Origin: Octopus sinensis
Taxonomy: Eukaryota
NCBI RefSeq assembly: GCF_006345805.1
Contig: NC_042998.1
Location: 99,386,001 to 99,450,000 of the forward strand
Direction: 5' to 3'
DNA: 64,000 bases
Shown here piece by piece: positions 1 through 64,000 of the stretch. The notes beneath the pieces were generated by a model, which was given only the letters and a program-made list of their open reading frames with translations, did not search any database and was not told where the DNA came from. The translations under genes were made by a program, and so were the position numbers. Position 1 is the first letter of the stretch; each line of letters starts with the position of its first letter.

Positions 1-600
1 TAATTTTTCGACAAGGTGGTGGAGCATGAAAACATGGGATGAGGTGGCGAAGCATGATCTTTGAACTTTAGGCCTCACAGAGGCAACGACTAGTGACCAA
101 GACCTTTGTCAATATGCTGTGCTTGAGAAGACCCGTGAAGCCAAGTGAAATTGTAGTTGTAGCTGATGCTGGTGTCACGTAACTGGTACCTGTGTCAGTG
201 GCATGTAAAAACCAGCTTTCAAATGTTGGGCCTCATGGAGGCAAAGTGGCTGATGCCGGTGGCATGTGGAAAGCTCCTTTCATGTGTTGGGCCTCACAGA
301 GGCAATGACGAATGACCGAGACCTTTGGCATTATGTCATGCTTGAGAAAGCCCATCAAGCCAAGTAAAATCACAGTCGTGGCAGATACTGGTGTCACACA
401 AATGGCACCTATGCTGGTGGCACATAAAAGCATCCATTACACTCTCGGAGTGGTTGGCATTAGGAAGGGCATCCAGCTGTAGAAACCATGCCAAATCAGA
501 CTGGAGTCTAGTGCAACCTTCCAGCTTGCCAGCCCTGGTCAAACTGTCCAACCCATGCCAGCATGGACAAAAGATGTTAAATGATGTTGATGATGATGAT
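1..600 (+). mobile_element. 3' fragment(s) of RTE LINE (ORF end present twice, then 3' UTR and (GAT)n tail)
   Basis: KTWDEVAKHDL*TLGLTEATTSDQDL..AVLEKTREAK* resembles the ORF end at 16600-16715; this ORF end recurs at about 283-366; tail ...aaatgatgttgatgatgatgat. Confidence 0.8.
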
Positions 601-666
601 ACTGTTGTTCTTGTTTTATACACACATACATAGTAGCTGCTTTCTCCTGTATGAGCAAAGCCATTG

Positions 667-960
667 CTAGAAAGATTCACTGAAATGTGTTATTGATGAT
701 GCAATATGAGGTCCTTGTATGACTCTTGAGCCTGGCCAAATATTTACACATCCTATTGCATAATGCACAGCTGTGCTGGCTGCAGAGGGAACAGGTGCCA
801 CATTATGAAGTCTTTTAACATGCCTTTTCAATCCTTCAACTGAAAGGCACACCTTTCCACAGGTTGCACATGTTCTGTTGTGAACAATAGCCGTATCACA
901 ATTTACAAGGGGTTGATTCCATCTGAGTTCTCTGATGGCTGACGAAGCCTGCATGACTCA
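667..960 (-). mobile_element. 3' end of a LINE ORF with a C2H2 finger (RTE-like, different family)
   Basis: TCATCGKVCLSVEGLKRHVKRLH; terminal C2H2 fingers occur at the end of some RTE-type ORFs; no splice context for a host exon. Confidence 0.5.
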
Positions 961-1846
961 AGCATTTCCTCCCACAAATCACATACATAAAAAGCAACGC
1001 TTTTTTTTTCTTCCTCATGTTTTAGTTATCTAACTTCATATAATATTTCTTTTATAGATATTATTATCATCATCACCACCATCATCATCATCATGTTCAC
1101 TTTTTCATGTTTACATGGGTTGGATAGAATTCACTGAGGTAGATTTTCTATAGCTGGATGCCCTTCCTGTTGCCAACACTTGCCTGTTTCCTGGCAAGCT
1201 AGTATTTCCACATGGTCTGCCTGACAAGTTTATGCAGAATGTTGGAAATGAATGATGCTGCTTGCATGGCAGTAATGCTCATCTACAACTATTATGTGAT
1301 GTCATAAAGTTTTGGTCAGCTTGGAGTTATAGTAGAAGACATTTACCCAAGGTGTCATGTAGTAGGACTGAACCTGAAACTACATGGTTGGTTGGGAAGC
1401 GAACTTCTAAATCACACAGTCATACATATGCCTCAAATGTGTATGCTTGCATGCACTGAATGTCTTGGTGACAAATGTGTTTGTAATAGTTTAATGAAAG
1501 GTAAAGTAAAAATTTGGAAGTGTACCTTGAAGAGAAGAAATATTCACATTTCACTCAAGGTCATTTATTTAGAGATTGCTAACTGACTTTGTTCCCCTGC
1601 CCCTTCTGCAAAAGGAAAAATTAGACATATCTCCACTTAATGGTACACTAAATTTACTTTACTTTTTTATTTTTGCTGAATAGATATTTGATGACCTTCA
1701 TCTGTCTCTCTGTCTAAATTTGAATGATAATAATTGATAATCTTAGCTTAAGTTGTAGGAAGTCAAACTGCAACTGCAAGATATTCAGTTACAAATCATG
1801 AGTAAGCCACCATTGTTTCATGTGACTAATCTATATATTGATTTGA

Positions 1847-2052
1847 AATTGTGGCACAAGACCAGCAATTTCGGGGGAGGGGTAAGTCAATGACATTGAC
1901 CTCAGTGCTTAACTGGTGTTTATTTTATTGACCCTGAAAGAATGAAAGGTAAAGTCAACCTCAGCAGAATTTGAACTCTGAATGTAAAGACAGACGAAAT
2001 GCCAGTAAGCATTTTACCTGACATGCTAACGATTCTACCAGCTCACCACCTT
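1847..2052 (-). repeat. SINE family A (tRNA-like head, core GTCGACTTTGCCTTTCATCCTTTCGGGGTCGATAAAATAAGTACCAG resembling the Meta/Sauria-type core)
   Basis: Many diverged copies in the window, approx.: 2775-3025(+), 3254-3465(+), 3484-3703(+), 8365-8590(+), 22955-23085(-), 25790-25965(+). Confidence 0.75.
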
Positions 2053-3253
2053 TGATCTATATATTGACCAATCAACTGTGGTGTGATGTTGCTCCTCAGC
2101 TGATGTAAAATTCGCTCCCATTTCACCCTATAAAAACTGCTTAGTGCCTTACTCATCTAGACAATCTTGGGCACCTTGGGCACTCACATAAGCCAGACCA
2201 CTAGGACTAGACCACCTCAACTTCAGACACTCACATACAATGTACCACAGTTTGCTTTCTACGAGACACAGTGCACTTCTCTCCTCCCAGTTGGCAGTTA
2301 TATCATTAGCATCTTTCTTTTGTGAACAGCCAATGCAGTAAATCATGTCTGGTTATAAATATGTTAAAAGTTAAAAATTCATGAGTTTGCTTCATCTATT
2401 ATACACGCAGCCAGCTGGATCACACAACAATGGTTTTCAACAATACAACACATACTAACAAGCAATCAGACAACATTGGTGACAAAGCAACCGCATGACA
2501 AATTCTTCATTTTATTTTATGCTTTTGCTTGTTTTTAAACCAACAAAATCTCTAAAATTGTTGAAGTAACCAAATAATAGTTAAGTGATGAAAATTTTAA
2601 GTTGGTATGTGAGAAAATGATGCATGCTGAATAAGACAGTGATTATTAATATATACCGAATAGTATGTGTTGTAGAGATAAGACTAAATAAGACCTTGAG
2701 GAGAATTAGTTATGTCACACCACAAGACAGTATTGATACTTATAGAGGATTATGATAATAATGTTGATAGTAATAATGGTGGTGGCATGGCTAGTGGTTT
2801 GTACATGAAAATATTTTTCTGTTATTCTTGTACTGGCAGAATTGTTAGTGAATCAAACAAAATGTTTTGTGGCATTTCTGGCTCTTTACAGTCTGAATTC
2901 AAATTCTGCTGAGATTGACTTTGCCTGTCATCCTTTCAGGATCGATAAAATAAGTACCAGTTGAATGCTGGGGTCAATGTAATTGACTTAAAGTTGCTGG
3001 CCTTGTACCAAAATTTGAAACTATTATTCTTCTGTTTGTGGTTGATGTCAGTGCTACCTGACTGGCTCCCATGGTAGTGGTACGTAAAAAACACCATCCA
3101 AGCGTGGTCAATGCCAGTACTGCCTGACTGGCCCCTGTAGAAACCTTGTCAGATCAGATTGGTGCAGCCTCTTGGCTTGCCAGTCCTCAGTCAAACTGTC
3201 CAACCCATGCCAGCATGGAAAGTGGACGTTAAACAATGATGATGATGATGAGT

Positions 3254-3720
3254 AAGGCAGTGAGCTGGTGGAATGGTTAGCACACTGGGCAAAATGCTTG
3301 GTGGTATTTCATGTCTTTACATTCTGAATTCAAGTTCTGCCAAGGTTGACTTTTTTTTTTTATCCTTTCAAGGTTGATAAAATAGCACCAATTAAACACT
3401 GTGATCAATGTAATTGACTTAACCCCCTCCCCCAAAATAGCTGGCCTTGTGCCAAAATTTGAAATCAATATTTATCTGTAGTAAGGTGACAAGTTGACGG
3501 AATCATTAGCACACTGAGTGAAAGTCTTAGTGGCATTTTGTCCATCTTTATGTTCTGAGTTCAAATTCTGCTGAGGTCAGCTTTCCCTTTCATCCTTTTG
3601 GGGTCAATAAGATAAGTATCAATGTACCAATTAAGCACTAGGATCAATGTAATCAACTGACCCACTCCCCCAAAGTTGCCGGCCTTGTGCCAAAAGTTGA
3701 AGCCAATATTTATCTGTAGT
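3254..3720 (+). repeat. Two tandem SINE family A copies; the second is flanked by the 17-bp direct repeat CAATATTTATCTGTAGT
   Basis: Direct repeat at 3466-3482 and 3704-3720. Confidence 0.8.
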
Positions 3721-3897
3721 TTTCCCGACATGAGCAATGCAGAAGTTAATGCTACTGAAGTGGACTGTTGTTAGATATAGCATGTCATTTAGGATTATTG
3801 TAGGATTATTGATTATGGAAATGCCATTTGAGTTGCATTCATTCTTAACTAAAAATATTTTTGTAATTAAATTATTGTTCTTGATCTTTGCTTACAG

Positions 3898-3982
3898 TAA
3901 ACACTCTTTATTGGCAAACAAATGGGAACGTGGCTACTTCTTCACTCAAGGAGGTAATCTGATGTACCAGTTTAAAGATGAG
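3898..3982 (+). CDS. APPL1: APPL exon (PH domain start): KHSLLANKWERGYFFTQGGNLMYQFKDE
   Basis: ttacag acceptor, gtaagc donor; 1+84 nt. Confidence 0.93.
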
Positions 3983-5861
3983 GTAAGCAACATTAGCCTT
4001 GTGGTCTAAACTTTTACACACACACATACCAATATCATCATCATCATCGTCATTTGACGTCTGTTTTGGTGGCATGGGTCAGATGATTTGACAGGAACTA
4101 AGCAAGCCGGAGAGCTGCAGCAGGTTTCTTTGTCTTCTATGGCTGAATGTCCTTCCTAATGCCAACCACTTGGGGTGCTTTTTATGTGGCACTAGCACCG
4201 AAGATTTTAATGTGACACCAATACCAGTGGGGTTGCTGAGTAACTTGCAAGAAGACCTATCAGTTGGAAGAGGGAGTGGAACTGACACAGGTGGCTTTGT
4301 ACCAATTGAGAGGTTGAAGTATAATAAAGGAATAGAAATAGGTATCTTACTATAGAGGAGATACTTGGCTACCCCAGTAGGAATAGAAAGGAGATGAAGG
4401 AACAAATAGAATTAAAACAGTGGGGTGGGGGAGTATATTGTGGTATGAAGCAGGTAGAGGGGTATGTTCCATAAGAGTGTGACAGGAGATATATGTCTAT
4501 GTATGTATATATGTATGAATATATGTATGTGTGTATGTAAAGTGGTAAGCCTATTCTGATAACTAAGCCTTGGTTATTTCCATTTATTTAATCATGATTT
4601 AAACTATATATCCATAGCTAGAGATTATTTTACTGTTTTAAATTAGCTTAATAAAATTATTGATGGCCTAAATAATGTCACAGAAACATTACATTGTGTT
4701 TCCTAAAAACAAACACAGCTTTTGTTGTTTTTTTTAAATATCTGAAGTTACAAAACCTTCAACTATTCTCATGAAATTTGTCACTGGAAGAAGTATTATA
4801 TATTTTTTATTTCTATTCTAGAGTTTCAACATGGCCATGTCAGGTATTGTTCTTATTCTCCACACATGCACTTAGTAATAATGGAATTTATTAAAATTCC
4901 ATTTCAAAACCCCATTTCAAATTAGAAAATGTATAATACATATACATTCTCTTTACCATTTTTTTTTTTAGATATTACATATATAATAGCCATTGCTTGA
5001 ATATTACACTTTCATCACAGAAATTAAAAAGGATTAGACAAAGAAAGTGTGCATATCTTTGTGTGTTTGTATGTGTGTGTATGTGAAAGAAATAGAGAAT
5101 TAGAGTTGAGCAATCAAGTAAGAAGAAGAATAAAAACTGAATATTTGACACTTGTAGAGTATTTTAATGCTGTTGCATAAAGTGTATAGAGGAGCAAATT
5201 ATTTATTATTATTATATAAATGTTAAAAAAATTTAGCATATATAAATTATAATTTATGAAGTCTGCAAACATAAGTACTACTGCTTTAGTTCATATCTTT
5301 ATATCATGTCTCTCTACTACATAGTTTGGAAGATATATTAAAAGGTGGTTTTGAAAATATAGTTTTGCAAAGTCAAAATGTTTTAAATAATGTTGCCTGT
5401 AGTGGTATGACAAAAATACAGTTATTGTAAAACAGTAAAAATAAGTGAATAAAGAAGATTGTAACCCTTTGCCATCTGCATAGCATAATGATGAGGTGAA
5501 ATATGTCAGAACAGGAACTGGAAACAGTTTGCAGATGAGACTCACTTCACAGAGAACTAATCACTATGAAAGACTTGTCATTCCTACATGTAGATCTGAT
5601 GTAGTCTTCTGGTTTCTATACTGGGCCTTATCATCTTATATGTTGTTATTGTTGAGTCCTTATTTAAGTGGTAAAAGAAAGCGTCTTTCGTAAATTTCTA
5701 GCTATGAAGTTGTTTCCAGGAATCTTTTTGATACTGAAGAAATAATTTTGTAGCTTCTTCCCTTGAGATTTTGGTAAAGGTCTCTCCTGACTTCTTGGGC
5801 TGGCTATAGTTGAAAATGATTAAATTTTTCAAACAGAATGTGTGTGTGTGTGTGTGTATAT

Positions 5862-6030
5862 AGGTACAGGCATGATTGTGTGGTTAGAAGCTAGTTTCCC
5901 AACCACATGGTTCCAGGCTCAGTCCCACTGCATGGTACCTTGGGGCAAATGTTTTCTACTATAGCGTCGGGCTGACCAAAGCCTTGTGAGTGGATTTGGT
6001 AGACAGAAACTGAAAGAAGCCCATTGTATG
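5862..6030 (+). repeat. SINE family B (tRNA-like head GGCATGGCTGTGTGGTTAAGAAG...GGTTCAGTCCCACTG, body AAAGCCTTGTGAGTGGATTTGGTAGAC)
   Basis: A/B-box-like head; other copies approx. 1293-1437(-), 26141-26320(+), 29305-29460(+), 46125-46290(-), 49790-49960(-), 58305-58470(+), 62806-63085(+). Confidence 0.75.
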
Positions 6031-6040
6031 TATGTATGTA

Positions 6041-6097
<57 letters not shown>

Positions 6098-6280
6098 CAA
6101 TAAGAAAATGGAGGGGATCAATAGGTGGTTCATCAACTTTTAGACATATTATGTCAATTTATTTACTAAAATGACAATTACAAGAATATACATACATGTA
6201 TAACATATTATGCTTTACATATAAAATATATAAAGATACCAGTAATTATTAAAATATAACATACAGGAATATAAATTGGG

Positions 6281-6412
6281 AAAATATCTTACAGCTGTTT
6301 CAGCCAAGAAGCAAAAATACCTCATTCTACCTTTATTCCTCCAGTAGACTGAAGTAATTAGTAGATGAAATTGAGGTACTTGGGTGTTTCTCTAGGCTTC
6401 ATCAAAGATTTT
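6281..6412 (-). ncRNA. Type-I hammerhead ribozyme motif (Penelope-like), C3U variant
   Basis: Minus strand: AAAATCT-TTGATGA-AGCC...GGCT-GAAAC-AGCT-GTA-AGATATTTT; stems I, II and III pair, with a palindromic stem III. Confidence 0.65.
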
Positions 6413-6587
6413 AGAAAGTGCATATGGTTAAGTTATAAATATAAATAAATAAAAATATGAATTTACACATTTACATACTTATACATATACATATATAAAT
6501 ATACATAAATACATATACTTACACTTAAATATACATACATATTTGCATTTATAAGCATACACAATAATCAATTATTATTATTATTAT

Positions 6588-6733
6588 AAGAGTAATATTG
6601 TAATTTATAAAATCAATATATCTTAAAGATATATCAGTTATGTAAGAACGAAACTGCATACACACGAGGAACATGTGATATAACTGATATAACTTTAAGA
6701 CATATTGATTTTATAAATTACAATATTACTCTT
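6588..6733. repeat. 56-bp inverted repeat with a 35-nt spacer
   Basis: Arms 6588-6643 and 6679-6733/4; 3 mismatches by hand alignment. Confidence 0.85.
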
Positions 6734-6792
6734 CTTATAACTTTCTCATACCTCTTTTTATATTTTATCTAATATGAATAATATAATGCATC

Positions 6793-6826
<34 letters not shown>

Positions 6827-8880
6827 TGATGTCCTATATATATTAAAAGGAGCTTGACTTTCTATTCATATTTCTCTGCCATTTCAACCCCTGTGTTGCT
6901 TTTGTAGTAAAAATACACCAGGAAGTAAAACTTATAAATATTATGTATTCACTTCAAACAAGACTAGAAAATCATTCACCCATGACACATTTTGCACCTC
7001 CTGATCCCCTCCACCACCAAATCAAGTTATGATAGTTATTACATCTTGAAACTCTTGGTTTGTTATTTTGCATTGCCTATGTTCATCAAAAAGTATATTG
7101 TATTATTTTAGTAACCATTTCTTTATGGATTACCTTCTTGATATTCTAACTAGTTTTAATTATTATATGTACTTATTTGTATGTGTACTATGCGCATACG
7201 TGTGCATGCATGCACACAAATGCACATGCACATGCACACACACACACACACACACATAATGTACATGTCATCATCACAGGCTATTGTCATTTTTATAACC
7301 AGTTTTTTATGCTGGCATAGTTTGGATGGAACATTTTAAGGCAGTGCTTTATGGCCAGGTGCCCTCTCTGATGCCAACCCTTTTAATAATTTCTTATGAA
7401 CACAGAAACACACCATAACTATTCTAAAGACTGAGATAAGTATGTCACTATCAATTCTATTTGTAGTAGTCACTATCAGTTTTCATGAACAATTCTCCTT
7501 TTTACGCTTACTGGAGACCTTTCTTAAAAATTCAATTACATTGTTATTAAAGCCACATCAAGGAAACTTATTTATTCTCTTTATAATCCTTGAGCATTGT
7601 TTGGTACAAACAACCATAACTGTTCCAATATTGAGAATGATACACTTCTTGCAACCACTGGCATCTTAAACTATATCAAGAGAAAGCCAACTACTTATAA
7701 AACTCCAATCTCTAAATAATAATAAGAAGATTTTTGTTTGTTTCGTTGTACTCACTTAGTCTGTCATATCTGCTGTTGGCACACTTGAATTTGTCTTCAT
7801 AACATACTGGTTCATAAATTTATTTGTTTTACTGAAATGGTATCAACTTCATATAGCCAAACTTATATATTTAACTAAACAGTATAAGTAGTATTTTATA
7901 ATACATTCTTCAATTTCAAACCAAGAAAGGAGCCTGCATATGGATACTTAACCTGCTAGAAATATCAGTCAAATCTCACTTATATCATATCCACTAACTT
8001 AAAAAGAAACAAAAAATAAACCAACCCACATTGGATAATGTAACCCTAGACTACCAGATATAGATATACTGTATCTGGGAAAGAAAATGGGCAAGATGAT
8101 TTTGACTGGAATGTCATTTTATCATAATCTTTTTCAATCAACACTAACTTTGGGTTAAATGGTAACAACAATATTCTTTCCTCATATGCTTTTCTATAAA
8201 ATGAATTAATAAATTTTCAAGATCCTTATTAACTGCATCGATCTCATTAGTCCTCTTCCAGTTGACAAGGTCCTACTACAGTCTATGGCCAGTTCATCTC
8301 CCACTACAACAACAACAATATTATCATCATCACAAAATCACCATAATGTAGTAATTCTTCATAATAAGAGTTGTTGTTGCTGATGTTTGGCTGAAATGAT
8401 AAAATGACAGACAAAATGGCTTTCAGGATTTAGTTATGTCTCTCAATGTTTTGAGTTCAAATCTTGCCAAAATCACCTCTTCCTTTCAACCTCCCGGAGT
8501 TGTTGAGATAATGTAACATTTATATACGAAAGCCAATAAAATTAAATTCATCCTTCTCCTAAATTTGAAACCTTGTCTTCTTAATTGGAAATCAGTTTTA
8601 TTTATTATTTATTTTGAAAAAATAATCAGTTTAATCTAGAATAATGAAATCAATTTTATTTTTCAGAGTCAACAACAATTACACTTTTAAATGATTTCTA
8701 TTCACAGTATGTAACTAATAGCAGCTAGTTACATCTTGGAGTTTTATTTTGATCAAAGCTCACTCAGATACGATTTAAATAAAATACCATTTAATCTATG
8801 GTATGAGCATATTTCATGAATTTGATTCCTAGTTTTATGTAATTTTACATGATCTTGGCTTTTTTTTCTGTTTTGTTCAG

Positions 8881-8990
8881 GTGGCTGGCAGTCTGGCTTT
8901 GGATCTCAGTGAAGAAGGAATGGTAGCTGAATGTACTGATGCAGATGACAGACGCTTCTGTTTTGTTGTGCACAATCTCAGTACTAAAAA
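8881..8990 (+). CDS. APPL1: APPL exon (PH): VAGSLALDLSEEGMVAECTDADDRRFCFVVHNLSTK
   Basis: gttcag acceptor, gttaga donor; 108+2 nt. Confidence 0.92.
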
Positions 8991-9404
8991 GTTAGAAGTT
9001 TTCCTCTATCTTTAAAAAATTATTTTCTTATAAGAAATATATTCTGCATGCTTGCTTGTCACAGCATAATGTTTCAAATTTGTTTGATTTCATCTCTATG
9101 TTGTTTTGTCATTGCTGGTGATGGATGTTGTCATGATTAAGTAAAAGTTGCACTCATTTATGTACTTAAGTGATGTGGGTGTGGATGTGTGTACGTGTGT
9201 GTGTGTGTATGTGTACATGTATGTATGTATGTATATATATATAAATATATGTGTGTGTGTGTTTATATGTATGAATTTATTAAGAATAATAAAATTGTAT
9301 TCTACAAAAAGTAGAGTAACCCATCAAATTAATGTAAAATTGGTTTTACTATAACTGAACATAGAAACAAACATTAATGTGCGTGTATGTATAAAAGACA
9401 ACTG

Positions 9405-9630
9405 TGTTGGTACCACATAAAAAGTACCTGTGCTGGTGCCATGTAAAAGGCACCCCAAACACTCTGTAAAGTATCTGGCATTAGGAAGGGCATCCAGCAT
9501 TAGAAACTTAGCCAAAACACATGAGTGGAGACCGATGTAGCTCTCCAGCTTGCCAGTTCTAGCCAAACTGTTCAACCCATGCCAGTACGGAAAACAAACG
9601 TTAAATGATAATGACAGTAATGATGATGAT
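9405..9630 (+). repeat. Short RTE-3'-tail copy (truncated LINE or RTE-mobilised SINE)
   Basis: GGCATTAGGAAGGGCATCCAG...CAACCCATGCCAG...GTTAAATGAT tail shared with 17190-17350; other copies approx. 1075-1290(-), 3060-3250(+), 4045-4200(-), 46740-46935(-), 55547-55705(-), 61052-61345(+). Confidence 0.75.
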
Positions 9631-9647
9631 ATGTGTATGTGTGTTTA

Positions 9648-9690
<43 letters not shown>

Positions 9691-10333
9691 AAATATAATA
9701 TATATATGTATGTATGTATGTAAATGTGTGTGTGCATGCTTACTCATAAATATATGTTTATAATTCCGTGTTTGTATGAGCATGTCTGTGCTTGAAGATA
9801 CCATTAAATTACTTTTGCTTAAACAGATTATTAGAATATTTAATTTTGACATTTAACAAGCATATCATTTGTAAAGTCTTTATAAATACATAGAAGTAAA
9901 GTCTTCCCAAATATGAAATTTATTCACTCCCTCACTATAAAATATATTGTATTTTGTGTTCTTTACATGTAATCAAACTAACCTATACAAAGTTTCTGTA
10001 ATGGAAGCCATGTATCTGTTTGCAACATTGACAATGGAATATCACAGGCTACACCAAATCTGATAAGATACAATGAAAGGTCAAAATTGTAAATCATTTA
10101 TCAATCATTTTCTCGTGTTAAATTTAGGTTTGATATGGTAGGAGTGAATACATTTTTGTCAATAAAATTTATCCTCTAGCACTTTGTAAGATATTACACA
10201 TAGTTACAAGTAAATTTGTTCAAATTTTTTATTGTTTTATACATTGTTGGAAAGACTGATTTTTCCAAAAATTTCAAAATTTTTGGAAAACTTGAAATAA
10301 AGATGTTTATTGTCTTGTTACATGTAATTTCAG

Positions 10334-10376
10334 GTCAGTTATACTTCAAGCTGAAAATGAACGTGAAAGGGATGAG
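10334..10376 (+). CDS. APPL1: APPL exon (PH): (K)SVILQAENERERDE
   Basis: tttcag acceptor, gtaaat donor; 1+42 nt. Confidence 0.92.
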
Positions 10377-10443
10377 GTAAATATATTCTATTAAATTATT
10401 AATTTATGCAAAAAGCAGACACATAATTTACTTGCACAGCTTT

Positions 10444-10645
10444 TATAATGTAAATTTTATCCATGAAGGCAGCGAGCTGGCAGAATTGTTAGCACACCAG
10501 GTGAAATGCTTAGCGGTATTTCGTCTGCTGTTACATTCTGAGTTCAAATTCCACCGCGGTCGACTTTATCTTTCATCTTTTGGGGGTCGATTAAATAAGT
10601 ACCAGTTATGCACTGGGGTCAATGTAATCGACTTAATCCTTTTGT
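10444..10645 (+). repeat. SINE family A, relatively young copy
   Basis: Retains CpGs (GGCAGCGAGCTGGCAGAA...CCGCGGTCGACTT...GGGGGTCGATTAAATAAGTACCAG). Confidence 0.85.
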
Positions 10646-11089
10646 CTAGTATAAATAAAATAGGGTGGTGAATTGTTATAGAAAGGTGTGAAAATGGAGT
10701 ATTGCATTAAAGTATTTAGTTCTGAACATATTTTCACATTCTGAAATGAAATCCTACTTGAATCAGATTAGTTTTTCATCCACAGGATTGATGAAATGAG
10801 TAGATTGATTCTTTGGAATACCATATCCTTTCATCACCTCAGAGCGACATAATCACTACCTGTAATACATTGGTATTGATTTGAAATATTAATCTTCTGA
10901 TTATTTTAATGAAATGATATACTGACAAAATTAATGCAAAAAGAATTAGAGGTTTTAATATTAATTTACGTAAAACAAGAGACAGCAGTACAAATTTTCC
11001 TAGGTAATTAATAGTAGCACCAAGGGTGAGATAGATATACTATTAGCTGAGAAATGGAAAGATAAAGTAATTAGTTAGTGTGTGTGATA

Positions 11090-12215
11090 GGACAATTAAG
11101 ATGCAACTAATTATAGGCTACTCAATAGTAACATTTATAGTGGCATATGTCACAAAAGCATGACTGCCCCAAAAATAGGACAACTTCTACAAGAGTATCT
11201 CCATGACAACTGACAACAACTTCATTATTGTGGCTGGCAACTTCAATGTACCTGTTGACCAGCATGACAATAGCTTCTTTGACATACATGGAGGCTATAG
11301 ATATGGTTCAAGAAATGAGGAGAGTGTAAGGCTCCTAGAGTTCAGTGTTGCAACTGATCTAACAATTTGCAACACAGACTTTAAGAATCCAACCAACCAC
11401 CTCATTACCTTCCAGTCTGGTGAAATCACAGGTTAGATTACATGTTCACCAGAGAATTGGGCAGAAGTGCTGTTGTAAATGCCAAAACTTTTCTTTGTGT
11501 AGAACGGTCTACACAACATAGATTAATAGCTAGCAACTGTAGAGTCAGAGATAGGCAGACACAGAAACAGAAGGTGGTATACAGAAGGAAGACATGAAAA
11601 CTAAAAGATCCTGCTATTGGGAATAGATTTAGAGATATTCTAATTAATACATATAACTGTAGGTAGAAATATCTAGATATCTAGTATAGATGACAGCTGG
11701 AAATTTCTATGAAATAACCTACTTAATACTACAGATCAGACATGCAGCTAAAATGGGAGGTAATATAGTTGTGGAATGATGTGGTTGATAGAACAGTAAG
11801 GGCTAAGAGACAGGATTAGAATTTCAGGAAGGAAGATTATAATAGGGAGCATTATCAAATGGCTAGAAGAGCTGCTACATGATAGTATATTTGGTTAAAG
11901 TTGAGGCAGAAAGGAAGAGATTTGCATACATCATACAATATGAGGATTAGAGGCATGGAATGTTCAGGATTGCCAGACATTGTGTGAGAAAGACCCAAAA
12001 CATATATAGCAAGACATATATTCAGAATGATGAAGGCATGCTCCTGATAGATTTGGCAGACAAGACTGTGACATGGAAGTACTATTTTGAGAGGCTACTG
12101 AACATGGAGAATACATGGGATAAATAGGAGCTACCTCATGCTGGCTCTACAGTGGGTCTGGTAATTCAAGTTGACCACAGCTTGGTAGATAAAGCGACTA
12201 AGGATATGAAAAGAG
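11090..12215 (+). mobile_element. Degraded RTE LINE fragment (APE endonuclease plus linker)
   Basis: IIVAGNFNVPV, GGYRYGSRNEESVRLLEF, LTICNTDFK, HLITFQSG motifs; many stops and frameshifts. Confidence 0.85.
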
Positions 12216-12348
12216 GGAAAGATATGTATTCTTTGACCAAATGCTAGCTTAATATATTAATTACTTAGCTCTTATAAACATGACATTTCTTTTCTCTTCT
12301 CTAAAATAAAAATGTCCAGTTGGTAAATTGAATATCTATATATTTCAG

Positions 12349-12432
12349 TGGATTGCTACATTGAACAATATTTTACGCAGCAATAAAACTGGGAAGAGCA
12401 AACAGTCTGATTCACCCTCAAGGAAGATGAAG
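12349..12432 (+). CDS. APPL1: APPL exon (PH end): WIATLNNILRSNKTGKSKQSDSPSRKMK
   Basis: tttcag acceptor, gtaaaa donor; contains the invariant PH-domain Trp; 84 nt. Confidence 0.92.
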
Positions 12433-12697
12433 GTAAAAAAAATATATTTACTTTGTTGATTATATTAATTATATAATCTCTACACATTTCACTAGTATAT
12501 ATTATGCTATGTAATAGTTGTTACAAAGACAGTTGCATAATCACCCTAAATATCAAATCATCAGAAGAAAACTGTAATTGGCTCCACTTTGTATCTACAA
12601 ACTCTCTGTTTGTATCTGCCCACTAACTGATGTTGGTAACCAACAATGGAGTAAATTATAATTTTCTTCTTCTGATCTCAGATATAGGGTTGCACAT

Positions 12698-12790
12698 CTT
12701 GTATATAAAGACAAACTGACCAATGCACTTCTTGACCTACAAAAATATACTGATGATCATTGTTGGAACACCTTTCTTTTATGGGTCTGG
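12698..12790 (+). repeat. 93-bp direct repeat, copy 1
   Basis: Nearly identical to 13465-13556. Confidence 0.9.
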
Positions 12791-13067
12791 CCTACATAGC
12801 ATACTAGTATGTGCTAATGCTACTATGCACTAATGAAACATGTGTAAAGATTATATAATTTATAGTGTAATAATAAAAAACTTTTCACAATTGTTTTATT
12901 CCAACCTTGGATATACAATCTGTAATCTATTTAGATATATATATAATACTATGAAATAATCAGAGATCAAACTATGTTTATTACCTGACTAAAGATTTAA
13001 CATGTAGATCTACATGAAATTCTAAGCAATGGTCAGCTAGCTGTTACACTAATTCAAAATAGAAACT

Positions 13068-13068
<1 letters not shown>

Positions 13069-13115
<47 letters not shown>

Positions 13116-13132
13116 ACTCTCTCTCTTTCTCA

Positions 13133-13143
<11 letters not shown>
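13069..13143. repeat. Compound (CTGT)n(CT)n microsatellite
   Basis: Read directly from the sequence. Confidence 0.9.
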
Positions 13144-13164
<21 letters not shown>

Positions 13165-13257
13165 GATGTAGTTTAGGTTTCTCATCTCCTGGTATGGTAC
13201 TACTTTTTTTTACTGTTATTTTATTATTATTTTCTCAATTTGTTTTCTTTTTCATAG

Positions 13258-13334
13258 GATCGTGTTGGAAGTCTGGGTAGCAAAGATTACAAAAAAGAGA
13301 GCTTTTCTCCCTCAGTTTCAATTGATGAGACTAG
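13258..13334 (+). CDS. APPL1: APPL exon (linker): DRVGSLGSKDYKKESFSPSVSIDET
   Basis: Long pyrimidine tract + tcatag acceptor, gtaaga donor; phase 0 in, phase 2 out, fitting both neighbours. Confidence 0.8.
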
Positions 13335-13464
13335 GTAAGATGTTCAAAATCTAACCTGAATGCAAATGTTGGTATTAGAAACTAGTGATAGATGAAAGAA
13401 ACATTACACAATCACTTTCCTTACTAGAAATATCAGCCAAATCTGCCTCAAAATGTGCCCTGCC

Positions 13465-13556
13465 CTTGTATATAAAGACAGACTGACCAATGCACTTCTT
13501 GACCTACAAAAATATACTGATGATCATTGTTGGAACACCTTTCGTTATGGGTCTGG
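13465..13556 (+). repeat. 92-bp direct repeat, copy 2
   Basis: Nearly identical to 12698-12790 (about 2 substitutions + 1 indel). Confidence 0.9.
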
Positions 13557-14894
13557 TCAGTGACAGCTAGCCTGGTTCTAGACAATAAGCAACTAAAGAT
13601 AGATGTCATTAAATTAAAAATACCTGACCTAATACTATTTAAATATATCATTGACAAAGAACAAATAAAATGAAGGTTTATTCAATATTCAAAAATAAAA
13701 ATGGAAAGATGGCTTAAATAATCATTCTTAATATGTTCCAGCAGATTCAGACATGGATATGCAAATCACTATTCTTCTTCGTCATTGGAGAAAACTCTGT
13801 TCAGACAAGTGTGTGTATTCATAACACACTTGATTCATTAGCATAAGGGAACTTTAGGACACCTGGTGTTTCAACATCATTGTGTCTCTTCAATCATAGC
13901 TACCCTGAACTAATGAATCTAACAAGAGTTTATGACTCTTTTTAAAACAGAAAGTATATTCTATGATAAGCTTACCTACCAATTTAATAAGCTGTATTCT
14001 TCCACATTTAAAGAAAGAGGCAAATGATGACCAGACTAAAGAGCTAAGAAGTATTTGCATTCCATTTCTAATATATAAACATTGACACATTTTCTTTCTT
14101 CATAAGATTATCAATTTTTGAATAATTGACCTTATCTTTTAGAGATACAAAAAGTTCAAATTTTGCATCAGCATTTGATCTTTGATTATTTTTTGATCAG
14201 ATGTCAATTTGTTGTATACATCACAGCATATTAGAAACCTTTGTTATTAAACTAAGGTTAACAGAGTCCAAAATCACTAGGCTGTTGTCATACATGAAAA
14301 ACTCTTTTAAATCTGGAATATATAATTAACAGACAACTAATTTCAGACATTTGTTTCTTTAACATATAACTGTGTATATTTATATCTAATCATTCATGTG
14401 TACTCAAATGTGGAAAGGCTATTACTACAGTAACTGTCTCAGAAGAGAGATTTTACTAATGTTTTCACACACATTGCTTATAAGGACAATATCTCTTATG
14501 ATACAAATAACACAGCAGTGATCTTTCCGTGTTGGAATATATATGGATATATAAAATATGAATGCACACAGTTTTATTTTATAATCCTCACTGCTTAGTG
14601 TGTCTTTAATTAATTTGCTCTTTTGTATTTATTTAATTTTGAACATGCTATCGTTAAAAATTCATTATTGTTCATTCTCTGCACAAGATTTTAAAATCCT
14701 TTGCATTCTCCTCTGCTTATTAGTGTACTGGCATTAACGGTAATCAACTGAAATATTTAAGGACTTGAGTAAGGACTTTTCAAACCTGTTACTACTTTTG
14801 ACTGCTGAAGGCCTCCCCACCAACTTTTTTTTATATTCCAATATCAGAAGACACAATTTGAACTTAGAATACTTAAAACTGCAGTAGATATCAG

Positions 14895-15075
14895 ACAGCA
14901 TATTATCCAATATTTTAATATTCCACCTCTCCACTGCTCTGAACTGGCACCTTATATATTGACCCTGAAATGATGAATGGCAAATTTGAACTAGGCAGGA
15001 ATTGAACTCAGAATGTAGAGAGCCAGAACAAATATCACTAAGCATTCTTTCCAATACTCTAATGACTTTGCCAAT
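14895..15075 (-). repeat. SINE family A, degraded
   Basis: Reverse-complement core ...TTGACCCTGAAATGATGAATGGCAAATTTGAAC...GAACTCAGAATG. Confidence 0.65.
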
Positions 15076-15168
15076 TAAATTTGTCATTGTTCTTAGATCT
15101 TAATAATAACTAGAAATAGGAAATATAGCTCTAAATAAAGTTCATTTGTAAATCTATATTTGCAATAT

Positions 15169-17350
15169 GGCTATAACCTAGTCACCCGTATAGTCAACCA
15201 GGTGATACACGAAGGAGTCATACCCAATGACTGGTGTAGCAGCATACTAGTCAACTGCTACAAAGGTAAAGGTGATGCCCTGGATACAAATAATTACAGA
15301 GGTATCAAGCTGTTGGATCAGGTAATGAAGGTTACGGAGAGGGTCATAGCCCAACTAATTAGAGAGAGAGTTAGTTTAGATGAGATGCAGTTTGGGTTGT
15401 CCCAGGGAAAAGCACCACTGATGCTATATTCCTGGTAAGGCAGCTGCAGGAGAAATACCTAGCCAAAGATAAGCCCCTGTACCTGGCTTTCGTTGACATG
15501 GAGAAAGCCTTTGATAGGGTCCCCCGATCCCTCATCTGGTGGTCAATGAGGAAACTAGGGATAGATGAATGGCTGGTGAGGGCTGTGCAAGCCATGTACA
15601 GAGATGCCGTAAGTAAGGTCAGAGTTGGCAACATGTACACAGAAGAATTCAAAGTAGAGGTTGGGGTCCACCAGGGTTCAGTACTCAGCCCCCTCCTATT
15701 TATCATAGTCCTCCAGGCAATAACGGAGGAATTCAAGACAGGTTGCCCCTGGGAGCTCCTCTATGCTGACGACCTCGCTCTAATCGCTGAGTCACTATCA
15801 GAACTGGAGGAGAAGTTCCAGGTGTGGAAGGAGGGTTTAGAATCGAGGGGCCTTAGAGTCAACCTAGCTAAAACCAAAGTACTAATAAGTAGAAAGGTAG
15901 AAAATCCACAAATATCCTCAGGAAGATGGCCCTGCTCGATCTGTAGAAAAGGTGTAGGTAGAAACTCTATAAGATGTACCCAGTGTAAGCTATGGACACA
16001 TAAGAGGTGCAGCAATGTCAAAGGTAGGCTAACTGGGAAGATAGTTTTTGTATGTGGCAGGTGCTCTGGAGCATTGACCTCCGAAAATCTGCAGAAAACA
16101 ACTTCCGTCACTTTCCGGGGGGAAAAACTAGAAGTAGTTGATAGCTTCCGCTATCTAGGTGACCAAGTCAGTAGTGGGGGTGGGTGCGCTGAAAGTGTAA
16201 CTGCTAGAATAAGAATAGCCTGGGCAAAGTTTAGGGAGCTCTTACCTCTGCTGGTGACTAAAGGCCTCTCGCTCAGAGTAAAAGGCAGACTGTATGATGC
16301 ATGTGTACGAACAGCTATGCTACATGGCAGTGAAACATGGGCCGTGACTGCTGAGGACATGCGTAAGCTCGTGAGGAACGAAGCCAGTATGCTCCGATGG
16401 ATGTGTAATGTCAGTGTACTTACTCGACAGAGCGTTAGTACCTTGAGAGAAATGTTGTACCTAAGAAGCATCAGTTGTTGTGTGCAAGAGAGACGATTGC
16501 GCTGGTATGGTCATGTGGCGAGAATGGATGAAGATAGGTGTGTGAGAAAGTGCCAATCCCTAGCAGTTGAGGGAACCCGTGGAAGAGGTAGACCCAGGAA
16601 AACCTGGGATGAGGTGGTGAAGCACGACCTTCGGACATTAGGTCTCACCATGGAAATGACTAGAGACCGAGACCTATGGAAGTATGCTGTGCGTGAGAAG
16701 ACCCGGCAAGACTAGTGAAGCCATAATCCGTGGCCCCTACCTGGGACGTAGTCAGTCCACCTGTGCATACCTTCCTTCTTGTGACACTTGTGAAGACCTG
16801 TTGAGGCAAGTGAGAATCGAATCGAATCAAATCAAATCAAATCGAACCAAATCAAAATAGATGAACATCAATGGAATTTGTATCCTTGTGGTACCAGTGC
16901 CGGTGGCACATAAGAAAACCATCCGAACGTGACCGTAGCCAGTACCGCAACGACTGGCCTCCGTGCTGAGGGCACGTAACAAACACCATCCGAGCGTGGC
17001 CGTCCGCCAGCCTCGTCTGGCACCTGTGTCGGTAACACATAAGAAAACACCATCCGAGCGTGACCGTCAGCCAGCCTCGCCTGGCACCTGTGTCGGTGGC
17101 ACATAAAAAACACCATCCGAGCGTGGCCGTCTGCCAGCCTCGTCTGGCACCTGTGTCGGTGGCACATAAAATCACCCACTACACTCTCGGAGTGGTTGGC
17201 GTTAGGAAGGGCATCCAGCTGTAGAAACACTGCCATATCTGACTGGCCTGGTGCAGCCTTCGGGCTTGCCAGACCCCAGTTGAACCGTCCAACCCATGCT
17301 AGCATGGAAAGCGGACGTTAAATGATGATGATGATGATGATGATGATGAT
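15169..17350 (+). mobile_element. Young 5'-truncated RTE LINE: RT region (one -1 frameshift near 15397), PHD-like insert, 3' UTR and (GAT)n tail
   Basis: NNYRGIKLL, QFG, FVDMEKAFDRVPR, GVHQGSVLSPLLF, LLYADDL, FRYLG, RRLRWYGHV; ORF ends at 16715; 3' UTR has an (AATCG/AATCA)n run at about 16815-16856 and 62-64-nt tandem units; tail at about 17322-17350. Confidence 0.95.
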
Positions 17351-19820
17351 TGTTGTAGGGAATAAGTAATAATGGTACACACCTCCCACGTGATGAATGG
17401 AATAACCTAGTCACTATAAGTAGAGATAAGTATGTGAAGTACCAGAGTACTTAGTAGGCAGTCAGAGATAGTCATATCTTTTACTGGTTTTACTAAGCAT
17501 ACTGTATACTGAAGTGAGCATTATAATAACCCAACATTTTAAAGATATAACAGTGGTGATGAGGGTAAACCAATTCACATGGAGTTGATAGAAACTCGTA
17601 GAGGAGTTAATAAACTCACAAAGTTTTGTGCGAATTTTATGAAAAGAAGTCATAAAACAATGGAAAGTTTGTTGGTTGGTTTGCTTGAGTTGCAAAAACT
17701 GCAAGAACCGCAACTGAAGGACCAACAACAGCAGCAGCTACAACTGCAAGAACACATGTTTGAAATGTTTAAACTTAGAGAAAAACAACGATGAGGACTA
17801 CATCTCATATGCTGATAGAGTTAACAGGCAATGCAAGAAGTTTAAGCTGGACAAATTAACGCCACATATGTTCAAATGCCTGATTTTTACACAAGGACTT
17901 ACTGCCGAAAAGGACGCAGAAATTAGAATTAGAATTCTCACAAAGCTGGAACAAAACCAGGCGGTAACCCTACAGCAAGTATCTGAAAAACATGAAAGTA
18001 TAGTCAAATTAAGACATGACACAGAGGAAATTGAAGTAAAGCAAGTGTGAAATAGAATTAAGATAAAGTGTTTTCTAAAAAACACAACAAAAATTGGGAA
18101 ATAAACCCATGTTTTGCATGTGGTGATATACACCTGAGGAAAAATTGTTCATTTAAAAAAGCAGAGTGCTTTCGTTGTGGAAATATAGGACATAAAGGTG
18201 CACTGTAGAACAAAGATGATAAAATGTCAGAACAAAGGAAAAAGAATAAATAGTATGCCATCAGAAGAATTTGATAATATAATGATAAGGAAATTTGTGA
18301 AGGTGAAAATCAGAAATACAAGTTTTAAATGCAGTTGGGCACTGGTAGGGATATCACCACTATAAACGAAAAAATGTGAAAATATATTTGGTAAGCCAAA
18401 ATTAATTAAATCAAAAAGGGTAGTGCAGAGTGATACTGGAAAAAGATTATATTTTTTCGGTGAATTCATATGTAATGTAACATTTCGAGGTCAAGCATAA
18501 AAGTTTAAGATATATATGTGTTAAAAAGTTCACTTAATTTATTCAGCATAGAGTGGATTGAACTATTCAAAATATGGAATATGCCCATAAGTGTTTTGTA
18601 TGGAAATAAAGTTGGGTCAGTCAAAGGTTTGAATGTAGCTGAGGACAAAACATTGCAGTAAAACAGAGTGGAACACCTGCATGTAAGCCAAAATGAAATG
18701 AAAAATTGCCCACGATAAAAGGTAACATTGTTCAAAAGTAAATGCTCCATAGTAGAGTATGCACATCAATGTTGCTGGTCCTTTAAATGATTATTACTAC
18801 TTAGTGGTAGTTGATAGTTTTTCAAAATGGCCCTGAAACCTTCTCAACTGTGATAATTTTTTTCACAAATTTTTTGCAATATTTGGAATCCCAGATGTGA
18901 TAATGTCTGACAATGGAATGTAATTTGTGTCTAGCAAATTTTTAAAATTTTGTGAAATGTTTGCAGTAGAATATATAACTATGGCATCATACCATCCCAC
19001 TTTGTCAATACGTCAAAAGAGCTCTTAGAAAATCAAATAATGAAGTTACAGATGTGGTAGCTCTACAACAATTTTTAAGAGTGTACCTGTGACACCAAAT
19101 CCAAATACCAGCTAGTAGATCACCAATGGAGCTGATGTTTGCAAAGAACATGAAATCAGTCTTTGATAAATTGCTACCTGGCAAGAAAAGAAAAAGTGCC
19201 AGGGAAGACACAGCAAGATTCTTTAAAGTTGGTGAAAAGGTGTATAAGAGGGCATGCAAGAATGGAAAGCAGAATTGGGAGGAGGGCGTAAATACCAAAT
19301 GCATAGGTAAAAAGTAGAAAAGACATACAAAAGAGACACAGGAACCAACAAAAAGATTCATGAAAAGTGAACCAAAGAACTTGGAGAAACCAATGGAATG
19401 GTTGTACGATATGTTCTAAGTACCAACGCCACTCCAGGTGATTGAACCCAAGCATACAAATGAGAGGAAAAGAAAACATACAGAGTTCCTGAAAATAAAT
19501 GCCAGGGTGCAAAAAATATAAAATTGTATGAAAAAAATCTCAAAAAAAGAAAGTGGGGTGAATAAAAAAATTATTGCTAAATAAAATGATGTTTCATAAG
19601 AAAAACTTAAAAGGGGAGATGTTGTAGGGAGTCAGTAATAATGGTACACCCCTTCCATGTGATGAATGGAATAACCTAGTCACTATAAGTGAAGAGAAGT
19701 ACATGAAGTATCAGAGTATGTAATAGGTGGTCAGAGATAGTCGTGTCTTTACTGGTTTTACTAAGTATACTGTACACTGAAGTAGGCATTATAATAATGC
19801 AACATTTGAAGGATATAACA
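17351..19820 (+). mobile_element. Gypsy/Ty3-type LTR retrotransposon, internally deleted (no RT/RNase H seen), degraded
   Basis: LTRs 17351-17552 and 19620-19820 (TG...CA, about 26 substitutions + 1 indel); PBS-like TGGTGATGAGG at 17554; PPT AAAAGGGGAGA at 19609-19619; gag with two zinc knuckles at about 18110-18208; protease-like remnant near 18330; integrase HINVAGP/VVVDSFSKWP/SDNG at about 18760-19030. Confidence 0.9.
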
Positions 19821-19834
19821 ATTATATATATTCT

Positions 19835-20070
19835 GAAGGCATTGAACTGACCTAAAACTGTGAGCTGACAGAATTGTTAGCATGCTGAGAGAAATGCTTA
19901 GTAGTATTTCATCTCCTTACACTCTAAGTTTGAATTCTGCCAAAGATAACTTTGCCTCTCATCTTTTTGGAGTCAATAAAATAAGTGCCAGTTGAACACT
20001 GGAGTCGATTTGATCACCTTAGCCCCCCCACTCCAAACTTTCTGGCCTTGTGCCAAAATTTGAAGCCAAT
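19835..20070 (+). repeat. SINE family A just upstream of an APPL exon
   Basis: GAGCTGACAGAATTGTTAGCATGCTG...TTTGCCTCTCATCTTTTTGGAGTCAATAAAATAAGTGCCAG...GGCCTTGTGCCAAAATTTGAA. Confidence 0.75.
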
Positions 20071-20154
20071 ATTTTATTCTGGTTTACAGTTATGAACTAT
20101 GCTTGGTATCTGCCATCAGCCTGCGTTATATTTCTGTATAATATCTCTTTTCAG

Positions 20155-20313
20155 TTCTGGTTCTTATAGTGTGCAGAATCGAAAGACTTCTGACAGTTGT
20201 CTACCAAGTACTACAACATTCACAGATAGCTTTTTACCAGATGTTCCTATTCAATTTGATTTGATGTCTCCTAGTGAAGAAATTGTGTCTAATTTAAATG
20301 AAGAACTTTCTAA
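20155..20313 (+). CDS. APPL1: APPL exon (linker): SGSYSVQNRK...FLPDVPIQFDLMSPSEEIVSNLNEELS
   Basis: tttcag acceptor, gtgagt donor; conserved PIQFD motif; 1+156+2 nt. Confidence 0.9.
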
Positions 20314-21057
20314 GTGAGTCAACAAACAAGTATTTTTAATTTCCAAAATTACTGCAAAAATAAACAAATTACTATATTGCAATAAAAAGTATACTCATAT
20401 ATACGTGTGTGCTTTGTCATGTGATGGTAGTAAATGAGCATCATTGTTGTAGAAAGAAAGTTGTTTGTTTCCAGTTTTCCATGTAAAATGTGTGGCTATG
20501 GGGAATATTACATTGCCTGGAAACAGGTGACATTAGGTGGCAGGAAGGACATTTGGCTGTTAACCTAATCCATGCAAGTCTGGAAAAATGAGTGTTAAAT
20601 TATGATAATGATGATAATCAGATGTTATTTGGTTTTAGTTCTGTTTTTGATATCACATATGTGAATTACCTGTGTCATTTTAGCACTATTACATGTTTTC
20701 TATTCTCAGCATCTCTAGCTCTCACTTATTATCTGTATATATGTGTATATATTTATTATAGTTGGGTAAAATTCTCATAGCCTGCATTTAAGAGCTCTTA
20801 AGCTGTTAGCTGGCTACAACATGTTATCCTAGATTAGGGTATATGCACACGTGGAATACCTCTTTGCATAAGATTAATACAAGAATAATATAACTCATGG
20901 AGGAGGATTAATCGTATTCCGTCTGATGAAGCACCCATACACAGCTGAAAAATATTCATCTTTATAATAATTTAGTAAGCCTCTTAGTTTTAGGAAATTG
21001 TGCATCACTTTGTTAACCCTTAATTTAAGGTTCAGAACATGATGCATCTGTTTAGAG

Positions 21058-21302
21058 CAGTGGTTCCAAGGTTCATATGACCCTTGGGAGTCCATATAAG
21101 ATTTAGTTGTTAAAATTTATGTGCAATAAATTGATTATACTTCTACAATACACAAAATTCTTTAATACAAATCCTAAGAATACTTGATTATAAAAATATA
21201 ATATGGTTTTTTAAACATTGAATGGCTATGAGGATTCATCCAGGCAAAAGAAGGATTAAAGGCTCCATAGGTTAAAAAAAAAAAAAGGGTTGAGAACCAC
21301 CA
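21058..21302. mobile_element. hAT (Charlie-type) MITE
   Basis: Termini CAGTGGTTCC.../...GAGAACCACCA; 8-bp TSD GTTTAGAG (21050-21057) / CTTTAGAG (21303-21310). Confidence 0.8.
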
Positions 21303-21615
21303 CTTTAGAGTATTTTAATATTGAAATTGAGTTTAGAATAATTTAATAGTGATATTGAATTTGTTAATCTTTTAATCTTTATGTGAAATATTGAGAGATG
21401 ACAAAATCTGTGATGATGTCCTCCAAATGATTGCATAAGTAAAGAAAAACCTTTTCAAAGAATATTATCCTGGTATTAATGAAACTATTTAGTAAATGTC
21501 TTGTAAGAGTGGAAAGACTAGTTTATTTGATGGAAAAAGAGGTGAACTCTTTTACAATCATGTTCTGATTATATCATGAGAGCATGACCAGTTTTGGTTT
21601 CTCACTTTTCTGCAG

Positions 21616-21737
21616 ATGTAACTTATTGGATGAAATGAATTCCAAAGATTCTTCTGAACAAGTTGATAATGTGAAAAGTTTCAAAAGGAAATTTACAGTT
21701 CGTTTCATAGGATCAATGGAAGTGCCACAAGATAGAG
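21616..21737 (+). CDS. APPL1: APPL exon (PTB start): CNLLDEMNSK...KFTVRFIGSMEVPQDR
   Basis: ctgcag acceptor, gtatga donor; 1+120+1 nt. Confidence 0.93.
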
Positions 21738-23489
21738 GTATGAATTTGCTATTGAACTTCTTTATATTTTTTCCTATATAAAACAATGTATGCATGTGTA
21801 CAAATGAAAGTAAGAATCCATGCATATTTGCTTACTTACACATATACATACACATTTTTTTTTTGCAAATAACTTGCAGATGCAAGTGCTAACAGTTGAA
21901 AGCTCTGCATACCAGATGCTAGCAAGTTTGTGAGGTCATCCATTAAAACCCACCTACCCACCAACCTACAATTATTGTTTTCTGTCAGTTATTATTTGTT
22001 TTATGTTTGCTTCTTTAGACTTGTGTGAAATAAGATTTGCTGTACTTCAATCAAACAACAACACTTGCTTCCTATTTATACAAATCATAGACATTCAAAC
22101 TGAACAATAAACAGGCAAGAATCATCCGTAGGCTACTGTTACTGTATTTTATAAAATAGCACAATAAACAAACAAAATATAATGATGTAAAATTATTTAT
22201 TGTTTTGTCTTTGTATACATGTAGAGATATGTATGTAAAAGTGTACTTATAGTGAGTACTAAAAGCACTTAAATTAGTGAACTGCACTTCTTTATGATAC
22301 CGTTTGCAAATAAATAATGTGATATGACAAACTGGCTCTTCAGTTAGTATGTTTGTACTCTGTCACCACAGGAACCATAATAAATTATGGTTCCAAGAAC
22401 CATAATAAATTCTGCCTTTATCATCATTTGACAACTGTTTTCCATGTTGGTAGGAGCTGTATGGTTTGGCAGGATCCATTGAATCAAAATACTGTCATGT
22501 TCCAATGTCTTCTTAGTCATAATTAGATGCCTTTCCTAATGCCATCCACTTTTACAGAGTGTACTGGGTGCTTTTGTTTTTGCGGCATCAGTGCTAGTGA
22601 GGTTGCCTTGTAACTTGCAAAGCTAAAGAGACCCTTTAATTAGATATGTTTGAAATGTCACAAACATTCAATTAGCTTTCACTTTCTGGATGTTTGTATC
22701 ATCATCATCATTATTCAATGTCTGTTTTCCATGCTGGCATGGGTTGTACGGTTTGACATGGCCAGCCAGGGGTATATATAATTGTAAACAATCAAATAAT
22801 TCCACAGTAACACAAGCAGGTCTAGTCTCACCTTTAATATTAATTTTATTTTTGCTTCATCTGTGTCATTCACTTCCATCATTTTGTTTATTATAATTCC
22901 ATTCACATCTTGAATGTTTTATAGGATTATTAAATTGATTCCCAATGTACTTTAGTTTAATGACTTCAGAAATATGAAAGATGGAGTCGACCTTAACACA
23001 ATTTGAACTCAGTATATAAAGAGCAAAAGATGAATACCACTGGCATTTTTCCTAATACTCTAATGATTCTGTCAGTCTACTGACAAAAGTTTATGATATG
23101 GGAGTTGAATCCACAATGTAAAGAGACTTGTAAAGAGTTAAATTTTGCATTGGATTTTGCCTGCAGCTCTACTGATAGTGTCAATTCACTCCTCTAATTG
23201 ACATAGATATGGAAATGTATGCCTACTAATAAATTTACATATTGACACATATTTATTCATATATGCACACCGTGTGAGTATAATTATATATGTGTGACTA
23301 TTTATTGGTGTACTTCATCCATTTCCTTTATGTAATTTCACACGTTTGACAAAGAATTCATTTTATGTTCCTTGGGCTTAGGGAGAAAAGATGAGCAGAG
23401 ATTAAACTTATATATATCTTTCAGGATGTGTTCATCATCATCATCATCACCACCACCATAAACACTACCATTATCATTATACTTGTTTT

Positions 23490-24830
23490 TCCATGCTTGT
23501 AAGGATTGGACTGGTCTTCTTCAGCACACCATACCACTTGTTGCACTGCCTTGTCATCTTCATCAGATTCTACAACCTGAGATCAGATTTCCTTACTTGC
23601 TCCTATGTCTTTCTTGTCTTTCCACTGCAGGTTATTTCGACTTGAATTGGTTACCAACATCCCACATCCATACCAATTCAGTCTTTCTTGCACACTACAA
23701 CTGACTTCTCAGTTTTGTCAGCACATTTGTGTTTCATTGTTCATGCACATTAACATTATACATTCAGTTGAACATACTTGCTTCACTTCTTAACAGTTTT
23801 TGTATGTCTTGCACATTCAGTGCAGCTTCTCTGCACATGACTTGTACAACTCTTACAAACCATTCATCTACACTTAGTTTTCTTTGCAATCACCAGACTA
23901 CAGAGTGTAGTATCCTGTCAAAATCCTTTTCCTAGTTGATGAGTGCTAGACATAAATTCCTATATTGGTCTTAGCAGGAAGAGGACGTCATAGCATATCA
24001 TTCTAATTCAAGCCTAAACTGCATCTCATCTAAGCTAATTTTCTTCCTATTTTCTTCCTAATTAGTTCTGCTGTTACTCTTCCTGCTAATTTATAAGTTG
24101 ATCTATCAGTTTGATGCCTTTGTAGTTATCACACTTCTTTCTAGATCTCCTTTGCTCTTGTCATAATGGACGAAGATACCGGTGTGCCAATTATTAGAAA
24201 TGACCCTTTCTTGAACTCCTGATTGACTATGTAAATGATTAACACATGTCCTACTTTATCAGATATTTTCGGCAACCCAGTAAATATTCTTGATTTTCAA
24301 TCTGCTTTCCATGTCTTCATAATCTTAATGACCATTTTGACCATATAACCATTGATTTCAATAGGTAGTCCCTTTGTTATTCAACTTGAGGTAGTCCCTC
24401 TTTTCTCACAAATTCTCATTCAGCAATCACTTTTAGCAGCAGTTACACACTTCTTTCTCAGCATCCCTTAAGGCAAGTGCAATTATCATTACACATACAC
24501 TTTTCAGCAATAATGTTATGATTCCTACTTGTACACTTCTTTACAATCTGGAACATTTCATACCTCTGACCTCACTGAACATTGGTAAGCCTCTTTTCTT
24601 TGACTTCTCTCTGCTAAATATACCTGATATTTAGCTTTTCTTCTAACCACATGATAATGTTTTCTCCCACAATTCTTCCATTGTCTCCAGGTCTCTCTCT
24701 TAGCTTTTATAGCTTTATCTATCATACCTTTCCACCTTTTTGTGATCTTGGCTGGAACCTTACTCTTACAAATCAGGTCTGTTACTCATAGATTATTTTG
24801 TAGACATACTCAGTTACCTTTTATATTTTA
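23490..24830 (-). mobile_element. Old degraded RTE LINE (RT region)
   Basis: The reverse strand gives remnants resembling NYKGIKLIDQL (about 24100-24130) and GKTRKT..VRKSDLRL (about 23570-23625). Confidence 0.6.
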
Positions 24831-24894
24831 GGTTTTTATCTCCATCTTCTCATCAAAACTGTAATTATCTCTAAATATAAATGTCTCTTTTCAG

Positions 24895-25003
24895 GTGAAG
24901 CCCTTGTGAACAAGACAATGCGTCACATAATGGCAGCTCGCGCAATACATAATGTTCTGAGAATGACAGAATCTGAATTGATAATATCTGACACATCTCT
25001 GAG
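24895..25003 (+). CDS. APPL1: APPL exon (PTB): EALVNKTMRHIMAARAIHNVLRMTESELIISDTSL
   Basis: tttcag acceptor, gtaatt donor; 2+105+2 nt. Confidence 0.94.
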
Positions 25004-27225
25004 GTAATTATAGAAATTAGCTGATTGTAGTTATTCCATTTTGTTATTTAACATGAGAAGGGACAGTACTCTGAAGTATCCAGTTTGTTTCAGAAGAACA
25101 GAGATCATTGTTGATATGGGAGAAGGGTCAAAGCAAAGACACAACTTGAAAAGTGAATGTCTGGTTGTTCTTGTTGTTTAGCTGCATGTTGGCTGTGATT
25201 GAGCAGGCTTATGATTAAAGACATTCTAACCATAATGATTCTATTTCTTATGTGCAGGGCACCTAGGATCACGTTATCCAATAAGCTCTTTTCTAAGACA
25301 GATGGGTGTAACTTGAGAGAGATTTGGCTGCTATTTGTAACAGATCATACAAACATTTAGAGACTCTCACTGACTTGCAATCAATAATTGGAAACTGTCA
25401 GTGATTGAAAGTTTATTATGTAGCTATGTCTAGACCTGGCCAAGCAGTCCTATATTACAGTGATAACTGATTGAACTTTGGTGAACAAATCACATATCCA
25501 ACATACTGAAAATTTTAACACATGACATTAATCATATTGTTTATTTTATTATCAGGATCTGATGTCACTTTAAGTTGTGGTCTTTTTAGTATCTGATTTT
25601 ATATGCCAAAAAGGAACTAGAAGCTTCTTTCTCCTTTTCCACCACCTCCCTGTCTTAACCTATCCAATTTTATTTATATAGCTGCAATAATAAATTATAT
25701 TGTTCTCTTCAGCTATGGCTCAATACCTTTTTATCAGTTTTGAGATTAGGATATAAGATAATGAGGTTAGGCTATAGTTCATTTAATCAACATTTAGGTG
25801 TTGAGCTGACAGAATCACTAGCATGCCAGATGAAATGCTTAGTGGTATTTTATCTGTCCCTATGTTCTATATTCAAATTCCACCTTGTTCAGTTTTACCT
25901 TTCACATTTTCGGGGTCGATAAAATAAGTACCTGTTAAGTACTGGGGTCAATGTAATCAACTTAACTACGCCTGGGTATGAGTATAAAAACTGCACCTCT
26001 CTGCTAAGCCATGTCGAGCCAGTATGGCAGGGTAGGCTCATCAAACCATTTCGATCTCAAGCTTAAATTCATAGCCTCCACATTTTTTATGGAAAGAACA
26101 TGGTTGGTGAAAAGAACATGCCATTTTTATTTACAGATCTATGGGTGCAAGCATGGCTATGGGTTGTGAAGTTCACTTCCTGACCATATGGTTTCAAGTT
26201 CAGTCCCACTATGTGGCATTTTGAACAAGTATCTTCTCCTATATTTCTTAGTAATGCAAAGCCTTTTGTGTGAATTTGGTAGATGGAAACTGTAAAAGAA
26301 GTCAATTGTGTGTGTGTTTGTGTGCCCTATGTCTCTGAGTTTTTTTACATCTCCAATCACTTGTACAAAAATTGCAACAAATGGTGTTGCTTGTTGTCAG
26401 GTTTCTTGTAAACAAATCATCTGTTCCATTCAAACGTTTGAAGCCTTGTGGAATAAGAGATCCCTTATTTATAAAACAGACATAAAAATGAGCAAATACT
26501 CTTTATCTCGTGGATTATTTGGCTATGTAGTGTATACTGAAATAGATCAAGATATGGCCAAGCTAAATGTTGGCCTAACTATTTTTCATGTAGACGGTGT
26601 CCCTAAGAAATTTACCCAACTTATTCTTTAAACTATAACCAGTGTTTATTCAGGCCAACTCATTATAACTCTAAGACTTCATATGATGTGGTAAGTTGAT
26701 TTAAAGACTATGCTTCACAGAGGAAATCTAATAATGCTTAAACATGTCTAGAGTTGTCACTAAACTGCCAGGGGACAAACTCATTCACCACTGTATGTCC
26801 ATATTCAATTTCAGTTATTCTAAACTTGTGTTCCCATGCTGTCAGAAATGATAGCATGAAAATGATATGGAAAATAAAATTAAAATTAAAAGATTAAAAC
26901 CTTTATCTTAGTAATTGCTTCAACACCATGTTTCTAGTGAAGCTCTATCACCAAATGATCTTCATGAAATGTAAGCAAAAGAGTTCACCTGTGAAATGAT
27001 TCTTCTGAGTGTCCGCTAAGCCTATTTTATAGGGAAGCCTCTGCAGGCATATATAATGTAGTAGGATGTGTCAGACTTGATTGTATCAACAGTTTCTAAC
27101 TAACTTCTTTTTTTTTTAATGATAATCCTGTTAATATTTATTTCAAGAAAAACCTTTCCCAAGGTCTTATGTAGAATAAAGAATACATATTTGATTGTTA
27201 ACTTTGTTATAATTCCTCCATTATA

Positions 27226-27258
<33 letters not shown>

Positions 27259-27605
27259 ATATACACACACACAAATATACATATATATATATATGCATAA
27301 CTACATATATATGTATGTGTGTGTATATAAATCTGTGTGTTTGTGTAAATACATAACAAAAATATATATAAACACTCCCAAACTGCATTCATATCACACC
27401 TCCTCAATGACTTGTGGACATGACACTCTGTTTACAACTTCCTCTCTCTCTCATTGCTGTTACTTTCTCTCACTCCCTCTCAGTCATGGCTTTTACTCTC
27501 ACTACTTCTCCTTCACTGAATTACTATTTTCTCTCCTCTCCCTTCACTTATCCTATTCTTTTTCTCACCCCCACCTACTGCATGATTTTGGACAAATACA
27601 TACAT

Positions 27606-27935
27606 ACATACATGCATGGTGGCTGCCCCCTCGTTATTGAGTATGGCCATTGCACGAAGCTTAATCAATGTTGTTATCATGCAATGCCTGTGCAAGAAGA
27701 TTTTTTTTTAAGTGAGGAAAGGCTGTGCACTGAGTCAATCCCACTCACTAAGCAACAGCAGCCATGATCAAAGGGCGGAGGAACTTTTGAGAGTCAATGG
27801 CCATCCAATAAATGTCTTTAGAGTGTATCATGCGCGGGGACATAGAAATACTCGGACTGAATACCCGATCGCGCGGTTAAACCACTGGGAGTGAAGGACT
27901 CCTAGCCTTTGTTAGGGCATCCTTCTAGAAGTTAC
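27606..27935 (+). repeat. GC-richer repeat fragment, possibly the 5' UTR of an RTE-type LINE
   Basis: CpG-containing island in an AT-rich intron, ending GACTCCTAGCCTTTGTTAGGGCATCCTTCTAG, which resembles RTE 5'-UTR sequence as I recall it; family not confirmed. Confidence 0.35.
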
Positions 27936-28310
27936 TGATGATGTTGACATACACACACACGCACACGCACACGCACACAATACTATGCTCATTATTAAAT
28001 TAGAAGATTTATGAGTATTCTCCCTCACATTTCTTGATCAGAATTAATTAAGCTAATGATTGATTCTCTTTTCACTACAGGTATAATTAAAAAAATTTTT
28101 TTTGTTTTTTTTGCTCTCTACATTAAATATGCCAACATTGACTTCACTGTTTGGTCTTCATGCAACTTGCATCCCTAGGTAATTTCCCCCTGCAACTTCT
28201 TTTTGATAAAATAATGATAATTGTGTAATTATTGTTTACTTATTTTAATAAATATATATTTCTGAAATATTTTGATGTTTACACATTTTTGGTTTCTTTA
28301 CATAATTCAG

Positions 28311-28397
28311 ATTAGTGGATACTGCTACTAATAATGTCCGCACAGCTTTTAAACTGGGTGATATTTCATATTGGTGTGGACATAAAGAAAATGACAG
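28311..28397 (+). CDS. APPL1: APPL exon (PTB): LVDTATNNVRTAFKLGDISYWCGHKEND
   Basis: attcag acceptor, gtgagt donor; 1+84+2 nt. Confidence 0.9.
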
Positions 28398-29785
28398 GTG
28401 AGTACTGAAACCAACTTAACTTCCTGGCATTCACTTGCCAAACTTTTAGTCATTTTTTTGTTTTGATGTTTATTGAGAAAGGACATAGCTCCTTTTTTTT
28501 TTAAGTATTTATTAAGACAAGCTCCTTCTTCCAACGTGTTGTAGTGTTCTGGATTATATACATTTTTGTTGTGGATTATATCCTATTTTGGAAAATGACA
28601 AGTATCCTTTTCTTTGGATTTGCTTCCATTGCAGGAATATTTCATACATATTTAAATCTAACACTGCAATCTTGTAAAAGCAGCTGTGAGATGAGACATG
28701 TGTTGCTTGAAAAGCTTGATATAGCAATCAAATTCCTATTAAATTAACCTCCACAGTCTTAAAAAGTAAGAACGTGTATAATATATTTGTAGCTGTATTT
28801 TGACTGAAAACAATAAAAGCTTTTTGTGATAACTTGAGTTGCTACAAATATCAGCAAGATTTATATAGTCCAAGCTATGCAATGCTCAATAGAAAGGCTA
28901 GATGGTTAAAGTTGGAACACTTTTGATAAGTCTGCTCAGTCAGAGCCAATCTGGGGTTAAATAACAATGTAAGAGTACTTATATCATTTGATTATGTTAA
29001 TTAACTCTATAGTCATTTATTTAGTTGTTATGATTTAAACAAAAAAATCATATTTGTTACTGGATGAGACTTCCCATGAGTTTGCCATTGTATCTGGACT
29101 GGTTATTTGTATTACCTTAGATTTTGTTAAGAAGGATAATTGAGATTTGTACTGATCAGAATTTTCCAAGGGTCATTATTGATATAAACAGAAATTGATA
29201 ATTATTGAAGTCATGTCTGCTACTCTACAGCAATTGGCATTACTAGACTAGACACCATACCAATTAACCCTTTTAAGTATTATAACAGATTTTCAAACAG
29301 GTTCTAAAGAGTGGGCACATGGTTAAGAATTTTGCTTGTAGTTTGGGGATTGATCCCACTGCACAGCATCTTGAGGAAGTGTCTTCTATCATAGCTTTGG
29401 GTTAATGAAAGTCTTGTGAGTGAAATTTGGGAGATGGAAACTATCTGGAATTGTTAGAAGAATCATTCCTGTTCTTGGATGGTAGATTCAATTTGTCTCC
29501 TCGTTGAAACACCCTCACCTGATCATTGAGTACTTTTAGAAGTGACCCCTGTGTGTCATGTATCTGGGCAAGGTCTCCAATCTGAAGTTAACTTCCTTCT
29601 TTCCCCTTGCTAACCTTGGAGGTCCTGGAAAAGGGTCAAGGACACTGCCATTCATATAATTAAATGAAAATGAAAAAAATAATGTAAAGGGAACTCTGAA
29701 CATATCTACTATTCTTCACCCTTTGTTACATTTATTTTGCTGAATAAAGCATAATTTTTTATGTTAATTTTCATGTGTCTTGTAG

Positions 29786-29873
29786 ACTACTTGGTTTTAT
29801 TACTGTCAACAAAGAAGAGGGTTCACTTTCTTATACATGTCATGTTTTTGAGTCAAGTACACCAGTTTTGGAA
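29786..29873 (+). CDS. APPL1: APPL exon (PTB): LLGFITVNKEEGSLSYTCHVFESSTPVLE
   Basis: ttgtag acceptor, gtaagt donor; 1+87 nt. Confidence 0.92.
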
Positions 29874-30563
29874 GTAAGTAAAATAAAACACACACTCAAG
29901 ACACCTTGCTGCATTCTTTTATGTTTTAAGTTCACATCATGCTACTGTTAATTTTGCTTTGTATTCTTTCATAGTTACATCAGCTATTTGAGTTGATGTA
30001 ATTAATTATAGCTCTTTTCTCAAAGGTTTGAGGCCTTTGTGCTAAAATTAGATATCATAATCTAATATCAGCACAATCTTATATGCAACAGCTACTTTTA
30101 TCAATAGTTCCCTGTGCATGATCATTCAGCATGAGACAAACCAGTATGGACTTATTCACTTTGTTTTTGTTTTGTTAGATATGTGTCTAGCATTGATGTT
30201 GAGATGTTTCAGTTTGTAATTGACATAAAACACGAGCAGTTGTTTTGACTTTCTTCATCAGAGGAGTGCCAGCTACTAGAAATCTGAATGTTTTTGCTGA
30301 TTGCTACCTCTTGTCATTCATACACTTCATGTTATCAAAATGTTATATATTAACTGAAGTGTATAGTATTGGATATCCACTGTAGCTGATCTTACAAGTT
30401 GGTTCAACAGAGTGTTAGGTTGCCATATTTCATTTCATAACTGCCATCTCTGAAGAGCGCAGAGTTACACAATCGAGCTGTTACTTAATACTCCATTGAA
30501 CCCCTAGTGCAAAACTGATTTGTAAGATCAACCATAATAGAAATATAATACTGTATACTTCAA

Positions 30564-30608
<45 letters not shown>

Positions 30609-30642
30609 AAAATTGGACATATTGTCCATTTACCATATAATT

Positions 30643-31089
30643 ATTTTCTCAGTACGCACGCTACTCGAAAAAAGGTCGACAGAAATCTCTAAAGAATTCC
30701 ATTATTACCATATCGGACCGATTTCAGGGTTAGTTCAAAAAGAACCCTTCCTTCGTCAGTGATACATGTGGCAAAGAAGTAAATGAGATACTTACTCATA
30801 CCCATGGAAGAAGCAAACACTAAGTCATGAGCACAACTAAGTACCCCAAATAAATCCAAAATAGAAATACTCCAGCCCATTCAAGACACGTACGATTTGA
30901 ACTGAGGCACTCACAGAGTGGGAGAGTCCGGAAGTGAACACTATTAAATTTATATCTAATGTAGGATAAAATTTTTTCGAAAAAAAATGTCATCAATGGC
31001 CAGCATATTAAAAAATACCTTTAAAGGTTAAATTACAAACAACTTATAAATAAGGGCAAACAAAAAAATTTCTAATGCCAAATATGCCA
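30643..31089 (-). mobile_element. About 450-bp insert between 34-bp direct repeats, carrying a hammerhead motif (Penelope-like remnant)
   Basis: Direct repeats AAAATTGGACATATTGTCCATTTACCATATAATT at 30609-30642 and 31090-31123. Confidence 0.55.
30709..30766 (-). ncRNA. Type-I hammerhead ribozyme motif (Penelope-like)
   Basis: Minus strand: TGTATCA-CTGACGA-AGGAAGGGTTC(TTTTT)GAACTAACCCT-GAAA-TCG-GTC-CGATATG; intact core, near-palindromic stem III (ATCGGT vs ACCGGT). Confidence 0.7.
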
Positions 31090-31641
31090 AAAATTGGACA
31101 TATTGTCCATTTACCATATAATTTACCATTTACCATAATGGACAGATGACAAACTGTCAATGGCCAGGGTTAATCAGTTCAGTTAGCAAATAATTGTTAT
31201 CATTTGTGATTTTGGCATGCTTCAATTAGACATTTCAGCTAGTGAAAGACCAGTGTGGCTAAAACCCAAGCCAAACGCTCAAGCAACATCACTTGATCAA
31301 GACATCTGGCATGGAAGAGTTGCCTTGCTCTGAGCAAGTCACTCAAACAGATGGTTATGACAATACAGAATTTTCAGAATCAATAGAGTATTGATCAGAA
31401 TTCAGTGCAGCATATATGTTCTGAATTCAGATCCCAATAGGGTTAACTTTATTTACTTTTCATCTTTCTGCTATCTTTTGTCAATATAATAAAAAGTATT
31501 TGATTATTAAATTGTGGTCTTAAAAATCAATTTTATGTTTTAAAAAAAATCTTAGATATAATTTTAATTCTTACACACACCTTCCACCTACTCATGTATA
31601 TAAGAGTTGTTATGGCTTTAAAAATTATTTATTCATTGTAG

Positions 31642-31692
31642 ATTTGTCAAAGTATTGGTAAAGCAACATCTATGGCATTTAAAACTTTAATG
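31642..31692 (+). CDS. APPL1: APPL exon (PTB C-terminal helix): ICQSIGKATSMAFKTLM
   Basis: ttgtag acceptor, gtaagt donor; corresponds to human ICDSVGLAKQIA; 51 nt. Confidence 0.87.
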
Positions 31693-33638
31693 GTAAGTTA
31701 AACTTTTATTCATTTTTTAAAATATTAATGCACTGATTCATTGGAATAGTTGTCTTCCTACTACCCTCTTTCCTCACTCATGTACATGCTCAGTGTATAC
31801 ACTTACAATCTTACCTGGAAATGTATACTCACAATCTTATCTGGCAATAAAATGAGTATTTTCCTTTTAAATTACTCTAATATTAAGTAAATACAGAATA
31901 AAACAAATTAAGAATGAAATTAGATTAAAATAACAAATGATTGATTCAAGATTTTTCAGTGGTCCACTGAAAAAGGTGTTAGCCTTTCAAGTATCAGAGA
32001 ATTGTATCTAATTACTGGTGCTGTGTTTATGACCTGTGGTATGTTAACTTTTACAGTTAAGTTACTTTGTCTCCATTAGTTAGCAACAAAACACCAGTGA
32101 CAGTACACTGTTTCATGACACTTAGGCTGATACTTCATGTTGAATTTATTGAAAAATGATTAGTCATTAGTTTTGATTTCAAATACACCCAAAAGGTATA
32201 TGTTCCTGTGTTTTTTTTTTCTTTTTTATTTATGGATTTTCATTCAGGACTTGTTTTATTGAATGATTTTGTTGGAAGTAAAAAAAAAACAAAAAAACCC
32301 ATGCAAAATCATTCAATCAGTAACAAATGCTCCTTTTGATTTTATTCAAATTATTTGATTGTATTCATAGTATTTATTTTGTGGAGGGATTAAAGGCTGT
32401 GTGGAGAAATGAAGAGAGGCAACAAGGGAAAAGGGACAATGGGACCAGAAGTGAGAAGTGATAACATGTCCAGAAGCAGAGTGGTTGAACAGCCTCTTTG
32501 TCTGCCAGGGCATCAAGTGTGACATGCATGTTGTGGGGATCGTTTTAGGAGGGTAGTCCTTTCTGACCAGAAGCTTGGGTAGAGTGTACATGTGGAGTAC
32601 GACTTTTGAGTTTTACTTGTTCCTGTGACCCAAAATTTGGATATACTGTTGCCAATTACATCTCAAAGTAAGAGCAACCTTATTTGTGCCTTACAACTAC
32701 AGGTTGACTCTTAAAACTGAATATTTAAATGCTAAACATTTAACTGGATGTTAGAAGATCTTTAGTCCATTGAATTATAATAGACTTGTATATCACTACC
32801 ATTGGTCCCTTACTTGAAATATTAAACTACAGGTACCAAAACATTTAGATTGGATATGAGTGTAGAAGACAGACATGATTTTGGTAAAGGTAATCAAATT
32901 ACCCATGAAGACAAAAAATCTGAGAAGTCTTGGTGTCTGATATATGTTTCATCTACAAATAGATCTAAAGGAAATGGCCGCTAAATATGAAAACGTAGAA
33001 ACTTGTACACCACATGTGCTAATGATGGTGGCAAAATGCTTTAAGATATTTTATTTTTGGGGAAATAATCTGAGTAAGTAATAAGTAAGGAGTAAGAAGT
33101 ATATGCAGGAACTTCATGTTTTCTAAAAGGAAGTAAGGGTAGAGAGAAGACATGAAACAAGGTAGTTTTATAAGATCTTGGTGTGTTAATTTACATGAAA
33201 ACTTACCTTAAGTTTTTAACAAGAATCTATTTTAGTAAATATGTTTACATTATTAGTAGTTGTAAATATAATTTTCTATCTTTATTTTATTCATGAATGA
33301 TTTTTATTGTTTTCATTAATATCAAAATAATAATTGTATAGAAAAGGCAATGAGGGAGTTCTTGATACTATAAAATTGTATAGTTTTTGTTGGTTTTGTA
33401 AGAATATGTAGTATTTTAAGAGTGTATGAAAAAATTTTGCTTCAGATGTATTTATTACAAGAAACAGCTAGGTTTCTTTCTCAAATGTTTTACATAGTTC
33501 AACATACACAAGTGAATGTGTGGAAAACAAAACAGAAATTACCAGTTTTGAAAGAAGTATCTATCAAAATTTCTATTTTGTTTTTCATACATTCACTTGT
33601 GTAGATTTGAACTGTATCAAATATTCGAGAAATAATAC

Positions 33639-33681
33639 TCATCATCATCATCATCATCATCACCACCACCACCACCACCAC

Positions 33682-33714
<33 letters not shown>
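33639..33714. repeat. Compound (CAT)n(CAC)n(TAT)n microsatellite
   Basis: Read directly from the sequence; explains the poly-His/poly-Tyr spurious ORFs. Confidence 0.9.
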
Positions 33715-33715
<1 letters not shown>

Positions 33716-35269
33716 CAGCAGAAGAATATGGAAAATAGGAAGGCAGAAGAAAGAGTAAGTTATAAAATTAATTTACATATTAATTAGTAGATTTAAGTAT
33801 TTATGTGTATGTGTAAGTCAATAAATGATGCAGAGTTCTGTCTCTTTGAAAGAGAACCAAAGTTAGGAATGTTATGTAATCAGTGAATATTGTGTTCTTG
33901 TATGACTACACTTATTCATAATATACAATTTTCTCATGAAAAATCATGTTTGCACACTTGACTTTACTGCAGGTGCACAACATACATTAGTAAGATTCAA
34001 ATGTTTCTTTTGAATTTTCTTTTTCTTTTAATTAGAAGGCATGGACGTTTTTGCAGTATTTTATATAGCAATTATAATAAATTTGACTGAGCACTCCTTT
34101 TTTTTCCCCCCCATATATTATAATATGAAAGAAAAGTTAGTGCATATTATACACAAGGAATATATTTTTGCCTATAATTATGGATATCCTTTGTACACAA
34201 GTATGTGTTATATGTGAATAAATACAGTACCTTATGAATGGGTACCTGAAGCATGCTACTGCTGATACAACCCAACCCAAATTGACAACTGGAGCATTCT
34301 GTAAATTCATTTGAAAATAGGTGCTGAATTCCTTCAAATTACTCTGTACTATCTTCAAAATAACAGTGGGGAGGGCAAAATTGGACAGTGTTGGCTTATA
34401 TATATAAAGAGGGATGGACATGGATGGAATGTTGATGATCTTGCCTGAGGTTATAAAGCTAAGAAACAACATCAACTAATCAGAATGGGTGAACAATATT
34501 GGTGCAACTAATCAGAATGCATCAACATTGGTGCAACTAATCAGCTATCATTGAGTATAACCGTCCCATGTTATTGTATATCAAGGACATCACTGACCTG
34601 TGTGTGATTTCAGGGAAGTAGACAGCTACTTTTAGCAGGTTGAGTGATATTTAAACTTAGTTTTAAATTCTAGGACATTGTGTATCTATGACTATTGATT
34701 ATGTCCTTTCCCTTTTTATTAAAGTTAGTACTGTATAGTTTAAGGGAGATTACCATGAAGCCACTTGAATTTTCCTTTATTGGCTTTAGTATAAATGTTA
34801 ATGGAATATATTTGGGGTGTGCTATGTGTACAATATAGTGTTTTCATCTACAACCAGCCAAGGGAATGAGCTGACAAAGAAACCTCTATGCAGTACTTGA
34901 CTTGTTAGTTGCACATGTGACAAATGCCTGTTTAACTCAAATTAGCCCAGAAAGGTTCAGACTTTGTAAAGTGAATTTGCCTCTTAGTGAAACACCATTC
35001 TGTTACAGGTATTGTCAACAAAAGCTCTAGCATCTATTTTCAGACAGATGTATGACTGAGGCTTGTATATTTAGTTGTCTTTTTAGGAACACTGTTCCTA
35101 CAGTGTATATAAATTCACAAGCTGTAATCTTATCCCTAACCACTTGACTATGTTGCCTGAACACAAAAATGTGTCTGAAGAAGATTGAATGTGTGTGTGT
35201 ATGGTTTTAAATATATTCATGCCTCCCCACCACTATCTCTAACTGAGTCACTGTTTTATATTTGTCTAG

Positions 35270-35443
35270 GAGCTTCTGCTTGCTAACATCAGTAAGTTAC
35301 AAGATAAATCACCAGAAGAAATCAAACCAGCCAAGCTAAGCTCTGATGAGAAATATTTGGTTTTTACAGAGAAGGCACCTTCAACAGCCTCATCAGTTCA
35401 ACCAGTCACAGACATTGGGCCTGTAGATGATTCGGAAGCTTGA
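35270..35443 (+). CDS. APPL1: APPL last coding exon: ELLLANISKLQ...GPVDDSEA*
   Basis: gtctag acceptor; 58 codons including TGA; ends in SEA like vertebrate APPL. Confidence 0.88.
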   Translation, partial: ELLLANISKLQDKSPEEIKPAKLSSDEKYLVFTEKAPSTASSVQPVTDIGPVDDSEA

Positions 35444-36182
35444 AGTTGATTTTTTTTACTTAGAAATGACAGGGAAAAAAGGGAATGCAAAAAAATTAAT
35501 TACTTTTATTTTTAAATGTACTGAGTGATATTTTTTCCTTAACTTCCGTTGACAAAATCTAAGCTATTTTGTAAGTATTATAATTACCAAATTAATTGAT
35601 ATGAACAAGAAATAACAGCTTGTATCATATTCTTTCAAAATTCATTTCAGTAAGAAAATAGAATTATTCTAATTATGTAGTGTTGTTAATAACTTATTTC
35701 TACTGGGCACAAACCCCAACACCTTTCTTTTTTTCTAATAGGAGGAAATAGAGTCAACTCAATATATTACTGGCATTTGTTTTATTGATCCCTATCCTTG
35801 CTTGAAGGATAAAAGCAACATTGACTCCTATTGATTTAATCTGAACACTTGATGTTAATGATTATGATGAAGCAATAACTTACAAATCATAAAACACTTA
35901 TTTCAACTGTTTACTACCTACTTTGGATTCACTTTCCTAATTTGGAGTGGAGGTGTAATACCTTACAGTTTTTTTTCAGACCATTTGCACTAGGGATTTA
36001 GTGTAGTCAACTTGAGTCATTGGAAGGGAAAAAATGATAAGGATAAAAGTGTCAGACACACAATTGTAGAAAGAGAGGATTGGAGCAGTGATAAAGATAG
36101 GGAATGACCTTGATAATGAGCCAGTGATTGTAAACTGTTGGTTATTTAAAACTTAACAATCAGATGGTACATCTACCTAATG

Positions 36183-36404
36183 CAGTGTTTCTCTTATGGA
36201 TGTGAAGAGAACTAATGATTGAAAAGGGAGTGTTTCTAAATATGTTTCTAATATTTAAATGTCAAAAACATTGATGAAACAAGAATTACATGGGTGTTTT
36301 ATCTATTTTATCTTCTCATTAATAAAGAGGAGGTTGCCAAAAAAATTTCACCAATATCTTTTTATAAGGATAGGGTCTGTCATTTTTCAATTTGAGAACC
36401 ACTG
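36183..36404. mobile_element. hAT (Charlie-type) MITE
   Basis: Termini CAGTGTTTCTC.../...GAGAACCACTG; 8-bp TSD ACCTAATG (36175-36182) / ATCTAATG (36405-36412). Confidence 0.8.
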
Positions 36405-39400
36405 ATCTAATGTATATAATTCTCTCACATTATCTCCTGAGATGAATATTAAATAGTGAATTATTCTTGCTCACTACCTATTTAAGTAGAAAGTCTTGTT
36501 AATATTAAAAGAATGTCTCTTTTATGCTCTCTACTTGACAGAAAATGCTTTTGTAGCTTTTGAGCTGCTGTGGTTGGTACTGCTCAAACATGCAGATCTA
36601 CAGAACAGATCAAATGTTTGGAAACACTGCAGGTTTTTGCCTTGAATGTGAACTTCAGCCCATTTATATCACAATATAGATATATATATACACTCTACCA
36701 TTCAGTATTTGTGTGTGTGGGTAGGTGTAGAGTGGCTAGCAGGTAGAGCATGATCTATCTGTATTGTTATAATGGCTAAGGGTTATTAATGTAGTGGATA
36801 TGTCAACTGGGTATGTTATTCTACCTTGGGCTATTAGAAAGAATATTAAAAATGTTAGTCAAATGCAAATGAATTGCTCAAGCTTTGTTATGCTATTTTC
36901 TTAAATGATTTGATGTATAACTAAGGAGAGAGACTATTGCATGATAGAGCTGGACTAGTTTTTAGTCCAAACCCTTACAGTTATAAATTTAAAACTTACT
37001 TAGCTTTTCTTCTTGATCAATAGAATAAGTACCAGTTATTTATGGTGTATTGGTTTCCACAGATTTGCTTCTTTCCCAGTCTTCCTTAACATTTTTTTAG
37101 GTTATATGTCTCATAAAGAAACGAAATATTACCTAGTCTTAGAAACTATCAACTTGTAATTATAATGAAAGAGGGAGAGAGAGAATGTATTGATTAAAAT
37201 TCATTGAATCCATATGCATTTTAGTTGGAACATGTTGTGAATGTATTTGCATGTTAGGTTTTGAGATGGTTGTGCTTAATGAATTAACACAGTTTGAAAT
37301 AATACTATTGAAATAATAATGGTTCATGGCATTGGCACAAGTTGGTGACAAAAAAATTAATACTCATGCCAAATAAATTTGTACACTATATCAAGATAAA
37401 AAGATTTACAAACCTGGAATGCTCTCAATACAAACTGTCTCTTTGGCTGGAGACTAAATTACTTTATAATTTATCTGTGCAGAAATTATTGTAAAAAAAA
37501 AAGAAAGAAAAGAAGAAAAAAGAAACTGACCACATTTTTTTCCTGTTATTTTGATTGTACACATTTCAGAATATTTTGTTAAATATCACTAAACAAGTAA
37601 ATACTCTACAAACTTAGGTTAACGTTCTCTGTATGTTGATAAAAAAAAAGACCACTTTGTTTTGCTATATTTTACTTTTGATTTCTCATTTTCTAATTAG
37701 TTTTTGGTGTAATTTGATAGAAACCATTATTAATAGTAGAAAGCAAACTACTTTTACTCTACAAACCCCAACTCTCAGTAAGGGAGGCATGGAATGGAAT
37801 AAAATATATTTTGCTAAGAATAAAGCAGAAGAAAGTCCAAAGATCCAGTATTTGGTGATGTGAACAGTGAAAATAAATTTATTATCGGGAGACTATTTAT
37901 ATATTTTCTCATATCCATTTTATTGTTTCAAATTTACACCACAATCTTGTCTGGACATCCAATTGTAGAACAGTGTTATGTTGAACATTGTTATACTGTC
38001 TTTTATGTTGGTCACAGATATCTGTTTGACACTGCGTGTGCAGTGAAGGTGGAACAGTATTTATTTACTTTTAATGTGTGCATTAAGAAATATTGAGATA
38101 AAATTATTGATTTCACGGCATTTTTAAACTGGAGTCATATATACATAAAAAAGATTTTCCATTGATAGTTTGGTTATGTTCTTGAGGAAAATTCCTAATA
38201 TTAAACAAAAATTAAGTGAATTAAGTAATTATGAAAAATTAAAAATATAATATTGCAAAACAAAATAAAGTGAAATAAAAAAAAAGAACTATGTCAAATG
38301 GATAAAGAAATTAACAATTTAATTCTAAAGTTCAATAACTGTATGCATACATGAAAGAGAAAGATGGACGAGCTTTAAAATTTTATTATAAAACACTACT
38401 TTTATTTTAAATAAAAAATAAAATTCAAATGAAGAACTAACCAGACTACTGTAAGAAGTTTGGGAAGTTTTGAAAATATTAGCTAAAAAAATTACTTATA
38501 AATACGTATCTTGTATTGAGAAATTCTTGTAAAAATATTTCTGATAATGTACAGAACTTCATATGATATTTATGTATTGAGTAAAAGATATTTATGTATA
38601 TGTTAACCACTTTTGTCCTGAGTACTCAATGAAATATCTATCATAACTGTGAATGGTGAAAATAGGTGGCAGAAATAATGTATATAACTATATAACATTT
38701 AGATGATTAGAATGCATGTGTATTATGTCCAATTGTATGCATAAAAACGAGCAGTTTATTTTTAAATGAATGAATCATAATGACATTTAGGAATAATACA
38801 TGTCCTGGATGGAGTTTGGGGAAAAAAAAAAATTTCAATCTTGGATAACAGTAGGATTTTATTTTTGTTGATTCATCTCTGACACTGAAATATGCCAAAA
38901 ATTAATCTTGCTTTATTGGCATCTAACATAGTGTTTCTAAGAACAAAAAGTTAGTTTTGAGAAATTGTAACTGACAGAAATTTGGATGCTCTCAGGTTTT
39001 GTAGCATAGGGATATTATTCATTGAGATATACTCGGCATATGTTTTAATTAGCTTTACCTCCATTAACAGCTTATACAACAGAAAAATTGAGAAGTATGT
39101 GAGTTGATATTAGTGGTTACTTATTTTTGTAACAAGCACAGTTTATTGAAGAAAAAAAAAGGAGCAAAAACATAAAAAAAATATATTATATATAAATAAA
39201 ATTCTGTAAAATTTTTCAACTGGTTTCTGTGATTGCAAGGCAAAATTTAATGTGATGTTAAATATGATTTGTCAGTGCTGGACAAAGTATTACACTGTGA
39301 TGTAGGCCTCCATTGGTCATTGTAAACATTTCTTAAGTATTAGTATGTACTATGGAAAATATAAAAGTCGTGTTTACTTAACTGATTCGTGATCCTAATG

Positions 39401-40976
39401 ATTGCCTAAATTTTGCTTTTTGTTTCCCTTCCCCTTTATTTTTTGGTCCTACATGGTTAAAAAGTTCATATGGACACCCCACAATCACTATATAAATACA
39501 TTGTATATTAAACTTAGTTGTGAACCTGTTTCATTTGTTTTCTCTTTTCTTAAATTACACACACATAGACACTATATATGTGTGTGTATGTATGTATATT
39601 TATATATATATATATACATACACACGTGTGTGAACAGTATGCATTATTTAATTGTGACAACGAATTGTGATTCTTCTCCCTTTTCTAATTTTAAAACAAT
39701 TTAGGAAGTTTTAATACTTCACTCAAAATGGGCTGAAGTGCAGCAATTGTTAATAAATATATTAAAGTTTACTTGTTGTATTTTTATTTTATTCATTTCA
39801 AAAATAAGATAACATTTTATGTCTGCTTTCCATGCTGGCATAGTTTGAATAGATTGTCATGGAACTAATCTGTTGAAGTCACTGCCTTCCTAGATAGATC
39901 ACTAGACCATATTTCTCTTGTCATTTCTATTTTTGAAATGGTTTCTGCAGTTGGATGCCCTTCCTAAAGCCAGCTACTTTACTGGGTATATTGAATGAAT
40001 TTTATAATTTTATAATTTTTATATCTTCTGCAAGACTAAAGAGTTCTCTCTATTCTTTAAAAGTGAACAGGAGAGGGAATGACTGATAGTAATATGTTCA
40101 TTGTTGGTAAAGTACTAGAGATGAGAATGGCAAGACGGCAATAAAAATGGATACTGGTAAATGTCAAGGAAAAGTCACACAGAGGAGAGAAAGTAATGGC
40201 TTGCAGTAAAGAAGGATGTTAGTAGACATGGACCATTTTGATGCCATCTTTCTTTCACTGCATTATGATGGTAGAGAGTCAGAGTGATGATAGGGGAAGA
40301 CATTATGTATTCCTCCAGAATTATTTTTTGTTTTCCACTCCATCTGTTCTGCCTTAACATGTGCATTTGTTAATTCTTACAAACTATACAATGATTTTGT
40401 AATCAAACTGTAGCATAAGACACTTTCAAAATTTCATGTTACTCATAGATTTCAGAATATGTTTATGGTTTGATGCTGTTGTAAGACCAAATTGTATAAA
40501 ATATAGCACAATTTTACTTCTTTTCATAGCTTGACTCCACCATTTTACTAGGATGGAGTAATTTAACCCTTTAAATATATTTCTGTTGAAATATACTTTT
40601 ATTTTCTTAATTAATTTTGAAAATAACTGAACAATTAGTAAACTTTATTAAGTTGGTGTTAGGAACATTAATGTGAAATTTTAATGGAAGGTTTTTAGTC
40701 CACCTTAAAATATCATAGAACATAGTGCAGTTTCATGTGGGTTGCTATCAGAGTCACAACATATTTAACTTTCTGGTGTCATTAAAATACCAAGAGATGA
40801 AATGTCCACATGGATAGAGTAATGTTATAGATTGAGTTTATATACTGTGGACGAGAACTTCTGAGAAAAGCCATTGTGATAAAACAGTATCGTATCCAAA
40901 TGAAAATTTGTTTCATCTGTAGTTTACAGAAGTATTAGGCTAAAGTGACTGGAACTTTGTTATAATTTCATAATAA

Positions 40977-43643
40977 CCATAGAAACTCATGTAATTTGCA
41001 CACCTGTGTAATTTATGCAGGTGATTTTCAGGATAAAATTTGTTAAAAGAAGCTTCTACTCACGTAAAATTCACACCCAAAAGTTTTCAGAATTGCTGCT
41101 TTGGCCAAGGGGAAAAAGGCTTCCAATTTAGTTGTATTTAGCATAATTTCACTTACTTATGATTAGATATTATTAAATTTTCATTAAATAAAAATAATTT
41201 TTGTTCAACAGGTATCACATTAAAAGCTATTAAATTACAAAGTATTTGAGTTGTTTATAATAAACTTTATTTTACATTTTTTGCCCACAAGAGATTATGT
41301 CCAATCTTTAGCATACTGCCCTATGTCTTCTCAAATCATGATCACAGGAAAAGTTAAGAATTATCAACAAAAACAAAGCTGATAAATACGCACAGGTATT
41401 GCAAATTAAGTTGAATTACCAATAGACATCAGCTTGGATGACACTTTACTCAACTGACAGAGGAAGGTGACCAATCAAACTGATTATGTAAACAGAATTC
41501 TGATTGGTTGAAAGTGTCTCGTCTCAAGCTCTGATTTTCCGCCTATTCTTGTTGGAACCTTTGATATGGAGTATTGAAATTTCAATCCCTTTCACACAGA
41601 TAAAATGTCAAGCAAACTTTAAAATTTGTCATTACCGTTATTGTCAGTATGGGCAGAACTTATGAATTGTTTACTGTGAAGGAGAAATTAAATTATTGTT
41701 GAATAAGCATTTGAATGTGGCAACAGAACTGCCGGAAAGCTGGCATAAACTATCACAAACTTAAAACTGTGCCTAGTAATAAATGTGCCAATAGGGGTAA
41801 ATTTACAAACTTCCCCGAGTTAGAGACTGAACTTTTATCACTGAATAAGTGACAAATGTGATGAGGGTTTTGGTGTAAGCACTACTGAGATAAGATTACA
41901 TGCTAGTCAGTTAAGACTAAATATAGTGCTGATAGTGTTGACTTTAAAGCCTTGTTAAACTGGTGCTATCGTTTTATGAACCGTTATGACTTAAGTGTAC
42001 AACATAGAACAACAATTGCGCAAAGACTTCCTGAAGATTACAAAGAAAAATTGACAAACTTTCAGAGTTATATTATCAAAGAAGAAAATAGAATATTGAA
42101 CTGTCACACATCAAGAATGCAGACCAAACCCTGTTAACATTTGATTTATCGTATGGCACATGTTAATAAAAAATCAGTTAAAATAAGAACAACTGGAAAT
42201 GAAAAGAATAGATTTACTGTGATGCTAGCATGTTTGGGAGACGGAACAAAATTGCCACCATATGTTATCTTCAAAAGACGGACATTGCTAAAGTTAAACT
42301 TTCCAAAAGACAATCATTAGAGTCCACGAAAAAGGGTGGATGGTCAAATCCAGCATGAAAGAATGGCTAAGACTTGTCTCAAAACCTGTGAACATAGTTT
42401 ATTAGTTTTGGATAGTTTTAGATACCATAAGTCGGACTATGTAAAAGATGTATTAAGAAGTGACTGTGAAATTGCTATCATTCCCGGCGAATGACATTGA
42501 TTTTGCAGCCGTTAGATGTCGGTGTAAATATACCCATGAAATGTGCTTTGTGTCAAAAGTGGAATTAGTGGTAATAAACATTCTTTTACTAAAGGTGGCT
42601 GTATGAAAAAGCCCAGCTTAGATGAGATATGCCAATGGATTCTTGAGGCATGGAATGAACTTGACCCCGAGATAATTGTAAAATCATTTCTTAAGTGCAG
42701 CATTTCTAACCATCTTGATGGTCTGCAGGATGATGTTTCGTGGCAATCTGAACTTGCCACATGTGATGATCATGCTGATGAACAAGATGATGCAATGGAT
42801 GTATATTATCATGACAAGAACAAATACTTTGGATTTGATAAACAGGACTGACTTTAACAAGTTAACAGTAAATAGCAGTGCTCTCAATCACCAAAAGATT
42901 GAAGCACAAACTGTTTAATAAGAATATTAGAATATTATCCATTTCAATATGATAATATTTGTAATGCATTACTTGTACATTTTCATATAGTACAGTACAT
43001 AAAAGTTTTAAAATTGTTTGTTGTTTTAGTTATGTTCAGAAAAATCTTATTCTAGACATGATTGCAACTGAACAGCTGCACATTGCTCCTAATAGTTGGT
43101 AGTTCACACCAATGTCAAGAATGGTAGTAGTCAGGATGTAAATTGTAAACATTTACATCCTTTTCCTTACCATCATCAATTTTGCCGATCTAAACAAGAA
43201 AAACAGATAAACATAAAACCATATAATCAAGATTATCCATATCATTACATTTTTTTTTCAGTTAAGAATATCCATATCACCATGTCAATGATGCTCCATT
43301 GCAATAGGTAGACACTCCAAGCGATATAAAATATGGCCCAGATCGTGATTACCAGCATGAATGTAAGACTTCAAAAAGTAGTTAACCATTTAATGGTTTT
43401 GGTAATTTTATACAGAAAAAGTAAGCATAAATAAAAGTAAACTTCATATTTAAGCACTTATTTTTTCTGTAAAAACCTATTCTGACATTAAATGAGTCAA
43501 CTTCTGGTATGAATGTTTACGTTTTGTACATCTTTTATCGATAAAAAAATTCTGGAAATGATCTACTCAAGTAATTTATGCACCCCTAAAGTTTATTTTT
43601 ATTTTTGTGAAAAAAAATGCACAAATTACATGGGCTTTTATGG
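40977..43643 (+). mobile_element. pogo/Tigger-type DNA transposon, full length with TIRs, transposase pseudogenised
   Basis: 25-bp TIRs CCATAGAAACTCATGTAATTTGCAC / CCATAAAAGCCCATGTAATTTGTGC (5 transitions), TA on the right flank; CENP-B-type HTH (PELETELL, WCYRFMNRY) and DDE_1 remnants (RFTVMLACLGDGTKLPPYVIFK, VLDSFRYH, LQPLDVGVN, WILEAWNEL..IVKSFLKC) at about 41650-42900. Confidence 0.88.
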
Positions 43644-43825
43644 TAATTTTGTTAATTACAAAAGTTGTTTAATTCATTATATCGTTCTTATGTAATTTAT
43701 ACGGCCCAATCAAAATCTAACCAGCTTCATAAGCCTTTTGATTTATGAATACATCAATTCATTTAATAAATATCCATCATCATCAGAAAAGTAAGAATAC
43801 AACAGCAACACATAGGGTAGAATTC

Positions 43826-43831
43826 TTTATT
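43826..43831 (-). promoter_or_regulatory. Candidate TOP3B polyadenylation signal AATAAA
   Basis: First minus-strand AATAAA after the stop codon (about 40 nt downstream); usage unverified in an AT-rich context. Confidence 0.35.
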
Positions 43832-43869
43832 CTAGATGAAAGTTAAAAAGTTAACTGAAGGTTTAGCAT

Positions 43870-44097
43870 TCATACAAAATATGCAGCTAACTGTGCCATT
43901 TTGTCTTTGGGTTTATGTTTGCCTTTACCACGCCCTCGGCCACGACCTTTTCCACGGCCAGCTCCTCCACCACGTGTTGCCGTACGTCGCACTCTGGGTG
44001 CCATAGCATGGTGCATTTCAACCAGGGGTTTGAAAGTGCTGTCACAAAATACACAACCTGTGTAATCAGTAGCATTGTCTGGTAGTGGAGATTTGTT
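43870..44097 (-). CDS. TOP3B: TOP3B last coding exon with RGG/RG tail: NKSPLPDNATDYTGCVFCD...GRGRGRGKGKHKPKDKMAQLAAYFV*
   Basis: ttctag acceptor; 76 codons including TGA; C-terminus matches human KDKMSALAAYFV. Confidence 0.95.
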   Translation of the reverse strand, partial: NKSPLPDNATDYTGCVFCDSTFKPLVEMHHAMAPRVRRTATRGGGAGRGKGRGRGRGKGKHKPKDKMAQLAAYFV

Positions 44098-44409
44098 CTA
44101 GAAAGAAAATACAAAAATTTCAAAATATATATACAATACAATATAGGACATACCACATAATGAATACCTTATAAACACTGATATCTTACAAAAGCAAATT
44201 TATAAGAGAGAAGGAACAGCATACTAATGACTTTTCAGTAAGTTAAGTAAAAAGTGAAATGGCTCCAACCAGTCAGCATATTTCTTTTTGGCTTAGGATT
44301 CTTGCCACAACAACATCCAAGAAATAACTTGATTCATTTTGGCTATGAAAAACAATTTCTGTCTGTGTCTCTTTACTCTATCAACATTGTCTACACAACA
44401 GATGTCAGA

Positions 44410-44720
44410 TAATTTAATCTGGCTTGTCTCGGTCCAACACATCTACAAGCTTCCTCAAAGAGTTTCAATATGCAGATGACAACAGTGTCACAGCTTTCTC
44501 ACAAAAACATCTGTAACAGATACTGATTGCTTTCAACTATGTTTACATGAAACTTAGACTTACATCATCTCCAAGAAGACTCAGAACATATGCAACCATC
44601 ACTAACTGAGACGAACTGGATGCAATTCAAAAAATTCAACTTAGCAACATAGATGGAATGGCTTTTAAATGTCTCTGAACAAAAGACTTTAATAACATGG
44701 CATGTGAACATACACCAAAA
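44410..44720 (+). mobile_element. Degraded RT fragment of another non-LTR (RTE/BovB-like) family
   Basis: EFQYADDNSVTA (RT YADD motif) at about 44460-44495. Confidence 0.55.
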
Positions 44721-44756
44721 TGTTAGTGTACAGAGCAGTGGTGATCCCAATATTTT

Positions 44757-46080
44757 GTTCATCATTGTTTAACGTCCACTTTACATGCAGGCATGGGTTA
44801 GATGGTTTGACTGAAGGTTGGCAAGCCAGAAGGCTGCACCAGGCTCCAATCCGGCCTGTCAAAGTTCCTACAGCTGGATGCCCTTCCTAATGTCAACCAC
44901 TCTGAAAGTGTAATGGGTGCTCTTTATGTGCCATCGGCACAAGGGCCAGTCAGGCGGTACTGGCATCAACCATGCTTGAATGGTGCTTTTTTTACTTGCT
45001 ACTGGCACAGGACCAGTCAGGTGGCACTGGCATCAGCCATGCTCGAATGGTGCTTTTTACGTACCACCAGCACAGGTGCCAATCAGGTGGTACTGTCATT
45101 GGCCACAACGACTTCACTTGCCTCAACAGGCCTTCGCAAGCGCAGTTTATCGTCCAATGATTGAAGGGTACTCTTAAATGGGCTGGTTATGCTGCACTGG
45201 CATAGGCCACAGTTATGGTCTCACTTGGTTTGCTGGGTCTTCTCAAGCAATAGCATATCTCCAAAGGTCTCAGTACCTTGTCTTTGAATTGGTAAGGCCC
45301 AACTTTCAAAGGTTGTGCTTCATCACCTCATCCCAGATCTTCCTGGGTCTACCTTTTCCACAGTTTCACTCTACTGCTAGGACGTGACACTTTTTCACAC
45401 AGCTGTCTTCATCCATATGCAACACATAACCATACTAGCACAGTTGTCTCTCTTGCACACCACATTTAATGCTTCTTATGTCCAACTTTTCTACCAGGGT
45501 GCTTACACTGTCGTGTATGCACACTGACATTACACAACCAGCAGAGCATACTAGCTTCATTTGTTGCAAGCTTATGTCCTCAGCAGTCACAGCCCATGTT
45601 TCACTGTCGTGTAGCATGGCTGTTTTGCACACATGCATCATATAGTCTACCTTTCACTCTGAGCGAGAGGCCCTTTGTCACCAGCAGAGGTAAGAGCTCT
45701 CTGAACTTTGCCCAGGCTATTCTTATTCCAGCAGCTACACTCTCAGAGCATCCACTCCCGCTACTGACTTGGTCACCGAGGTAATGGAAGCTATCAAATA
45801 CTGGTAGTTTTCCCCACTGGAATGTGATGGAAGCTGTTTTCTGCTCATTTTCAATGTTTATTGCCCCAGAGCATTTTCCACACACAAAAACTATATTCCT
45901 AGTTAGCCTTCCTTTGATATTGCTGCACCTCTTATGTGTCCATAGCTTACACGGGGTACATCTTATGGAGTTTCTACCTATGCCTTTTCTATAGATTGAG
46001 CAGGGCTATCTACCTGAAGAGATTTGTGGTTTGTGTGCTTTCCTATAGAAACCTGGACTGCATACTGAGGACATCTGAAA
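44757..46080 (-). mobile_element. Older 5'-truncated RTE LINE copy (same family as 15169-17350)
   Basis: AKFRELLPLLVTKGLSLRVKGRLYDACV, decayed PHD-like insert, 3' UTR tandem units, (GAT)n tail; stops and frameshifts. Confidence 0.88.
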
Positions 46081-46455
46081 GCATTCAGAAGGTTGCATGA
46101 ATATTGTCTTTGAAACATCTATTGGTTAAGAAAGCCACTTCACAACCACTTGATCCTGTGACTGATCCATAGAGTGACAACTTGGGCAAGTGTTTGCTTC
46201 TATAACCTCAGATAGACCAATACTTTGCAAGTGTAATTTGGTAGACAAAGTCTGTGCTGAAGCTAAATGTATATAGGTGTTTGACACACACAAACAAGAA
46301 AGTTTTATCATAAAAACAATTTAGAGTAACTCAATAAAATAAATACCAAACTGAATGAAATACTGGGGTTGATATGATTTATCAAAAAAACTCAGTGACA
46401 CTCAGCAGGGCTGCAGTCCAATAATGGAAACTAGTAAAAAATTATATCTACTTAC

Positions 46456-46561
46456 CTTGCCATAGTCAACATTTATAATAGAGGCACCACACTCTTCACA
46501 ATCATCATCCTTTAAAGTGACTTTATGTGCTCCTTCTAACAGGTTGATGACAAGGGAACAC
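46456..46561 (-). CDS. TOP3B: TOP3B exon: CSLVINLLEGAHKVTLKDDDCEECGASIINVDYGK
   Basis: atttag acceptor, gtaagt donor; 1+105 nt. Confidence 0.93.
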
Positions 46562-47238
46562 CTAAATGAATTTACAAAACAAACATAGCATAAGACATAA
46601 ATCATGCTTCTGCACATAAGAGCTTTATAGAGCAATTTAATACAAAGTTCTATCATCCAACATTTACCATATATTTTCTCCAGTTATCCTTTCCACGGAA
46701 TTCACATATAACAAAATAGAAGTTAATGTAACACTTCTATTCATCATCATCATCATCATTTAACACCAGTTCTCCATGTTGGCATAGGCCGGATGGCTGA
46801 ATAGGAACAGGCAAGGTCAGGGACCACACCAGGTTCCTTCACCAACCACTTTACAGAGTGTACTGGGTGCTTTTTACGTGGCACCATCACCAATGCTTTT
46901 TATGTGGCACCGGCAGCCACACCAAGGATTTTTACATGGCACCTTGGTTTTAGGATATCTATTGTTGACCATTACTTTGTGCTGTCATTTTATACTGACT
47001 CAGTGCAAAATAACAACTCATTTGGTTACATTACACAACAACTCTACTTACATTACATAGGTAATGTAAACAGAGAGATACATAGATATGTATGTTTATC
47101 CCCAGAGACCCTAAAATGCTGTGTTACATTACATCTTTTTTATGAAGACTAACAAAAGAAAATTCTCTCTTTTAACTTGTAACACCACATATTTCATTAT
47201 CTAAAGTATTTGTTAACAGTCAGTGAGGACTGCAAATA

Positions 47239-47637
47239 TTCTTTTCTACTCTAGGCACAAGGCCTGAAATTTTGGGGGAGAGGGCCAGTTGATTAGATTG
47301 ACCCCAGTATGCAACTGGTACTTAATTTATCGACCCCCAAAAGGATGAAAGGCAAAGTTGACCTTGGCAGAACTTCAACTCAGAAAGTAAAGAGACAAAA
47401 TACTTATTTCTTTACTACCCACAAGGGGCTAAACACAGAGAGGACAAACAAGGACAGACAAATGGATTAAGTCGATTACATCGACCCCAGTGCATAACTG
47501 GTACTTAATTTATTGACCTCGAAAGGATGAAATGTAAAGTCGACCTCGGCGGAATATGAACTCAGAACGTAACGGCAGACAAAATACCGCGAAGCATTTT
47601 GTTCCGGCATGCTAACGTTTCTGGCAGCTCACCACCT
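47239..47637 (-). repeat. SINE family A with two core modules and a perfect 15-bp TSD
   Basis: TSD TGAGGACTGCAAATA at 47224-47238 and 47638-47652; core present at about 47320-47390 and 47490-47570. Confidence 0.9.
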
Positions 47638-48195
47638 TGAGGACTGCAAATAATGGTTGATTCTTGGATGCATGCATGCCATCAAACACCGAGTTTCTTG
47701 GTGTTAAATTCTTTTATTTTCCATTAAATTATCAACAAATTTTTTTTATGGCTAGGACAGAGAAAGAAGACTTGTATGTATGGTCTTTTGCAGGGTATCC
47801 AGGATTTGTGTGTAGATGTGGGGGAAAGAGAAGACAGAAGCCCACTAAGTTATGACTTGAAGGTTTCTACAGCAGGAAACAGCACATCAGTATGGTGAAG
47901 TTATTATCCTCCAAATGAAGATTTAGACTGAATGTTTGCAATGAAAAAATCTCTGCTAAAGATACTCAGGGCCAAGTGGTAGTGTCAAGCCAGGAGATGA
48001 TTAGGTATTACATTTACTTTTTGATTTTTATTCTATTTCTAATTCTTAATTTACCTGCCTATTCACCAAAATAGTATACATCCAGCAACTCCTACCCTGC
48101 CTGGTACATATACCTATTTCTTAAGATGCATCAAAAAGGTAAAGCTAACTCAGAAAATGTTTAAGAAAGAACAGAATAGATGGTTCAGATCTTAC

Positions 48196-48395
48196 TTGTT
48201 ACATGCCATACGCCATTTTGGTGCCGAAGACTGGTCCAATACCAAGATACCTTGACTGCATTCAAGACATTCAGATACGCCATTTTGAGAAAATGCATGT
48301 TGACATGTAGGATGTGTGCATTCATTACAGCCACTGCCTTTGCGCATATCCTTGAAAGGTGGATTGTTATAGCAATATGGACATAAGGGATAACT
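48196..48395 (-). CDS. TOP3B: TOP3B exon (zinc fingers): SYPLCPYCYNNPPFKDMRKGSGCNEC...KWRMACN
   Basis: ttacag acceptor, gtaaga donor; 198+2 nt. Confidence 0.95.
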
Positions 48396-48861
48396 CTGTA
48401 AATGAAATAAAACAAAGAATTAGAAACTAGTTCAAAAGTGAATTACAAATCTGAAGGTATTTTCTTCTTGGTATTAAATCTCCAAGTAATTGTAAACAGC
48501 ACTTTTCTTGAATTATTATCATTGTTACCACTATCATTATCATCATCATAAGCCATCAAGGGCTCCTCAGCACAATTGCGTGATCTTTCCAGAAACAACA
48601 GGTCTATCCACCTCAAATCACATCCTATCATCTTAAACGAACACAAATATATGAATAATGTGAAATGTAGGTCGGATGGTCTCCTGAAGTATCTTTTATC
48701 ATTTGCTAAGGAAAATTCAAATAAATAACAAAATCATTTTTATGATAAAATTTTAACAAAGTAGTGCAAAGCATTTGTTGATTTGAATGTGTGAAAATAG
48801 CAATTGTAAAAACTGATGATATGAAAAGCATAGAAAATCAACTAAATAAATTTATAAATAC

Positions 48862-49042
48862 CTTTCCCTTTGTACCAGTTGTCCAGAGTACGAGTTCATA
48901 GTCATCTAGTGGACATTTTAACTCCTGATAGAGTTTAATTCCACCATTTTGTGGCAAAGAGTATGTATCATCACAATTTGAACAATGTAACCTGCTTGGT
49001 TTTGCCTGAATCAGTTTCATGTACCGACGACATTTGCCACAC
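48862..49042 (-). CDS. TOP3B: TOP3B exon (zinc fingers): CGKCRRYMKLIQAKPSRLHCSNC...WTTGTKGK
   Basis: ttaaag acceptor, gtattt donor; 1+180 nt. Confidence 0.95.
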
Positions 49043-50231
49043 CTTTAAAATAACAATGCATTGATACCAGAAATTTTTGAACATCAAATCACAAACTTCA
49101 GACAGCACATGAGTTCAAACCTTATCCTGTTATAAATAATCTTGGGTGCTAGATTTTATAATTGTATAGTCATGTCAATGATTTGCTAATAAATACTAGT
49201 CTGAATCTTCATCTGTCTGGTTATGTTTAATTATAGATTATTGCTTTAATAATTTTGAAATCAACATGGTATCCATGGTAGAAAAATCTTTTAACTATAT
49301 TGTATATGATAAGTTAAAATACTCCATAATAAACTTGATTCCAGTTCATTTTTTCCAATCTGATAATGTTAGACAAGAATTGAATGTATTTAATATGCCA
49401 GTGAGTTAATGTACTTCAATTGAAGAATTCTTTTTATTCTGTAATATCCTGGTTTTATTTTTAAACAGTTTCTTTATGTTTAATACCCTCCATTATTGAT
49501 TAGCAAAACATCTACCCTCATTATGAGAAAGAGTGAAAAGCACTTTGATTTTGATTATAGTAATTAGAAACCACTAATTCAATGAAGTAGCAGATTGAGA
49601 AGCAATAGAGAATTGTCGTCATCATTTATACATCCACTTATTCTATGATGTCATGGGTTGGAAGAAATGTATTGAGGCAATATTCCATGGCTAGATCACC
49701 TTTCTGTAGACAATCTTTAGTTGGTTATCCAAATAAGGTATTTTGTTTCCTGCTGGTTTTTACATATAGCCAAGCAAGACACAGAAACACATACACACAC
49801 AAATATACTGGTCTTCCTTATATTTCTGTCACCTAAATTTCACTCATAAGGCAATGGTCAATCCAAGGCTGTAGAAGAAGACACTTGCCCAAGGTATCAA
49901 CCAATGGAATAAACTTCAAACCATGTGATTGTGAAGTGAACTTCATAACAACACAGCCATACCAATAGAAAAGAGAAAGTGATGTTAGTGCATAAGAGAA
50001 CCAGAAGAAAAGTAAATGGCTTCAATATATGGAAAAGACAAAATACTATTGCATTAGAAATAGAATACTTGTTACTACATAACACATACAAAAATACATG
50101 CATCTAGTGGCATATGAAAATATAGAAAAAACCTCAATATAACCAGTATAATCTGCCCACATAGACCAACTGTGAAAATAGGTTTCAGCCAAGGTAAACT
50201 AACAATGTCAATAATTGCTTGAGCTACTAAC

Positions 50232-50449
50232 CTAGACATTGGTTTCCCTGATGAGGCCAAAGGAGAAAAAGAGACTTCAAATAATTCATCCATGCCAGAG
50301 ATATTGTTGACAAAGTACTTGAACTTCAAGCGAAATATTTCCAAAGCGTGTTCCAGCACAACACTAAAACATGCCTTGCCAAGGGCTATCAAGCTGAGCT
50401 GTTGTTCTACAGCAGACCTCATAGTTGGTAAAACCAAATCGGCATCAAT
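50232..50449 (-). CDS. TOP3B: TOP3B exon: IDADLVLPTMRSAVEQQL...FSPLASSGKPMS
   Basis: tcctag acceptor, gttagt donor; 216+2 nt. Confidence 0.95.
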
Positions 50450-50723
50450 CTAGGAAAAGATTAATATTCAATAAATAACAAATAAGAGAATATTTAAATG
50501 CTGGTATTCAACAACATATATATTAAATACTAGCAAGTTAAATTTATTTAGGGCATGATCCACATGATATCTTTTCTACTTCAAAATACATTCATGATTC
50601 CTGAATTTCTTTCTTCTATGCTTCATATGAGTACCACTTGAAAACTATTTTTCCCCATGTAAATCAGCACCAGCTTGCTATTTTTCAAACAATAATCAAT
50701 ATGATTCAAATTCTGCAATACAA

Positions 50724-52804
50724 TTTATCTAGGTCATCCCTCAGGACACCCCACAAGACGTTTCCACACATTTTCTGCATTCACCTTGATTTTCCATAAT
50801 GGTCCTCAGCTCCTGTACCCCTTCCATACCAGTATTCTCCAGCAAGTTTTCGATACAGGTTATCTTCCTCCTTCCTCTCCTGGTTCTTCCTTCTGTTGGT
50901 TGCCAGAGCACTAGCTTGCTAGCAATTTCGTTAGTATGTCTGATGCAGTGTCTAGCTAGCCTCATCCTTCTATGCTGTATCTTCAATGTTACTTTTGGTA
51001 GTGTTAGGAAATTATAACTAAACAGGTAAACAGTTTTACATGCTGTACTGTAAGATCAGGATGAATTCATTGTCAAAATGGGGGAAACTAGGTGTTATTA
51101 GCTAAAACAGTAAAACTATAACAAATTGGCTAGACCCTGGCAAACCTTTATAAGCAGAGATAATTGTACCCACCAGTTTTTTGTGACAGTTTTTCCATGA
51201 GACAAAGTTGTTCAATTGGATTCTGGAAGCTATGATTACCTATTTAGTTTATGCATATTGTGCTAACTATTTTCTATTAAGATAAATGTTAAAATATATA
51301 TAAATAGCTAAAGGGTGTATGAATTAATTTTTCATGTAGCCAAATTTTTGTATTAGACAACTGTAAATTTTGTCTAATGGTTACTCAGCATGCTTGTATG
51401 AAGCAGTTTTGTATGAATTTAAAGCAAACTAGATTTTTTGTTTAACTATTTAATTTGTTTACTATAATTATTGGGGTAGTCTGGCAGCCATTTTGTGTCA
51501 TGAACTTTTAGTTTAAACGGTTGCTTTGACATTAGATTTATTTATGTTTAGGTCCAAGGTTTCTACATCCAAGGTTCGAAACCCAAGGTTGAACACCGAA
51601 TTGATGGAAGACAGATTTTATGACATTCGAAGGTTCAAAATCCACTGTTTGAAATCTGAAGTTCGAAAACCGAATTTGTACTAGAATCGAAATCCAGGTT
51701 TTATGAAGTCCAAATATTTGGAAGGTATATTTTTGAAAAAAAACAAATTTGTGAGGCCAGGTTTTGTGTGAGATCAATTTTGGTGAAACCAAAAACTAGG
51801 ATTCAGAGTCCGAATTCTGAACTGTATATATATATATATGTTACCTTTGTAAATATTTTAACTGCAAATCTGGTGTAGCATTTGCTTTTTGTTTGTGTAT
51901 ATATTCGTTTTGTATGTAAGCTGATTTTTATGCTGACTATTGTTAATAATATTTTAGAAAAATTTCATGGTGTGTTGTTGTTTTGGATTCACCCTTTCCT
52001 CGTTGATTCTACAAATTTGGGTAATGGCCACCAGGTCATAACAGTAGTCCCTGGTATAAGTTGGCATTTGTTGCATGACTCTTCCAGGAGACACCAAGTG
52101 CCATTCTAAGCATCCTCGTATAACAAACATCCAGTTGATTCAGTACACAGAGGAATGATGATGAAGATACTTAAAGCACATATTCCACCAAGAATTCTGA
52201 GAGCAATAAGTAAGCTGTATGAGAACACCAGAGAGAAAGTGATCACTCCTGATGGGGAGACGGAATACTTTGAAGTCAAAGTTGGAGTATCACAAGGCGA
52301 CACGCTAGCACCTTATCTCTTTGCCATTGTTCTGGACTATGTAATGCGTAGAACATATGAGGGCAAGGAAGAAGAACTGGGATTCAAACTGCATAGTCAA
52401 AGAAGTAGACAGCATCAAGCAGTAAAAATAACTGACTATGTTGATGACTTTACTAACAGACAGGACAGATCAGGCACAGGAGGTGCTGAGCAGATTAGAG
52501 TAGGAATCGGGGAAGGTAGGATTGTACTGTAATGCAAAGAAAACAGAGCTGCAAGTAACCAACCACGAAATGCCTGTGTCAGTGAATGTGAGAGACGGTA
52601 AGTCACTCAAGGTAGTTGAAAATTTCAAATACCTTGGTGTATGGACAAAGTACTGAAGACATCGTAGCAAGGAAAGCTCTTGCCTGGAGCGCACGCCATA
52701 AATTGAGAAAGGTATGGATTTCAAAGTTAGCAAAGAAATTGAAAGGTTGTTTATGGCAACAGTGGAGTCTGTTCTTCTTGGATGCTCACTAAAGCATTGA
52801 AGAC
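50724..52804 (-). mobile_element. 5'-inverted RTE-type LINE insertion (second family), interrupted by a solo LTR
   Basis: 9-bp TSD GCAATACAA (50715-50723, 52805-52813); RT segment FDSVHRG...GDTLAPYLF...TKALKTQ on + (52135-52808); continuation QLDVCYTRMLRMALGVSW...YQGL/PKVTLKIQHRRMRL on - (52137-52044 and 51001-50730). Confidence 0.88.
51002..52043. mobile_element. Solo LTR-like insertion (1042 bp)
   Basis: Termini TGTTA...TAACA; 4-bp TSD GTAG (50998-51001, 52044-52047); removing it restores the LINE frame LYQGLPKV. Confidence 0.8.
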
Positions 52805-53342
52805 GCAATACAAGCTAAACTTAAACACTTATCAATACAGTATTTTCATTATTTCCAGTAATGAGCAGTACCAGCACTGTATATTTTTAGCTAAGCAGAT
52901 TAATTCAACAAAAATTTCAGTACCTTGGCCACACATACATTGTACAGTACCAATTCTTTCAAAAATAATCAATTCAAAATACAAGGCTATTTAGCCTCAA
53001 CACATTTGTACTGAAATAAAACTGCTTACATATTCAATGCTACTATTTTGTGATGATTCTTATATGATGACTTCTTAAATGGAGCACAAGTAGCTTGAGA
53101 GATGGTGTTTGCAGGAGAGAGAACTACAATGCGGCAGAGGAAGACATGGGAAGAAGAAAAGGTATTGGATCTAAAGCATGTTAAGTCTTAAGAGATGGAA
53201 TGACAAAGGAACATCAAGAGTGACAATATGAAGTAGAACAGACACATCTAATCCATGCCAGTGTGACAAAACAGATGTTATATTACAACAATATAGATAA
53301 CTATATATAAATGAATGAAAATGTTAGTTTATAGACTTTTAC

Positions 53343-53552
53343 CTTTTGATAGCCATGCACCAAAACTATACCCAATGTAGTTGGTTTTAGTTTACGCCCC
53401 GATATAATTTGAACATAATTCCGCTCACATATGTTATTGATGTGAACAGGAATACTCGCATCAGTACCAATACCATGTTTTTCCATCAATGTAATCAACT
53501 CACTTTCAGTCAGATAATCAGGAGGCCCAGTCTGACGTTCAGCAAGTCGGAC
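53343..53552 (-). CDS. TOP3B: TOP3B exon: VRLAERQTGPPDYLTESELITLMEKHGIGTDAS...LVHGYQK
   Basis: attcag acceptor, gtaaaa donor; 210 nt. Confidence 0.96.
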
Positions 53553-53700
53553 CTGAATGGGAGGAAAAAAAAGTATTTATTTGCAAAATTGTTTAGTACA
53601 AACGATGTTAAATTACCCTGGTATTCACATCATTCTCAACTTTACTATATCATCGTTCAATGTTCACCTTCCATGCTTGTATATATTTATTTATATATAT

Positions 53701-54655
53701 CATCATCATCATCGTTTAACGTCCGTTCTCCATGCTAGCATGGGTTGGACGGTTCGACCGGGGATCTGCACCAGACTCCAGTCTTATCTGGCAATGTTTC
53801 TACAGCTGGATGCCCTTCCTAACGCCAACCACTCCGTGAGTGTAGTGGGTGCTTTTTACGTGCCACCTGCACAGGTGCCAGGCGAGGCTGGCAACGGCCA
53901 CGGTCGGATTGGTGTATTTTACGTGCCACCGGCACGGAGGCCAGTCGAGGCGGCGCTGGCATCGGCCACGAGTCGGATAGTGCTTTTTACATACCACCAG
54001 ACCAGGGATCCTGGCTGGTTCAATTCGATTTCGATTGCCCCAACATGTCTTCGCAAGCAAAGGGGGTTGGCATGGGTGCCTGTCGTCGGATGAGGTTCTA
54101 TATTGACTTCACTTGCCTCAACAGGTCTTTGTGTCCAAGGGAGGAAAGGCATGCATAAGTGGGCTGGGCTCACTTGACCTGCCTGGTCTTCTCACGTACA
54201 GCATATTTCCAAAGGTCTCGGTCGCTGGTCATTACCTCAGTGAGGCCTAAAGTTCGAAGGTCGTGCTTCACCACCTCGCCCCAGGTTTTCTTGGGTCTAC
54301 CTCTTCCACGGGTTCCCTCAACTGCTAGGGATTGGCACTTTCTCACACACCTATCTTCATCCATTCTCGCCACATGACCATACCAGCGCAATCGTCTCTC
54401 TTGCACACCACAACTGATGCTTCTTAGGTACAACATTTCTCTCAAGGTACTAACGCTCTGTCGAGTATGTACACTGACATTACACATCCATTGGAGCATA
54501 CTGGCTTCATTCCTCACAAGCTTACGCATGTCCTCAGCAGTCACGGCCCATGTTTCACTGCCATGTAGCATGGCTGTTCGTACACATGCATCATACAGTC
54601 TGCCTTTTACTCTGAGCGAGAGGCCTTTAGTCACCAGCAGAGGTAAGAGCTCCCT
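53701..54655 (-). mobile_element. Young 5'-truncated RTE LINE (ORF end, 3' UTR, (GAT)n tail)
   Basis: ORF end differs at about 9 of 153 aa from the copy at 16260-16715; flanked by TTATATATAT on both sides (53691-53700, 54655-54664). Confidence 0.92.
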
Positions 54656-54706
<51 letters not shown>

Positions 54707-55809
54707 GCCGAGTCCACATGTAATATATAATAAACAATTATATAATATATATTAACCAATTGGATATTTTAATCAATAATTAAATCTAAAACACAACCTG
54801 AATACCTAATTTTGTACAAGAGAGACAAGTTTTTAATTACAGTAAAGAATATTGCTCAGATACTGATGTTTTGAATCAGTTCAGAAGGTAGAGCAAAGAC
54901 AATGTACCACCTTATTTAGTCATTTCCAGTGTTTTAGGTCCATGCACACAAACATTCTTTTTATCTTAGGCTATAATAGTCCATTGCCCTCCCAAATCCA
55001 TTTCCACCACTTTATTTCTATTGTCATTCTCACCCAAACCAGTCTTGTACTTCCCTTCATTGTTTTCATGTATTAATTTGTCATCCTCCTATCTTCTTTT
55101 CTGTCTGCCTCTCCCTTCTCAATCTCTCTCAAGGAATCTGTTCCAGGGTTCTTTATGTCTATCTGTTGTCCTTTCATCTAGCTAAATCACCTGCTCACCT
55201 TCACTTTGTTTTAGCTAGTTCTCAAAGTATATCTCTAACTCCTGTTTTCCCTCTCATATCTATACATCAAATTCTATCTTTCAACATAATATTCATGCAA
55301 AGAGACCCTATCAGTCTCAACATTTTCCTCAGTGCACTGCAAGAAATATTCAAGAAAATATGTTTGTAGAAAGACGTAGAATCCTTAAAAGCTATAAGAT
55401 TTGTGAACGACACAGGTTTGTGAATCACCACAAATACAGTCACAGAACCGGGAGGATAACTTAAGCACATAAACTACGGAAAGTAGGGTGAATGTACACA
55501 AAGGAAAGGTCAAAAACATGTCAAACTGCAACATACACAAAGAGATCATCATCATCATCATTTAGCGTCCGTTTTCCATGCTAGCATGGGTTGGACGGTT
55601 CAACTGGGGTCTGTGAAGCTGGAAGGCTTCATCAGGCCCAGTCAGATCTGGCAGTGTTTCTACAGCTGGATGCCCTTCCTAACGCCAACCACTCCGTGAG
55701 TGTAGATAAGGAGAGAAAACAATATACACACTTATAACCCACCACTGACTGTTTATTTCATATTTATTCAAGGACAGAAAACTGAGAACACTTGTAAAAA
55801 TGTACTTAC

Positions 55810-55992
55810 TTCTGTAACATTGTAATTTTCTCCTTTGACAAAAGGTGGCAGTTCCTCGTCATCTGTAATAGCTTGCCATGTCATAATTGCAGTGTAGCCA
55901 GGATCACTGAGTATATTACCTGTACAGGTAAACTTCTCTTGGCCAATCTCAAAATAAACGGTTGTTTGCATGTAACGACAATCAGGAGAGAC
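55810..55992 (-). CDS. TOP3B: TOP3B exon: VSPDCRYMQTTVYFEIG...FVKGENYNVTE
   Basis: ttgtag acceptor, gtaagt donor; 183 nt. Confidence 0.94.
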
Positions 55993-56750
55993 CTACAAAA
56001 AGTTTACAAAACATATATTTCATTCCAGCATATTTTTACAAAACTATGTAATCAAAAATCTAAGTACTGGCATCTTCTATGCTACACAAAACTAAGTCTT
56101 GGTTTCTCCTAACTACACGAGTTGATCATTCAGTTTGCAAAGCTCTAGCAAGGCCGTCATGCAGTTTGCAAGACTACAAACCCTAATATAATGAAGTATT
56201 TTCTCCCTCAAATTCAAGATCTTATGTCTCTATGCTTGAAACAGTTTTTTTACTAATATATCAACATGGCAAGAAAATTAGAATAAATTTGGTTCACAAA
56301 AATATATTTACATCTTTAGAACACATATAGCCTTGACGTAGAATGAAACATGGGAATACACCTCAAATTCTCAACAGGGTTGTATGAAGAAGGAACTGAT
56401 TATTTTCAAATATCCTTAACTCACAATTAGAAGTCATTTATCTCTAACACTATGAAACCTAGTAAAAGAGCTCAGAGCCACATTGTGTGAATGTATCATA
56501 ATTCACACAAGCTGAGCTAATTTATACACTGATGTTAGTCTGACTACCATTAAACTAAACATACAACAACAGAGCATGAAAAATAAACACAAATTTTCGG
56601 TGTTTAAAAATGTAGTTTTGCTATGAAATGAAACATGGATATATTTTCCAAGATCAAGCCTTGTTGCAAAAGAAAAAATGTCTCAAATCGTTCTTAGGAA
56701 ATGAATATGTTAAAAAAAAAATTAACATTAACCTCAGTCTATATACTTAC

Positions 56751-56871
56751 AGTAGCAATGAAATGTTGTGCAATATATTCATAGAGTTTCCAGGCATCAT
56801 GACCAAGCTCACTCTCACTGGCCCCTTTCATTGGAGTAATAGGGGGATGATCACCAGCATCATGACCTTTC
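56751..56871 (-). CDS. TOP3B: TOP3B exon: KGHDAGDHPPITPMKGASESELGHDAWKLYEYIAQHFIAT
   Basis: tttcag acceptor, gtaagt donor; 1+120 nt. Confidence 0.95.
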
Positions 56872-57151
56872 CTGAAAGAAAATAAATATTTTGTTTATAT
56901 CAAATAAATGTAGAAAGAGAACATAAAAAATGAACAATAAAGAAATGAAATACATCTTTTTAATGGTTTCACTCACTGGCCTGTTGCCATGCGATGCACT
57001 GCTTTCTGTGGTATAATCAACTACACTGATCCTAGAACTTATTTTACTGATATTGGAAAGATGAAAGGTAAGGTACCTGGGGCAGGATTTCAATTCAGAA
57101 TGTAAAGTGACATTCAAATACTACAAGGTATTTTGTCAGACACTCTATTAA

Positions 57152-57365
57152 TAAGCACGCTGGGCGAAATGCTTAGTGGTATTTCGTCTGCCGTTACGTT
57201 CTGCATTCAAATTCCACCAAGGTCAACTTTGCCTTTCATCCTTTCGGGGTCGATAAATTAAGTGCCATTTATGCACTGGGGTCGATGTAATTGACTTAAT
57301 CCCTTTGACTGTCCTTGTTTGTCCCCTCTATGTTTAGCCCCTTGTGGGCAATAAAGAAATAAGAT
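57152..57365 (+). repeat. SINE family A (young), head-to-head with a decayed copy at about 57030-57135(-)
   Basis: GGGCGAAATGCTTAGTGGTATTTCGTCTGCCGTTACG...CCTTTCGGGGTCGATAAATTAAG. Confidence 0.85.
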
Positions 57366-57831
57366 GGGAGAGGTTTGGGGGAGAGAGAGGAAGAGATGAG
57401 AGGGCAAGGAGTAAAAGAGTGTGAGATATGTGAGTAGGGGTGGTGTGGTACAGCTGTATAAGGGATGGGTACAGAAAAGGTAGAGAGAAGGGAAGAATGG
57501 GGTGATATGTAAGTGGGTTTTGGTTTTGATAGTAAAAGTTGAGGTGGAATGAAGAATATAAGGGAGTCAAATTGCTATAGACATGTGTGGTAAATTAGTA
57601 GAAAAAGAAAGTAAGAATGTATGTGTGAATATGTATACACACATGGATATATACATACTAATACATGACCCATGTTGGACTCCTCACTTGTATCATTATC
57701 AAGCCATGGTCTATCCATAGCACTTACTTAGCGTTTACCTGATACCTTTTGAGTCTTCCTGACACCAATACCTTTCATACCCTTAAAATACAGTATATAA
57801 GTAGTAAAAAGTGATGATAAAAAATTCATAC

Positions 57832-57915
57832 CTTGGTTTCTGAATTCCTTGCTTTAAAAGGTCTTTAACATAAGAACCCCACTGGGAGCTGTTGGTTTGC
57901 TGCCGTAAGGTACCA
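57832..57915 (-). CDS. TOP3B: TOP3B exon: GTLRQQTNSSQWGSYVKDLLKQGIQKP
   Basis: cttcag acceptor, gtatga donor; 1+81+2 nt. Confidence 0.92.
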
Positions 57916-58898
57916 CTGAAGTAGAAAGTGATCTCATGAGACAAGAGGTTACAGTAATGAAGTACTGAAAATTTTTACATGATGAAAAAAGCCAGAAATA
58001 CTGCAGTTAATTCAATCATTTAGAAGTACTGACAAATATTATTGATAGATATCAAAGTAATGACTTCAAATATTAAGTACAAGGGCACATGTTTTTCAGA
58101 AAGAGTATAATTGATCTCATCATCTCCAGAATATGACTGCCTCTCCAAAGCATATTTTCAACAATACAGGATAGTTGGCTCTGCAAACTTAAATATTTTC
58201 CTTAATTACTAGACTCACAATGACTGTATGAATAAAATGGCTATTCTACTGAAATCAAATTTCCAATAAGTTTTTTGTTTCGTGTGCAAAGGAACTGCAC
58301 TTATAGGCATGACTGTGTAGTTAAGAAGCTTGCTTTGCAACCATGTGGTTTCAAGTTCAGTCCCACAGCACAGTACCATAGGTACGTGTCTTCTACAATA
58401 GCCAATCAATGCCTTGTAAGTGAATTTGATATCTGGAAATTGTGTGGAAACTTGTCATGCACATGGGTGTGTGACAACCAGAGTCAGCTTCTTTACATCT
58501 CCATTATTTAGTGTCTGGCAGATGACAGAATAAATATCAGACTTAAAAACTACAGTTTATCTTGTTGACTGCAGCTTCCACAATTCAACTTGATGATTTA
58601 TCAAATTTAACCAAATGCCTAAATTTGTAAAAACCATATCCACCCCATGCTAACATTGAAAAATAGATACAAATAACAAGAGAAATATGTTCTATTCTAA
58701 ACAGAGACACTCTTAAATACGAGAAAAGGCTCCGTAATATACTTTGAAGGATTAAAATTTTTGATTAATAGTTTAAGACCATGAAGAAAACAAGGAAAAT
58801 ATTGTTGAGTCAAGGCTGCAACATTCTCTATCTTTATCCTGTCAATTTATAAACCAAATATTTTTATAAACTATTAAGTTGTATTTATGTTTTCTTAC

Positions 58899-59007
58899 AC
58901 AAGGTCAAAGTTTGCGGGATAGTGTGTTGTTTCTGTTCTTGGGTAACTGATATAGCCTTGGGTGTACAATCTTTCAGCAATTTGCATGGTATGGTGGGGA
59001 CTCATAC
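58899..59007 (-). CDS. TOP3B: TOP3B exon with the catalytic tyrosine: [35 protein letters not shown]
   Basis: ctatag acceptor, gtaaga donor; type IA topoisomerase active-site motif GYISYPRT. Confidence 0.96.
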
Positions 59008-59133
59008 CTATAGAAAAAAAAGTTAGGAAACACAACATTAATTTGCAATTAAAAATTTTCACTTTTATTTCTAATTGTGCCTTAAATAGTAATGTTACTC
59101 ACTGAGTAAGTTTTAGTATAAATAGAATTTTAC

Positions 59134-59225
59134 CCAACGCAGAACTTGCAATCCGAAGCATTTCAACTGTGTTTAAAGCCTGGGGATGAGATTTGGTCTT
59201 CTCTTTCTTAATCACATCATACACT
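59134..59225 (-). CDS. TOP3B: TOP3B exon: VYDVIKKEKTKSHPQALNTVEMLRIASSAL
   Basis: tattag acceptor, gtaaaa donor; 1+90+1 nt. Confidence 0.94.
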
Positions 59226-59405
59226 CTAATAGAGGAAAGAAAGAAAAAAAACAACAAATTTTAAAATAATATTTAGTTTTATCATTGATTTTAGAAGTAC
59301 TTTAATCAATTAAATTAATAAGAGAAAGTATTCAATGTACGTAGAAATATATACAATCTTTATTTTCAAATGATACTTATAAGATTAAACCTAAGAGATT
59401 CATTA

Positions 59406-61052
59406 CACTAGTTTACAGAGAAATTGAGGCAAATATAAAAATAGTTGTTCCAGCCTAATTTTGGGGTGCTGATTTCAGATACAAAACCAATTTTCACTCA
59501 TCACCTCTAGTTTTTGAGATATACATTATTATGATTTTGCAACAATTCATGCAACCATATATATGATCAATTTTTATTTTGTTTTCCAGATTTTTGTGAT
59601 ACATATAATACATATCTCTACAATGATTTCAGACACTTCAAAACACCAATGATGCATCAACAAGGCAAATTCATTCTGCTACGTGTGGAGAGATTTCATG
59701 ACAGTTGCACAGCGCCAAACAATTACTTCCCTCCTGAGAACTGCTTACTTTCATTATTTTGACTGTAAAATTGGAGATCTGGATAAATCCTGGGTCCCAT
59801 CTAATCCCTGCTACAATAGATTAACAACAAGAAAGCAGCCTTCAACTTTGCTGTCCCGATGGTTTGGAGAGAGTCAGAAAGTCATGCAGATGATTGTTAT
59901 TTTTTACTAACAAATACAACAGCTTCTTCTAGAAAAAAGATAAAATATCCCAACTTTCCCTCAGCTACAAGACCTGTCCCTCAACTCAGATGATCCCCCT
60001 GTCCCTAGACTCCCAGCAAATAAGGATCTTCCTTCATCAGATGAAGAAATGCCTTCAGGGGAAGGTTCTACCAAGTTGATTTCTTCTAAAGACAATGAGC
60101 CCCACTGGACCATGCAGGAAGACCTGAATGATCTTGCCCATGATTAGTATCTATCTAAGTAGCAGTCAGAGCTTCTGGCATCCCGGCTTAAGCATTGGTC
60201 AAGGCAGATGTAAGGATCATCAGTTTCAGGACATGAACCAGGACTTTGCTTCATTCTTTAACATGGAAAACAGGTTGTGCTACTGCACAAATGTCTCTGG
60301 CTTATCTACCTCCCTTGGTTTCCCACACAATCCCTCAGACTGGCATCTTGTCATAGATTCTTCCAAGCAAAGTCTGAAAGCTGTGTTCCTGCACAAGGAG
60401 AATAAATACTCTAGCATTCCTATTGCCTACTCAGTCCATCTGAAGGAGACATATCACAATATAGAGCTCTTATTGGAAGCTGCCAAGTACAACCAGTGCC
60501 AATGGAGTCTCTGCAGGGACCTCAAGGTCATTGGGCTCCTTATGGGTATGCAAACAGGCTTCACAAAGTACTGTTGCTTTCTCTGTCTCTGGGACAGTCA
60601 GGTTGTGTCCAAGCACTATAAGCAAAAGGACTGGGGATCTAGGAGCACTTTCATGTCTGGTGAACACAGTGTCCAAGAAAATCCTCTGGTGGACATGAAC
60701 AAGGTGCTTCTTACTCCTCTTCATATCAAGCTTGGTTTAATGAAGAATTTTGTGAAGGTCATGGACAAAAATGGTGCTGCCTTCCAACACTTGTGCACTC
60801 TGTTCCCAGCCTTGAGTTCTGCTAAACTCAAGGAGGGCATCTTCATCAGACCTCAGATCTGAGAGGTGCTGAAGGATAAGGACTTTGAGGAGCTCCTTAC
60901 CTTAAAAGAATTGAGAGCATAGGAATCGTTTAAGTCAGTCTGCCATGGCTTCCTTGGTAACACACAAGTACTAGATTACCAAGAGTGTATCGAGAAGTTG
61001 TTATAGTCTTATGAGGATATAGCATGCTGAATGTCACTCAAAATTCGTTTTG
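59406..61052 (+). mobile_element. Chapaev(3)-like DNA transposon remnant (left end plus broken transposase)
   Basis: Begins CACTAG; N-terminal FCYVCGDF..AYFHYFDCKIGDLDKSWVP; core LVIDSSKQSLKAVFLH, DLKVIGLLMGMQTGFTKYCCFLCLWDS, PLHIKLGLMKNFVK, KLKEGIF, MSLKI; cut off by an RTE-tail copy at about 61052. Confidence 0.8.
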
Positions 61053-61518
61053 TGGGTTGTTGCCAGTACTGCCAGACTGGCTTCCTGTGCCAGTGGCATG
61101 TAAAAAGCACCATCCAAATGTGGCCGATGCCAGTGCCACCTGACTGGCTCCTGAGCCAGTGGCACGTAAAGAGCACCCACTACACTCTTGGAGTGTTTGG
61201 CGTTAGGAAGGGCATCCAGCTGTAGGAATTTTGCCAGATCAGATTGGAGCCTGGTGCAGCCTCCTGGCTTTCCAGACCTCAGTCAAACTGTCCAACCCAT
61301 GCCAGCATGGAAAATGGACGTTAAACAATGATGATGATGATGATGTGATAGAGCAAGACTGTTAAAAAAATTGAATTTACCTCATCAAAATTAGTAAAAA
61401 ACACCTATTCACATCCTTGTCTCAGAGCAAAAAAATATTCTGTAAACCAGTGTTATTATTACTGACTATCATTATAAAAAAATTAAAGAAATCCAAAAAT
61501 AAAAAGAAATAATCAAAC

Positions 61519-61631
61519 CTGGCTGAATCAGCAGATTTGATCATGGAAAGGAACATCTGTACAACTTCTTTATCAAACACACGATATCGTTCCCAGTCAA
61601 CATGGACATTTTTGCCATCAGGATGAGCCAC
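61519..61631 (-). CDS. TOP3B: TOP3B exon: VAHPDGKNVHVDWERYRVFDKEVVQMFLSMIKSADSA
   Basis: tcgtag acceptor, gtttga donor; 111+2 nt. Confidence 0.92.
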
Positions 61632-62261
61632 CTACGATATAAAAAAGATACTTGCTTAAACTAGAAGAAAATGAGCAAAATAACAAGACATTAAATGATG
61701 TAGAAATAGAGTATCTAAGTATATATTTTCATAAATGTTAATTAATTACTGAGTAACTCCGCTTAGCTTTGATTGATTAGATCTAAAATACAGAAACAGC
61801 AAATTCACCTCTTTCGTTTTGCTCCTTCACCTCCTTGGTGGTGACAGTGTTGTCAAAGCTATCATTGTTTTTATCAAGTAAGATGACATTGAGGCAGTGT
61901 TTTCTACAGCCTAATGCCCTTCCCAATATCAACCCTCGTTTGTTTCCAAGCAAGATAATGTCTCAGACTACTGAAAAACAAAACAGTCTGGGCATGATTT
62001 TGCAGGGGACTGCAAAATAAATGACACCATTTGTATGAATGGTGAGGCTCTTGTTTACAATCAGTGTGCACATGTCAACAAGGCTGGATACACTTTCACA
62101 GTGGACTGCAAACGATAAAGAGTTAGTCATTCTTACAATCAGTTTGCACACATGTCAAGACAAGGGGAAATAAGAACTCACATACACAATCACACGTAAT
62201 GAGCTTCCTTCAGCTCCCATCTACCAATTTTACCCAGACAGTATTGGTCAATCAACAACAA

Positions 62262-62708
62262 CAACCCTTTCTACTATAGGTACAAAGCCTGAAATTTGGG
62301 GGAGGGGGATAGTCGATTACATCGACCCCAGTACTTAACTGGTACTTGATGTATCGACCCTGAAAGGATAAAAGGCAAAGTTGACTGCAGTGGAATTTGA
62401 ACTCAGAACATAGCTATAGATGAAATACCACTAAGCATTTTGCCCGGCATTCTAACGATTCTGCTAGCTCACCACTTTTACAACAATAATAATGGCATAA
62501 AATTTTGGCACAAGGCCAGCAATTTTGGGGATGTGTGTTAGTTTAGTTCATCAATTCCAGTGCTCAACAGGTACTTATTTTACTAACTGCAAAAGGATGA
62601 AAGGTAAAGTTGACCTCAGGAGAATTTAAACTCAGAATATAAAGACTTGGGGTAAATGCCACTAAGCATTTCGTTTGATATGCTAACATTTTGCCAGCAC
62701 ATCATCTT
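62262..62708 (-). repeat. Two tandem SINE family A copies
   Basis: Cores at about 62340-62410 and 62570-62640. Confidence 0.75.
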
Positions 62709-62720
62709 AATGATAGTATA

Positions 62721-62809
62721 AAAAAGATATGGAATGCTTCACGAATTTACATATCCTTGCTTAGGGCCATGCTTATCTTCTCCGCATTGCTTCAGTTTTA
62801 GAATATGTG
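62721..62809 (-). pseudogene. RNU6: U6 snRNA pseudogene (5' stem-loop missing)
   Basis: Reverse strand CACATATTCTAAAACTGAAGCAATGCGGAGAAGATAAGCATGGCCCTAAGCAAGGATATGTAAATTCGTGAAGCATTCCATATCTTTTT aligns with U6 nt about 17-106; ACAGAGA box mutated to GCGGAGA. Confidence 0.9.
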
Positions 62810-63345
62810 GTTCCAGGTTCAGTCTTCTACTATAGCTGTGGACCATCCAAAGCTTCATGGGTGGATTTGACAGACAAAAACTGAAAGAAGCCCATTGTAT
62901 CTATATTTATCTCTACATATGTGTGTGTGTGTGTGTGCTTGTCCCTATCATCACTTGACCACTGGTGTTAGTTTGTTTTCAACGCTCTAACTTAGCATTT
63001 TGGCAAAAAAAAGACCAATAGAATAAGTACCAGACTTTAAAAAAGTACTGGGGTCAAGTTGTTCTACTAAACACTTCAAGGTGGTGACCTAAATATGTAT
63101 GTATGTATATAAAACCCTCATATCAAATATGCATTGATGAACCTTACACTTCATTCAGAAATCAGAATGTATTTGGATGTGAGTAATTTTCCTTAAAATA
63201 TTTGACTGAAGAATGTGGATCCTTTATTGAAATGCAATATGGAGCTTGTTAAAATATTTAGTTATAGCATCAGTTCATGTCACTGTGATACCAATAACAC
63301 AAAAACAATAAGAAATGAAACATTCATACAAGATAAAGGATTTAC

Positions 63346-63480
63346 CTGTACATTAATGATCCAATAGGTTTCAGGTTTAAATGATTGGATTTTATCATGC
63401 CGCTCCACACAGAAGCCCAATGTAGGTGATTGACAAGGACCATATGACACTAAAGTACTATCCAAATTGCCATACTTGCC
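63346..63480 (-). CDS. TOP3B: TOP3B exon: [45 protein letters not shown]
   Basis: ttacag acceptor, gtaaat donor; 135 nt. Confidence 0.95.
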
Positions 63481-63910
63481 CTGTAAAAGATGCATTCTAC
63501 TTAACAAATCAAATTTAAAATGTTTAATACAAGAATTTTTCATAAGAGGATTATGTTGTTTAATAGATAAACTAGAAGAGCAATTAAGTAAATTAATTAA
63601 TAATTTTAAGTTTCTTCAATCCATAAATGTGAGATAAATTTCTGGAAAGACTATTATAGGTGGAGTTAATATGTTAAGAAAGAAAGGTGGGAAGTCACAA
63701 AAAGAAAATAACTTCTGACACTGGGAAGACAGAGTCTTGGAAATGTTATTATGAAAGGAACATGTGTGGAAAAGAAACTACTTATTCTATGCATACTCAA
63801 CAATTGAAGTGAATGGTTGGTTTGATGATATTTGGTTCTTGAGAAAGTCCTGCATAAATTATTACTGATAAAAGTAAAATTCTGTTCATTTGATTTATAT
63901 TATAATATAC

Positions 63911-64000
63911 CTGAAAGAATTTGGTTTGGAATCGAGTGAAGGCACAACCAACTCGCAGATCTAACTCTTGTCTGGCATCAACTGACATTGCTTCATTCTC
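63911..64000 (-). CDS. TOP3B: TOP3B exon (partial, runs off window): [30 protein letters not shown]
   Basis: gtatat donor at 63910 (minus strand). Confidence 0.95.

Follow-up and report, generated by a model that had tools for sequence, protein, structure and literature searches.

Of young human L1 copies, ∼30% are 5'-inverted, and twin priming is accepted as the source of these; twin-primed L1 insertions of this kind were reportedly described by Ostertag and Kazazian in 2001. Members of the L1 clade have ORF1 and ORF2, a poly(A) tail and target-site duplications (TSDs) whose lengths peak at ∼15 bp. In human and chimpanzee, microhomology, mostly of 2–5 bp, is present at the 5' junction of 95% of 5'-inverted L1 copies (PMC2912911). 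In cell culture, 5' inversions arose almost exclusively from human L1 in human cells, from which a dependence on LINE and host was concluded (Yamaguchi et al., 2014; PMC4245944); in the same study ZfL2-1 gave no 5' inversion, and Nimb-2_DR in chicken DT40 cells gave a single 5'-inverted insert among >200 inserts (PMC4245944). A very short 3' UTR followed by a microsatellite-like tail is a hallmark of RTE elements (PMC6007223). RTE-clade LINEs have been described in octopus by Petrosino et al. (2022; PMC9115989), whose study did not address insertion architecture. The literature that we searched, on twin priming (RTE, CR1, Drosophila, fish and non-mammalian) and on octopus RTE LINEs, described twin priming for L1 and L1-mobilised RNAs only and contained no report of a twin-primed RTE element.

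The locus described here lies in a 64-kb window of octopus DNA, by which we mean the whole stretch that was analysed. It holds a dead, 5'-truncated RTE-type element whose front part is inserted backwards. Its structure very probably reflects one retrotransposition of an octopus RTE-clade LINE that was resolved by twin priming and was followed by decay; it is from structure alone that we infer a single event.

Architecture of the unit and its target-site duplication

Between the two copies of the TSD lie segment A, an RT piece on the + strand (52138–52804), and segment B, which comprises the end of the RT, the C-terminal region and the 3' end of the element on the − strand (52137–52048 and 51001–50724). 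Element positions (el) are numbered on a 3,471-bp, uninverted Octopus sinensis copy that serves as the reference for the family (L001:1400–4870). On this scale the nucleotides between the TSDs are ordered and non-redundant from el ∼2395 to el 3471, with the 5' two-thirds, which correspond to A, flipped. A covers el ∼2395–3099 and B el 3097/3100–3471, and their overlap of 0–3 nt is accounted for entirely by microhomology. The 3' end of A points outward, toward a TSD, and B keeps the canonical 3' terminus of the element beside the other TSD. When 51002–52047 is left out, A and B together are colinear with L001:3797–4859 (86% identity over 1,032 bp in a DNA alignment).

Segment A extends through the RT domain from ..DSVHRG to ..LTKALKT and is 86% identical to L001:3794–4497. 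Its translation (DSVHRG...YVDDF...FKYLG...LTKALKTQ) is spread over three frames, with at least three frameshifts and several in-frame stops, and matches Pfam RVT_1 at 1.7e-15. Proximal B (52048–52137, − strand; 88% identical to L001:4492–4589) has its 5' end at the inversion junction, where it begins with QLDVCYTRMLRMALGVSWKSHATNANLYQGL at 52137; the − strand reading continues at 51001 with PKVTLKIQHRRMRLARHC... in distal B (50727–51001, − strand), which encodes the C-terminus up to the stop codon, has a very short 3' UTR, and is 87% identical to L001:4585–4859 and 89% identical to an O. vulgaris copy, L005. An ORF at 50741–50986 closes with the stop codon of B, TGA (50741–50743). The joined A+B protein has no gap at the join when compared with ten homologs, for example the O. 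sinensis sequence LTKALKKQLDGCYARVLR; on homolog P0002, residues 144–383 correspond to A and residues 384–492 to B. The original prediction, that two RT-like pieces in opposite orientation are consecutive in the protein, is thereby upheld. Substitution identity to the reference copy is 90.9% for A and 89.0% for B (Fisher p = 0.32); since the two pieces are equally diverged, the objection that they might belong to different subfamilies, raised in advance as a ground for refutation, fails.

The TSD is the 9-bp word GCAATACAA, of which the window contains exactly two copies when both strands are considered, at 50715–50723 (an exact word; the 3' TSD, TTGTATTGC, in element orientation) and at 52805–52813 (the 5' TSD in element orientation). 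The element ends were set independently of the TSD, by homology to L001, and the direct repeat that had been claimed to bracket the unit occurs twice only, at those ends. In this window, a shared word of at least 9 nt in two 20-nt windows 2.1 kb apart was found in 150 of 200,000 random placements (p ∼ 7.5e-4). Joining the flanks gives the sequence expected of a paralogous empty site, and no second copy of it was found in the window or in the compared loci, including L001.

LINE copies are dense in the window, with other LINE fragments at 15175–16715 and 54170–54634, and two independent insertions of the same family, a short 5'-truncated B and a separate fragment A, could in principle have come to lie head to head. 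However, A has no 3' end and so cannot have arisen separately by target priming; a single direct TSD pair surrounds the two pieces together and none surrounds either alone; and, were they independent, the chance that the end of A would fall within 3 nt of the start of B in an element of 3.47 kb would be ∼0.002. We regard two insertions as extremely unlikely, and as effectively already refuted.

Segment B is split by a later insertion of 1,042 bp (51002–52043), which is flanked by a 4-bp duplication, GTAG, at 50998–51001 and 52044–52047 and is missing from L001, L005 and all homologous proteins. Because L001 has one CTAC at this point where the window has CTAC on either side, the excised stretch is a genuine secondary insertion. 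It is AT-rich and contains a degenerate 14-bp periodic block at 51553–51705. It has no convincing terminal inverted repeats, the ends being inverted over ∼5 nt only (TGTTA..TAACA); no other copy was found in the window or the compared loci, and there was no Rfam match at E ≤ 1. An intron was considered and rejected, as the coding strand has no fitting GT..AG boundaries.

Family assignment and the 3' end

Sequence features of the family point to an RTE-like element, with a CFDP2-like APE endonuclease and an RT, a stop codon in a conserved 3' hairpin, and a microsatellite-like tail. In L001 (3,471 bp) and a further copy, L004, the endonuclease, linker, RT and C-terminus are colinear in a single reading frame; both copies are decayed, and the absence of ORF1 holds for the sequence from the endonuclease onward, with ∼630 bp lying upstream of it. 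The decayed endonuclease translation of L001 returned nothing useful from Pfam and PDB searches, and the domain was identified with the intact ORF of L004 and a two-sequence profile. The L004 endonuclease matched Pfam Exo_endo_phos and Exo_endo_phos_2 below cutoff, and its homologs carry PF03372/PF14529. Endonuclease matches named craniofacial development protein 2-like came from Octopus vulgaris, Diadema, Patiria, Saccostrea and fishes. We take a CFDP2-like endonuclease to be of the BovB/RTE type, the CFDP2 gene itself being derived from RTE/BovB LINEs.

Segment B ends in ..GACCTAGAT, a terminus that nine copies from at least four assemblies have in common, with microsatellite-like tails beyond it. 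L001 and L005 are homologous as far as 50727/50726, and in the alignment of nine 3' ends a minimal tail, AAA in the sense orientation (50724–50726, − strand), separates this terminus from the TSD. The stop codon is ∼17 nt before the tail, which in relatives is (AAGGT)n, (GAGGT)n, (AAGT)n or (TAGA)n. It lies in the loop of a conserved 5-bp hairpin (sense TGTCC-TGAG-GGATG; 50735–50748, − strand), for which, across the nine copies, 95.6% of cells are paired and two pairs show compensatory changes, as compared with 24–56% in slid controls. None of the nine aligned copies has poly(A) at its 3' end; with an element of ∼3.5 kb, a single reading frame and TSDs of 9 and 12 bp, membership of the L1 clade was rejected. 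The labels 'RTE-type' and 'invertebrate', which had been assigned from the letters of the window, thus agree with the endonuclease, the hairpin and the tail, and with the occurrence of the closest copies in two octopuses, Octopus sinensis and O. vulgaris.

Junction microhomologies and the origin of the inversion

Microhomology is found at both junctions. The first, GCAA (52805–52808), links the overhang of the top strand, which ends in TTGC-3' when read along the element, with an internal priming site on the RNA, at which the family sequence is ..AAGCAACTGG... Because the family reads ..GAAGAAGCAACTGGATGG.. at the point where A meets B, these four bases are common to A and the TSD, and their occurrence in the left TSD copy shows that they were present in the target. 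L001 has GCAG, not GCAA, at the internal site, and the bases assigned to the ancestor at the microhomologies draw on few sequences, there being just two reference copies from this family. The second, TTG (52135–52137), is common to the 5' end of A (..TTTTTGATTCAG..) and the reverse complement of the 5' end of B (CAACTGG), and can be extended to TTGATTC with 6/7 matching. The sharing of GCAA with the TSD and of TTG across the inversion junction, both noticed in the original prediction, holds against the relatives.

These features can be accommodated in a single twin-primed event. With the element oriented along the − strand of the window, the APE-type endonuclease would nick the bottom strand at ..ATACAA^GC.., and reverse transcription primed there would start from the hairpin and short tail that end the RTE RNA, giving cDNA-1, which is segment B. 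Cleavage of the top strand 9 nt away, before cDNA-1 was finished, would release a 3' overhang, ..TTGTATTGC-3', whose last four bases, TTGC, would pair with GCAA in the same RNA (the T-Q codons of ..LTKALKTQLD..). This pairing would prime a second reverse transcription toward the 5' end of the RNA, giving cDNA-2, which is segment A, and cDNA-1 would extend to the second priming site, so that no nucleotide would be lost. The 3' ends of the cDNAs (..CCAGTTG-3' and ..GAATCAA-3') would then anneal by TTG/CAA (6/7 if extended), and fill-in and ligation would produce the order TSD, A (inverted), B, tail, TSD. Some 10% substitutions, frameshifts and stops accumulated later, together with the 1,042-bp insertion into B with its 4-bp TSD.

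The 9-bp TSD falls within the RTE range of 7–15 bp (PMC6007223). As an overhang, 9 nt is short, and overhangs of little length have been argued to be poor primers (PMC4245944), a point that tells against twin priming.

The same end sequence would result if an ordinary 5'-truncated RTE insertion, with A and B uninverted on the − strand, had later undergone a local inversion of exactly A, for example by two-break repair or by recombination at TTG/CAA, and in a copy as old as this one (∼10% divergence and a nested insertion) there has been time for rearrangement. Nevertheless, one breakpoint of such an inversion must hit the boundary between element and TSD to the nucleotide, with both TSDs staying direct and intact, and the end of the TSD matches the internal site over 4 nt, as priming predicts and inversion does not require. 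Independent recurrence in O. vulgaris, with other breakpoints, also indicates a mechanism coupled to integration. A later inversion is on these grounds quite unlikely. Very unlikely, too, is an assembly artefact, in which a collapsed or mis-joined repeat in this repeat-rich region would have placed the two pieces head to head: a mis-join would leave A and B neither contiguous to the nucleotide nor bracketed by a 9-bp direct repeat that is unique and sits at ends defined without reference to it, and it would not create microhomology at the two junctions. A structure of this kind is also present in a chromosome-level assembly made independently for a different species. For twin priming in a single insertion, as originally proposed, every defining sequence feature is present.

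The inversion point coincides with a 10-mer inside the element, TTGATTCAGT, and the target nicked when another, independent copy of this family inserted has the identical sequence. We speculate that endonuclease preference (..AATCAA^) might help to set inversion or truncation points. The junction in the O. vulgaris copy, ..GCTTTGAA.., is unlike ..AATCAA, which leaves this idea without support beyond a single coincidence.

Relatives of the element and comparison with known systems

The O. vulgaris copy, L005, on chromosome OX597827.1 (83.368–83.372 Mb), belongs to the same family and is independently 5'-inverted. Its endonuclease and linker are on the + strand (el 334–1972) and its RT and C-terminus on the − strand (el 2026–3460); at the inversion point there is a gap of 53 nt, and the junction carries 3 additional nt. 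Its TSD is not scorable because both ends abut (TA)n. The inverted endonuclease fragment of this copy is now annotated as a protein-coding gene in O. vulgaris. L005 was the sole 5'-inverted copy among ∼21 unselected RTE-lineage copies examined. A census of metagenome contigs covered 80 loci with 27 close RTE relatives, and none of the ∼13 of these with an evaluable 5' end was 5'-inverted. Three metagenome loci with matches on both strands proved to be separate copies with overlapping coordinates.

It is conceivable, though doubtful, that retrotransposition of the octopus RTE family regularly, in several percent of cases or more, ends in 5' inversion by twin priming. If it is, second-strand cleavage before completion of the first strand, and priming by a 9-nt overhang, would be general to APE-type LINEs and not peculiarities of L1 in mammalian cells. 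One decayed copy alone is a small result, that of a known mechanism in another LINE clade, and its value lies in the census that it motivates. Taken with the second octopus case, a nucleotide-exact twin-priming footprint in a cephalopod RTE element would mean that this route can also be taken by a distant LINE clade, one that differs in recognizing its 3' end by hairpin and microsatellite tail, with no poly(A), and in having shorter target-site staggers. For those who annotate mollusc genomes there is a warning, that head-to-head RTE fragments can be one insertion.

The family resembles RTE/BovB LINEs and CFDP2 in its CFDP2-like endonuclease, its microsatellite-like tail and a TSD within 7–15 bp (PMC6007223), its class being assigned from these features. 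With the RTE-clade LINEs of Petrosino et al. (2022; PMC9115989) it shares the genus, the clade label and a single ORF with endonuclease and RT. In the O. vulgaris element of that study the ORF is 3,327 nt long, the UTRs measure ∼600 nt and a C2H2 finger is present (PMC9115989), whereas the family here measures ∼3.47 kb overall and has a 3' UTR of <20 nt plus the tail. Nimb-2_DR is likewise a non-L1, APE-type LINE with a 5' inversion, but that inversion was a single experimental event in another clade (PMC4245944), while the octopus RTE family offers two natural germline examples.

The closest likeness in architecture is to the twin-primed L1 copies of human, chimpanzee and mouse, in which a TSD is followed by an inverted 5' segment with its 3' end out, an uninverted 3' segment and the second TSD (Kojima, 2010; PMC2912911); there, too, microhomology of 2–5 bp is found at the 5' and inversion junctions, and the segments are contiguous or nearly so (PMC2912911). 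The TSD is 9 bp here, as compared with the 10–20 bp typical of inverted L1 (PMC4245944). In contrast to those L1 copies, the element described here is of the RTE clade, apparently has no ORF1, ends in a hairpin and a short microsatellite-like tail instead of poly(A), and resides in a cephalopod host.

Two oppositely oriented pieces of one element

The original prediction of a 5′-inverted RTE-type LINE with a target site duplication (TSD) and microhomology at both junctions was confirmed. When both strands of the 64-kb window were searched, GCAATACAA was found only twice, at 50715-50723 and 52805-52813, and both reverse transcriptase (RT)-like pieces sit inside this pair. With the element ends defined by homology and the 3′ terminus, two 20-nt windows set 2.1 kb apart had a common word of at least 9 nt in 0.075% of 200,000 random placements within the window. 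Piece A, on the + strand, translates over three frames as DSVHRGMMMKILKAH...SQGDTLAPYLF...YVDDF...FKYLG...ALAWSARHKL...LTKALKTQ; it matches Pfam RVT_1 (E=1.7e-15) and is interrupted by several frameshifts and stop codons. Piece B, on the − strand, is in two parts, the first (52137-52048) beginning QLDVCYTRMLRMALGVSWKSHATNANLYQGL and the second, from 51001, reading PKVTLKIQHRRMRLARHCIRH...LVLWQPTEGRTRRGRRK... to a stop codon at 50741-50743.

The joined translation of A and B matched hundreds of RT proteins in the protein collection, the closest named match being an uncharacterised Octopus sinensis protein (78% identity). In a ten-sequence alignment the pieces join without a gap (window LTKALKTQ/LDVCYTRMLR versus O. 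sinensis LTKALKKQLDGCYARVLR), and residues 144-383 and 384-492 of a homologous RT protein, P0002, correspond to A and B respectively. The genomic region encoding the O. sinensis protein (locus L001, chromosome CM016877.1) contains a longer, uninverted family copy of 3,471 bp (L001:1400-4870), flanked on both sides by a perfect 12-bp TSD, TTGATTCAGTTG (L001:1388-1399 and 4871-4882). Minus 51002-52047, A and B are colinear with this copy at 86% identity over 1,032 bp. In the coordinates of this reference copy (el), A covers ∼2395-3099 and B ∼3097-3460 plus the tail, each nucleotide from el ∼2395 to the 3′ end being present once and at most 3 nt twice. That A and B are two separate insertions is excluded: A has no 3′ end of its own and the coordinates of the pieces abut, the end of A coinciding with the start of B to within 3 nt in a 3.47-kb element, for which the chance is ∼0.002 if the pieces are independent. 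Membership of different subfamilies, which had been named as evidence that would count against a single insertion, was not found; divergence from L001 is equal (90.9% substitution identity for A, 89.0% for B; Fisher p=0.32), and nothing in the sequences suggests two subfamilies. The colinearity and equal divergence of A and B support the proposal of a single twin-primed insertion.

B is split by 1,042 bp of AT-rich DNA (window 51002-52043) inside the RTE copy. CTAC, single in L001, is present on each side of this extra DNA; in + strand reading, comparison with L001 gives a 4-bp duplication, GTAG, at 50998-51001 and 52044-52047. The stretch was inserted later, making this 4-bp TSD. Inverted sequence at its termini extends over only ∼5 nt; inside are a degenerate 14-bp periodic block (51553-51705) and, at 51825-51839, a (TA)7 run. 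Neither the window nor any fetched locus gave a second copy, and there was no RNA-family match.

Junctions and mechanism

At the A/B point the family sequence is ..GAAGAAGCAACTGGATGG.., with CAAC in B and in two related families and CAGT in L001. A ends ..GAAGACGCAA, followed by TACAAGC; therefore GCAA (52805-52808) closes A and at the same time opens the TSD. Read in the orientation of the element, the 3′ end of the top-strand overhang is ..TTGTATTGC-3′, whose final four bases pair with GCAA of the RNA, as internal priming requires. The inner junction reads ..ACATCCAG TTG ATTCAGTACAC.. on the + strand, where TTG both begins A (family ..TTTTTGATTCAG..) and, reverse-complemented, begins B (CAACTGG); with one mismatch the overlap is 7 nt (TTGATTC versus TTGCTTC).

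In twin priming, one end of the target primes synthesis at the 3′ end of the RNA, the other anneals inside the same RNA, and the two cDNAs join at short complementarity, leaving microhomology at the 5′ and inversion junctions (PMC2912911). This is the structure present in the window; the architecture is directly visible, and from it we infer the order of events. A later inversion that flipped A within an ordinary insertion would need a breakpoint exactly on the element/TSD boundary, and a mis-assembly would create neither the TSD nor the two microhomologies.

Ten nucleotides of the 12-bp TSD of L001 (TTGATTCAGT) are identical to element-internal el 2395-2404 (L001:3794-3803), which is the exact start of A (window 52135-52144). 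We estimate the chance of such a match at ∼0.01-0.04 anywhere in the element and ∼1e-5 at that position. TTG begins the TSDs of both the window copy and L001 in element orientation. These two cases could hint that the endonuclease applies its nick preference to the element itself as well, or they may be coincidence; the junction of an O. vulgaris copy (L005) does not fit the idea.

Element type, 3′ terminus and neighbouring repeats

In L001 and the related, near-full-length copy L004 the order is endonuclease region, linker, RT and a C-terminal region of ∼170 aa. The endonuclease ORF of L004 is intact and contains the SDH motif; its Pfam matches, Exo_endo_phos_2 and Exo_endo_phos, are both sub-threshold. 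A profile built from the endonuclease regions of L004 and L001 matched 326 proteins; many have PF03372/PF14529, and several, one of them from O. vulgaris, bear the name 'craniofacial development protein 2-like'. CFDP2 is derived from BovB/RTE elements. Features of RTEs include microsatellite-like tails and TSDs of 7-15 bp (PMC6007223). On domain order, endonuclease and 3′-end features, assignment to the RTE type is well supported.

Nine aligned 3′ ends (window, O. sinensis, O. vulgaris and six ENA contigs of related families) have a common terminus, ..GGGGCGTCCTGACGGACGACCTAGRT, and after it a short tail of tandem repeats, which varies by family: GAGAGATAAGA in L001, AAA in the window, and (AAGGT)n, (GAGGT)n, (AAGT)n or (TAGA)n in relatives. 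Because this terminus is common to all nine, B reaches the element's true 3′ terminus, which three bases separate from the TSD. Just before the terminus this lineage has a 5-bp hairpin (CGTCC-TGAC-GGACG) whose loop holds the ORF stop codon (TGA); it occupies window 50735-50748 (− strand) and the equivalent positions in L001-L008, and the 3′ UTR is <20 nt. Pairing is kept in 95.6% of cells among nine copies, with two compensatory pairs, and the hairpin probably serves as the element recognised by the RT of a 'stringent' LINE.

A different LINE family, with ∼25-30% amino acid identity to the RTE, lies at window 15175-16715 (+) and 54170-54634 (−). It has a 405-aa open RT ORF that contains, between RT and C-terminal region, a cysteine-rich stretch with weak PHD/C1-like similarity that falls below the Pfam cutoff; the 3′ end of the family terminates in (ATG)n. 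At least nine copies of its last 50-310 bp, all with the same end base and then (ATG)n, occur at window 417-589, 3135-3241, 9436-9613, 17081-17330, 22706-22757, 44760-46046, 53707-53997, 55553-55705 and 61072-61333; they are either heavily 5′-truncated LINEs or a SINE with the LINE's 3′ tail. In L001 and L005 the RTE copy has the same repeat beside it. Window 53094-53162, immediately to the right of the RTE insertion, encodes ..RQRKTWEEEK.., resembling the GRPRKTW motif of LINE C-terminal regions, and is probably another decayed LINE fragment. A 244-aa ORF (..FTKYCCFLCLWDSQVVSKHYKQKDWGSRS..) at window 60128-60862 (+), perhaps a fragment derived from a transposase, gave nothing above noise in Pfam and has no identical entry in the protein collection.

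A second inverted copy and known 5′ inversions

P0236, the O. vulgaris protein among the matches to the endonuclease profile, has 76% identity to the L001 endonuclease and is encoded on chromosome OX597827.1. The copy there (L005:3610-6325; ∼83.3687-83.3714 Mb) belongs to the same family and is again 5′-inverted, with endonuclease and linker (el 334-1972) at L005:4633-6325 (+) and RT and C-terminus (el 2026-2715 and 3109-3460) at L005:4629-3610 (−). At the inversion point 53 nt are missing and 3 filler nt are added; a later internal deletion removed 393 bp, and both ends abut (TA)n, where a TSD cannot be scored. Its breakpoints differ from those in the window, so the inversion arose independently. 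The inverted endonuclease fragment carries a protein-coding gene annotation ('hypothetical predicted protein'/CFDP2-like, P0236).

The remaining unselected copies have ordinary structures: L001 full-length, L004 colinear, and L002, L003, L006, L007 and L008 5′-truncated. None of ∼13 copies with an evaluable 5′ end, among 27 close relatives in metagenome contigs, was inverted. Inversion thus stands at one of ∼21 unselected copies in the lineage and one of two in the octopus family, numbers too few for a rate.

Every paper on twin priming that we retrieved concerned L1 or L1-mobilised RNAs. The novelty here is modest: the mechanism is known; the LINE clade, phylum, family and host are new; and there are now two examples of 5′ inversion in an octopus RTE family. 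Among >200 de novo inserts of human L1, ZfL2-1 and Nimb-2_DR, 5′ inversions were confined to L1 in human cells, bar one Nimb-2_DR insert, and short overhangs were suggested to be unable to prime (Yamaguchi et al., PMC4245944). The window copy, whose overhang is 9 nt long and pairs over 4 nt, provides a counter-example from nature in another clade.
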